Program-made: the position numbers and the translations under genes | Source of the DNA: Squalus acanthias | Lineage: Eukaryota | Direction: 5' to 3' | Length of the DNA: 64,000 nucleotides | Assembly (NCBI GenBank): GCA_030390025.1 | Contig: CM059430.1 | Coordinates: forward strand, 73,284,001-73,348,000 | In this document: positions 1-64,000 of the stretch, piece after piece | Position numbering within the stretch: the stretch's first letter is position 1 | Layout of the letters: each line of letters starts with the position of its first letter | The notes under the pieces: generated by a model | What the model saw: only the letters and a program-made list of their open reading frames with translations | Databases searched by the model: none | What the model was told of the DNA's origin: nothing

Positions 1-3000
1 AGCGAGCGCTCGGCAGTTCGGCTCTGGTTGGGTTCCCACAGGAGCAGAGTGTCATCAACTACACACACGTGCCTATCACGGCACCCACAGATTGCCCAGT
101 AATGTTTGTTAACTGGAAGGACTTCCACTCCCTCAATGTGCCGCCGTCTGCACACTTAAAACGATCATCCTGCGTGTATCAGCAAGATTCCCAGGAGCTG
201 TCTTTCGTCCTGTTCCAGTCCAACCTCCCTCAGCTCTTGATAACTTCGACCAGACTTAGCAGCTGGCTGCTTGGAGACAAGGGGTCTCCACTGAAGACAT
301 GGCTGATGAGACCCTTGAGGAGGCCAAGTAATGAGGTCAAAGAGTGCTATGTTCAAAATCACATGACTATCAGGTGTGTAAAAGAGCAAGCAGCCGGGAT
401 GCTGAAAATGAGCTTTAGATGCCCAGACAGGTCTGGAAGAGCAATTCAATACGCACCAGCCAGGGTCTCCAGACTGATTGGAGCTGCAGGAGGAGCAAAG
501 CGAAGAGAGTAGAGCCTCTTCAGAGGAGGAGGAGGATGATGAGGTGCAGGTGGAATATGAAGATGAGGAGCAGGAGGATCCTGAGGTGGAGTTGGCAACA
601 GCAGCGGCGCACATTGTTGCCCGCGAGGCCCAATATGGCAACATAATGGCACGAATTATTTAATCATGCCAGTGCAGACATATCGCACCCAGATGCTGCA
701 CCAACATCCCCCCACCCCACCAACACAACAAAGCAATCAAAACCATTCCTGCCACACAAACACACACATATTGCTCGAGGTTAATTCATGTCTTACCGTT
801 CTCTCCAACTGACAAGGCATCTTCCCAGGTAGCAGGCAAAATGGACAAGACGAGAAAGCGGTCCAAAGAAATACATTTACATGGTTCCTAAATTGAACCC
901 TCTAACATTTTGGAACACACCCATGTGCATAGCCTTTTGGATCTACGATTGTGTCTTTTTCTTTCAGCAACCCTACGATGTGCAACATCTGTTGATTCAG
1001 TAGAGGTAGAGCCAGGCAGCTCACTTCCCTGATCTGACTGCTTAGACACATTGGTTTTGGATCCTGTGAGGGCCCCACCGGAAACTGCTCCTCCTGCACC
1101 TGTGCAGGGGTAATACTCAGCCATCGGGATCCGAAGCAACATATGGGTCTCTGACTAAGGTGGAGGCAACAGGCGAGTATTGGGAGCACTTTGAGCACAG
1201 TCCCCAAGCCCATGTCCCCTCTCACCATCTTCCCTCTCATGGTCCACTCACATTCCCGGCTAGCAAGGAGCTGGAGAGCACCTTGCTGCACTTCAGTGGG
1301 ATGATGAACGGATAAGTTTAGGTTGGCATCCCTCCTAGAGATGACTGCAATCAGAGTCTGCAAGCTGGTATTCAGAGCAAGCATGCACTCGTTTGACTGG
1401 CACATTTGTGCTCCATGCAAGTGGCCACCATGTCCACGGAAGAAAACATCCTAGCCAACGCTTGTGATAGGGTGCTGCTCATGTTGTAGATAGACTCCTC
1501 CATTCTCCCTACTATCGCATACATCGCGACTGGAAAAGCTGCCAGAGCCTCCCGCCTTTTTTACTGCTCCTCACGAATCATCCTCTTTGTCGACAGCCCA
1601 CGAGGTGCAGTATCTGCATCCAGCTGAGTACTGATTGGAGCGTCCTGCGGCCCCTGACGAAAACTCTGCACTGATGCCCCTGTCTCTACCAGCTGCTCTT
1701 GCTCAATTGTGATCTTAGAGCTGCCAGGTGTCAACACTACTCTCTCACTCACTGGAGCCACAGGCGTGTGCATATCTGCGCTGGTTCTGGGTGCGTACGA
1801 GCCATGTGGCACTGCACCATCAGAGGCTGAGGACTCTTCTGAGGAGTTGTCTTTCTCTTCTGGCTGGACAGTTGTGGGGGGGTGGATGGAGGAGAGGGCA
1901 CTTGATGGGCCTGTGGTAGATTAAAGACATGAATTAGACCTCATATGATAAGAATTGTTTAAGTTACCATATCCACATGATCATATTTCATTGGCTACTG
2001 ACATCAAGTCTTTATGAGTGACTGCTGTATGCCATGTGGCTGTATGATATTTAATTCTGACACAATGTATCTGGATTTTCCCCCTCTCTCCATCTTCCAC
2101 CGACAGCAGCTCCATAAATCCACTGATGTCCAGCGCCTCCCCAAATGCTGCAGTCACTGGAGGGCCACATCTGGTTCTTTGCATCTCCTGCGTGTTCTGT
2201 ATACTCTTCTCTTGCAAGAATGGCAACAAGAGATCTTTGGGTGAAAGTCATGGAAAAAGTGTAAGGTTTGGATTTGTTATATCCATTGAGGGTGACTATG
2301 AGTGAGAGTCGTGACTTTGCTGAATGGCCTCGTCCTAATGGCGTTAATTTCTTGGATAATATAATTGCATTAGAATGAGAATGAGTATCAGTGTTGGATA
2401 GTCAGATGGGGATGTGCATAGGTGCATAGGAAATGAGGGATGTTTGCACCCTAAGGTAGTTTGAAGTGAGGAGTGATATGCAGAAGTAGGCTTTGGAAGG
2501 CAGAGTGAGGGGATTAGGGTGACAAGCACAGCATGATGTACTGCAACGTGGTATTCCAATCAGCTATCCTGCCAACATGTTGTCATTAAATCGCTTCCTG
2601 CAATGTGTCCAGGACCTGGTAACCACACTCCTGCTGCTCACTTCTTCTACCATCTCCAGCCATCCCGTTTGCCTTGGCTGGTGGCATCTTCCTCCCGTTA
2701 CCAGCGAAAAGGACCTCCCTGAGCGACCTGAGTGGCTGGAGCATGATTTCCAGGGAGGCATCACTGAATCTGGGGGCAGCTTTATGTCGTTGAGCCAGCA
2801 TTTTTGCTGATCAATCTTTAACTTTATATTCCAACAAGGAGCTAAGTCTGAAAACAAGCCACTGTCTCCACCACCAACCACTTCGGCACCTCCACCAATC
2901 TTCAACTGTCATAGGTGCATTCCTCCTTTTAACAGCTGAGATGAAGTCAAGTCATCCGTGACGTAATCAGACCCGCTCCAGTTAATTGGCCAGGAAAGCT

Positions 3001-3160
3001 GTATGACTGATTAAATGACAGTGGTCACTGCAGAACGTGCTGTTAGAACATCTGTCTCCCAAACCAATCAACGGTCCCCAACCCCGCCCCCCACTCCCCA
3101 CACTCACCAACCCCCCCACTCACCCCCGCACCCATCCCGAGAGAAAGGTAAAAATTCAGG
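1..3160. mobile_element. Degenerate PIF/Harbinger transposon 1: HARBI1-like DDE transposase remnant (+, ~1-660) convergent with a Myb/SANT-like gene (-, ~890-2800)
   Basis: Transposase motifs FHSLNV, WLLGDKGxPLKTWLM, EQAAGMLKMSFRC plus an acidic tail. Myb/trihelix motifs APRFSDASLE and WLEMVEEVSSRSVVTRSWTHCRKRFND. Frameshifted. Confidence 0.85.
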
Positions 3161-3185
3161 TGAATGTTTTCAGTCTTCCCGATGT

Positions 3186-4050
3186 TTAATTGAAGGAAAT
3201 TTTTGCTCGTCCAATGCTGGACGTCGCATAAGTAGTCTGATAGTATAGAGACGGTTGGCGGGGGATGGGGGGGTCGGGCGGGAGTGGGGTGAGGCCGAGA
3301 GAGGTGCAGGAGAGATAGAGCTGAGTATCATCAGTGCACATGTGAAAACTCACGTAGTGTTGCAAGATGACGTCAATGAGAGGCTGCATGTAGATGAGAA
3401 AGAGGCGTGTGCCAAGGATAGGTCCTGGTGGAACACCATAAGTGACAGTGTGGGATTGGGAAGAGAAGTTACGGCTGGAAAGATAGGAAAGAAAGTAGAT
3501 GTGTGCAGTCCCATCCAGCTGGATGACGGTGGAGAAGCGTTGAATCAGAATTGTGTGGTCAGCCATGTCAAAGGCTGCAGAAAGGTCCAGAAAGAAGATA
3601 AGGTTAAGGTTACCTTTGTCGCAGTCAATTAGGATGTCACTTATGAACTTAGTAAGAGCAGTTTCAGCACTGTCGCAGTTGCGGAAACCTAATTGAAGGG
3701 ATTCAAACAAGGAATTCTTGGAAAGATGTCCACGGATTTGGGAGGCCACAATACGTTCAAGAACTTTGGAGAGGAAATGGACGTTGGAAATGGAGTGATA
3801 GTTTTCAGAGATGGAGGAATCAAGGGTTTTTTTTTTGAAGGAGAGGGGTGATGACTGCAGATTTGAAGGAGAGGGGGACAATACCTGAGTAGAGAGAATC
3901 GTTACCAACATCCGCTAATATGGGAGCCAGGAAGGAAATTTGGGTTCTCTGCAATTTAGTAGAAATAGGTCCAGAGAGCAGGTGATCAGTCTCATTGAAA
4001 AGATGATCTTTGAAAGGCCAAGAGGGGAAGTAGGAGAGTAAGCCTTTCAA
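3186..4050 (-). mobile_element. L2-clade LINE ORF2 (RT) fragment
   Basis: DLSAAFDMADH, YGVPPGPILG and FHMCTDDTQLY motifs. Confidence 0.85.
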
Positions 4051-4334
4051 TGTCTTGTTAAAGAATTTGTCCTTTTCACAGGAATAATTGAAGTGCTCTA
4101 AAAAATAATTGTCTGCATATTAAATAACCAATGCAGAATTTATGTAGAATGCCAACTATTATGTTTTACAGAATTCCTCTTAATTTTGTTTGCATGAATC
4201 ACAGTCCCCAATTAAGATTTCTGGACACAATAACAATGCATAAGTTATTGCAAGCATATAAATGGATGAAAATCAAAAAAATATTCGTCATTTGAATTCA
4301 AGATCAGTTCCAAAAGAAAAGTTACTGGATACAC

Positions 4335-4450
4335 TTACATTAAAGAAGTACTTACATTTATATAGCGCCTTTCACGACCACCGGACGTCTAAATGCGTTT
4401 TACAGCCAATGAAGTACTTTTTTGAAGTGGATTCACTGTTGTAATGAGGG
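4335..4450 (-). mobile_element. SINE/L2-derived 3' tail fragment
   Basis: Reverse complement matches the tail of the SINE at 62830-63270 (cttcaaaagtactt...ggctgtaaa...gctatataaatg). Confidence 0.6.
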
Positions 4451-5107
4451 AAATATAAAAAGAGATCACTTGCAGCCCCATATGATTAACACTTCGCTAA
4501 CAGAATCTTCTTTCTTTCACTGGTTGTCACATACGTCTCGGCAATGGCTATACTGAAGGTTACGTTATATCCCAAATATAACCTGTCCAATCCCTTGCTC
4601 AGTTTCACAATCACCTCTAAGATTCATATGAATTCCTCTACTGCAAACAACACAATCTGCTATTTATTTAATAAAATATAAAATGCTATGCGGTGCTGCG
4701 TACCGCCAGCAATTCCTTATATGTGTTTGTGTGCCGAGCTTTTCTGTTCCAACAGTTCCATTCCCTGACCTGGGGCGGATATGGGAACATTTCACACCCG
4801 CGGTTAATTTGGGGAATTGGCCAATTGGAAGAATAGCTGAATGGAAAATTCCGGACCTATATTTATTCGAACTTGAAATTAAAAGTTGCTTTGTTAAATT
4901 AATAATAATAATCTTAGACGAATAAGTAAAGGGTGTAGTGCCAGCGGACTTGAAGACAGCTAAATATTACTATATTTAAGAAAGGGAGACAGAACAAGTC
5001 CAGGAATCTGTACTGCGGATTCTGGAGATCTATATAAATATAAAGAGAAAATGTTGGACATACTCATCAAGTTAGACAGCATCAGTGGCGAGAGCAACAG
5101 AGTTAAT

Positions 5108-6452
5108 GGCCCATATTTTCCGATCGCAGGCCACCGGCCAGCGGAGGCCTGCGATCTGGAAAAATCAACGCCTTTACGTGAGAGCTCCTGTGCTTTTCCA
5201 AACTCCAAATGTGCAGGGCCCAGGTATCCCAGAGGCGCATGTAGTTCGCAGCGTCCCTGGGATCACGTGGGCCATGGGGAGCCAATCAAAGAAAAAAATC
5301 TCCCTTCATACACTTGAGAGGAAGACCTGTCAAATATATGAATGGAGATCACCCCAAAAACATGGTAAAACTTTAAATACATTTTTAAAAATCACGTATT
5401 TAAAAGGACTTTTAATTACAATAAATTAAGTATTTTAAACAAAAAATTATTTAAAAAAAATGAATTAAAGTTTTTTACGGGGCTAAAAATAAACTTACCT
5501 TTTAAGAGTTTAAAAAAATCGAAAAAATATTTGTTTTTCACGCATTTATACATGAAAAACCCTGTCAAATAAGGTAAGTTGATTTTACCCCCATTAAAAC
5601 ATATCATTATTTTAATCAAAAAATAAAACTTTTATTTAAAATATTTAATTAAATGCCATTTTAAGTAATTTAAAAATATAATGTTTGAAAAATATATTTC
5701 AGCTGTCCGTGTACTGCTAAGTGATCCCCATTCATATTTGTCGGTTTTCAGTAAGTACAGAACTCCCACAACTATGAATGGGGATCCCCTTCTTTTATTG
5801 GTTAGGTTGGCCCACGTGATCCCAGGACCAGCAAAAAATCTACGAAATGTCTGCCTCGGGAACCACGGACTCTCACGCTCCTGACCTCTATGTGTAGACA
5901 TGCGTAGAAGCACACGTACGCAAGGGGCGCAGGTGCTTCGCAATCGCCCCTGGGATCAAGTGGGCCGGCCCAAAGAAAGACAGAAGGGTATCCCATTCAT
6001 ACTTATGGAGGTTCCGTTTTACGAATTCCCCATAGGTATGAATGGGACTGCACCCCAAAATACCTGTACACGTCAAATAAATAAAAAAAACTTTCTAATA
6101 TTTAAAATGAATGAAAATGGCATTTAATTAAATATTTAAAACCACAAAAAAAAATTTGAAAAATAAATTCACGTGTTTTAACGGGGCTAAAAATATACTT
6201 ACCTAATTTCACCGGTTTTAAAATGTATACTTTATTTTAATGTAACTTTTTAAAATTTCATCCACTTTTAAAAGCAGGCCTTACCCCTGGTTTTTACCAG
6301 GCGTAAGGATTTCACCGGCACTCGCTGGGGAGAAGTTGAGCAAAAAAAAGAACTCTTTGCCCGCGGAGGACACTTTCCCGGGGATCCGGTGGATCTGTGA
6401 AGAAAATTCTTGACAGATCGCAAGTTCCAGGTTTAGGCATGCGACCCATTAC
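5108..6452. mobile_element. Harbinger-type non-autonomous element (MITE) with internal foldback
   Basis: Starts GGCCCATATTTTCCG; shares CCTGGGATCACGTGGGCC and AT-rich blocks with the MITEs at 15759 and 49003; nested inverted repeats 5630-6140. Confidence 0.7.
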
Positions 6453-6544
6453 TTCCAAAACACGAATTCTGGAATAGAAACTCCAGAGTCACACAAATAT
6501 ATGAGATTTTTCCATAAAATACTGATACAAGTAACACATTAAAT

Positions 6545-6812
6545 GGCCCAGATATTCCGATACATACGGGTGGGCCCGCGCTGTCTATCCACCCTCAGGG
6601 ACATTGGAAATGCAGGTTTCAGGCATGCACAGCGCATGCGCTGAAAATCGGCATTTCCGATCAGTCAAGAATGGTCTTGACAGATCCTCCGGCTGCCCTG
6701 GAGAAGGGCCTCTGCGGGCGGATAGTTCCGCTTTTTGGAGACCATCGGCCAGCAGAAAACCCATACAATTCTTACGCCTGGTAAAAGCGTTTGCAACCAG
6801 CTTCAGCCAGAA
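6545..6812. mobile_element. Partial MITE of the same family
   Basis: GGCCCAGATATTCCG terminus and GCATGCACAGCGCATGCG motif; cut off by the following LINE. Confidence 0.55.
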
Positions 6813-6834
6813 GTGACGAGTCGATGATCCCTAT

Positions 6835-8480
6835 CGGCCTACTCCTGAGGTCCCCACTATCACAGAAGCCAGTCTTCAGCCAATTCCATTCAATCCACGT
6901 GATATCAAGAAACGGTTGAGCGAACTCGATACAGCAAAGGCTATGGGCCTCGACAACATCCCTGCTATCGTGCTGAAGACTTGTGCGCCAGAACTAGCCG
7001 CGCCTCTAGCCAAGCTGTTCCAGTACAGCTACAACACTGGCATCTATCCGACAGTGTGGAAAACTGCCCAGTTATGTCCTGTCCACAAAAGTCAGGACAA
7101 TTCCATTCCGGCCAATTACCACCCCATCAATCTATTCTCAATCATCAACAAAGTGATTGAAGCTGTCATCAACAGTGCTATCAAGCAGCACTTACTCATC
7201 AATAAACAGCACACTTTTACCAAGTTTGGGTTCCGCCAAGACCACACGGCTCCCGACCTCATTACAGCCTTGGTCCAAACATGAAAAAAGGAGACAAATT
7301 CCAGAGGTGAGGTGAGAGTGACTGCCCTTGACATCAAGGCAGCACTTGACCGAGTGTGGCATCAAGGAGATCGAGTAAAACTGAAGACAATGGGAATCGG
7401 GGGGAAAACTCTCCACATCCTGGAGTCATACCTAGCAAAGGAAGGTGTTTGTGGTTGTTGAAGGTCAATCATGAAAGCCCCAGGACAACGCTGCAGGAGT
7501 TCCTCAGAGCATTGTCCTATGCCCAACCATCTTAACTGCTTCTTCAACGACCTTCCCTTCAACATAAAGTCAGAAAATGAGATGAGACTGCTCAGTGTTC
7601 AAAGCTATTTACATGTCCTCAGATAAGGAAGCAGTCCATGCCCGCATGCAGCAATACCTCGATGACATTCAGGCTTGGGCTGATAAGTGGCAGGTAACAT
7701 TCGCGCCACAGAAGTGCCAGGCAATCACTATCTGCAACAAACGCGATTCTAACCACCGCCCTTGACATTCAACAGCATTAACTTCGCCGAATCCCCACCA
7801 TCAACATCCTGGGTTCATCATTGACAAGAGACTTAACTGTACCAGACACATAAATAATGTGGCAACTAGAGCAGGTCAGTGGCCAGGTATTCTGCGGCGA
7901 GTGTCTCAACTCCTGACTCCCAGAAGCCTTGCCACCATCGACAAGGAGTGTGATGGAATATTCTCTAATTGCCTCGATGATTGAAACTCCAACAACACTC
8001 AAAAAGCTCGAGTCATCTGGGACAAAGCAGCCCGCTTGATTGGCCCCCCATCCATCACATTAAACAGTCACTTTCTCCACCACCGGCGTACCATGGCTGC
8101 AGTTTGGACCACCTATAAGATGCACTGCAGCAACTCGACAATGCTACTTCGGCAGCACCTCTCAAATCCGCGACCTCCTCCATCTGGAAGGACAAGGGCA
8201 GCATGTGCATGGGGGCAACAGGTCCATGGGAACACCACCGCCTCCAAGTTCCCCTCCAAGTCACACATCATCCTTACTTAGAAGTATATCGCCGATACTT
8301 CATCGTCGCTGGGTCCAAATCCTGGAACTCCCTACCCAAGGGCACTGTGGGAGTATCTTCACCACACGGACTGGAGCTTTCTAAGAACGCGGCTCACCAC
8401 CACCTTCTCAAGGGCAATTAATGATGCGCACAAAATGCTGCTCTTTCCAGCGACGCCCACATCCCATAAACGAAAAGAAA
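6835..8480 (+). mobile_element. 5'-truncated CR1-group LINE (family B)
   Basis: APELAAPLAKLFQYSYNTG...NYHPINL RT N-terminal region; family 3' end CACCACCTTCTCAAGGGCAATTA...GCCCACATCCCAT followed by an A-rich tail. Confidence 0.85.
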
Positions 8481-8484
8481 ATAA

Positions 8485-11400
8485 GATCCATGCCCCAGGG
8501 AGAGAGCCCACAGACTTTGCGATCAAGCATTGGAAGTATTGGTGTTTGCTGTGGTGAATGGCAGGGCAGGGCAGTACCAACAAGTGGCAGGAGGCCCTCG
8601 CCGGAAGTACTCTGCACCATGTGGAGGGATGTAGCCCAGCAAGTGTCGCGCAGCACTGTATTCGCCAGGACCCACACACAGTGCAGGAATAAATTGAACT
8701 ACCTCCCTCGGGTGGTCAGGGTGCGTCAAAGCTTCCACAAATGCTAGATACCACTATATGAACCATAGTCTTCACACGCTGCCCAAAGAACCACATCACC
8801 CGCACTCGCCCCTCAACAACCTCTAACGAGCAACACTCACACCCACATCTCACATCTTACACACAATGTCAGCTATTCAACTACGGCAGACAGATCCCCT
8901 AAATACATTTCTGCAGACGCAGTCACACACTTCCACTTATCTTGAAGGCCAAGGTGGCTCACAACAGGAGGGAGCAGGAGTGCACAGGATAGGGACAAGC
9001 CAACTCCCAACCACTGTCTCATTTGGAGGAAAGAGTGTTGCAAATGATTGTGCTCCAGGTGCTGGTCGCCGTGGCCGCCAGCGATGTTGATCCCCTTGGG
9101 GACAACAAAGGTATGTTCATCCCTCCTACTGCTTCTCACATCCCACTTACCCCTCACCCCACAAGCGGTTCGCACTTTCCAACTAATCATGCTGTATGCA
9201 TGCATTTATCAGTTCCTGCCCCCTCCCTTCATCTTAATCCGACACTTGTGCCTTTTTGCTTTCAGTTAATCAGCAAGCCACTGAGCAGCCTGTCCCTGAG
9301 GGCACCGTTGAGTGCGAGGCAAGAGAAGAGGGGGAGGAAGAACACATCACGTCACTGCATGTCTCACTCACAGGCGCCAGCTCAGATATTGTCATTACGT
9401 CTTTTTTAGAGGCTAGTAGCGAGATTAGCAAAGGGTGTATTACCGGGGACATGTCGGCTGCAGCAAGGCCAGGGGCAAATGTTAGCTCAGGGAGCAGCTG
9501 CCTGGGGGTTTAGCTCACGCGCAAGTTCTTTTCCACAGGACCCAGATGTGGACCTCGATGGGGAAGCATTTAAAGAAGGGTTATGGGCATTCACACGGAG
9601 ATGATAGGTGCAATGACAAGCGTGCCCGAGAGCTTCTCTACAATGATAAGTAGCGTGGAGGAGTCCAACTTCAGCATTGCACAAGCTCTGTGCACAACAT
9701 TGAGGCGATCATTTCCAGTCTGCAAAGGATGGCAAACTCCCAGAGAGACCGTGGCGACCCAGCCCTGATGCTATGTGTGATGGGCGATCTTGCAGCTTCC
9801 ACTGAAGCACAAATGGAAGCGACGCAACGTTTAAGTGATGTAATACATTGAATGTTTGGTGGTATTCAATCTCAAATTGAACTCATGCAGTCAGAGCTTG
9901 ATGCAACGCAAGCTCTGACTGCTGGCATCATGTCTGGGTCTACCACGATTTACCGGGGCTTTCACAATGTCACAGCAGGCCAGCAACATTTGCTCCAACA
10001 GATTGCTACGGATGCTGAGATGCTGCCCCGGGGGAGTGGCACTCGGTCAGTGTAGCAGGAGCCTGCTGTGCTCTCCCAGGATGACAGCATTCCTGTTGCC
10101 AAAACTGCCACTCTGGCATTGCGCTTGTTGCTGCCTGTCATCCAACCAGCCCAGCCTGCTGCCTCTCATGCTGAGGTGGTGCAGTCTACAGCCGTGCCTT
10201 CCAGTCTCAAAGCTGGTGGAGGGCGTCCTGCAAGGCCAACTGAAGTCTCCCGCGCAGCCTTCCACCAACCCTGCTGCAGCCACTGGGCCAACACTTCATC
10301 GGAGCACGTGAATAGGCAAAGGCACAGTAACGAGAGAAACTAAGGGGTTGCACAAGCCTGAGTAGTTAATATTGTTCTTGTTTATATGTGTTCACTTATT
10401 ATTGATACATTTATTAATTTAGCTTGGATTATTTTGTGGTCTCCCTCATTTCAACTTTGCGCTGTGATATGGCGTGCAAAAGGAAGGAATGATGGGGATG
10501 TGGTGAGCAACAGTGATCTGGGGTTTAATTTATTGGAACTGTAGTCTGATGAGGCGATCGCGGAATGCCCTTCCGGAAGGCAGATTCAGTGGCTGCCTCC
10601 TCCATTGCTCCTGTTCCTCCTCCTCGTCCTCCTTATTTCCATCTTGCTTCTCATCCTCCTCCTTCTCCTCCTTTCGCTCTTCCTCCTCCTGAGAGTTTCC
10701 CGCAATCCCTGGTGGCAAGGGCTGGGCCTTCATGATGGCCAAGTTTTGGAGCATGCGGCAGACCACCATGAAATGTGACACCCGCTCAGCCGAGTATCGC
10801 AGGGCTCCTCCAGAGCGCTGCAGGCAGCGGAACCGTGAATTGAGCACCTCGATGTTCTACTCGATATTGTTCCTGTTCGCAGCATAGCTGTCATTATATG
10901 AGTGCAGGGCAGCAGTTTTGGTGTTGCATTTGGGAGTCATGAGCCAGGTATGAAGCGGATTGCCCTCGTCTCGAAGCAGCCATCATGACCTTGACGTTGT
11001 GGCTGGAAGAGTGCTGGCACACCGGTCTGGCACAGGATGAAGGCATCGTGGCTGCCTCCAGGATAGCAGACATTCATATTGCGCATTGGCTGGGTGTGGT
11101 TGCGGACCAACTGCACATTAATTGAGTGGTAGACTTTCCGGTCACGCCAGATCTCAGGATTGCTATGCCGTGCCTGCAAAGCCACGTGGGTGCAGTCAAT
11201 GGCGCCCTGCATCATGGGAAATCACGCTATCCTGAAAAAGACACATGCACGCTTGTCCTGCTTGTCTCTGGTGACGGGGAAAGAATTATAATCCCATCTC
11301 GTACTGTAGAGAGGCTCAGTGACCTCCCAGTTACAGCAATGAACGGCGATCTACGAGATATTAGCTATGTCTCCTGTTGCCGTCTGGAAGGAAGCACTGG

Positions 11401-12367
11401 TGAATAAAATGAGGATGGTGGTGACCTTTACTGCCACTGAGATAGCCATGTTCGCAGTGACCTGAGGCTGGAGGTCTGTTTGCAGAAGGTGGCAGTGTTC
11501 TTTGGCCACAGCCTTGGTGAAGTGGAGCCTTCTAATACAATGCTCCTTACTTAATTGGATGTAGAAGTGCTCTCGGAATACCCTCAGAGAGTATTGACAT
11601 CTCCGATGGCCCTCGTCCTCCCTCTGTCCACATATTCCGATATTTCTCACTGCCTCCGATCTCTCTGCCGTCGGTCCTGGAGGGCGAGTTCGACTGCCAG
11701 TACAGCCCACATTAATGTAAGCCAAGTGTAGCATTAGATATTTTTAAACAATAAATGCATAGAAATTTTTGTTCCCACAACACTCCTGATACAGAAGAAT
11801 CTTTATATTACTGAATTAAACTGTTGCAAAATGTCAAATTGACAAGAAAGCACTGAAACTCGACTAACCTGACAGCTGGGACTCATTGCTCATGATCCCT
11901 TTAAATGACATCCCTGGAGCCTGCTTCCCCCTGCTTGACGCCTCCTCTCCCTGTCGCTGTCTGCTCGAGTTGCTAAGATACGTGGCGAAAATTCATTTTG
12001 CATATCGGGCGGCCCTGATGTCATGATTTGCCTGGCATTGAAGTCTCCGATGCACATTGTACCAGCGGCGCAACGGGGGAACCAGATTTGCCGTGTGGCG
12101 CTTGATTCGCCTCGCCCGTTGCTACTGCATTAGCACCCCTTTAGCGCCAGCGAGATCGCAACTCTTTGCAACCTAGACACCTGGAGTTAATTCGTATGTG
12201 TTTGGCGTGTCGGAGGCTGACTCCGGAACTATGCCACTGATGGCAATTTAAATGCCAGCTTTGTATCCTTGGTCGCTGTGGTATGACCTTTGTTGGAATA
12301 GAGCATATGGTAACAAAGAAAGATGGGCAACTAGCCTGCATAAACACTGCGCAAATTTTCGCCTTCC
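8485..12367. mobile_element. Degenerate Harbinger transposon 2: Myb/SANT-like gene (+, ~8490-10340) and transposase (-, ~10530-11650)
   Basis: WRDVAQQVS...RTHTQCRNKLNYL; QGAIDCTHVAL, YHSINVQLV, YPGGSHDAFIL and LNSRFRCL...LQNLA plus an acidic tail. Same tail-to-tail layout as element 1. Confidence 0.88.
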
Positions 12368-12974
12368 ATTTTAGCCGAAACTCAATCTCCAGATCATCTT
12401 TATACCAAGTGACATTATAATCTTCGCTGATAAACCAAGACTTTCATTAACCAATCGCAAAGTGTTTGAACGAGTTTGAGACAAAGCAGCACAAATAATT
12501 AGTTAAGTCAGAAATGCCTTGATAGGAAAAACAGACATTAAAATGAACGAACAACGTGCATAGCGCATGAACAAGGGAATTCAATTAACATATATTTCAG
12601 CAATAACCTGTTGTAAAATTTATCCAACACTATCTAAAGATTGTGCATTTACGTCATTACATTTTACTCTGGGAACAATTGGATAAATTCCGAAGTACAG
12701 TGGATGCTGGAAGCGTTGAAAATGGCGACCCATCCTCAATACCAGGTTTCCGCCCGGCAGCAAGTTGAAATGTACCTTGAAGAGTTGGATTTAAATCCAG
12801 AGCGGTATTCGGCTTGCTGACTGGCAGTGTCACGCACCATTTTGAGACCCATTATTTAAATGGGTGATCAAATTACTAAAATATGTTGGTGATCACAAGA
12901 AACGCTGAGCTGTCGCTAAGTCATGCAAATATCTGAAGCTGCATTTTCTGCATGTCTGCCAATCTAGCTTCATA

Positions 12975-13485
12975 GTTTCTATCTGTCTATCTATCATNNN
13001 NNNNNNNNNNNNNNNNNNNNNNNNNNNNNNNNNNNNNNNNNNNNNNNNNNNNNNNNNNNNNNNNNNNNNNNNNNNNNNNNNNNNNNNNNNNNNNNNNNNN
13101 NNNNNNNNNNNNNNNNNNNNNNNNNNNNNNNNNNNNNNNNNNNNNNNNNNNNNNNNNNNNNNNNNNNNNNNNTCTATATAGATGTGACTTATCTACTTAT
13201 GTTTTTACCGTTGTATCATCCATTTTCTCTATATCTATCTTTTTTCAGTCTATATATATATTTATCTCTATATCTATCTATTATTTAACTATTTATAACT
13301 CAGCTATCGGTATGTCTATTTTTCACTCTATCATTCAGTATACTATCTATCTATCATCTATCTATCTTTTATATAGCAACTATCTTCCCCCTATCTATCT
13401 AGATTCAAACATCTCTCCGTCATTTATCTATCTGTCTATCATCTATCATTGCATCTATCATTCTATCATTCATGTATCAACCTAC
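12975..13485. repeat. Degenerate (TCTA)n microsatellite spanning an assembly gap
   Basis: TCTA/TATC units on both sides of the N run. Confidence 0.85.
12998..13172. other. Assembly gap (175 N)
   Basis: Run of n. Confidence 1.
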
Positions 13486-14644
13486 CAGCTATCGCCCCTC
13501 AGGACAGTCTGTTCAATTACTCGACGCTGACACCGTATTGGTAATGGTTTTGACTTATATTTAGGTGCAGGCAAGTATCAATATATTACAGTATTTAAAC
13601 AACAATTTACAAGGCACCGTTGAAAATTATATTACCCCGTTGTCACATGGTGGAAGATGCAAATTAGTTCCAAGCACAATTTGCTGTCTGTCCTCGGTCC
13701 CTCAGTTCAAAACTCCAGACTGAGAGGCGCTCAATTTTCCGAGGTGAAACCCCAAAAATCAAAACGGTGGAAAAATTCAGCCAATCATGTTTTCTCCAAT
13801 ACTCTCCTCTTTATATCCAATCATAGGGTCGGCGCTCGGTACTTACATGTCATTAACCAGGTTAACTTATTTCTATTTTTAGCACAAGTACAAGCTTCGT
13901 TTGCTTTTGCGGTTAAAGGCTCATGCCGTAGACCTTAAACTGACGAAATTCTAAGTGTAAATACATCTCAGCCGAAGCATCATTCACTTTACTAATTCAA
14001 ATAAAGGATAAAATGTAACTGTAATTCAACCAACATTAGCAAGGAAATGCTTTTGGGAAAACCTAATGCAAAAAATTATTTAAATGAATAATAATTTGAC
14101 AAATATGAAGAGCGCTTTAGTACACATGACCGCAGCATTCTAGTGAATAACAAGATAGCATTTTTCAGACCTCAAAGTTCCTTCTTTGTTTTACAACGAC
14201 AGGATAATGAGGACTTAGTTTTGCTGTATATCTTATCCTTCTGCAAAATGGGCGCTTACTCAAAGCTATTAGCACGTGGACCAAGATTTTTAAGTATACC
14301 TCTCATGCAGCACACCATAATGATTTTTAAGACACATTTTATCGTAGCTTCAGTAATCATAAAACACCTATAGACATGATGCGGGACAAAGGATGCTGCC
14401 CCACATTCTGAACAGTGCCCCACCATAGGTGATTCTCAAAGGTAGATGTCTCTTTTTTAATGTCAGTATTACGTTGTTTCAGATCGATGTCAGTCATTCA
14501 TTTTACGGGATTTAAACTACAGAATTAATTCAAGAACATGTTTTCAGTCACTACATCTCCATCTTAATCTTCAACGGCCCCTGCTGAACCTCACAGCATT
14601 ATCTAATGTCCTAATCTTGTTAGAATCACTTACATTTCTCAAGC

Positions 14645-15135
14645 AGGAGTGTTATAAGACACAAAATTGACACCGAGCCACATAAGAAATTAGGGCAGCT
14701 TACCTAAAACTTGTTCAAAGAGGTAGGTTTTAAGGAGCGTCTTAATGGAGGAAAGAGAGGCAGAGAGGTGGAAAGGTTTAGGGAGGGAATTACTGAGCTT
14801 AGCGGACTAGTCAGCTGAAGGGACGGCCACCGAAGGTTAAACGATTATAATCAGGGATGCTGAAGAGGCCAGAATTTGAGGAGCACAGATATTTCGGTGG
14901 GTTGTGAGGCTGAAGCAGATTACATAAATAGGGAGGTGCATGGCCATGGAGTCATTTGAAAACAAGGATGAAAATTTGTTGTCAAGGTGTTGCTTAACCG
15001 GGAGCCAATGTATGTCAGCGAGCACACAGATATGGGTGAACGGGACTTGGTGTGAGTTAGGACACGAGCCGCCGAGATTTGGATGACCTAACGTTAGAAA
15101 GTGGGAAGCCAGCCAGGAGTGCGTTGGAATAGTCA
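14645..15135 (-). mobile_element. L2 LINE 3' fragment
   Basis: HICVLADIHWLPV motif and L2 3' UTR; similar to 56245-56480. Confidence 0.75.
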
Positions 15136-17650
15136 AGAGAATATGAAGAGATTAGGGGAGAAGTCAAAAAAAATTGGGATGGCAAAGAGGAACTATGAAA
15201 TTAAATTATCAAGGAACATCAAATAAAATAATAAAATATTTGACAGGCACTTAAGTAAAAAAAGGAATGTCGTGATCAGAATAGATCCACTAATGGATGA
15301 CAGTGTAAAACCAGAGGCAGCGATAGAGAGATGGCAGAGATATTAAATAATTATTTTACTTCAGTATTTACCAGGGAGATAGAACAGGTGGAGATGATAG
15401 CGGATGATGAGATTAGTAATAAGCTAACTTCATATAAAATAAAACGAGCAGATATATTAAATAAACGAATGAACCTCAAAGAGGATGAATGCCCTGGTCC
15501 AGATGGATTACTTCCGCGCATTCCAAAATAATCTAGGAGAGAGATAGCAGAGGTATTACTGCACATATTTAGTAATTCATTAGAAAAAGGTGTACTGCCA
15601 GAGGACTGGCGGATAGCTAACATAATGCCTCTACGTAAGAAGGGAGATGAACATGTTAAGTGATCTATAGAACAGTCAGCTCAACATCGGTGTCAGGAAA
15701 AAAAATTAAATCCCTACCGAAGGAGAAAATGAAAGAATATCTGGAAATAAAAAATATAGGGCCAGAAATTCGGCTCCCTGGCTTCCCGCGGGTGCAAGGA
15801 TCGCGGGCGCACCTGCATACCGCGACTGCCATTGACCTCTGGGCCAACGGGGACTTCAGCTCCTTGGCCTCATGTAGCTGCCGGACTGCAGTGCTTTTGT
15901 ATCCCAGGGGCGTAGTTAGTGCGATGCGTCCCCTGGGATCACGTGGGCTATGGAGAGCCAATGGCAGCAGACCTTTCAAATCTATGAATACAGATCGGCC
16001 CCAAAACATTCCTAAAACTACAAATACATTTTTGAAAAAACATCACATTTTTAAAATAACTATAAATTACATTAATTAACTATTTTCAACAAAAATTTAC
16101 ATTTTTGAAAAAATTAATTACATTTTTTAACGGGGCTAAAACTAAACTTACCTTTCTTTAAAGTAATTAAAAAAGATAAATCTGTGAAAAAAATGTTAAA
16201 ATTTTAATAAAATCAACACTTACCTTTTTAAAAGAAGGCCTTGCGCATCCTTTTTAAAAGTGTATCTTTTCCGTGCTTATCTTCACGGAGGAACCTGTAA
16301 AAAAATCCGAAGTACGAGGCGAACGCGCTGGCCCTCCGGCGTGCGCGTTTGACCTCGGAACCCCTTTCCTCAGGGGAACGGAAGTGCCGGATTCCCGCGC
16401 ATGCGCAGTGCATGCTAGAAACCGGAACTTTCGTTCCGTCCACGGGTAATTACACAATGGGTACTCACCAGACAACAGCCGAATTTCTGCTCCATAATAA
16501 TAAATAGTCAGCTTGGATTTCAAAAGGAAAAGTCTGGCTTAAACTACCTAATTGAATTTTACGAAGGGGTTATAGAGAGAGTAGACAAAGTTAATGCAGT
16601 AGATGTAATTTATCTAGATTTTAAAAAGGCCTTCGATAATGTACCACAGGTACCACATAATAGACCAATAAATAAGGTCAGGGAATGCGGAGTCAGGGGA
16701 GAAGTAGCAGAATGGATAGCTATCTGGCTTTAAGGCAGAAAGCAGGGAGTAGGGATAAAGGGTTGCTATTGAGAGTGGCACAAGGTAGGAAGTGCTGTTC
16801 CACAAGGATCCGTGCTGGGACCACTGTTGTTCACAACTTAAATGAACGATTTCGACTTTGGAATCAAAACATAATTTCTAAATTTGCGGATGGCACCAAA
16901 TTGGGGGGGGATAATCAACACTGAGGAGGAAGGCAACAATTTACAAGCATACATTAATTAACCTGCAGAATGGGCATATAATTGGTAAATTAAATTCAAC
17001 ACAAATAAATGTGAGGTATTGCATTTTGGGGAGAAAAAGAGAGAGGTAACATATTACTTGCAAAATAAGAATCTAAATGGGGTAGAGGAGCAAAGGGATT
17101 TCGGAGTTCAAATTCACAAATCACTAAAAGTTTCGACACAGGTTGAAAGGCCATAAAGAAGCAAATCAAAAACTAGCTTTTATTTATAGAGGGGTAGAAT
17201 TGAAAAGAAGTTATGTTAAACTTGTATCGAACCTTGGCTAGAACACACTTGGAGTACTGCATACAATTCTGGTCGCCATATTATTGAAATGATATAGAGG
17301 CACTGGAGAGGGTGCAAACAAGTTTTACAAGAATCAACAGGCGGGATCTCTTTTGTCTTGACCTAATACAGCTCTTTAAAATCATGAAATGTTTTGATAG
17401 AGCAGAGACAGAGAGAGTGTTTCCACTTGTAGGGAAGAGCAAAAATATATACGCCATCAATATATCATAGTCAACAAGAAATCAAATAGGGAATTCAGAA
17501 GAAACATCTTTACACAGAGATTATTGAGAATTTGGAACTCACTTCTACAGGGAGTGGTTGAAGCGAATAGCTCGATTGGAGCATAAATGCCAGCGTGAGC
17601 TAGTGGGGACGAATGTCCTGTTTCGGTGCTGTATATCCTAGGTAATCCTA
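15135..17650 (+). mobile_element. CR1 LINE ORF2 fragment interrupted by a MITE
   Basis: MAEILNNYFTSVFT, PGPDGLLPR, YLDFKKAFD and SKFADGTKLG motifs; CR1 3' UTR. Confidence 0.85.
15759..16493. mobile_element. Harbinger-type MITE with TIRs and a 3-bp TSD (ATA)
   Basis: GGGCCAGAAATTCGGCT ... AGCCGAATTTCTGCTCC, with ATA on both flanks. The CR1 frame resumes across it. Confidence 0.88.
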
Positions 17651-18254
17651 TATAACTGTAAATTCAAGGCTGAAGCATACCTTTTATAAAACACACACTT
17701 TCTGCTTTTCACAGTCGCACAGGTATGCTTCAGTAAAAATTGTCTTTATCGTAAAATGTAATTCAACGTTCTCCCCAATTCTGGGTGGGCAATCTTAAAT
17801 TGAAATGATTATACTCGACCACCATATTCAGCCTTTCATGTCGCTTAGAAACACTGAGCCCTGTATTGACGATGAACCTGGAAAGCGCCACATTTTGTGG
17901 GGCAGTCCCAGGTCGCGAGACCAAGAAATATTCACACTGTATAAATTAGCTCGAAATCTAAAATTGACGCAAAATATCCCAAAATCAATACATATCTGTA
18001 ATATAGAGTGAAAACAATTAAAAAACTTAAAACAACATACGTTTATAAGAATGACATTGATTAAAATCCTTAAAATACTTCCAACGTCAAAGACAAGACT
18101 ACAATGAGTTTAACTGCTTTTACAACTGTGAATAGAAGAGGGTGGCGCTGACAATAAAAACAAACTTCAAACCGACACTTTTATAAAGACAGACTTTCAA
18201 ACAAAAGCAATGAATTAACTTATGAAACATTCGTAGGTCAGGAAAATTCCATAC

Positions 18255-18430
18255 ATTCACATAAACTTGCTTGCAAACTGAAAATGCCAGCCATTGTCTG
18301 ATTTGATTTTTTCCAGACTGGCGTGTCTCTGGAACCACTCTGTCGCCTTTCGACACAGGTTCACTTCTGGACTGGTCAAAAATGAATATAATTCTGTCAT
18401 GCTCCAATACTCAAACATCTTACATCGGGG
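18255..18430 (-). mobile_element. Possible degraded LTR-retrotransposon integrase core fragment
   Basis: Hand translation gives MTELYSFLTSPEV...EWFQRHASLEKIKSDNGWHF, resembling the rve F.RHG.P..I.SDNG.F motif. Confidence 0.35.
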
Positions 18431-19084
18431 TAACTCAACATCGGTTGAGTTTGTGAGTGTTAATGGAGCATCACGTGTACTATGCTCCTTGAAAGTATCC
18501 TTCCTTAATCGACGAGATGACCAGCCACGTCGGTCCTAATTTCCTACTGACAACAAAATATGCAAACAACCGTTAGTCAGCGTCCTGCCATGGTCGCCAA
18601 GTTGTAGTCCATTTGGACTGCCTGTTCAATTGTTTGAAAATGGTACTATATTGATAACGGTTCGGACTTTTATTTAGGAACAACCGTGGATCAATATATT
18701 GCAGTACTTACGTATCTTATTACCCGGCACAGTTGAGAATTAAATTACACCGTCGTCCCTTGGGGAGCAATTGTGACTTTGTTCCAGACACCCTCGGCTT
18801 TCGGCCCTGGTCCCTCAGTTCAATCCTCGACCCTGAGAGTGGCGCAAATTCGCTTGCTTATACCGCAAAAAGCAGATCTGCGAGAAACGTCATCCAATCA
18901 TGTTTACTCGAATACTCCCCCATTCTACCCAATCATAGGGGCAGCCCGTACATATCCAGACTAGACAATATCTTGTGACACCTAATTTTTGCTTTTAGGC
19001 TCAGTACAATCCTCCTTTATTTTCGTGGTTATTTTCTCATTTTGTAGATCTTGAAACAAAGAACAATTCTAACTGTAAAGGGCA

Positions 19085-19770
19085 CTTTGCCTAAAATATC
19101 CATCCTCGTCCACTCGAGCTTTCTCCAGCCTTTAACACTTTTGACCACACCATCCTCAGACAACGCCTCTCCTCCGTTTAAAGCTGGGTGGGACTGCACT
19201 CGCCTGGTTCTATTCTTATCTATACAGTTGAAACCCCAGGATCACATTGACACTTCCTCTTTCTCATCTGCATGCTTCCCCTCTTCGACATCATTCAAAA
19301 ACACGACGGTAGATTCCACATGCGCACTGATGACAGCCAGCTCTACCTCGCCAACACCTCTCTCGAATCCGTCACTGTCTCTAAATTGTAATTTTCAGGA
19401 GCGCCCAGTTTAAGATGATGAAAGTATTCAACATGCTAGATAGAGAGAAACGGTTTTCTCTGGCGGGAGTGTGTGGAACAGGGGGGGAAAAACATTAAAA
19501 TTAGACCTTGGAGGTTCAGGAGTGATGTTAGCAAACACTTCTTCACACAAAGGGTAGTGGAAATCAGGAACTGTATCACTCAAAAAGCTGTTGAGGTTAG
19601 GTCAGCTGAAAATATCAAAACTCAGATCGATCTATTTTTTTGTTAGGTAACGGTATTCAAGGATGTGCAACCAAAGCGGATAAATGTGTTGTCATAAAGA
19701 TCAGCCATGATTTAATTGAATTCAGGAAATTGTTCGATAGGCCTACTCATGTTTCTATTTTCCTCTGTTC
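19085..19770 (+). mobile_element. L2 fragment followed by a CR1 3' fragment
   Basis: Degraded RT region (TTCCACATGCGCACTGATGACAGCCAGCTCTAC), then a CR1 3' UTR. Confidence 0.65.
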
Positions 19771-20789
19771 CGATAATAACATTTCTAGCAAAATTCTGAA
19801 CTAGTTTGTTTTGGTTTTCGTGCCTTTTTCTGTTACAAATTACTTTAGGAGAATTTATACCAAGGCTTCTGACACTATAATTTGTGGTACCTTCGCGAAT
19901 ATGGAAAACATATTTTGCAATTGGGAATCAAACATCGCTTATGAATCAAGCATCTGAAGCTGCACCAGAGGCAGCTTCCAATGCTCTTCTCAACTCTTGG
20001 TCAAACATGTTTGCTCTAAAGGTGGTTTCCAAAGGAGTAGAGTGAGGTGGACAGGCGGAGAGGTTATGGCAGGTTATTCCAGTGTTGGTCTAACAGAGTT
20101 CTCGGAGGGTTGCAGAGCTGGAGACGTTTACAGAGACAGGAAGAAATTTGAACACGAGCGTGATAACTTTGAATTTGTGATGGTTGGAGGCTGGACGGCA
20201 GTGTCGGTCAGTGAAACATAGTAGTACCAGTGTCGTTCTTCGTATGGTGGTGACCTCCTGAAGACTTTGTCTCGGGATTGGTGATGGGATCAGATTCCTT
20301 CAGAAAGCGGGCAGTCTTGATCAAATGTTCAATTCAATTCTTCATTATCTTCCTCTAACGCTGTTCCCTGATACTTTGCCATCAATTTTTCATTTTGAAG
20401 GCGGTCCGATCTACAGAGACCTTAAGTGGAGCTTCCGAGCAGATCACTTCGGCTGCTTGTTTTCTACTATCTTTTCGTTTCTGTACATTCTGTTTCTGTA
20501 AACGTTCAACCTTCTTTTTTTGACTTTTAGATTGTGTTTTCCGTCAGTTTTTTTTCCTGAATTACGGTTTCTGACAGTGCAGGTCCGGTAGCGCGAAGGA
20601 TAAACACAGAATCGTAGCTGACATCATTTTATTTTTATTATCTTTCGATCCCTGAGAAAGCCTTCCAGACAATCAGTGATGGCCTCGACTGTTTTTTCCT
20701 ATCACTGATGCTGCTCAACCAGCAGGACCGAACACCTAAAGATCCAGCTACTTATCCATATGTTCACTTAGCTTACCAATTTTTCCTAA

Positions 20790-22042
20790 CTTTAATGAGT
20801 TATGCTTCCGCCAGGTCCAATCGGGTCCAGACCTCATTGCAGCCTTGGTTAAAACATAGACAAAAGATCTGATTTCCAGATGTGAGGTGATAGTGACTGA
20901 CTTGACAACAAGGGAGCATTTGACCGACAGTGGCATCAAGTAGCCGTAGTAAAACTGAAGTCAATGGGAATCAGGGGGAAAACTCTCCACTGTCTGAAAT
21001 CATACCTAGCACAAAGGAAGATGGTTATATTTGTTGGAGGTCAATCATCTCCGCCCAGGTCATCGCTGCAGGAGTTCCTCTGGACAGTTTCATTTGCCCA
21101 AACATCTTCAGCTACTTTAACAAACGTTCCCTCCATTATAAAGTCAGAAATGCAGATGTGGGCTGATGATTGCAAAGTTTTCAGTTCCATTCGGAACTCC
21201 TCAGATAATGAAGCAGTCCATGCCCAAATGCATCAAGACCTGGAAGACTTTCAGGATTGGGTTGATATGTGGCAAGTAACATTCGCGCCACAAAAGTGCC
21301 AGGCAATGACTATCTCCAACAAGCGAAGGTCTAGCCACCGCCCCTTGACATTCAACGGCATTACCATCAACGAAACCGCCACCATCAACATCCTGGGGTT
21401 CATCAATGACCAGAAACTTTACTGTACCAGCCACTTAAATATTGTGGCTACAAGAGCAGGTCAAAGGCTGGGTATTCTGCGGCGATTGTCTCACATCCTG
21501 ACTCCCCAAAGCCTTTCCACCATCTACAAAGCACAAGTCAGAAGTGTTAAGCATTCTCTCCACTTGTCTGGATGAGTGCAGCTCCAACAACACTCAAGAA
21601 GCTCGACACCATCCAGGACAAAGCATCCCGCTTGAATGGCACTACATCCAACAACTTAAACATTCACTACCTGCAACACTGGTGCACCGTTGCTGCAGTG
21701 TGTACCATCTACAAGATGCACTGCAGCAACTCGACATGGTTTCTTCGGCAGGGGCTCCCAAACCCTCGACCTCAAGCACCTGGAAGGATAAGGACAGCAG
21801 GCGCTGGGAACGCCACCGCCTGCAAGTTGCCCTCCAAATCACACACCATCATTACTTTGAAATATAACGCCATTCCGTCATCGTTGCTGGGTCAAAATCC
21901 AGGAGCTCACACCCTAACAGCACTGTGGGAGTAGAATCACCACACGAACTGCAGCGAATTCAGGTCGCGTCAAAGCACCACCTTCACAAGGGCAATTAGG
22001 AATGGCCAATAAATGTTGTCCTTGCCAGCGATGCCTTCATTC
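20790..22042 (+). mobile_element. LINE family B, 5'-truncated
   Basis: WADDCKVF RT motif, AAPTTLKKLDTIQDKA, family 3' end. Confidence 0.85.
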
Positions 22043-22134
22043 CAGGAACGAACAAAAAAAACGATTGAGCATCGTAGGCTTGGCCGTTCCAGAGACAGGT
22101 AAGGAGCTTATAGCTATTCGTTAAAGCCACATCA

Positions 22135-23890
22135 GCAGGCGCTGAAAACATCTCGGCTGCAGTGCTGAAGACGTGTGCTCCATAAGTAGCCATGTACCTA
22201 GCCAAGCAGTTGCATACAACAGCAACACATTCTTCTAAACAATAACTTGTAAAATTACCAGGTATGTCCTTTCCACAAAATCAGGATAAATCCAATCCAC
22301 CAATGACAGCCCTATCAGCCTACGCTCAATCATTATCAAAGTGATGTGTGGTGTCATAGAAAGTACTATCAAGCGGCACTTACTCATCAATAAGCTGCTT
22401 ACCACTGCTCAGTTTGTGTTCCGGCAGGTCCACTCAGCTCCAGAACTCATTGCAGCCTTGCACAAAACATGGACAAAAGAGTTCAATTGAAGAGTTCAGT
22501 TGAGAGTGACAACCCTTGACATCAAGACACCAGTTGACCGAGAGAGGCATCAAAGAGCCCTAGAAAAATAGAAATCAATGGGACCAAGGAAAAGCTCTCC
22601 ACTGGTTGGAATCATAGCTAGCAGAGCGGTAGATCGTTGTTATTTATTGGGGACAATCATCTCATCCCCAGGACATCGCTGCTGGAGTTGCTCAGGACAG
22701 TGTCGAAGGCTCACCCATCTTCAGCTGCTTCATCAATAACCTACCCGCAAACATAAGGTCAGGAGTGGACATGCTTGCTGACGATTGCACAGTGTGGAGT
22801 TCCATTCTCCACAACTCAGATAATGAACAAGTCCGTGCCCGCAACAGCAAGACCTGGACAACATTCAAGCTTGGGCTGATAAGTGGCAAGTAACATTCGC
22901 GACACAGAAGTGCCAGATAATGAGCATCTCCAACAAGAAAAAGTCTAAACACCTCCCCTTGACATTCAATGCTATTAACGCGGGCGAATCCCCCAGTACC
23001 AACAACTTGGGAGCTCCATGGACCTTATGAAACTCCATGAACTCCCTTTGTGTAGCGAGTTCTTCATTCTCACGCCCCTCTGCGTAAAGAAGTTTCTTCT
23101 GAATGCTCTATCTGATATCTTGGTGGCTATCTGATATAGACGGCCTCATGTTATGCTCTTCCACACAAGTGGAAACATTATCCCCATATCTACTCTATCA
23201 TAATCTTGCAATGTTTTAAAGACTTCTGACTCATCAACCCTTAGCCTCCTCTTTTCAAGAGAAAAAGAAATATACAAGGCAAATGTTGGAAGTGTGATGG
23301 AATACACGATACTTATCTGAGGTTTTGATATAGTAGATACAGGGAGAGTGTTTCCACTTATGTGGAAGAGCATAACTAGAGGCCATCAATATGAGATAGC
23401 CACCAAGAGATCAAATAGGGAATTCAGAAGAAACTTCATTACACAGAGGGCCGTGAGAATGTGGAACTCGCAACACAAATGGGGAACTTGAGGCAAATAG
23501 TATAGATGCATTTAAGGGGAGGCTAGTTAAGCATATGAAGGATAAGCGAATAGAGGGTTACGCTGATAGAGTTGAATGAGGAAAGACGGGAGTACGCTCG
23601 AGTGGAGCATGGATGGTTGGGCCGAATGGCCTGTTTCTGTGCCATATATCCGGTGTAACACTCTGTATATGGTAGAAAGGCTTTGGAAATTGCGGAGGTG
23701 AGTTACTGCCGGCAGAATACTCAGCCTCTGACCTGCTCTTGTAACCACGCTATTTATGTGGTTTGCCCATTTAAGTTTGTGGTCCATGGAGCTCCCAAGT
23801 TATTGGTAGTGCATCTCCAACAACACTCAAGAAGCAGCGCGCTGCAGTGTGCACCATTTACAAGATGCACTGCAGCAACTCGCCAAGGCT
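22135..23890. mobile_element. Scrambled LINE family B and CR1 fragments in both orientations
   Basis: Family-B RT 22135-23030 (+); CR1 pieces 23040-23660; inverted family-B piece 23665-23790. Confidence 0.7.
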
Positions 23891-23894
23891 TCTT

Positions 23895-26843
23895 ACATAA
23901 GAACATAAGAAATAGGAGCAGGTGTAGGCCATTCGGCCCCTCGAGCCAGCCCTCCATTCAATAAGATCGTGGCTGACGTCTACCTCATCTCCACTTTCCT
24001 GCACTATCCGCATATCTATTCATTCCATTAATATTCAAAAATCTATCGATCTCTGTCTTGAATATTCTCAACGGCTGAGCCGCCACAGCCCTCTGGTGTA
24101 GAGATTTCCAAAGATTCAACTCCCTCTGAGTGAAGAAATTTCTCCTCATCTCAGTCTTTAATGGCCAACTGCTTATTCTCAGACTGTGACCCCTGGTTCT
24201 GGACTCCCCAGCCAGGGGAAACATCCTCCCTGCAGCTACTCTGTCAGACCATGTAAGAATGTTCAATGTTTCAATGAGATTCCCTCTCATTCTGCTAAAC
24301 TCTAGAGAATAAAGGCCTAGTCTGCTCAATGTCTACTCCATAGAACGATATCACATCACAGGAATCAGACTGGTGAATCGTCGTTGCACTACCACTATGA
24401 CAAGTATATCCGTCCTTCGGTAATGAGACCAAAACTGCACAATACTCCAGGTGTGGTCTCACCAGGGCGCTATATAATTGCATTTAGACGTCTTTACTCC
24501 AGTACTCAAATCCTCTTGTAATATAGGCCAACATACCATTTGCTTTCCTAATTGCTTGATGTACCTGCATGTTAACTTTCAGTGATTCGTGTACAAGGAC
24601 ACCTAGATCCCTCTGAGCACCAATATTTCCCATTCTCTCATCATTTAGAAAATATTCTGCTTTTCCATTTTTCCTACCAAAGTGGATAACTTCACATTTC
24701 TCCACGTTATATTCCATTTGCCATGTTTCGGCCCAATCACTTAACTTGGCTATATCCCCATGAAGCCTCCTTGCATCCTCCTCACAACTTACATTCCCAC
24801 CCAGCTTTGTATCATCAGTAAACTTGGATACATCACCTTTGTTCCTCTCATCCAAATCAATGACGAAGGTTGTGAATAGCTGAGCCCCAAAAACTGATCC
24901 TTGCGGTGCCCCACCAGTTACAGGCTGCCAACCCGAAATGGAAATTTTATTTCTACTCTCTGTTTTCAAAACGTTAAACAGTCCTCAAGCCATGCTAGTA
25001 TATTACCCCCAATCCCAAGAGGCCTAATTTTGTTTAATAGCCTCTTGTGTGGAACCTTATGGAATACATTCTGAAAATCCAAATACAACACAACCACTGG
25101 TACCACCTTATCTTTTCTGGTCGTTAAAACCTCAAAAAACTCTAACAGATACGTCAAACATGATTTCCCTTTCATAAATCCGTATTGATTCTGCCCAAAC
25201 CTATTATTTTTTCGAAGTGCCCTGTTACCACATCATTAATAATAAATTCGAGAAATTCCCTACAATTATGTCAGGTTAACTGGTCTGTAGTTCCCTGTTT
25301 TGCCTCTCCCTTCTTTCTTAAATAGTGTAGTTACATGTGCTGCCTTTCAATCCGTGGGAACCGTTCCAGAATCTGTGGTATTTTGGAAAATAACAACCAA
25401 TGCCTTAACTATATCTGTAGCCACCTCTACCAAAACCCTAGGATGCAGGCCATCAAGTCCAGGGGATTTATCGGCTTTCAGTCCCATTACTTTCTCCAGT
25501 ACTATTTTTTTTACCAATATATAATTTCTTTCACTTCATCCTTCTCGCTGAAGCCTTGGTTTTCAACTATTTCCGGGACGTTTTTTGCATCTCCTTCCGT
25601 GAAAACGGACACAAGTCATTTGTTTAATTTCTCTTCCATTTCCTTATTCCCCAATATAATTTCTCCTTTCTTAGCCTGTAAGGGACCCACATTTACTTAC
25701 GCTCATCTTTACCTTTTCATATATCTATAGAAGATTTTACAGTCTGTTTTTATGTCTCTCAGTAGTTTACTCTCATATACTATTTTCCCTTTCTTCATCA
25801 ATTTCTTCATCCTCCTTTGCTGAATTCTAAAATCCCCCCAATCCTCAGGCTTACTACTCTTTTTGGCAACATTACAAGCCTCTTCCTTTGATGTAATTCT
25901 ATCTTTAACTTCTCATGCTGGCCACGGTTGGACCACTTCTCCTGTGGGGTTTTTGTGCTTTAAAGGAAGGCATATTTGTTGTAAATGATGGGTTAATTCT
26001 TTAAATGCTAGCCATTGCTTGGTCTACCATCATACCTTTTCATGTAGTTTCCCAATTTACCATTGACAACTCGCCCCTCATACCTACATAGTTTGCTTTA
26101 TTTAGATTTTAAAGCCTATTTTTTTAGATTTAACTAAATCACTTTCAAACTCAGTATAACATTCTATCATTTTATGGTCACTCTTACCTAAGTGCCCCAT
26201 TAGTACAAGGTTATTAATTGACTATTTCTTATTGCACAATACTACATCTAAAATAATCTGTTCCCTAGTTGGTTCCTCAACATACTGATATAGAAAACTA
26301 TTTGCCATACATTCCATGAGTCAGTCCTCCACAGTTTTACTACAAATTTGGTTTGCCCAGTCTATATGTAGAGTAATGACTCCCATGAACGCTGTATTAC
26401 CCTTGTGACATGCTCCTCGAATTTTCTGATTTATGCTCCACCCTACATTACAACAACTGTTTGGGAGCCTATAAACACGTCGCACCAATGTTTCTTAGCT
26501 CCACCTAAACTGCTACTACTTCTTGATTTTAGGAGATAAGTTCCTTTCTCTCTATTGCATTTATCCCATCCTTTATTATCAAGGCTACCCCTCCTCCTTT
26601 TCCACTTTGCCTATCCCTTTTAAACGTTTAAGTATCCTGGCATATTTATTTCTCCGCGCTGGCCAGTTTGCAACCACGTCTCAATTATGGCTATTAGATG
26701 AAAAATGTTGATTTATATCTGCGCTATTTTTCATCTATTTTGTTGCGAATGCTTCGTGTTCAGATATAGTGCCTTTAGATTTAACTTATCTATTTTCCCT
26801 GATGTCACATTAGTCACTGATGCCTTATTATCTTTGTTACTCT
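23895..26843 (-). mobile_element. CR1 LINE ORF2 (APE endonuclease + RT), degenerate
   Basis: KGKSCLTYLLEFFE, YLDFQNVFHKVPH, SKFTDDTKLGG; (AACATAAG) tail at ~23895. Confidence 0.92.
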
Positions 26844-28173
26844 TGTAGGGGATGGTATGTGGGGCCAGCCTTCACCTCTGACTCAGTGAATGGTTCGATT
26901 CGTTCCCACGCCCCTGGTTCTAGACTTTGGACTTATTCAGGGGTTGTGAACAAAGATGCAATAGAGAACAGGTTCTTATGAAAATGTTTTGACTTTATTA
27001 AAAGAAAACGGTAACAAACATAAAACACACTTAATACTTAAACACAGGTTGGAGAACACACGGTACATACGAGGGAAAATGACAATATACATAAAAAACA
27101 TGTCCCTCCCAAAAATCCCACTATCGAGCTAGGTTTTGGTTTCAGGAGATCAGGGATAATGCTCACCAAACGAATCCTTGACAGTTGTGAGTTAGGGTTT
27201 AGAGTCTTTTGAGTAAAAGGTTTCATAAGGCCCTTTTTGCCGCGAGGTGTCCGATGGTCACTGACGCAGTCGCTCTGGTTTCTTCTTGCGTCTGCTTGTG
27301 AAGTTATTGGCCTTCTTTCCTCCTCCTGCTCGTGGCTTGTGTTGTCTTGCTGGAACACAGCTGTGTGGGAGCTGTGCGAGCGTTGAGTGCGTTGTCAGAG
27401 AGTCCAGAGAGAGAGAGAGAGAGAATGTCTTGGGGGATTATGCCCCCAATTATAATGTTCAGCCCATTTGTCCTTTTCGTGGCCAAAAACCCCAGACTGA
27501 ATCGGTTTCCTTTAGATTTCAAATGAGCCCTGCTTATTCCATTGTCTTAGTTTTGGCGAGCTTGTCAATTTCGATGTTAACTTGGTGGTAAACATGCCCT
27601 GGTGGCTTTCGATGTTTCACATTTAGGCATGGCCTTTATCTGCGAGCCAAATCTTGTCCCTGTTGTCCTAGGTTTTTTGGCGGGCTTGTAAATCTGTCCG
27701 TGTGGATACCTGGTTGATTGGTTTTTGATGAAGTAATCGGGGTACTAAATATTTTATTGATTTCAGGCTTCTGGTATCCTGTTTGGGCCTGGGAATTTCA
27801 AAAGAGGTCTTCGATTATTCATATCTCGAAGTATATGTGAGGATTTGGGTTTGTCTCTTCCTCCTTGGTAGGAATGCAGTGTAAACAATTCCCAGACTGC
27901 TTGATTGGGCCCCAATACGCAAAGCTGTCCACTGCCTGGCCACGCCCCTCTGCAGCCTGTCTGTGTCGGTGAAAGGTGTCTTTCACAACAGTAAGATTCA
28001 AAAGTCATTTTCCTCAGAGTTTTTCTTCCCTGAGCTTTAAAATGTCCAAAACTGAGGTTTTTACCTCAAATCACTTCATTTAGGTCCTATCATCCCAAGT
28101 TTGTATGAAAGGTCCAAAAATCACCACTTTTAGGTTTCTGTTCGAGTATCTGGGGGATTTTGCGAAGCCTACA
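26844..28173 (-). mobile_element. Solo LTR, 1330 bp
   Basis: TGTAGG...CCTACA terminal inverted repeat (TG..CA); minus-strand AATAAA at ~26998, about 150 nt from the 3' end; no coding motifs; no TSD. Confidence 0.72.
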
Positions 28174-28333
28174 GTAACTCCAGGTTAAACATAAACTGTT
28201 TGCCGACCACGGATTATGATTGTTTGAATCAGTTATTCAACCTTTTTGTTCCCGCTTGCCCAAGCTATATTTCCACAGTTACTGTTTTATGAACAACAAG
28301 GTATATGGAGATAGGCCGGGAAAGTATGTTGAG

Positions 28334-29812
28334 CTTGCGCTTCAGAACTAGCTGCGCCTCTAGCCAGTCTTCTCCAGTACAGCTACAACACTGGCATCTG
28401 TCCGACAATGTGGAAAACTGCGCAGGTATGTCCTGTCCACAAAAATCAGGACAAATCCAATTTGGCCAATTACCGCCACATCAGTCTACTCTCAATCATC
28501 AGTAAAGTGATGGAAGGTGTCATCGACAGTGATATCAAGCGGGACTTACTCACCAACAACCTGCTCACTGATGCCCAGTTTGATCTTCGCCAAGACCACT
28601 CGGCTAACGACCTCATTACAGCTAAATTCCAGCGGTGAGGTGAGAGTGACTACCCTTAACATCAAGGCAGCATTTGACCGAGTGTGGCAAGAAGGAACCC
28701 TAGTAAAGCGGAAGTCAATGGAAATCGGTGGGGAAACTCTCCATTGCTTGGAGTCACACCTAGCACCAATGAAGATGCATGTGCTGATTGAAGGTCAATC
28801 ATCACCAACCCAGGACATTGCTGCAGGAGTTCCTCAGGGCAGTGTCCTAGGCAAAACCATCTTCATCTGCTTTATCAATGAGCTTCCCTTCAAGATAAGG
28901 TCAGAAATGGGGATGTTCGCTGATGACTGCACAGTGTTCAGTGCCATTCACAACTCATCAGATAATGAAGCTGTCCATGCCCGCATGCAATACGACCTGG
29001 ACGTCGTTCAGGCTTGGGCTGATAAGTGGCAGGTAATATTCGCGCCACAGAAGTGCCAGGCAATGATTATCTCCAACAAGCGAGAGTCTAACCACCGCCT
29101 CTTGACATTTAATGGCATTACCATCGCCGAATCTCCCACTATCAACATCGTGGGTGTTACCATTGAACAGAAACTTAACTGGACCAGCCACATAAATACT
29201 GTGGCAGCAAAAGCCGATCAGAGGCTAGGTGTTCTGAGGCGAGTGTCTCACCTCCTGTATCCCCAAATCCTTTCTACTATCTGCAAGGCACAAGTAAGGA
29301 GTGAGATGGAATACTCTCCACATGCCTGGATGAGTGCAGCTCTAACAGCATTCAAGAAGCTCGACACCATCTTGGTCAAAGCAGCCCGATCGTTTGGCAC
29401 CCCATCTACCAGGTTAAAAAATCACTCCCTCCATCACCAGCGTACCGTGGCTACAGTTTGTACCATCTACAGGATGCACTGTAGCAACGCGCCAAGCCTT
29501 CATCGGCAGCACCTCCCAAACACGGGACCTGTTCCACCTAGTAAGACAATTGCAGCTGGCGCATGGGAACACCACCACCTCCAAGTTCCCCTCCAAGTCA
29601 CACACCAGCCTGACTTAGAAGTATATCGCCGAACCTTCATCGTCGCTAGGTCAAAATCCAGGAACTCCTTACCTAACAGCACTGTGGGAGTAACTTCACT
29701 AAGCGGACTGCAGCTGATAAAGAAGGTTGCTCACCACCACCTTCTAAATGGCAATTAGTGATGGGCAATAAATGCTGCCAGCGATGGCCACATCCCATAA
29801 ACGAATAAAAAA
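28334..29812 (+). mobile_element. LINE family B insertion specific to copy A, with a long open RT/C-terminal frame
   Basis: ORF 28517-29758 has IKAAFDRVW, GVPQGSVLG and FADDC. The flanks are contiguous in copy B (~62400-62430). Confidence 0.9.
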
Positions 29813-30089
29813 ATAACATCCATGAACTAATTGAATGGCGGAGCATACTCGAGGAGCCGTAAAACCTACTCGTCCAAGTATTTCTCATGTTCTTATTGAA
29901 TGTCATCAAACATATACAAGTATAAGCATGTGTACTGGTATAACCCCAGGTGTGATGCAGAAAATGTGACGGAACAAACTTGTGCTAAACAGAAGACATA
30001 ACTTATTTGATTAAGTTCATCTCTATTACACACGAAAATCACGTTTTCAATTGGTTAATATAAACGGGTAATTCATAAATTGATCTTAC

Positions 30090-30396
30090 CCAAATTACAG
30101 AAAGTGTAGCTGACATTGGCTGTAGTCTGAAGAGAGACTTGAGATACCTGACAGGTGTATACGGTCCCGCTCTCCACAGGCTATGTCTCATTCAGGTAGC
30201 TAGACGCCTCATACAGTCCCGCAGTGTTCCGCCATTTGATTGGTTCCATCCAGGATCCAATTTCTGATCCATTTTTGTACCATGTGATGTTCAGATCATC
30301 CAGGAAAAAACGCAGCCGTTGCACAAACGAGAATGAGAGGAACCTGTGATCTGCTCTCAGACCGCATGGGGCCCACCTGGAGAGGAGTCGGAGGGA
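30090..30396 (-). pseudogene. Gene A exon 3: disabled C1 domain exon
   Basis: About 92% identical to gene B C1. Acceptor AG>AA (30398-30397), +1 nt in the T run (30305-30310), CAG>TAG (30183-30181), and His of YTCQVSH changed to Gln. Confidence 0.9.
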
Positions 30397-32144
30397 TTGG
30401 AAAAATAAAGGAAGCGTTTGTTTTCAAGTTGTAACTTGGTTTGGCGAATCTGAAGGAAAATCCATCGCTGTAAGTTCGACAAAAGACATTCTAAAATCAC
30501 AATGGTCCTTCAGCCTGACATCATAAACAATATCTTATATGTGCTTTAAAACCCGTAGTACAGGATTCTTAAGAAAGGGAACAAGGAAACAATTCGCACG
30601 GTGTATGTTACATTTTACAAAATTTCTAAGGAAAACAACTTGCATTCATGTATCGCATTTAGCATGACAGAGGAAGAATCAAAGAAAATGTTATTTTCTC
30701 CGCCCCATCGGCCAACTGTCTTCCGTTTTACCTACGAAATAAGTTGATTACATTGTTACAGTTTCTTCCCATTTTGTGCAAACTTTCCCTATACTTGAAG
30801 CACGCATTACCACATTGTTCCACCGTCCAGAGCAGCAGAGGGATGTTTGCTTCTTCAATAAGTTTTCTTTAAGGGAGTGTGATCCATATGGCATCAGGCG
30901 CAGAAAGATCTCTCTCAGAACGCAACATTGAACGAGTACTCAGGCACTAACCCACAATGTTGTAATCTAGATGTTATAAGCTGATCCGAACTTGCACTCA
31001 TTAAAGTAAAACGAACTTAATGTAAATTCGACAAAATTCCAGCGTAAAGCCTGAGTAAATGTAATCACTTCTTATTTCAGTGGGTATTATCCTGGCCTTG
31101 CTTCCGCCAGATGTGGATACAAGCTACAATTCAAAATCTAGACATGCATTTTATGGCAGTGCTGCAGTTCCCGATGGGGTGCTTCATTATATCAGTTCCA
31201 CTCCTTCAAATGAGGCTTCAAACCGAGCCTCTTTCTCCCCTACCCCTTGGTCATTAAAGATCGTACGGTACTATTCGATAGTGAGGATCAAGCTCGCAGT
31301 CGCTACTGACTGCCTTAATCAGATCACCAAACCAGTTTGACTCTTGATGCATCTTCTTGCTGATACTGGGAAAAGCTGTTGGCAAAACAGCCCCGGCATT
31401 CGGCGTTACAGCAATAGAGATTGCCCTCTCCAGTAATTAGTAGTATGCAAAACATTTGGGGCCGCTTGTGAATTTAGGTAAAACGCTATATATGGGAATT
31501 ACATCCGCGTTGTCACACTTATTCTGATTCAGATTAATCCTTGCAAATTAATTGTATAATTCTGGTTCCGAGTCTAAGATAAAGTTGAGCTGACATTACC
31601 CAATATGTAGAACGACTGGTACCCATATCAGAAAATTTTACAAGTGAAATCCGTTGTAAAAGACATGGAGCTGTGTTCTTTTTAAGAAGTGGTTTACAGT
31701 GATTAAAACTTGTCTGGGCTTGTTTGAACTAAGCAAAAAAACACGAACGTCTAATTTAGCAGAATTGTCAACACTTACTTACTTATATAATTGTTTGTTT
31801 GTATTCTTTAATTCCCTTCCTAGTCCAGTAAAAATTGTATTTGATGCACAGAAATTAAAATACCAGGGCACGAAAATGAGCTTTCTGATAATGTTCAGGT
31901 TATTTTGTAAATATATATTTTTTCAATTATTTAATTGTTCAACTTTTATGCCTGAATAATCGTTGAAAAATATGATTTGAAAATTATCCTCGAGCTTATT
32001 TTCAGCGAACCAGTTACATAAAGGGCGAAAGCTTAATCAGAAGTATCAGAAAATCAATAGCATATTTCGAAACTGCATGGCAACAAAGATTGTCTTTAAA
32101 AATAACTGTAAAACTGAAGTAAATCAGGAAACGGTGGTGAAGGG

Positions 32145-33175
32145 GTGTGGGTTGGGGAAACATTCTATTGGCTGGAGTTATGCCTAGCACAATTGAAGTT
32201 GTTTGTGGTTGTTGAAAGTCTATCATCCCAGCCCCAGTATATCGCTGCAGGTGTTCCTCAGGCCAGTGTGCAAGGTCCAACCATCTTCATCTGCCTCATC
32301 AATGACCTTCCCTCCATCGAAGCATCAACAGTTCTGTTTTGATTGCACAGTCTTCAGTTCCATTCACAATTCCTCATATAACGAAGCAATCCGTGCCCGC
32401 ATGCAACAAGACGTGGGCAACATTTAGGTTTGGGCAGATAAGTGGCAAATAACATTCGCACCGCTCAAGTGACAGGCAATGTGCATCTCTAACAAGAGAG
32501 AGCCTAACCATCTGCAATTGACATTCAATGGCATTACCATCGTCGAATAAATCAACATCCCGAGGGTGAATGTTATGAATAGAAACTAAACTGGACTAGC
32601 CACATTAATACTGTGGCTAAAAGGTATGTCAGAGGATAAGTATTCTGCGGAAAAAGACTCGCCTCCTGATCACCGCCCCCCTCCAAATACTTTACAGCAC
32701 CTACAGGGCACAAATTAGGAGTGTGATGGAATACTGTCCACTTGCCTGGATGAGTGCAGCTCCAACAACACTCAAGAAGTGCGACGCCATCCAGGACAAA
32801 GCAGTCCGCTTGAACTGTACCCCATCCGCCATCTTAAACATTCACTCTCTCCACCACTGTCGTACGGTGGCTGCAGTGTGTACCATCTACCAAGTGCACT
32901 GCAGCAACTCTCCAAGTCTTCTCGAGAGCACCTCTCAAACCCACGACTACTACCTCCTTGAATGACAAGAGAAGCAGGCGCATGGGAACACAAACACCTT
33001 CATTTACTCTGCAAGTCACACACCATCCTGACTTGGATATATATCACCGTTCATTCATTGACACTGGGTCAAAATCCAGGAATTCCCTGGCGAACAAAAC
33101 TGTGGCATGACCTGCGCAACATGGACTGCAACGTTTCAAGAAGCTGTCTCACCATCACTTCTCAACGGCAAAAGA
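32145..33175 (+). mobile_element. LINE family B in gene A intron 2; its tail continues at ~34236-34282
   Basis: RT and AAPTTLKK motifs; same insertion site as 59770-60705 in copy B. Confidence 0.85.
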
Positions 33176-33189
33176 GGATGGAAAATACA

Positions 33190-34235
33190 TTTGTGGTGAA
33201 TGACTGTTCTTCGGACTGGAGGGAGGTGTACAGTGGCGTCCCGCAAGGTTCAGGACTAGGACCACTGCTTTGTCATATACATTAATGACTTTGATTTGAG
33301 GGCACATGGCACAATTTCTATATTTGCAGATGACACGAAATTGGAAGTGTGGTAAACAGTGAGGAAGATAACAATAGATTTAAAGACGACATAGCCAGGC
33401 TGGTGCAATAGGAGGACACATTGCAGATGACATTTAACACAGAGAAGTGTGAGGTGATACATTTGGTTGGACGAATGAGGAGAGAATATACATTATAAAT
33501 GGTGCAATTTTAACGGAGGTGCAATAACAGAGACACCTGGGGCTGCTTCTGCACAAATCTTTGAAGGTGGCAGAACAGGTTAACAAAGCAATGAATTGAG
33601 CATATGGGATCCTGGGCTTTATAAACAGAAGAATAGAGTACAAAAGCCAGGAAGTTATGCTAAACCTATATAACACATTAGTTCGGCGCCAGCTGGAGTA
33701 TTGCGTCCAATTCTGGGCACCACACTTTAGGAAGGACGTGATGGCTTTGGAGAGGGTACAGAAGTGATTTGCTAGAATGGTTCCAGGTATGAGGAATAAC
33801 TGTTACGTGGATAGACCAGAGAAGCTGGGGTTGTTCACCTGGGAGCCGAGAAAGCTAAGAGGAGATTTGATAGAAGAGGTTAAAATCATGATGGATTGAG
33901 ATAGAGTAAATAAAGAGAAACTATTTCCAATGGCTGACGAGTCGATATCTAGAGGACACAGTTTTAAGGTGATTGGCAAAATAACCAGAGGCGACATGAG
34001 GAAAACATTTTTTACGCAACGAGTGGTTATGATTTGGAATGCGTTGACTTATAGGGTGGTGGATGCAAATTGAAAAGTAGCATTCAAAAGAGAATTGGAT
34101 AAATATTTGAAGGGGAAAATATGCATGGATATGGGGAAAGAGCAGGGGAGTGGGACTACCTGAATTGCTCTTCGAAAGAGCTGGCGCAGACTCGATGGGC
34201 CGAATGACCTTCTTCTGTGCTGCACCATTTTCTGA
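33190..34235 (+). mobile_element. CR1 3' fragment nested in the family B LINE
   Basis: SGVPQGSGLGP and FADDTKL motifs, CR1 3' UTR; absent from copy B. Confidence 0.85.
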
Positions 34236-34379
34236 AATACTGGAGCTGCCAGCGATGCCCGCATTCAATGAATGAATAAATTGTTCTAAGGCGGCAGAGC
34301 AAATAATAGCTTTGAAATTATACACCATACGTGTTACCAAAGCTGGCGGATTCCGATTATCCCGCTCATTGACACTCAC

Positions 34380-34691
34380 CATATGTAACCAGTTCTGTGC
34401 CGGTTTCGTTTACAACCGCTCTGTGTGTCAATTTGCAGTAATAGAGCTCCGCGTCCTCGGCTCTCACGGCCACCAAGTTAAAGGCTGCTCCTCCCTGGTT
34501 TATAAAATCAAACCGGAATCTGCTGTCTGCACTTTCCTCCAAGAATCCATCGACCCCGTCTCTCCACCAATGCACTTTCACTGGTCTCTTGTCTGAATAG
34601 ATGGGATATATGCAATAAAGATTAACGGCGTCACCTTTCGTCACTGCGGATTTGGGAGCTTGTATTACAGTCGAGGAGGGATTGCCAGCGG
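34380..34691 (-). CDS. Gene A exon 2: intact VJ-type Ig V domain
   Basis: Open frame with intact AG/GT sites; both Cys and the Trp retained. By hand, 25 nt and 17 aa differ from gene B V. The J motif reads NETGTELVT. Confidence 0.88.
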
Positions 34692-34819
34692 CTGTGGAAA
34701 AAGGAGTAAAAGCAAAATGAAAGAGCGAAACACAAAACGAAAATGGGAAGCTGACTAACATTAATGATGTTCGGAAGTACAAAGACACATTGATGATAAA
34801 CTGATAGTAAAAAAGAGCA

Positions 34820-35185
34820 AAATCATGCGGGGTCTGGACAGAGTAGATAGAGAGAAACTGTTCCCATGGCAGAATGGTCGTGAACCAGAGGACACAGATT
34901 TAATGTGATTGACAGAAGAACCAAAAGCGACATGAAGAAAACCTTTTTAAATCAGCGAGTGGTTACGATCTGGAATGCAATGCCTGAAATAGTGGTAAAG
35001 GCAGACTGAATCAATGCTTTCAAAAGGAAGTTGGATAAGTACCTGAAAGAAAAAAAAATGCAGGGCTACAGGAAAGGTCGGGGTTTGGGACTAGCTGAAG
35101 GACTCTTGCAGGGAGCCAACACGGGCTCGACGGGCTCAATGGCCTTCTTCCGTGCTGTAGCCATTCGATGATTCAATGATTGTAT
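34820..35185 (+). mobile_element. CR1 3' fragment in gene A intron 1
   Basis: CR1 3' end with ATTC-type tail; explains intron 1 length of 578 nt versus 211 nt in copy B. Confidence 0.8.
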
Positions 35186-35269
35186 GATAAGACACATACA
35201 GTATATTCATCAATTAAATAAATGAAAGAGCATTCATACTTGGGAAATAGGGCTACAAATTAAATTTAC

Positions 35270-35321
35270 CCGTGCAACTGACCCACAGGGGGACCATGCA
35301 GTGAAACAAAGCTCTCAGCAT
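35270..35321 (-). CDS. Gene A exon 1: signal peptide (MLRALFHCMVPLWVSCT)
   Basis: ATG at 35321 on the minus strand, 52 nt, donor G|GTAAAT. Colinear with gene B exon 1. Confidence 0.8.
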
Positions 35322-35477
35322 CTTGAATAGCTATATCGAAACGATTGTTTTGATTAAAATAAGTAATGAATAAAGAATCAGAGCTCAGTGACGCGGGGAT
35401 GTCTGGTTACACGAGAGTTTGTGTCACGGTTTGCAAATCATGACCAGCGGCTGTCGAAAAAAAACACGGAATAATAC

Positions 35478-35800
35478 ATAATGAGATTCTAAAGGAGCCC
35501 GGATTGATAGCTATACAATGAGAACTAAAAGGACACGCGTAAATAGAAATATAATGACGATTACAAGGGTACGGTATATATAGATACATAATGTAAATTA
35601 GAAGTACACTTTAATTGATAGGAAAAAGAATAGATAGGAACATAATGAGAATTAAAAGGACAAGGGATAGAAAGATGACCAATGAGAACTAAAAAGACAA
35701 GGACAAGACAGGAACGTAATGAGAAACAAAAGATCACGGGATATATAAGAACATAATTAGAATTAATAGGACACAGAATAGATGGCTACATCGATGAGAA
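35478..35800. repeat. Degenerate ~37-38 bp minisatellite
   Basis: Recurrent AATGAGAA(C/T)TAAAAGGACA...ATAG..ACAT units, about 8 copies. Confidence 0.7.
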
Positions 35801-37439
35801 AAGACGCCAGTAAAACTGAACGATTAATTGCATTAATGCTGAAAAACTGAACAGAATATTCAGCATTAAGGCATATACTTTAATCCTCGTTTTGCTAAAT
35901 TAAAATTTAATTTTAATTATCTTTCACTTTGATAGGGGGGAGGTGGCTAAAATGTACTCAACTGCCTACCTGATCCTCGGAACAAACAGACACTGATACT
36001 CATCGCTTAGAAACTTCTGTAATAAAGCAGCTTGGAATGGTCATTGGTTGCGGATGAGAATGGGGCGCCTAGAGGATATCGGGTCACACAATCTTTATAT
36101 ATGACCTGAAGTTCAAAATCGCGTGGCCGAGGCGGAAGTATAGATGAATGGTTAGAGCATCACAGGCTGCACATGGACATGTCCGATTTGTCTGGTGTGT
36201 TTGTTTTTTAGGCAAATGTTGTCATTACCCTAAGCGAACCTCTTTTACATTGTGGGTACCCGGTACAAACAGCAAGCCCTCCTAGGTGTGGGGTAGCGAG
36301 TTCAGATGCAGAGCCTTATTCACTCTGCAATAAGCAATCTCGATGTGTTTGCCAATTTGCGTTGAGGTATGAATACTTTAGATGCACCATTCCCCTCGTC
36401 TAAAGACAATAGCGTAACTGCGCCCAACCCATCGACAATGCAATTAACAACAGCAGTAGTTGACTTTCAGATTAAATATTGTCTCTATTAAAGTTATATT
36501 TTGATATTTTTTAAATGTCCACCAGTCTCATATGGACATAGTATAGCATAGTTTTACTGGTATGTGTTTATAATAAGCAATATCATCAGATTCTGTTCAC
36601 TAAACACACGTGTAGAATTATATTTCATGGTCATATATTTCAGAACAGTGGTTGCTTAGATCTGTTCTGTTATTTGATGTAACTCGCTTCACTTTTAGCT
36701 TCAGATAAACTTTAGTGTTCTGTTCTACGTTTTAATTTCAGAAGCCTACTGGATATTTGTGATATGATTTATTGAATTAATGGTTCTTTGTGCTTTCGAA
36801 ACCCTCATTCTCAGCCCAACGTCATTTTGATATTATTTAACCTAATAAGTTGTCCTCTCGGAATGTTCTTAATATTTCTCTCATATAATTTGTGATGAGA
36901 ATCCTAATACTATCTCCTCCTGAAATGTTCAAGATAGCAGCCGCTTCACGTATGATTTGGACTCTCACTCATTAAGCAAGTTTCTAGCCCACTCCCAACC
37001 CACTCATCGAACATATAACAGGAAGCCACCACCTCATCCCCCGCCACACACACCCTTCAATAAAGCAGAGACAGAAACGGAGCACCCTCAAAAAACTCTT
37101 GGAGAACGATAACTGGAAGGCAAAGAGTCCAAGTAACTGGCATGTATCAACAATCCCTGAAGCTCCAGTGGAAATCCAATAATCCATTGGGCCAGCTTCC
37201 AAACGTGCGCTGGTGACATCCAGCTCTATGCCTCCATCGTTTAATACTTGTTTAATATCAGGTCGATCTGTCAGACTGCCTGGCTAAAATAAAGCACGAA
37301 AGAGTCAAAATGTTCTCTAACTGAGCACGAGGAAGGCTGAAGGAGATGTTTTCGTCCATGGTCAGAGATTCAGTCGTTTTCCAGAATGTAGACAGGGAGA
37401 TCATTTCTAGAAATATTGGAGTCTATCAGAGGAATAGTG

Positions 37440-37745
37440 AAAACAGCTGTACTATGTTAAAGAAGGAGCTGCATTGGCAGAAGTGGCATTCTTCAGAAGA
37501 GAAATTAAAGTGAGACCCACCTATTCTGCTCCATTTTTTGACACGGATGACTGGCTATCATCTATCCCACAGCCAACACCACCCAAACACAGAATAAACA
37601 TGGCCATTCTTCTCATTGTTGTTTGAAGGTTCTTGCTACGCACAAGTTGGCTGTTTCACTTACGAAGCTAAGTGCTAGTAAAATAATTCATTTCATGTGA
37701 ATCACTTGAAGATGTTTAGGTATAGGCGAAGATGCTTGTAATAAC
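37440..37745 (+). mobile_element. Old Deu-domain SINE fragment
   Basis: Diverged similarity to the SINE at 62830-63270. Confidence 0.5.
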
Positions 37746-38610
37746 TTATATAAAGCTAAATAGGATCATCTGGTGGACAGAAGTAGAATTGATTAACAGC
37801 TGGCAATTTCCTCAAATTCGCTTGCACCATTATTCCGTCATTAGAAAACAAAAGAACATCCCCCGCCAATGGCCTACAGAGCGAGTTACGGGCGTGTTTC
37901 CTGGGTCTACTCATTTGCATTCACATTAGGGAACCTGTGTAAAATTAGTTTAATCAGCTGAACTACATGGAAAATAATGCGCAGCTTTAAAAAAAAACAG
38001 TTCAACCTGAAGGCTTCAGTAATAGACTGGCGGACAGCCAGGTAAGAGAGGAAAAGTTCTGGTCTCTTTCAGTACACAGATTCTAGGTTATGTGTGCCAT
38101 CAGGCCTGCCATGATTGCAACATGTGCCACCGATAGGGAGGTAGCAGTAGCACTGAGTGCCAGCTACCTCACAGAAGGAATGGAGAACAGCCCCACATAA
38201 ATTTCAATGACCAAAACAGAGCTGGTAAGGTACCACACTTGACACTCTCTCGTTTCCTTCCTGAGTCAGCCGTCTCTCGGCACAGCAGCGCATGCCGAAT
38301 CTCCTGCCTTCCCCCTCAGAACATCACGCCACTGGAATGTGGGAGGCGAGACCAGGCTGCCCAGGAGGCCCATGCATATCTTCAGCTGTATAAATCAGTG
38401 TTTAAACTCTCCAGACTGCTGAGGGTTCATACAAAGCTTACCATCACCTTGAGCAGATGACACTGACGGCTGCTGCACCTCATAAATCTTATCCTAACGT
38501 ACCTAAGTTGATGCATCAGTTCAAACCCAGGAAGCCCTTCAACTTTATGCCACTTTCTCTCATTGTGACATATACAATGTAGACAAAGTGATGCTTTGAA
38601 GACGTACAAC

Positions 38611-39535
38611 GGGTTGAACTTTCGCCGGTCCAATTATAATCGTTCAAAGCAATTTCTACGGCCGTTTATACGCCGCAAATGTACTGAAAATGGTGAGGAA
38701 ATGTATCCTCCAAGAGTTAATAACAGGAGGAGCTTGGACTGGAGAGAGGGGGTCGTTAGATCAATCGAGTTTATTAATCCAAATTAATGTCAAGAGAAAC
38801 TACATTCAAGTTCATGCCCCGGAATGTGTGGTCGGGATGACGGCGAACTGGCAGCGTTCGCCATCATTCGGCCTCTGAAACTGTCATTGACAGCTCCGAA
38901 ACTGACTTTCTTTGCCCTCGCCTCGCCCCCACCCCCAACACAGAGCCAGCAATCTGTGTTTTCAGCCAAATCATTGAAACTGGCAACTTCGGCTCTTCCG
39001 CAGCAAGTACGTTGTTAAATTCCCCAGTAAAAGTTAGGTCCGAAGGGATTAGCTGTAACTGGGTTTTTGACAGCGTTATGACTGCTAAAAATATGTTAAG
39101 GATCTGGAAAACTAATTTTAATTTTGTGCAGATTGAAATTTTTCCATTTTAATAAAAATATTTTTTTTTACATAACCTTTCAATAAAAATATGTAAATTT
39201 TGTCCATATTTATTTCATGTTTGCCTTTTCCCCTGTGAGAGCCTCAATCTTTGTTTTCCTCTCTCTAACACTTTTTAAAAGTTGGAATTTTAGAACCTTA
39301 CTCACTTCCTTGTTCACTGTCTGTGAGACTTCTGCGTTTTGATTGGCTGCTCAGATAGGCTGTTGACGTCGCAGGAGTTCGCACAAGGGAATTCCCACTG
39401 ACATCCGTTGATTTGAATTGAAGGTCGGAAAACCAGAAGTTCTCGACAGAGGGATCGCGAGATCTTTGTGCGAAGTGTACTTCTGGGCCAGCAGCCAATG
39501 CATTCGCTTTGTTGCTGACCGCAAATTCCTGGTCC
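38611..39535. mobile_element. Probable old non-autonomous DNA transposon
   Basis: GGGTTGAACTTTCG ... GCAAATTCCTGGTCC degenerate termini like the other MITEs; AT-rich core; no TSD. Confidence 0.4.
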
Positions 39536-40124
39536 ATATATCTATATAGTTATAAGGGGTTCAGCAAACTACTAACCAATCCAGGCGAGTTATCAGCCCC
39601 AACTACTAAATAATTACTGAAAGTGAGCCTATTTATCCCCCTAGTTGGACAATGTCAGATAACTTGCTCTAAACCTATCAAACTTGAGATTATGTTCAGC
39701 TGATCTTTACGTGTTATATGGTACTACAACAGTAGATGACCATGTTGCACGACATAAACATACACTGTGGTATTTATATCTTGTCTGTAGAACTAATGGC
39801 AATTTGCATGGTTACAAACATCGCACCATACCAGCACAACATCAACTGAAAGCTACACATGTTTGGGTAGATTTTTATTGAATTCAATGGGAATCAATTC
39901 GGAAGAGATGCAAAACTGGCTGCCGATTCGCTATCATCGGTTTCACACGATCATGCAAAGTCAAAATCTACCCCGTTGCTTCCAAACTTATGATAATTGT
40001 TTACACATATCTTTTACTGCTTTGTAAATTGCATTAAGCTGACACCTCTGCTTAGTTGCCATTCCCTTGTACATTCCTAACGACGTAATTTATACCATAT
40101 GTTAATCAAACAGAATACATTCGC

Positions 40125-40560
40125 ATAATGCTTAGAATTAAATATAACTTTATGGCACCGAACGGGTCATTCGGCCCAAAAGGGCTATGCCGGTGTTTAT
40201 GTCCCATATGAGTTTCCTATCACCTTACCTCATCTAACCATATCAACATATCCTATTCCTTTCTCCTTCATGCACTTATGAAGCTTCCCGTTAAAGGCAT
40301 GAATGCTATTCGCCTCAACTATTGCATGTGGTAGCGAATTTCACATTCTCACCACTCTCTGACTAAGTAAGTTTCTCCTGAATTCCTTATTTGAATTATT
40401 ACTGATTATCTTATATTTATAGTCCCTAATTCTGGTCTGCTCCACAAGTGGAGAGATCCTCTCTATCTCTACCCTATCGAACCTCTTCATAATTGTAAAG
40501 ACCACTATCTGGTCAACTCACAATCTTCTCTATCTGAATGTAAAGAGCCTCGTAACTGTT
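40125..40560 (-). mobile_element. CR1 3' fragment
   Basis: Similar to 52290-52740. Confidence 0.7.
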
Positions 40561-41689
40561 CATCTTTAATGATGGCTTCTGTATTGTTAAGTTATTTTTA
40601 CGATTATGGTATACACTACCCTGCAACAATTCACTTTATAATTCTTTGTTTTCAATGCAAACATTTATAGACCTTGATTCTCCCCTCCTCATAAACTGTT
40701 AAAGCCAGGCGCCAGATATTTTCTCGTATGTCTCCGAATTGGATTTATAACTTTGCTGGTAACCCCGCATGAACTGCGTAAACGGAGTTTCCACCATACT
40801 TTCGCCTAATTTACAATGGCTAACGAAATCCCAGCCATACAAAGAGATAGAGGCATCAGCAAGTCAGATACGGCAGATCTGCGGGCAAATGGGGAGCGAT
40901 GAGCTCCGAAATTTGTGTCTGCATTCACACTTCATTTTTGTTTCGGGGTCAATTTTTTCGCTACTCAGCCACATGCACGTATAGTGCAAATGCAGATTGA
41001 ATCCACATCAGAGCAGGATCCTAAACCGGAATGAAGCTGAACAAGTTTCCCTGGAGGAGACTTAGTCGCCTGGCTTTTCTTGTGATTAGTTCCGGTCTCG
41101 GCATCCGATGCATATTCAAGCTCTAAATTCGTGAAGAATCCCACGCACCCTCTGATGGGTTTTGCATGAGTATTTAGAGAGCGGGAGGACCCAATCCTTT
41201 CCAGCTTCTTAAAACTAAAAATCTAAACTCTTTCCTCAGCATCCCCTCCCAAGCAGTCTGCAGATTTTTAAGCCAAAGCTTGAGTATATTTATCATGAAT
41301 TTTTTATATTCTCCTCATCTTGACTGTTTATTGATTAAACATTGGCGATGTCCTGCACTTGTTGCAGATTTACACAAGTACTTCAATTGATAAAGGTGCA
41401 TCTACCAATTTAGTGCTAAGACAAAATGCCTGTAGCTTCCCCTGGATATCCAATTGACAGTGTAAACCCGGAATCACACTGTAAACTAACTTTGGAACCA
41501 AGGGCAGTGAAAGTTTCGAGTTAGTTAGAATCTCCTGCATCAAGTGGCACATGGGGCAACCCATTTGTTTCAATGCTGTCTGTACAGAGCAAGTATTTGA
41601 CTCCAATCGTAGTATCATCTTGCTTCATATTAAGCAGAAGGTGGTTCTCCACTGTTAATGTTTATACGTGCCAGTCCGTTACTGACTTA

Positions 41690-44600
41690 GAACATAAGAA
41701 CATAAGAAGTAGGAGCAGGAGTAGGCCATATGGCTCCTCAGGCCTGCTCCGCCATTCAATAAGATCATGGCTGATCCGAACCGAGACACACGTCCACTTC
41801 CCTGACCGCTCCCCATAACCCTTAATTCCCTTATCAGCTAGGAAACTGTCTATCTCCGTTTTAAATGTATTTAATGTCGCAGCTTCCACAGCACTCTGAG
41901 GTAGCAAATTCCAAAGATTTACTACCCTCTGAGTGAAGAAGTTTCTCCTCATCTCAGTTTTGAAACGGCAGCCCTTATTCTAAGATTATGCTCCTAGTTC
42001 TAGTCTCACCCATCAGTGGAAACATCCTCCCCGCCTCCACCCGATCAAGCCCACTCACAATCTTATATGTTTCGATAAGATCGCCTCTCATTCTTCTGAA
42101 TTCTTATGAGTAGAGGCCCCACCAACTCAACCTTTCCTCATAAGTCAACCCCCTCATCTCCGGAATCAACCGAGTGAATCTTATCTGAACTGCCTCGAGA
42201 GCAAGTATATATTTTCTTAAACATGGAAATCAAAACTGCATGCAGTATTCCAGTTGTGGCCTCACCAGTACCCTGTAAAACTGAAGCAAGACCTCCATGC
42301 TTTTATACTCCATCCCCCTTGCAATAAAAGCCAAGATTCCATTGGTCTTCATGATCACCTGCTGTACCTGCATACTAACCTTCTGTGTTTCATGCAACAG
42401 GACCCCCAGATCCCTTTGTACTGTAGCACTTTGCAGTTTCTTTCCATTTAGATAATAACTTGCTCTTTGATTGTTTCTGCCAAAGTGCATAACCTCACAC
42501 TTTCCAACATTATATTCCATCTGCCAAATTTCCTCCCACCCACTTAGCCTCTCTATGTCCTTTTGCAGGTTTTTTATGTCCTCCTCACTCACTGCTTTTC
42601 CTCCCATCTTTGTATCGTCAGCAAACTTGGATACGTTACACTTGGTCCCCTCCTCCAAATCTTTAATATAGATTGTAAAGAGTAGGTGTCCCAGCACTGA
42701 CCCTTGCGGAACACCACTAGTTACTGATTGCCAACCCGAGAATGAACCATTTATCCCAACTTTATGTTTTCTGTTAGATAGCCAATCTTCCACACATGCC
42801 AGTATATTACATCCAATCTCGTGATTTTTTTATCTTGTGCAGTAATCTTTTGTGTGGCACCTTATCAAATGACTTTTGGAAGTCCAAATACACCACATGC
42901 ACTCGTTCCCCTTTATCCACCCTGTGTGTTACGTCCTCAAAAAATTCGAGCAATTTTGTCAAGCATGATTTCCCCTTCATAAAACCATGCTGACTCTGTC
43001 CGATTAAATTATGCTTATCCAAATGTCCTGTTACTGCTTCCTTAATAATTGACTCCAACATTTTACCAACCACAGATGTTAGGCTAACTGGTCGATAGTT
43101 TCCAGCCATTTGTTTACATCCCTTTTTCAATAAGGGCGTTGCATTAGCAGTTTTCCAATCTGCTGGGACAGTTACCGAATCCAGGGAGTTTTGAAAAATT
43201 ACCATCAACGCATCCGCAATCGCTGCCGCTGCTTCTCCCAAGACCCTAGGATGTAAGCCATCAGGTCCAGGGGATTTATCCGCCTTAAGTCCCATTAACT
43301 TACCGAGTACCTTCTCCTAAGTGATTTTAATCGTGTTTAGCTCCTCCCCCCCTATAGCCCCCCGTTTGTCCAGTGTTGGGATATTTTTAGTATCCTCTTC
43401 TGTAAAGACTGATACAAAATATTTGTTCAGCGTATTTGCCATCTCCGTGTTCCCCACTACTAATTTCCCGGTCTCCTCCTCTAAGGGACCAACATTCACT
43501 ATAGCCACCCTTTTTCTTTTTATATAACTGTAGAAACTCTTGCAATCTGTTTTTAAATTTTTTGCTAGTTTACTTTCATAATCTATCTTCCCCTTCTTAA
43601 TTCATCTTTTAGTTATTATTTTCTGGCTTTTAAATGTTTCCAATCGTCTATCCTCACACTAGATTTGGCTACTTTATAGGCCCTTGTTTTCAGTCGGATA
43701 CTATCCTTTATTACTTTACTTAACCACGGATCGCTTTCTTTTCTTTTACGCCCCTTTTTCCTCAGTGGAATATATTTATCTTGGAAGTTGTGAAATACCT
43801 CCTTGAATGTACACCACTGCTCCTGTACCGTCTTAAACCTTAATCTATTTTCCCAGTCCAGTTTAGTCAACTCTGCTCTCATACCTTCATATCTCCTTTA
43901 TTTAAGCTTAGTACGCTGGTTTGAGATCCAACTCTCTCACCCTCCAACTGAATTTGGAATTCAACCATGTTATCGTCACTCATTACAAGGGGATCCTTTA
44001 CTAGGACATATTTTATTAATCCTGTCTCATTACACAGGACCAGATCTAAGATTGCCTGCCCCCTGTTTGGTTCAGTAACATACTGCTCAAGGAACCCGTC
44101 CCTAATGCACTCTATGAACACTTCCTCAATGCTGCCTGCCCAATTTGATTTGTCCAGTCAATTTGAAAGTTAAAATCTCCCATGATTATAGCTGTTCCCT
44201 TATTACAAGCCCCAACTATTTCCTGATTTATACTCCGACCAATAGAGTTACAACTGTTAGGAAGCCTATAGACTACGCCCACTAGTGGCTTTATCCCCTT
44301 ATTATTCCTTATCTCCACCCAAACTGTTTCACTATCCTGAACGTTTGACCCAATATCATTTCTCACTATTGCAGTGATTCCATCCTTTATTAACATAGCC
44401 ACCCCACCTCCCTTTCCTTCCAGTCTGTACTTCCTAATCGTCAAATACCCCTGGATGTTTAGTTCCCAGTCATAGTCACCTCGCAGCCATATTTCTGTAA
44501 TGTCCACCAGATCATACCCATGTGTAGTTATTTGTAGGGTCAACTCGTCTATTTTGTTACGAATGCTGCGTGCATTCAGATAAATAACTTTTAAACATGT

Positions 44601-45330
44601 TTTGTGACAATTTATTCTTGCTTTACCACCTTCACTACTATACCTTTATTTATATATTCTGTCCCTTCCTGACACGCTCTGGTTTTTAATTTCCCCTCTG
44701 CTAATTTGCTCTATTGCCTTCTCCGCTGTCATTTTTATTCTTCGCTCACTTGAAACCTCCCCCACCCCACTATTAGTTTAAAGCCCTCTCTACAGCCCTA
44801 GTGATTCGATTCGCAAGGATTCTAGTCCCAGCACTGGCCAAGTGAAGTCTGTCCCAACGGAAAATTTCTCTCCCGTCCCAGTACTGTTGCCAGTGTCCCA
44901 AGAAGCAAAACCCATTTCTCCCACACCAGTCTTTGAGCCACGCATTTCACACACTGATTTTATTTACCCTAGCCAAATTTGCTCGTGGCTCAGGTAGTAA
45001 TCCAAAGATTATTACCCTTGTGGTGCTGCTTTTTAATTTGGCCCCTAGCTGCTCATACTCCCTAAGCAGAACCTCTTTCCTTGTCCTATCTCTGTCGTTG
45101 GTACCAACATGGACCACGACAACTGGATCCTCCCCCTCCACTCCAAGTTTCTCTCCAGCCCAGAGGAGATGTCCTTAACCGTGGCACCGGGCAGACAACA
45201 CAACCTTCGGGACTCTCGCTCTCGGCTGCAAAGAGCCCTAAATATCCCCCTTATGATACTATCCCCTACCACTACAACATTTTTTTTACTCCCCCCACTT
45301 GAATGGCCCCCCGTTCCACGGTGCTGTCTT
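41690..45330 (-). mobile_element. Long CR1 LINE: ORF1 esterase (SGNH) domain plus ORF2 APE and RT, frameshifted
   Basis: ORF1: VGDSIIRG, CLPGATVKD, VHVGTND. APE: ITEIWL, MGDFN, LDLVL. RT: SGVPQGSVLG, KFADDTK. Tail AACATAAGAACATAAG. Confidence 0.95.
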
Positions 45331-45859
45331 GTCTCCTGGTTGTTTGAGTATCGAAAGGCCGTCTTTCAAACATATATCATCGATTGATTCAAGTGCATTT
45401 TTCTAGTGTTGTGCCAGAAATATGGCCACCTTGCCTTTTCATATCTGTCAATAAAAGATTCGCTGCAACAAAAACCACAACATGATGCATGTATATAGCA
45501 CTCTTACCGTAGAACAACGTGCCAATCCGCATCACAGAGGTAATCAGGAAGAAAATGGATTCCAACCTAAAGAGGTTATTAATGGAAGCGACTAAAAGCT
45601 CTTTCAAAGAAGTGGGTTTTAAGTAGGGTCTTCCAGGAAGCGAGGGTATTGCAGAGATGTATTGAAGGAATTGTTGAGTGTGGTCCTTTGGTGCTTGAAT
45701 GTACGGCAGCCTATGAAGTGACGAAGATAAAGGGGGTACACATCAAATAAGCGTCATAGTAACAAAGACTTCAATCAGTTAATTTATGATTCATTATTAA
45801 CTTGGGCTGCCGCATGGATTGATTTTTTAATTTATGCCACTATATTTTGGAGATATGTA

Positions 45860-46775
45860 AACATGGGTGGGAAAGCAAGTTGTGCAGAGGACTGAAAGAA
45901 TCTGCAAAGGGATATCGACAGGCTAGGTGAGTGGGCAAACATTTAGCAGATGGAGTATAATGTGGGAAAGTGTGAGGTTATCCAGTTTGGCAGGAAAAAT
46001 AAAAGAAGCAAACTATTATTTAAATGGAGAGAGATTACAAAATGCGACAGTTCAGAGGGACCTGGGGTTCCTTGTGCATGAAACACAAAAAGTTAGCATG
46101 CAGGTGCAGCAAGTAATCAAAAAGGCAAATGGAATGTTGGCCTTTATTTCAAAGGGGGTTGGAGTATGAAAGCAGGGAAGTCCTACTGCAACTGTACAAT
46201 GTATTGGTAAGGCCACGCCTTGAGTACTGCGTACAGTTTTGGTCTCCTTAATTAAGGAAGGAATACTTGCATTGGAGGCAGTTCAGAGATGATTCTCTAG
46301 TTTAATTCCAGAGATGAGGGGTTTGACTTTGAGGAAAGCTTGAGCAGGCTGGGCCTATACTCATTGGAATTTAGAAGAATGAGAGGTGATCTTATCGAAA
46401 CATATAAGATATTGAGGGGGATCGACAGGATAAATGCAGAGAGGATGTTTCCCCTCATGGGTAAAACTAGAACTCGGGGGCACAGTCTCAGAATAAAGGG
46501 TCGCCCTTTTAGAACTGAGATGAGGAGGAACTTCTTCTCAGCGGATCGGAAATTTGTGGAATTCTCTGCCCCAGAGAGCTGTGGAGGCTGGGTCATTAAA
46601 TACATTTAAAGTGGAGATAGACAATTTTTTGCAAGATAAGGGAGTGAATGGTTATGGGGAGCGGGCTGGGAAGTAGCTTTGAGCCCTAGATCAGCCATGA
46701 TCTTATTGAATGGCGGAGCAGGCTGGAGTGGCCAAGTAACCTATTCCTGCTCCTATTTCTTATGTTCTTATGTTC
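45860..46775 (+). mobile_element. CR1 3' fragment
   Basis: LGLYSLEFRRMRGDLIETYKIL; tail TTCTTATGTTCTTATGTT. Confidence 0.9.
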
Positions 46776-47024
46776 AAATGTCACAGGATGGAGGAATGCT
46801 TTGAATTTCCTTTAATGCCCGTATTTGATAATTAGGCAGCGAGATTCTTGAATGACAAACCATGGTTTTAGATTTAAGTACAACAAACTTTGAAGAGATG
46901 AGAAATTAATTGACGATAATAAACTAGGCTGGACCTATGATTAAACCTACGATAAAAAATGTAGGAATTATTCAAGGAAATATATGGCACGATACGAAAA
47001 CAGTGTAGACACCTAAAAGACAAA

Positions 47025-47918
47025 GGGGTAAAAATTCACTTGGTTGCGCCACCCGTTAGCGCCTTAAGAGGGCGCTAATGGGGCGCAAAGCCGCTAACGC
47101 CCGGGCGCAGCGATGTTTGCGCCGCTCGAGAACTTAACCTGAGATTGTGCGGCGGCGCTAAAACTTACCGCTGCGGCCACCTGCACGCGCAGATTGTGAC
47201 GTCATTCCATGGTGCAACGCCCTTTGGGCGCCCCGTAGCGGAAATTGAGTGGCGCCCCCTGCCTTACCGCCTGGCGCTTCCAACGACCAGAAGACTGGAA
47301 CGCTATCAATCGCTGTGGGGCTGGGGGGGGGCGCTATTTAAAGGGGGCCTCTTCCTCTCTTTTATTGTTGGTGGCATTTTTGAACTACGCATTCTGAGAG
47401 AGAGAGGGAGAGACTTCTGGAGAGATTCAACGTTGTGTGAAGGAGTTTTGGGTACTGAGCAGCACTTTGCAGGTTCATTTTGATTTGCCATTCCTTGTAT
47501 CGATTTAGCAGAGACCGTGGGAGCTGCACTCTGAGCTCTTTGCCTGGTGCTCTCCATTGTTCTTTCCAGCACATTTGATGTGCAAGTCTCTCCAGGCTGA
47601 GATTCAAGGCAGCAATGAACAGGATGTGGATGGAAAGCAAGATTAACCATCCCCTTTAAGAACTGGCCCGTGCCATTGTGTGTGTGTTCCATTGCTGACT
47701 GACATTACATGAGCTTCGCCAGCGCTCCGAGTTAGCGCCTCACTGCTCGGCCTTTGCGCTTTAAGAGAGGTGTGCAGCGCCTGCTTTAGCGCTCCACTCA
47801 CCTCCCGGGGCGTTAAAAGTGAAGTTTCCCATCAGTGCCGATAATTAGCGCCAGGCGCTAATATTTGCGTCCGGACGATATTTGCGCCCCAAATGGGGCG
47901 CGACCTAATTTCTAGCCC
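47025..47918. mobile_element. GC-rich Harbinger-type non-autonomous element, TSD AAA
   Basis: GGGGTAAAAATT..TTGCGCC / GGCGCGACCTAATTTCTAGCCC termini, AAA flanks, many TTAGCGCC subterminal motifs. Confidence 0.78.
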
Positions 47919-49002
47919 AAAGACTTCACTTCTGTAGATAACAATCACGCAGAGCAAACGAGGTAAGAGATAGTATTAAGTTATCAGAAAAACATTGCAC
48001 AAATGCAAGGAAAAATAAAAATATAGCAGACTAACAAAGGTATAAAAACCAAACAAAATGGATAAAAAAGTAACAGGTGCAAATAGGGAACAGGAAAAAT
48101 TTCAATGAATATCAAAACTTATACCACAACTTTTAATCAACATATTAAGAGGAGAGTGTGGGAATATGGCTCCTTTAAAAAGAGATGCAAGTGAGACCAC
48201 AATGGACAATAAGGAAATAGAAGACTTGTGAAATGACTACTTTCTACCGGATTTCACAGAGGATCAAGAGGACAAATCTGCAGCTGCACAAGGGAAGCTA
48301 AATATAAGTCAACGGGAACAACTTAGTGTATTTAAAATAAATAAATAATATAGTAAAGGCAAAATAATGGGACTTAAGATCCACAAATCTGCAGGAGCTG
48401 GTGGCTTCCACCACAGTAAACTAAAATTCCTTGGTAAAGAAATTGCAAGTGCATTCGTCACATTTTTCCATAGCTCTCTTGATCCAGGAATTGCGCCTTT
48501 ACATTAAAAATATGCAAATGTTGCTGCATTATTATGGATCACTGCGAATGCATCAGAACTTTTTATGGGCGCTGCAACTACCCGATGTATAAATGGAAGG
48601 TGAATGTTAGCCCAATGCGTGACGGGAAATGCTATGCAAACCGTAAAAGCTTGCTCACTAAGTTTATTTTCTGGTGAAAAGGGTTCTATTCGCTTCATAT
48701 CACCAGAGGCCATAGAATAGATTACGAACTTGGCCAACATTTAATGTCACGCTTAAGAATTTTGAGAGGGAAACGATTTAACTGCAGATCCGTCAGATTA
48801 ACATCAGTTCTGGGCAAGATACTGAGATTGATTATCAAGACAGTGTGATGAAGAACTTGGACAAGTATGAGCTGATTAAAGAGAGCTAGCGTGGATTAGT
48901 GAAAGGTAGTTCATGTCTGACTAACCTTGCTGATTTTTTGACATGGTGGATAGGATAATGTGTATAGATGTTGTCTGTATGCAATTCCAGAAGAAATTTA
49001 AT

Positions 49003-49764
49003 GGGTGAAAATTTCGGCCCTTCCTGGGTGAGTACGCACTGTGTACTCACTCGTAAGGCCCCCTGAAGTGCCGGTTTCCTGCATGCACTGCGCATGCACG
49101 GGAAACCGGAACTTCCGGTCTGGTGAAGGGGCGGTTCATAGGTGAACCGCGTGCGCGGTAGAGGCTGTGCGCACGCAGCAAACTTAGTTTTTTTCAGGTT
49201 TCTACGGCAGGGTAAGTATTGAAGAAACTACGCTTTTAAAAAGGAGGCGCAGGAGCCGTTTTCAACAAGGTAAGTGGTTAATAAAGTATAATTTAAAACA
49301 ATTTTCACTGGTTTATCTTTTTTAGATACTTTAAAGAAAGGTAAGTTTATTTTTAGCACTGTTAAAAAGTATTTTATTTTTTTCAAACATTTATTTTTTT
49401 GCTTAAAGTAGTTAATTTATTTAACTATTGTTTTTTATAAATGTGTGTGTTTTTAAAAAAATATATATTTTAAGTTTAGCTGTTCTTTTGGGGCCGATTT
49501 CAATTCATAGATTTGACAGGTCTTCCTGTCAAATCTATGAATGAAAGATGTTCTGCTGCCATTGGCTCTCCATGGCCCACGTGATCTGAGGGGACGCATC
49601 GGACTAACTGCGCCCCTGGGACACGCAAGCACTGCGTGCCGGCACTTGGAGCAGGCCCAGGAGCTGAAGTTCCCGTGGGCCCAAAACACAATGGCAGGTG
49701 CGGTAGGTAAGTGCGCGCGCGATCCTTACCCCCACGGCAAGCCGGAGAGGCGAATTTCAGGGCC
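49003..49764. mobile_element. Harbinger-type MITE (inverted relative of 15759-16493), TSD AAT
   Basis: GGGTGAAAATTTCG ... CGAATTTCAGGGCC, with AAT on both flanks. Confidence 0.85.
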
Positions 49765-52289
49765 AATAAGTTCAATGTGGGGAAGTGATGTCATCCACCT
49801 TGGATTCAAAAAAGACAAATCAGCATATTTTTTTCATATTTTCTTCAAAGAGAAACTAGGCACTGTGGAGGGAAAATCACTAAAATCTTGTACACGGCTA
49901 TGAAATATAATCAGAATGAGTAATGGAATGCTATCCTTTGTCTCAAGGGGGTTGGAATACAAAAATAAGGAAGTGATGCCTAAGTTTTACAGAGCCTTGG
50001 TCAGACTCCACCTGGAGAACAGTGTTCAGTTTTGCGCAACACATTTCAGAAAATCTATACTGGTCTTGCAGGGGGTACAGTGCAGATTCACCAGAATTAT
50101 ACCTGGTCTTAAAGTATCATACTATGAACACGTTGCATAATATTGGCTTGTGTTGCATTGAGTGTAGAAGGTTCAGAGCTGATCAAAGCTAGGTTTTTAA
50201 AACGATGAAGGGATTCGTTACGTCAGATACCGATAAACTATTTTGTCTAGTGAGGGAATTCTGAAAAAGGGCCATAATATAAATATTAGCTCTAGCTCCT
50301 TCATAAGTTATATCAGGAAGCACATTTTCACATAAAGGATAGTAGAAGTATTGAACTCTCTTCGCAAAAGGCTGTGGGTGCTGAGTGAATGGAAATTTTC
50401 AAGACTATGATCGACTGATTTTTGTTAAGTAAGAGTATCGAAGTATATGGAGCAAAGGCTGGTAAATGGCGTAAAGGTAATGATCAACCACGTTCTAATT
50501 GAATCGTGAAACAGGCTCGAGGTGCTGAATCCTCTACTCCTATTCATATGCTCCTATGAGGTGTTTTATAACATCCCCAATATATTAACCATGTGCAAGT
50601 TGAGGCAGTTTGTTAGCAGTCAACCTCTTTCCTCTTCTGGTTCACAGCAATACATTTCGAGTAAGCACGAGATACGTTATAGTGTAGTATATGGCACAGA
50701 ATTTATTAATATACAGCAGGGGTGATCAGCCTAAATGTATACAGAGATTGGCTTTTCAGCTTCAAAATTATCTTTTGAGCCGTTGAACGAAATGCTGAAA
50801 ACCATGATCCTTTATTCACCATATTTAACCTACATCAAAGGTGCATGACATAGATAAGACTGCATGGAGTATCTATTCCCAAATACTTTAAAGTCAGACA
50901 TTCATGTAAACACGTGTAGTTGTTTACTTCACAGCCACTTCCCGTAAACAAGATTTGCTGACATCTTTGAAGAAAACTGTTTACCAACCGTTACCTTGCT
51001 ATGCTATAGCTAATCGATACCTCCTCCCCATATTTATTACCCAAGCCCCTGAAGTTAAATTTTAACCACTCACAGCTGACGTCATTACTCTCATGTATTA
51101 ATTTGCAGAAGTACCTTACATATCAGAAGATAAGATATGCCATTCCCTCACGACACTTCACAGTCATCCTGTTCCAAGATACGAAGAAATTCGACTGTTA
51201 ACGCTTAGCTCCCCAAGATATCCAACATACATCGCTTCAAGATGTCCAACACGGCTGTCTGTTTGAGTAACACCTTGTGACAGCAAGAGACGAGTCTGAA
51301 CGACACCCCATCGTGGTGCCCAGACATTTCAAAGTTAACTTCAGTGCCTCATTGGTCTGAACGGTAGTTGGGACATAAGTGACGTTATTGCATTTTATTT
51401 GTTTGCAAGTATATTTCTTTTTGTGTGAAATGGTGTCAACCATAGGTGAGGGAGCAGTGTTATTTACGTAAATTGTCAAGTGCTAACAACGGTTAGATTA
51501 ACGAGTTCCCTATATATTCCACGTTATTAACTGTCCATTGTTTACAAGAGCGGAGTGAAGTAGGAGAATGCAAGTAACACTATTCAATCTGACGCTGGAT
51601 TAGGCCAACCTAGATCATTAGGAAAATGTACTTCTGTTACCTTTACAGTCTCCACTTTAGATTTCTGTCTGTAGGTTTGATTGATTTTACAATCTTCATT
51701 TGCAACGATGTGCTGTTTATGGGTATTAACTTCTTTCCATCGTGCTCTTGTTATACCTTGGCCTAAAATGTTTTTTCAACACAACGAATATTAACATAAT
51801 TATTTCATCTGGGTGCAGCGCTGCGCTAACACAGCCTACAAAGTAATTTTATGCAAGAACAATAACCGATGCAATAGTAGAGTGAATACCCTGCCCCAGA
51901 CTCAGGTATGATGGTTTGGGCTTTAGGGTACAGTTATTGAAGTGCAGGTTAAAGACGGGAATTGCACATATGTGCTATGATATATATGCAATTTTGGCTC
52001 CAGTTGGCATTTTTTTTATATTAACAATGGCAAGTGGTTAGCTTATTTCGTGAGTTTCTAAAGTTCACACGTGGTCTTATAAACCTCCTTTGAAAATGGT
52101 TTGGAATGTGACTGTCTGTGCAAAGTCCAAGCAAGTTATAATGGGGTTTATAACTCCGGCCCAGTGTTCGAAGCCTCAGGACTCTTGCTTTAACGCACTG
52201 GTGATTCAAATCGCTGGCATGAGTCTGGAGTTATACAGCCATTTTTCCACCAGTGTTCAACTGAAACCATTTTGTTTCAATGGGAATTG

Positions 52290-53660
52290 TCAGTTACATA
52301 GAATTACATAGAAGATAAAGCATAGAAACAGGCCATTCAGCCAACTGGTCCATGCCGGACTTAATGCTCCCTTTGTGCCTCCTCCTGTTCTTCCTCATCT
52401 AATTCTTTCAGCATAACCCACTATTCCCTTCTCCATCATATGTTCATCCTGCTTCAGCTTAAGTGCATCTATACTATTCGCCTCAACATCTCCCTGTTGT
52501 AACTTGTTCCACATTCTCACCACTCTCTGGGTGAAGAAGTTCCTTCTGAATTCCTTATTTGATTTCCTGGTGGCTATCCTATATTGATATCATTTAGTTT
52601 TGCTCTTCTCCATAAGTGGCAAGACTCACTGTGTCTTCGCTGTGAAAACCTTTCATAATTTTAAAGACCTTTATTAGGTCACCACTCAGCCTTCCCATTT
52701 CAAGAGAATAGATAGCAAGCCTGTTCACCGTGATAGGTTATAACCTTGCAGTTCTAGTATCATCCTTGCCAATCTTTTCTTCTTCCTCTCCAGTACCTCT
52801 GTATCCTATTTCATAATATGGCAACTAGAAATGTACTAAGTACTCCAAGTGTGCTCTAACCAAGGTTCTATTCAAGTTTAGCATACTTCTCAACTTTTCA
52901 ATTCTATCCCACTAGAAATGAACCCTTATGTTTGGTTTGCTTTGTTATGACCTTATTCATCTTCGTTACTACTTTTAGTGATTAATGTATTTGTACTCCC
53001 AGATTCGTTTGCTTTTCTACCCCATTTAAATTCTTATTTTACAAGTAACATGTGACTTCATTATTTTTCTTTCCAAAATGTAATAGCTTCACTGAATCCT
53101 TTATCCCCTGCCATATTATGTCGAAATTGATTTGAAATTAGATGCACATTCTGCAAGTTTATTAATGTCTTCTTGTAATTTGTTGCAGTCCTCCTAAGTA
53201 TTGACAAGTCAAAACCCCTCCACCCCCACCTGCGACACCCCTTTCTTGTCGTCCGCAAATTTAGCAATTGTGTTTTGGATTCCAAAGATTACATCATTAA
53301 TATAAATTCTGGAATACAGTGGTCCCAGCAATGATCCTTGTGGGATCCCGCTTACCACGTTCTGACACTCTGAATCGCTACCGTTTACCCCGACACTCAG
53401 CCTTCTGTCTTGCAGCCTGCTAGTTAGACATCCTGCTACATTTCCACTGAATCCGCATGCTCTGACATTATTCATTTGTCTATTATGTGTTACCTTATTG
53501 AAGACACTTTGGAAATCTAGATATATTGCATCTACTACTTTACACTTGTCCACTCTCTCTGCTAACTCTTCAAAGAATTCAGTGGGGTTGGCCAGGCACG
53601 ACCTTCCCTTCTTAAATCCATACTGACTGTTCATTATTATATTTTTGATTTCTATATGTT
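52290..53660 (-). mobile_element. CR1 RT and 3' fragment
   Basis: YLDFQSVFNKV, SGIPQGSLLGP and KFADDKK motifs. Confidence 0.88.
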
Positions 53661-54669
53661 TTTCTTTTTAATTGTGACAACGTATTAAGTTTGCCGAATA
53701 AAACATTATGCAGATAATTCAAAATGTGGCCTCATTTAACTAACAATTAACTGACACTGGATATTTCTTACTTTAGATTTTATCGCGTGCTTGACGACAT
53801 ATTTGAGCATTTCCTTCATTGAATCCTTTATCCCCTGTCATATTATAGTCCGAATAACCATTATGGGGTGACATTGGCAGGGTAGCGTCATATAATTAGT
53901 AAATTGTAGGCAATCTTCGTGTACTGTATATCATTTCCCTGGGATACATAAACAGACAGAGGTATGGGATTTTGATCCCATTTGTTGCAGTTGGGTTTGC
54001 ACCAATATGCGAGGTACGAAAGAATGGGATATTAACCACCGTGCAACCTAACGCTAGTGGTGACGTAACTACTGCTTCTTTTATAGAATTTCCTTTCAAA
54101 GTAATGCAGCTGTACGTCTTTTCGTAGAAAATAATGTTCAACACACATAGGAGCAGGATTGCGTAAAAAATAAATGATCAGTTGATTGCAGAATGGCAGA
54201 GTTCTCTTCCCAACGCAAAAATCTATGCCGCTTACTCTTCGAGCATATGGGGAGAAGTTTCAGAATAGGCTTTGCTCATAGTCTGATAGCACATCTGTTC
54301 AATGTACAGCGTGGTACGGAACCAGACAGACAAAGTAGGTGTGCGAAATCTCCGATCTGTGCTGTGTTAGCTCATTTGAACTGAGTACCGGCACGTGTCC
54401 TGCAATTAGAACTACCACCTTTCAGCTGCATTGGAGTAAATTGAGCTAGGGTTCTTGCCCATGATCAGAATCTACTCAGACAGGTTGGAAAATACATGTC
54501 TGTGGATGTTGCAGAGGCCAGAATCTAGCTCATCTTTGACGTCACCAGCAATTGATCTGTCTACCGAGCTTCACTGTCTCGGGTCATACGTGAAAAATTC
54601 TTATTTGGAGAAAGTGCTGAAGCGTTTCCGTGGAGCCGTGCTCAGTGCAATAGACATATTTAGGAGGCA

Positions 54670-56010
54670 AAGGAGGGAGGGGGCAATAGAAGGGGGCAGA
54701 AAATCTTTTGTCACATCATTCTACAAATAAGTTATATTTATGCGCACACGAACTCCCACAGTGAAGATTTGAAGTGATAACTCTGTTGAATATTGCAGTT
54801 TAATATATTGCAATTCTCTAAAAATAGAAATGGCTGAACAGTATTCATAAAAAAATATCATACTGGTTTCCGATTCAATGTATGAAATATTCGGAAGTGT
54901 GACAGCATTTCATCCATATTTCTACATGAATACGAATAACAGTCAATTCTCTCACGTTGGATGCCGCGTTTGTTGCATACTGACCTAATTTGTGACGCAG
55001 TGGAAATTTACACTCTCGTTGTCAGTTGCTGTTGTTTCCGACCTTGATTAATTGCTCAATGCCCTTTACAGCATCTATATGATTACCACATGTTTGATTC
55101 AGGCTTATATATGTTCTGAACTATATGCTAGCTGCTTTCTTCCACCTGCGTGAATTTCATTACTTGGGTTATTAATGGAGAAGGATGGACTTGCCGGCAA
55201 TGCACAGCAACTGGCCAACTATCAAATAATGTTCTGTCATCCGTAATTAGGGATAAGCGCAAACACAAGCCAGATAAGTGAAATCTGTTTATTAAAAGAC
55301 GTATCTCAAGGAACGTGGTGAATAACCGAGAAAAACAACATTCTCGTTTCTCAATGACCCGGGTAATATCCAATTCGCACCGAAAGGACAACCAATACTT
55401 TGTGAGCACGTCTCCGGGGAACATACATCGGGACAGTGTCAAGCAAGTGAGAAGTGCGGACGGTACTTATCATAGTATCACTCATTAGTCGGTGCTATAA
55501 TCAGAAATCTCACCAAGAGGAGACCTAGTATTATAAGCATAGGTCATTCAGCCCTTCGACCCTTTGCAGTATTTCATTAAAGCTTGGCTGATCTGCAGCT
55601 CAACTCCATTTAACAGCCGTTTGTCCATTTCCCTAAATCCCCTTATCGAATAAGAATCTGTCGATCTCTGTCTTGTAAAAATCAATAGACGCAGCATCCA
55701 CAACCATTTGCGAAGATAATTCCGCACTTCCTCTATACTTTGTGTGAAACATTGCTTCCTGCTTTCACTTCTGAATGACCTAGCTCTAATTTTACTATTG
55801 TGCCCGCTTGCTCTGCATTCCCCACCATAGGGAAGAGTTTCCCTGTATCTGCCCCATGGAATCTTTTAAACATTTTAAACAACATACTCTTCTAAATTCA
55901 AGGGAATAAAAGCCAGGGTTATGCAATTGTTTCTCGTAATTTAACCCTATAACCCCGGTATCATTTTGCTAAATGTGAGCTGCGCCACCTCTAACACCAA
56001 TATATCCATC
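54670..56010 (+). repeat. Direct (tandem) duplicate, copy 1 (pairs with 57090-58790)
   Basis: Colinear shared blocks such as CACAGTGAAGATTT, CTAATTTGTGACGCAGTGGAAA and ACTTGCCGGCAATGCA; ends in a shared CR1 fragment. Confidence 0.85.
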
Positions 56011-56244
56011 AATGGTGGAGATCCCGAAATTGATTGCAATATTCCAGATGGGGTCTAGACAAGGCTCTGTACGACAAACTATAACTTCATCCCCTTTATA
56101 GTCCAACCCTCTTGAGATAAAGATTTGCTGGGGTCAAAAATAGAGACATTGTCAGTAACATTCTAAAACGAGAGAGGCGCAAATCACAGAGACCGGTTAT
56201 ATACCCCGCCCGAATTTGCTTTCTACCGACAACAACAATACATT

Positions 56245-56480
56245 GTATTTTTAAAGCACCTTTAACATAGTAAAACGTCCCAAGGTGCTTTATCGGAGCA
56301 TTATAAAACAAAATTTGACACCAAGCCACGTAAGGAGATATTAGGGCAGATGTCAAAAACCTTGATGAAAGAGGCAGGTTTTACAGAGCGTCTTAAAGGA
56401 GGAAAGAGAGGTAGAGAGGCAGAGATGTTTAGGGAGGGAATTCTACAGCTTAAGGTCTTTGCAGCTGAAGTCTCGGTCGC
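56245..56480 (-). mobile_element. L2 3' end
   Basis: L2 3' UTR with (TTG)n tail. Confidence 0.7.
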
Positions 56481-57089
56481 CAATGATCATTTTTTCTCAT
56501 AGTTTGAATCACTTACAGAAAGCGAGTTAAGGAATGCAACCACATGCTGCATTGGGACACAACTGGGAAGAGGCAGGATGGCGGTGGGAAAGGTCTTTGG
56601 CAGCAGCGCATATTGTATCACCAGTTTTGCGCTACAGCTGAAGTCCAATTTCAATTCTAAAGACATGATACCACAGGACAGCCGTAGTTTCTATTTTTTC
56701 AATGCTAATTTCACTGAGTTCAAGAAGAAGATGTTTGAATATGTGCTCTAGAGTCGATCTTCATTTCCCCCCCTTTCTATGGGGATGCATGAATCGAGAG
56801 GTATGATCGCCTTTTCCAACAGCGTACTCAAAGTTTCATGAGCATCCTTTGTCGCAGGAGTGAATGTCTAAGGAAAGACGCATAATGGGGCGGAGATAAT
56901 AATTCATCTTCCATAATTTGGCAATGGTTTACAAGTTAATAAGAAAAGATTGCATTTAGTTGCGTGATATCGAGTTGTAGGTATAACCTCGCATTTCTGG
57001 TATCAACATAATAATTTTTTTTGCTCCCTCGCCGGTGCCTCTATTTCCTTTTGATAATATGGCGATCAGTACAATTGGCATATTTATGA

Positions 57090-58790
57090 TGGAGGGGAGG
57101 GCCGAGGCAAATAAATGGGAGAACAAAATCCTTTGTCACATCACTCAAAATCGTAGTTATAATTATACAGACCCAAACTCGCACAGTGAAGATTTCAAAT
57201 GAAAACTCTTTTCAATATTGCAGTTTAACGGGCTTCAATAATTAATTTTCCAAAAGTAGATGTAGCTGAACAGTATTCTAAAGATATCATACTGGTTTCG
57301 GTATCATTGTATGAAATATTCAGATTGGTGACAGGATATCATCAATAATTCATTATGATTACAAATCACATATTAATTCTCTTGCTTTGGAAACCGAGGT
57401 TTCAGTTTTGCGTCCTGACTTAATTTGTGACGCAGTGGAAACTTACACTCTGATTGTCAGTCGCTCACGTTTCCGACCTTGTTTAATTACTCACTGTCCT
57501 TTGCAACATCGATACAGATACATGTTTGATTCAGGTTCATGTACCTTCTGAACTATATGCTACGTGCCTAATTTTACCTGCGTGAAATGCATTATATGGG
57601 ATATTAATGGACAAGAATCGACTTGCCGGCAATGCATTGCAATTCGCCAACAATAAAATCATTTTCTGCCGTTCGTAAATAGGGATAGCCGCAAGCACAC
57701 GCCAGACACTAGAAATACGTTTTTTAAAATAAATATCATAAGGAACTAGGCGATAGAACCGAGAATATTAACATTCTAATTTCTCAGTGAGATGGGATGA
57801 ATCCAATTCGCACTCACGAACCAACCATAGTTTTTGTACAGATCTCAGGGCGAATATAAATTAGGACAGTGTCATGCAAGTGAGATGTCCGGATGGGTTC
57901 TTTTCATAGAATCACTCATAATTCGGTGATAAAATCAGGAATCGTACCAAGAGAAGTCCATGGAACCTAGGAATAAACAATTCAACCCTTCGAACCTGTT
58001 CTGCCATTTCATTAAATCTTGGCTGATCTGCACCTCAACTCCATTTAATCGCCGTTGCTCCATTTCACTTGATACCCTTATCAAAGAAGCCTTGGCTGCA
58101 GTGTGTACCATCTACAAGATGCACTGCAGCACCTCCCAAATCCGCGACCTCTTACACATAGAAGGACAATGGCAGCAGGCACATGGGAACAACACCAACT
58201 CCAAGTTCCCCTCCAAGTCACAAAACATCCTGACTGAGAAGCATATCGCTGATCCTTCATCGTCGCTGGGTCAAAATCCTGGAACTCACTACCAAACAGC
58301 ACTGTGGGAGTACCTTCACCACACGAACTACAGCGGTTCAAGAAGGTGGCTCACCAGCACCTTCTCAAGGGCAACTAGGGATGGGCAATAAATGCTGGCC
58401 TTGTCAGCGACGCCCACACCCCATAATCGAATATAAAAAAAAGAAAAATCAGTCGAACTCAGAATTGAAAATTTCAGTGGGCCCAGCATTCACAACATCT
58501 TGCAGAGAGAATTCCTCACTTCCACTGTCGCTTTTTTGCAAACGTGCTTCCCGATTTTACTCCTTAGTGACCTAGCTCTAATTCTACGATTATGCTCTCT
58601 TGCTCTGGATTCCCCACCAGAGAAAATTGTTTCTCTGTATCTACCCATACCGTTATCATTACAAACAGCTCAAACTTCTAAATACAAGGGAACACAAGGC
58701 AAATTTATGCAACTGGTTATCGTAACTTAACCGTTTAACCACGTATCATTTTGCTAAACTCAGCTGCATTCCTTCCAATGTAAATATATC
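57090..58790 (+). repeat. Direct duplicate, copy 2, with an extra family B LINE tail at ~58088-58445
   Basis: As copy 1. Confidence 0.85.
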
Positions 58791-58859
58791 CTTCATAACG
58801 TGGTATGCCGATGCCTTAGATTCTTTGCAGCAGTTCATGAAATTATTTTTGAGTAGCTA

Positions 58860-58960
58860 CAGCAGATGTGCAAATAACAAACAGGAAGTTATATTTTCAG
58901 CTGCTATCGTGCACATTGTGGGTGGTTCAAGTTACAGTTTATAGTCAAAGCGCAGATAGA
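58860..58960 (+). promoter_or_regulatory. Candidate proximal promoter motifs of gene B (E-boxes, ETS site)
   Basis: CAGATG 58863, ACAGGAAGT 58881 and CAGCTG 58898, about 200 nt upstream of the ATG. Motif match only. Confidence 0.3.
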
Positions 58961-59089
58961 AATCTCACATATCAGCAAAACCTACATCCTGACACGCCTA
59001 CGTGAAACTAAATCTCCTCGTGACATTCGACTCCGATTCTTCATTCATTACCATTTAATTTAATGACCGTTTCAATTTAACTATTCAAG

Positions 59090-59141
59090 ATGCTGAGGGT
59101 GTTGCTTCGCTGTGTGGTCCTCCTGCGGATCAGTTGCACAG
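59090..59141 (+). CDS. Gene B exon 1: signal peptide (MLRVLLRCVVLLRISCT) of an L-VJ-C1 IgSF gene
   Basis: ATG at 59090, 17 mostly hydrophobic codons + 1 nt, then donor G|GTAAAT (phase 1). A homologous exon is present in copy A. Confidence 0.85.
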
Positions 59142-59352
59142 GTAAATTTATTTTCTAGCCTTCGTCCGTAAGTATGGACACAGTTTCATTTCATTAATTG
59201 ATGAATATAACTTAAGGCTCTCATTTTGTACTTTTTTTTCACCTTTTATTTCCAGTGTGTATTCGTACTTCCGAAATTCTTTAATGTTAATCAGCTCTCC
59301 GATTTCATTATCTGTTTCGGTCTTTAATTTTGATTTTACTCCTTTTCGACAG

Positions 59353-59664
59353 CCGCTGGCAATCCCTCGTCGACTGTAATACAAGTTCCCAAGTCCGCAG
59401 TGACGAGAGGTGCCGAGGTTACTCTTTATTGCATATATCCCATCTTTTCAGACAAGAAACCAGTGAAAGTGCATTGGTGGAGAGACGGGGCCGATGGATT
59501 CTTGGAGGAAAGCGCAGACAGCAGATTCCAGTTTTATTTCCTAAACCAGGGAGGAGCAGCCTTTAAACTGGTGGCCGTGAGAGCCGAGGACGCAGGGCTC
59601 TATTACTGCAGATTGACACACAGTGCGGTTGTAAACGGAACCGGCACAGAACTGGTTGTATATG
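59353..59664 (+). CDS. Gene B exon 2: germline-joined VJ-type Ig V-set domain, NKp30/NCR3-like
   Basis: Acceptor ttttcgacAG, donor G|GTGAGT, 312 nt, phase 1/1. Shows B-strand Cys (VTLYC), C-strand Trp (VHWWRDG), the D-x-x-x-Y-Y-C motif (EDAGLYYC) and a J-like G strand (NGTGTELVV). Confidence 0.93.
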
Positions 59665-59769
59665 GTGAGTGTCAATGAGCGGGATAATCGGAATCCGCCA
59701 GCAGCGGTAACACATGGTTTATAATTTCAAAGCTATTATTTGCTCTGCCGCCTTAGAAGAAAATGATTA

Positions 59770-60705
59770 ATTTATTCATTCACTGGATGTCGGCGTCGCT
59801 GGCTAGTCCAGCATTTATTGCTCATCCCCAGATGCCGTTGAGAAGTGACGGCGAGCAGCTTTCTTGAACCGTTGCTGTCCGTGTGGTGAAGGAAATGTCA
59901 AAGCTCTGCTAGGTAAGGAGTTCCTGGATTTTGACTCAGCGACGATGCAGGAACGGCGGTATATTTCCAAGTCAGAATAGTGTGTGACTTGGACGGGAAC
60001 TTGGAGGTGGTGGTGTTCCCATGCGCCTACTGCTCTTGTCCTTCTAGGTGGTAGAGGTCACGGGTTTGCGAGGTGCTGTCGACGAAGCCTTGACGAGTTG
60101 CTGCATTGCATTTTGTAGATGGTACACCCTGCAGCCACTGTGCGACGGTCGTGGAGAGAGTGAATGTTTAAGCTGGTGAATGGGGTGCCGATCAAACAGT
60201 CTGAATTATCCTGGATGGGGTCGCTGGCAAATTGAGAGTATTCAATCTGACTCCTGACTTCTGCCCTGTAGGTAGTGCAAAGGATTTGGGGTTAAGCAGC
60301 TGGGTCACTCGCCGTAGAATACATATTCTCTGATTTAAATTGTAGCCACAGTATTAATGTGGCTGGTCCAGTTAAGTTTCTGGTCAATGATGACCCCCAG
60401 GATGTTGATGGTGGGGGGTTCGATGACGGTAATGTCATTGAATGTCAAGTGTAGATGTTTAGCCTCTCTCTTGTTAGAGATAGCCATTTCCTGGCATTTG
60501 TGTGGCGCGACTGTTACTTGCCAATTATCAGCCAAGCCTAGATGTTGCTCATGTCTTGTTGCACGAGGGCACTGATTACTTCATCAACTGAAGAATGGCG
60601 AATGGAACTGAATAGTGCACAATCATCAGCGAACTTCTGATCTTTTGATGGAGGGAACTTCATTGATGAAGCAGCTGTAGAAGGTTGGGCCGAGGACACT
60701 GCCCT
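59770..60705 (-). mobile_element. LINE family B in gene B intron 2
   Basis: ADNWQVTVAPHKCQ motif and family 3' end, adjacent to the V-exon flank. Confidence 0.85.
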
Positions 60706-61831
60706 ATTTCTTATTTTTTTATGTTAACTTGCATCTCTGAAGCGTTTTGCCTGATCTCTGAAGCGGTCGCAAAATATTTCGCATACATCTAATTATTGGA
60801 GAGTGTAGTCTCTATTGCTGTACCGCCGAACGCCGGGGTTGGTTTGCCAACAGCAAGTTCCCAGTATCAGCAAGCATCTCTAACAAGAGTCAAACTAGTT
60901 TGGTTGTCTGACTGAGGTAGTCAGTATCGGCTGCGAGCTTCATCCTCACAATAGAATAGGGCCATACGATCTTTAATGGCCTTCGCGTAGGGGAGAAAGA
61001 GGCTCGATTTGAAGCCTCAGTTGAAAGCGTGCAACTCTTATAATGTAGCAACCCATCGGTAGCTGCAGCATTGCCATATAACGTGTGTCTAGATTTTGGA
61101 TCGTAGCTTAAATCCACATCTGGCTAAAGCAAGGCCAGGATACTACCCACTGAACCAAGAAGTCCTTACATTCACTCAGACTTTACGCTGGAATTTTGTC
61201 TAATTTTTATTAAGTTCTTTTTACTTTAATGAGACGGAGTTTGGCTCAGTTTATAAAATCTAGCTTATTAAATTGTGGGTTAGAGCTCCAGTACTGGGTC
61301 AATATTGCGTTGAAGAAGATCTTTCTGTGTCTGAAGCTATATGGATTCCAGTCACTTAATGAAAACGTAATGATGGACCATATAAATCTCTGTTGCTCTG
61401 GACGGTACAATGATGAGGTAATGCATGATTTCAGTATTGGGAAAGTTTGCTCAAAATTGTAAGCAGCTGTAAAAACGTAATCAATTTATTTCTTAGATAA
61501 AACGAAGGCAGTTGGCCGATGGGGCAGATAAAATAAAATTTTCTTTGATTCTTCCTCTGTCATGCTAAATGCGCTACATGAATGCAAGTTGTTTACCTTC
61601 GAAGTTTAGTAAAATGTAACATATACCGTGGGAATTGTTTCCTTGCTCCATTTCTTAAGAATCCTGTACTACGGGCTTTGAAAGCATGTATAAGATATCG
61701 GTTATGATGTCAGGCTGATTGGCCATTTTGGTTTTAGAAAGTCTTTTTTCGGAGTTACAGCTATGGCATTTCCTTCAGATTCGCCAAACCAAGTCACAAC
61801 TTGAAAACAAATGCTTGCTTTATTTTTCCAG

Positions 61832-62137
61832 ACCCTCCGACTCCTCTCCAGGTGAACCGCATGCAGTCTGAGAGCAGATCACCGGGTCCTCTGATTCTCG
61901 TTTGTACAACGGCTGCGTTTTTCCCGGATGATCTGAACATCACATGGTACAAAAATGGATCAGAAATTGGATCGGGGATGGAATCAATCAAATGGCGGAA
62001 CCTTGCGGGACTGTATGAGGCGTCTAGCTACCTGAATGAGACACAGCCTGTGGAGAGCGGGACGGTATACACCTGTCAGGTATCTCACATCTCTCTCCGG
62101 ACTTCAGCCAATGTCAGCTACACTTTCTGTCATTTGG
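61832..62137 (+). CDS. Gene B exon 3: Ig C1-set domain
   Basis: Acceptor tttattttttccAG, donor G|GTAAGA, 306 nt, in phase with the V exon. C1 motifs LVC..AAFFP..LNITWYKNG and YTCQVSH. Confidence 0.92.
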
Positions 62138-62827
62138 GTAAGATCAATATATGAGTTGCCCGTTTATATTAACCAATTGAAAACATGATTTTCGTGTGTA
62201 ATAGAGATGAACTGAAACATCGAATTTGTGTCTTCTGTTTGGCACATGTTTGGCCCGTCACATTGTCTGCATCACACCTAGGGGTTGTAATAGTACACAT
62301 GCTTATGGTTGTATATGTTTGATGTCATTTAATAAGAACATGAGAAATACGTACAGGAGTAGGCCATACGGCTCCTCGAGTCTTCTCCACCATTCAGTAA
62401 GTTCATGTATGATCTTCTACCTCAACATACTCACCCGGCCTATCCCCATATCCCTTGTTTATCATAAAATAGTAACTGTGGAAATATAGCTTTGGTCAAG
62501 TGGGAATAAAAATGTTTAATAACTAATTGTAACATTCATAATCCGCGGTCGGCAAACAGTTGATGTTTAACCGGCAGTTACAAATTGTTAAAAAATATAT
62601 TTTAGTGATGCTACAGTGTTTCCAGTATTCTCATAATTTCATGATGCAAATAGTTTCTAAAGTAAAAAAGTCATCATAGGTTACGGAAATAAATCTCAAA
62701 TCAATACGACGGATTTTGTTGTAGAAATAACGCTGAGGCTGACATTGCTCACCATTATTTACGGAGAAATAGGATAGCAACTTCTTGTGATTGCACATGC
62801 ACATTTCAACGCAGAAGTCCTTGTTTG

Positions 62828-63272
62828 CCGTGGCTCCATCGGTCGCACTTTAGCCTCTGAATCAGAAGGTTCTGCATTTAACGTCCACTTCAGAGACTCC
62901 AGTACAAAAATCTAGGCTGACACTGCAGTGCAGTAGTGAGGGGATGCAGCACTGTCAGAGGTGCTGTCTTTCGGATTAGACAATAAATCGAGGCACTTTG
63001 TGTTGCCTCAGGTGGACGTAAAAGATCCTATGGCACTGTATCGCAAAAGAGCAGCGGAGTTATCCCTGGTATCCTGACCAAAATGGATCCCTTAATCAAC
63101 ACCACTAAAAGAAAGAAATGTCTGGTAATTATCACATTGCTTTTTGAGGGAGCTTGCTGTACAAATTGGATGTTGTGGTTACTACATTACAAAAGTAATG
63201 ACACTTCAAAAGTACTTAATAGGTTGTAAAGTGCTTTGGGGCTTCCTGCGGTTGCTATATAATGCAAATTTT
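62828..63272 (+). mobile_element. tRNA-headed Deu-domain SINE (SacSINE1/AmnSINE1-like)
   Basis: tRNA-like head, core GCTGACACTGCAGTGCAGTAGTGAGGGATGCAGCACTGTCAGAGGTGCTGTCTTTCGG, L2-like tail. Family recognised from memory. Confidence 0.75.
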
Positions 63273-64000
63273 AATTCAGCAATCGGGAAGTTGCTGTCCA
63301 ATATGCGATGTTCTGCCAAAAGGTTCCCGAAAGAACATCTCGCTGTTTGGCTCCCCATTCAAATATATTTAATAGCTTGAAGTTGCTGTACTTACATCAT
63401 ATATACGAACTGAACTTGCCAGAAAACATTAGGGCTTGTCTATTCCAGTTTAAGTCCACTTTTAACAGCGTGTAAGTATTAATTGCCACCAAACACACTG
63501 ACACTGAAATGAAATTTTGCAAGTGTGGAGTCTCATTCCTTCAGACTTTAATTAGTGATTTAAAAATAGGTGAATTAAAAGTAATCGCTTTCTTCACTTT
63601 TTCTTGCTGTCTCTTTTATTTCTCTTCCTTGATCTAATCTTTCTTTCTCTCTCTTCATTTCGCATTCTGTACCTGATCTTGACATTGGATTCAATATTCT
63701 AACTGTATCAGACTCTGCGCTGCTCATTAACGATTATTAAACCCGATTACTTAAGGCAATTCAGAGAATGCTGCGCTTTTTTCCTCTCTAATTTAAAGTG
63801 AATTTCTCGGCCGTTCTAGTGCCACTGAGAGCAAAATCCGGCCCATGTTCAAATATATCCGGAAAATGTCGCTTGTTTGTTTCAAACGCCTGAGAAAGGT
63901 CAAAGCTTTGACCATAGCTTCCCTAGACTACACGTCACATCATTTGAAGAGAGATGCACAAATTAGTAGAATTAACAATTCCTAAAATGTCCAGTATCGC

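What the first reader, a model, noticed from the sequence alone, without database searches (positions are those of the whole stretch)
59090..62137. Intact non-rearranging leader-VJ-C1 gene: antigen-receptor architecture without V(D)J segments
Seen: three phase-1 exons splice in frame into a signal peptide, a V domain whose G strand is already a J-like GxGTxLxV (NGTGTELVV), and a true C1-set domain. Known: C1 domains are largely confined to Ig, TCR, MHC/B2M, tapasin, SIRP and some B7/nectin relatives. Joined VJ domains typify NKp30 (NCR3), and VJ-C1 genes (PRARP/VJC1 type) are proposed relics of the pre-RAG antigen receptor. The V lacks Ig light-chain hallmarks (no WYQQ, no FGxG) and resembles NKp30 (W.RD; G.GT.LVV). 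Inference: this is a member of a little-characterised chondrichthyan receptor family between NK receptors and Ig/TCR.
Basis: partly seen in the sequence, partly recalled or inferred. Interest (0 to 1): 0.88.

Follow-up and report, generated by a model that had tools for sequence, protein, structure and literature searches.

The report
Shark VJ-C1 inhibitory receptor gene fragment
These three exons are the intact front half of a shark cell-surface receptor whose outer part is built like an antibody or T-cell-receptor chain that needs no gene rearrangement; it belongs to a large, unnamed family found across sharks, rays and chimaeras.

Summary
There are three GT-AG, phase-1 exons: leader 59090-59141, V with a J-like G strand 59353-59664, and C1-set 61832-62137.

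The gene is not complete in the window. Exon 3 ends in a splice donor. The closest relatives continue with a transmembrane segment and a tyrosine-motif (ITIM-type) tail. No such exon lies in the last 1.9 kb.

The V exon is 80% identical to a Heptranchias perlo RefSeq model and 76% to a Heterodontus one. All 20 nearest single-V proteins I looked up, and 36 of 42 profile hits, are cartilaginous fish. Automatic names disagree: SIRP-alpha-like, tapasin-related-like, Ig-lambda-like and NCR3LG1-like.

Against solved structures the orthologue is about equally far from SIRP, B7-H6, IgM and Ig light chains, at 45-53 bits. A special NKp30 affinity is not supported.

An inverted copy at 35321-30090 is a decaying pseudogene.

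Splicing could not be shown: the only contig on the gene is unspliced at the exon 2 acceptor.

This scan had already noted the same kind of gene many times elsewhere in this genome (114 notes).

I found no paper on this family, in a limited open-access library.

The parts
59090..59141 (+). Exon 1: the start codon and most of the signal peptide (a split leader). It holds 17 codons plus 1 base and ends at a GT donor.
   Evidence: The leader is near-identical to that of H. perlo P0001.
59142..59352 (+). Intron 1 (GT..AG, 211 nt).
   Evidence: An unspliced 254-nt contig of run X1 covers 59299-59550.
59353..59664 (+). Exon 2: the end of the leader plus a V domain with a built-in J-like G strand (NGTGTELVV). 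Phase 1 in and out.
59665..61831 (+). Intron 2 (GT..AG, 2167 nt). It holds a dispersed repeat at about 59771-60705.
   Evidence: The repeat has several copies in the window and very deep contigs in all four runs.
61832..62137 (+). Exon 3: a short PPTPL linker plus a C1-set Ig domain. It ends in phase 1 at the donor TGG|GTAAGA.
62138..64000 (+). The start of intron 3, or the 3' flank. No transmembrane or tail exon is recognisable here, and it is partly high-copy repeat.
35270..35321 (-). Paralogue A, leader exon. ATG and GT donor are kept.
34380..34691 (-). Paralogue A, V exon. The frame is open, but conserved family residues have been changed.
30090..30396 (-). Paralogue A, C1 exon remnant. 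The acceptor reads AA instead of AG (30398-30397), there is one extra base in the T/C run at 30310-30302, and there is a TAG at 30183-30181.

Best explanation
Bases 59090-62137 are the first three exons of a functional member of a family of non-rearranging receptors found across cartilaginous fish. The family layout is split leader, one VJ-type V domain, a short proline linker, one C1-set domain, a transmembrane helix and a cytoplasmic tail with ITIM-type tyrosine motifs.

Shown here:
- the exon structure and the identity of both domains;
- orthology to H. perlo XP_067853506.1 and its Heterodontus, Mobula, Leucoraja and Callorhinchus relatives;
- more conservative change in this copy than in its pseudogene twin.

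Inferred:
- The missing 3' exons lie beyond the window.
- The protein sits on the cell surface and binds an unknown ligand with its germline-encoded V domain. Because the V is well conserved between distant sharks, that ligand is probably itself conserved.
- After tyrosine phosphorylation the tail recruits SH2 phosphatases and dampens activation of the cell, as SIRP-alpha and other ITIM receptors do.
- A cysteine just before the membrane (TFCHL) may allow a disulphide-linked dimer.
For: - Canonical splice sites and open phase-1 exons.
- Pfam V-set and C1-set above their cut-offs.
- Confident fold models.
- The V exon is 79.6% identical to P0001, 75.7% to P0152, 65% to P0154 (skate), 55% to Mobula and 48% to Callorhinchus. 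The C1 exon is 72%, 63%, 63%, 59% and 62.5% identical to the same set.
- In the V tree the window copies are sister to each other (SH-aLRT 95), then join H. perlo (88), then Heterodontus and Mobula (87).
- The orthologues P0001, P0152 and P0153 each have a TM helix and one canonical ITIM plus further tyrosines. Of 86 family rows, 60 have a TM, and 34 of those 60 have at least one canonical ITIM.
- Family-invariant residues (Trp, Asp, the Cys pairs, the His of YTCxVSH) are all present in the window exons.
- Of 14 polarisable differences between copy B and pseudogene A, only 4 fell on B.
Against: - No transcript evidence. One run held the V exon, and its single 254-nt contig (depth 2.9) runs 54 nt into intron 1, so it is unspliced or genomic. 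Nothing lay on exons 1 or 3.
- The TM and tail exons were not found in the 1863 bases after exon 3. The copy could therefore be truncated.
- Reading through the exon 3 donor reaches a stop after 5 codons, so a secreted form is possible.
- Phosphatase recruitment and ligand binding are inferred from motif patterns only.
- The RefSeq relatives are predicted models, not cloned cDNAs.
Confidence: 0.65

Rival explanations
1. Copy B is itself a dead or truncated duplicate, or it encodes only a secreted V-C1 protein. On this reading the TM and tail exons were lost in the inverted duplication, and the three intact exons are either still decaying or are used with read-through of the exon 3 donor.
For: - No TM or tail exon in 62138-64000, nor downstream of paralogue A on the minus strand.
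- Homology between the two copies stops at 62581/28174.
- Read-through gives GKINI and then a stop, and an AATAAA lies at 62505-62510.
- Some database relatives end right after C1 without a TM: P0010, P0022 and P0154.
- No spliced RNA was seen.
Against: - All three exons and all five splice sites are intact, while the twin copy of the same age has three disabling changes in its C1 exon.
- B carries only 4 of 14 polarised V changes, and none is at a family-conserved residue.
- 1.9 kb is short for a shark intron; intron 2 alone is 2.2 kb.
Confidence: 0.15
2. The family is not a kind of its own. It is the cartilaginous-fish branch of an already described non-rearranging VJ-C1 family: either SIRP (signal-regulatory proteins) or PRARP (Fu et al. 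2019, chicken).
For: - SIRP-gamma is the best solved match of orthologue P0001 (53.4 bits), and SIRP-alpha scores 49.4.
- The family profile aligns in one stretch over V plus C1 of SIRP-alpha 2wng (110.6 bits).
- NCBI names many members SIRP-alpha-like.
- The layout V-C1-TM-ITIM resembles SIRP-alpha minus one C1.
- From recall only, not from any call: the spacing of paired tyrosine motifs in family tails resembles the SIRP-alpha tail, and PRARPs are VJ-C-TM proteins with ITIMs that occur as linked pairs.
Against: - IgM (52.1), B7-H6 (51.3) and Ig light chains (about 45) score almost the same as SIRP, so there is no firm nesting.
- SIRPs have two C1 domains; this family has one. One model (P0090) has two, but they are near-identical recent repeats.
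- The profile search found no tetrapod or teleost SIRP or PRARP. The best non-chondrichthyan hit scored 76 bits, against at least 158 bits for members.
- The tail-only search found only Callorhinchus kin.
- Both of those searches are word-limited, so this evidence is weak.
Confidence: 0.15
3. It is a germline-joined Ig light-chain gene, or a recent derivative of one.
For: - The C1 exon's best single-domain match in the PDB is a lambda constant domain (32 bits).
- Several relatives are auto-named Ig lambda-1-like.
- Unchecked first-stage notes place similar genes inside Ig light-chain cluster arrays.
Against: - The V exon lacks the light-chain WYQQ and FGxG signatures: it reads WWRDG and NGTGT.
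- Orthologues carry a TM and ITIM tails.
- The family is old and conserved from chimaera to sharks, with its own subfamilies.
- No Ig V, J or C segment lies in the window.
Confidence: 0.03

Closest known systems
SIRP family (SIRP-alpha/beta/gamma; PDB 2wng, 4i2x)
   Same: Both have a germline V with a J-like G strand followed by C1-set domain(s), a type I membrane protein layout and, in SIRP-alpha, ITIM tyrosines. SIRP is the best solved sequence match of the orthologue, and the profile aligns contiguously over V plus C1.
   Different: This family has one C1 domain, not two. The margin over IgM, B7-H6 and IgL is only a few bits. No SIRP from bony vertebrates was recovered by the family profile. 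The ligand (CD47 for SIRP) is unknown here.
[quoted passage not shown] 2019, J Immunol; seen only as a citation in PMC10751288)
   Same: A non-rearranging VJ exon in a membrane receptor, discussed as a relic of the antigen-receptor precursor (passages of PMC10751288).
   Different: PRARP was described in chicken. Its further distribution and domain details come from my recall only. I had no sequence and no text, so nothing could be compared.
UrIg and UrIg2 (Flajnik et al. 2023, 2025; PDB 9dmx)
   Same: All are cartilaginous-fish genes with a split leader, a single-exon VJ and C1-type domains (sections 4, 6 and 7 of PMC12227049). UrIg2 is the second-best profile match (130.7 bits over four domains).
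   Different: UrIg has three C domains and is secreted. UrIg2 has 9-11 C domains. Both are single genes, and the paper never mentions ITIM (0 occurrences). The present family has one C1 and ITIM tails, and many paralogues were retrieved per species, 10 from Heterodontus francisci alone.
NKp30 / NCR3
   Same: A germline VJ-type domain with G.GT.L.V. NKp30 is among the ten best structural matches of the V model.
   Different: From my own knowledge, NKp30 has no C1 domain and signals through a charged TM residue. Its structural score ties with CD79b, VHH, TCR-delta V and V-lambda, and it is not among the 60 best sequence matches.
Ig light chains, including germline-joined shark clusters
   Same: The leader-VJ-C1 exon plan and phases are the same, and the C1 is closest to a lambda constant domain by sequence.
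   Different: There are no WYQQ or FGxG signatures. Relatives have a TM and tail. No recombination signal pair is present: only a lone CACAGTG at 59619-59625 with no nonamer by eye.
Teleost NITRs and other paired Ig-like receptor families (KIR, LILR, CD300)
   Same: All are multigene families of germline receptors with ITIM-bearing long-tail forms and short-tail forms that have a charged TM residue. Both forms occur in this family.
   Different: From my own knowledge, the membrane-proximal domain of those families is I- or C2-type, not C1. The one teleost hit examined (P0191) lacks both the J motif and the C1 signature.

Membership tests
Chondrichthyan VJ-C1-TM-ITIM family (unnamed; RefSeq '-like' models) | V domain with the family signature (WW[KR]xG ... 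DxGxYxC ... NGTGxxLxV). | tested here: met
   One search set against the alignments. The invariant W, D and C, and the near-invariant G, Y, G and G, are all present. E 6.9e-50 to P0001.
Chondrichthyan VJ-C1-TM-ITIM family (unnamed; RefSeq '-like' models) | PPTPL linker plus a C1-set domain with FxP..LxxxWYKNG ... GLYExSS ... YTCxVSH. | tested here: met
   72% identity to P0152.
Chondrichthyan VJ-C1-TM-ITIM family (unnamed; RefSeq '-like' models) | Transmembrane helix and a tail with tyrosine motifs. | tested here: inconclusive
   Not found in 62138-64000. The window ends 1863 bases after exon 3, and exon 3 ends in a donor.
SIRP | V domain followed by two C1-set domains. | tested here: not met
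   Orthologues go from the single C1 straight to the TM.
SIRP | Sequence nesting inside SIRP rather than beside other V-C1 proteins. | tested here: inconclusive
   SIRP-gamma 53.4, IgM 52.1, B7-H6 51.3, SIRP-alpha 49.4 and IgL about 45 bits. No tree with named references could be built.
SIRP | Binds CD47 or surfactant proteins. | not testable with these tools
   Needs a binding assay.
NKp30 / NCR3 | A single V domain with no C domain, and an activating TM. | tested here: not met
   A C1 exon follows the V exon. The definition of the family comes from my own knowledge.
Ig light chain (germline-joined) | FR2 WYQQ-type and J FGxGTxLxV signatures, and a secreted V-C chain without a TM. | tested here: not met
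   The V exon reads WWRDG and NGTGTELVV. Orthologues have a TM and tail.
UrIg / UrIg2 | VJ followed by three or more C1-type domains; a single-copy gene. | tested here: not met
   This family has one C1 and many paralogues. The definition comes from PMC12227049 sections 4 and 7.
PRARP | Orthology to the chicken PRARP genes. | not testable with these tools
   The paper is not held, and no PRARP sequence was returned by any search.

The most novel reading that the evidence does not exclude
This family may be a surviving membrane-bound form of the two-domain VJ-C1 gene that Flajnik and colleagues place at the root of UrIg, Ig and TCR (Fig. 2 legend of PMC12227049). On this reading it is kept in all cartilaginous fish as an expanded set of inhibitory and short-tail receptors. 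If the unchecked first-stage notes are right, some members sit physically among Ig light-chain clusters. That would give a living model of what the antigen-receptor precursor did before the RAG transposon arrived: germline-encoded recognition coupled to ITIM signalling.
Probability: 0.1. Interest if true: 0.85.

Novelty: new variant of a known kind. Interest (0 to 1): 0.5.

Why it matters
Non-rearranging VJ-C1 genes are sought as relics of the gene that the RAG transposon split to create antibodies and T-cell receptors. So far UrIg, UrIg2, NKp30, SIRP and PRARP fill that role.

A conserved, many-membered VJ-C1-TM-ITIM family across sharks, rays and chimaeras appears in databases only under contradictory automatic names. 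It would add a membrane-bound, signalling representative in the oldest jawed vertebrates.

It would also make several questions testable:
- which V and C1 lineages are oldest;
- whether such genes are linked to the MHC, the antigen-receptor complex or the light-chain clusters;
- what a germline VJ domain recognises.

For this window alone the yield is modest: one more, incomplete, member and its dead twin.

Tried and rejected
**Transcript evidence.** It shows neither expression nor silence.

**3' exons.** I ran tblastn with six family tails at E up to 50 and a three-frame reading of 62138-64000. Nothing was credible. One hydrophobic stretch at 63574-63699 is pyrimidine-rich low complexity and does not fit the family TM.

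**Relatives outside cartilaginous fish.**
- The profile search gave six weak, unrelated IgSF hits.
- The tail-only search gave only Callorhinchus.
- ESM Atlas gave generic V-set or V-C1 clusters such as 'putative antigen receptor', B7/butyrophilin-like, CD200-like and SIRP fragments.
- None of these resolves ancestry. The two homology searches see only proteins that share exact 5-residue words.

**Synteny.** Earlier notes on MHC genes are all on other pieces of the genome. Table S1 of PMC12227049 gives scaffold coordinates of the antigen-receptor complex and may bear on linkage, but supplements are closed and I did not ask for them.

**Literature.** Nine searches found no paper on this family. 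Three papers are not held: Fu 2019, Ohta 2019 and the 2023 UrIg paper. They could contain it, so 'not in print' is not established.

**Rejected readings.**
- NKp30-specific kinship.
- Paralogue A as a working V-only gene.
- The CACAGTG at 59619-59625 as a recombination signal. There is no nonamer by eye, the twin copy reads CACAGAG, and there are 15 such heptamers in the window against 8.4 expected.
Full report
**What is there**

The window sequence at 59090-62137 holds three exons with canonical GT-AG borders, all in phase 1.

- Exon 1 (59090-59141) starts with ATG and encodes a hydrophobic leader, MLRVLLRCVVLLRISCT, plus one base.
- Exon 2 (59353-59664, 312 nt) is open for 103 codons.
- Exon 3 (61832-62137, 306 nt) is open for 101 codons and ends at the donor TGG|GTAAGA.

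The two split codons read Ala and Asp. Every search used one exon at a time, or natural full-length relatives returned by the tools.

**Domain identity**

- Pfam puts exon 2 above threshold for V-set (32.4 bits), Ig_3 and Ig_2, and below threshold for I-set.
- Pfam puts exon 3 clearly in C1-set (52.5 bits against a cut-off of 21).
- The G strand of the V reads NGTGTELVV. That is the J pattern xGxGTxLxV with Asn in place of the Phe or Trp of Ig and TCR J segments.
- AlphaFold models built on family alignments are confident: pLDDT 90.2 for V and 92.7 for C1.
- The C1 model's 50 best listed Foldseek matches are all MHC class II beta chains, matching over about 95 columns at TM about 0.8 by the query's length; I take the matched part to be their C1-type beta2 domain.
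- By sequence the C1's best single-domain match is a lambda constant domain at 32 bits. UrIg2, IgM, SIRP-gamma and MHC I alpha3 follow.
- The V model matches CD79b, camelid VHH, TCR-delta V, NKp30, V-lambda and shark VNAR at indistinguishable E-values of 1-4e-7.
- In the model the C' strand is only a single bridge residue, and no C'' strand was called.

**The gene is incomplete in the window**

Exon 3 ends in a donor. The nearest relatives continue with a transmembrane helix and a tail of 74-117 residues that carries tyrosines.

Neither tblastn with six family tails nor a three-frame reading finds such exons in the remaining 1863 bases. Much of that stretch is high-copy repeat.

If the donor were ignored, the frame would stop after five more codons. 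An AATAAA lies at 62505-62510. A secreted V-C1 form therefore cannot be excluded.

**The family**

A full phmmer scan of 1.84 billion representative proteins with the V exon gave 309 hits at E up to 1e-3.

- The best is P0001 (E 6.9e-50, 80% identity). This is XP_067853506.1 of the sevengill shark Heptranchias perlo, 368 residues.
- I read all 53 single-V hits that I fetched. Nearly all share the WW[KR]xG and (N)G[TS]G..L.V signatures, and those that include the C1 region also share the PPTPL linker and YTCxVSH.
- All 20 that I looked up by name are cartilaginous fish: eight shark genera, four ray genera and the chimaera Callorhinchus.
- All 15 hits of a search with P0001 are cartilaginous fish.
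- So are 36 of 42 hits of a search with a 25-sequence profile. There the weakest member scores 158 bits and the best outsider 76 bits.
- These two searches reach only proteins that share exact words, so absence elsewhere is not proven.
- NCBI's automatic names for members are contradictory: SIRP-alpha-like, tapasin-related-like, Ig lambda-1-like, NCR3 ligand 1-like, CD276 homolog, HLA-DO-beta-like and uncharacterized.

Of 86 family rows (isoforms included, four non-family rows dropped), 60 have a predicted TM helix. Of those 60, 34 carry at least one canonical ITIM. Other forms also occur:
- short tails with an acidic residue at the end of the helix (...IIVDH...);
- a cysteine-rich CCKxC juxtamembrane type without tyrosines;
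- V-TM forms without C1;
- one model with two near-identical C1 domains.

**Orthology**

| Relative | V exon identity | C1 exon identity |
|---|---|---|
| Heptranchias P0001 | 79.6% | 63% |
| Heterodontus P0152 | 75.7% | 72% |
| skate Leucoraja P0154 | 65% | 63% |
| Mobula P0153 | 55% | 59% |
| Callorhinchus P0006 | 48% | 62.5% |

In a quick maximum-likelihood tree of 78 V segments, the two window copies are sisters (SH-aLRT 95). They then join Heptranchias (88), and then Heterodontus and Mobula (87). Seven larger starred clades (96-100) stand beside them, and among the rows whose species I know, four of these hold both sharks and rays. The tree has few columns and no outgroup, so deep order is not resolved.

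This lineage is therefore an old, fairly conserved one, not a fast-evolving species-specific expansion.

**The twin copy**

An inverted paralogue lies at 35321-30090 on the minus strand.

- Its leader exon keeps the ATG and the donor.
- Its V exon is open.
- Its C1 exon has an AA in place of the acceptor AG, one extra base and an in-frame TAG.
- The V exons differ at 25 of 309 bases, with dN/dS 0.84.
- Of 14 amino-acid differences that two outgroups can polarise, 10 fell on the twin. They include DAG to DAE and NGTG to NETG at near-invariant family positions. Only 4 fell on the gene under study, and none of those is at a conserved position.
- The twin is thus decaying as a whole, and the gene under study has been kept.

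**Relation to known families**

Against all PDB sequences the orthologue P0001 scores as follows:

| PDB protein | Bits |
|---|---|
| SIRP-gamma | 53.4 |
| IgM | 52.1 |
| B7-H6 | 51.3 |
| SIRP-alpha | 49.4 |
| Ig light chains | about 45 |

The family profile ranks a lambda-containing chain, UrIg2 (130.7 bits over four domains) and SIRP-alpha (110.6 bits over three domains, with one contiguous V-plus-C1 stretch) near the top. This near-tie explains the contradictory automatic names. The family does not nest firmly in any solved family.

- SIRP is marginally the nearest and has the most similar design, but it has two C1 domains.
- UrIg and UrIg2 share the split leader and the single-exon VJ. However, they have 3 to 11 C domains, are single genes, and are described without any ITIM (PMC12227049, sections 4, 6 and 7 plus term search).
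- PRARP is known to me here only as a citation in PMC10751288 (passages).

**Expression**

Laid on 58900-64000, it gave one 254-nt contig at depth 2.9 covering 59299-59550. That contig includes 54 bases of intron 1, so it is genomic or unspliced. Nothing lay on exons 1 or 3. All other depth sat on repeats. This neither supports nor refutes transcription.

Indirect support comes from the RefSeq models of other species, which are continuous across the same two junctions.

**Context**

- The rest of the window is mostly repeats and open frames that look like reverse transcriptase by eye. I did not search them.
- There is no other Ig-like exon in the window.
- Unchecked first-stage notes report another VJ-C1 gene with a tyrosine tail about 33 kb upstream.
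- 114 notes elsewhere in this genome hold all the words 'VJ C1 receptor'; the 8 shown describe such genes, some placed inside light-chain arrays.

**Verdict**

It is the 5' part of a member of an unnamed, chondrichthyan-wide VJ-C1-TM-ITIM receptor family. Most likely it is an inhibitory surface receptor for a conserved ligand.

The NKp30 emphasis and the word 'intact gene' are not.

The family is publicly predicted. As far as nine searches of an open-access library show, it is undescribed. Three key subscription papers could not be read.

Noticed in passing
window 30090-35321 (minus strand): An inverted paralogue of the gene. The leader and V exons are open. The C1 exon is disabled three ways: acceptor AA at 30398-30397, one extra base in 30310-30302, and a TAG at 30183-30181. 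Its V carries 10 of the 14 polarised changes, including two Gly-to-Glu changes at near-invariant positions. It therefore looks like a whole-gene pseudogene rather than a V-only gene.
   Followed up: yes
window 59619-59625: An exact CACAGTG heptamer sits in the CDR3-coding part of the V exon, 10 bases after the conserved Cys codon. That is roughly where a rearranging V segment carries its recombination-signal heptamer. There is no nonamer at 12 or 23 bases by eye, and the twin copy reads CACAGAG. The window holds 15 such heptamers against 8.4 expected, so this is probably chance.
   Followed up: partly
window 62125-62137 and 30102-30090: Both window copies have a cysteine at the very end of the C1 exon (TFCHL and TFCNL). 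The orthologues have Tyr or Asn there (TFYSL, TFYIL, TFNKL). It may be a lineage-specific interchain disulphide site.
   Followed up: no
window 62138-62154 and 62505-62510: Without splicing at the exon 3 donor, the frame ends after GKINI. An AATAAA follows about 350 bases later. A secreted V-C1 isoform is conceivable, and some database relatives end right after C1.
   Followed up: partly
window 59771-60705 (intron 2), 62833-63174, 63517-63687: These are dispersed repeats. The intron 2 element has at least four further copies in the window (near 29.8-28.8, 22.0-21.1, 8.5-7.5 and 33.2-32.3 kb). All three stretches show contig depths in the hundreds to tens of thousands in all four runs.
   Followed up: partly
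window 28517-29758 (+), 42230-43295 (-), 44112-44543 (-), 20964-21575 (+), 24484-24969 (-): Long open frames that look like reverse-transcriptase and endonuclease parts of LINE elements by eye (motifs such as FADDT/FADDC). I did not search them against any library.
   Followed up: no
family proteins (P0031, P0089, P0116, P0158, P0015; P0037, P0175-P0180): Besides the ITIM forms, the family has two other designs. One has a short tail with an acidic residue at the inner end of the TM helix (IIVDH, IIVEH). The other is a tyrosine-free type with a WWIY...CCKxC juxtamembrane. These point to paired or alternative signalling designs within one family.
   Followed up: partly
window 12998-13172: A run of 175 N. 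I left it untouched.
   Followed up: no
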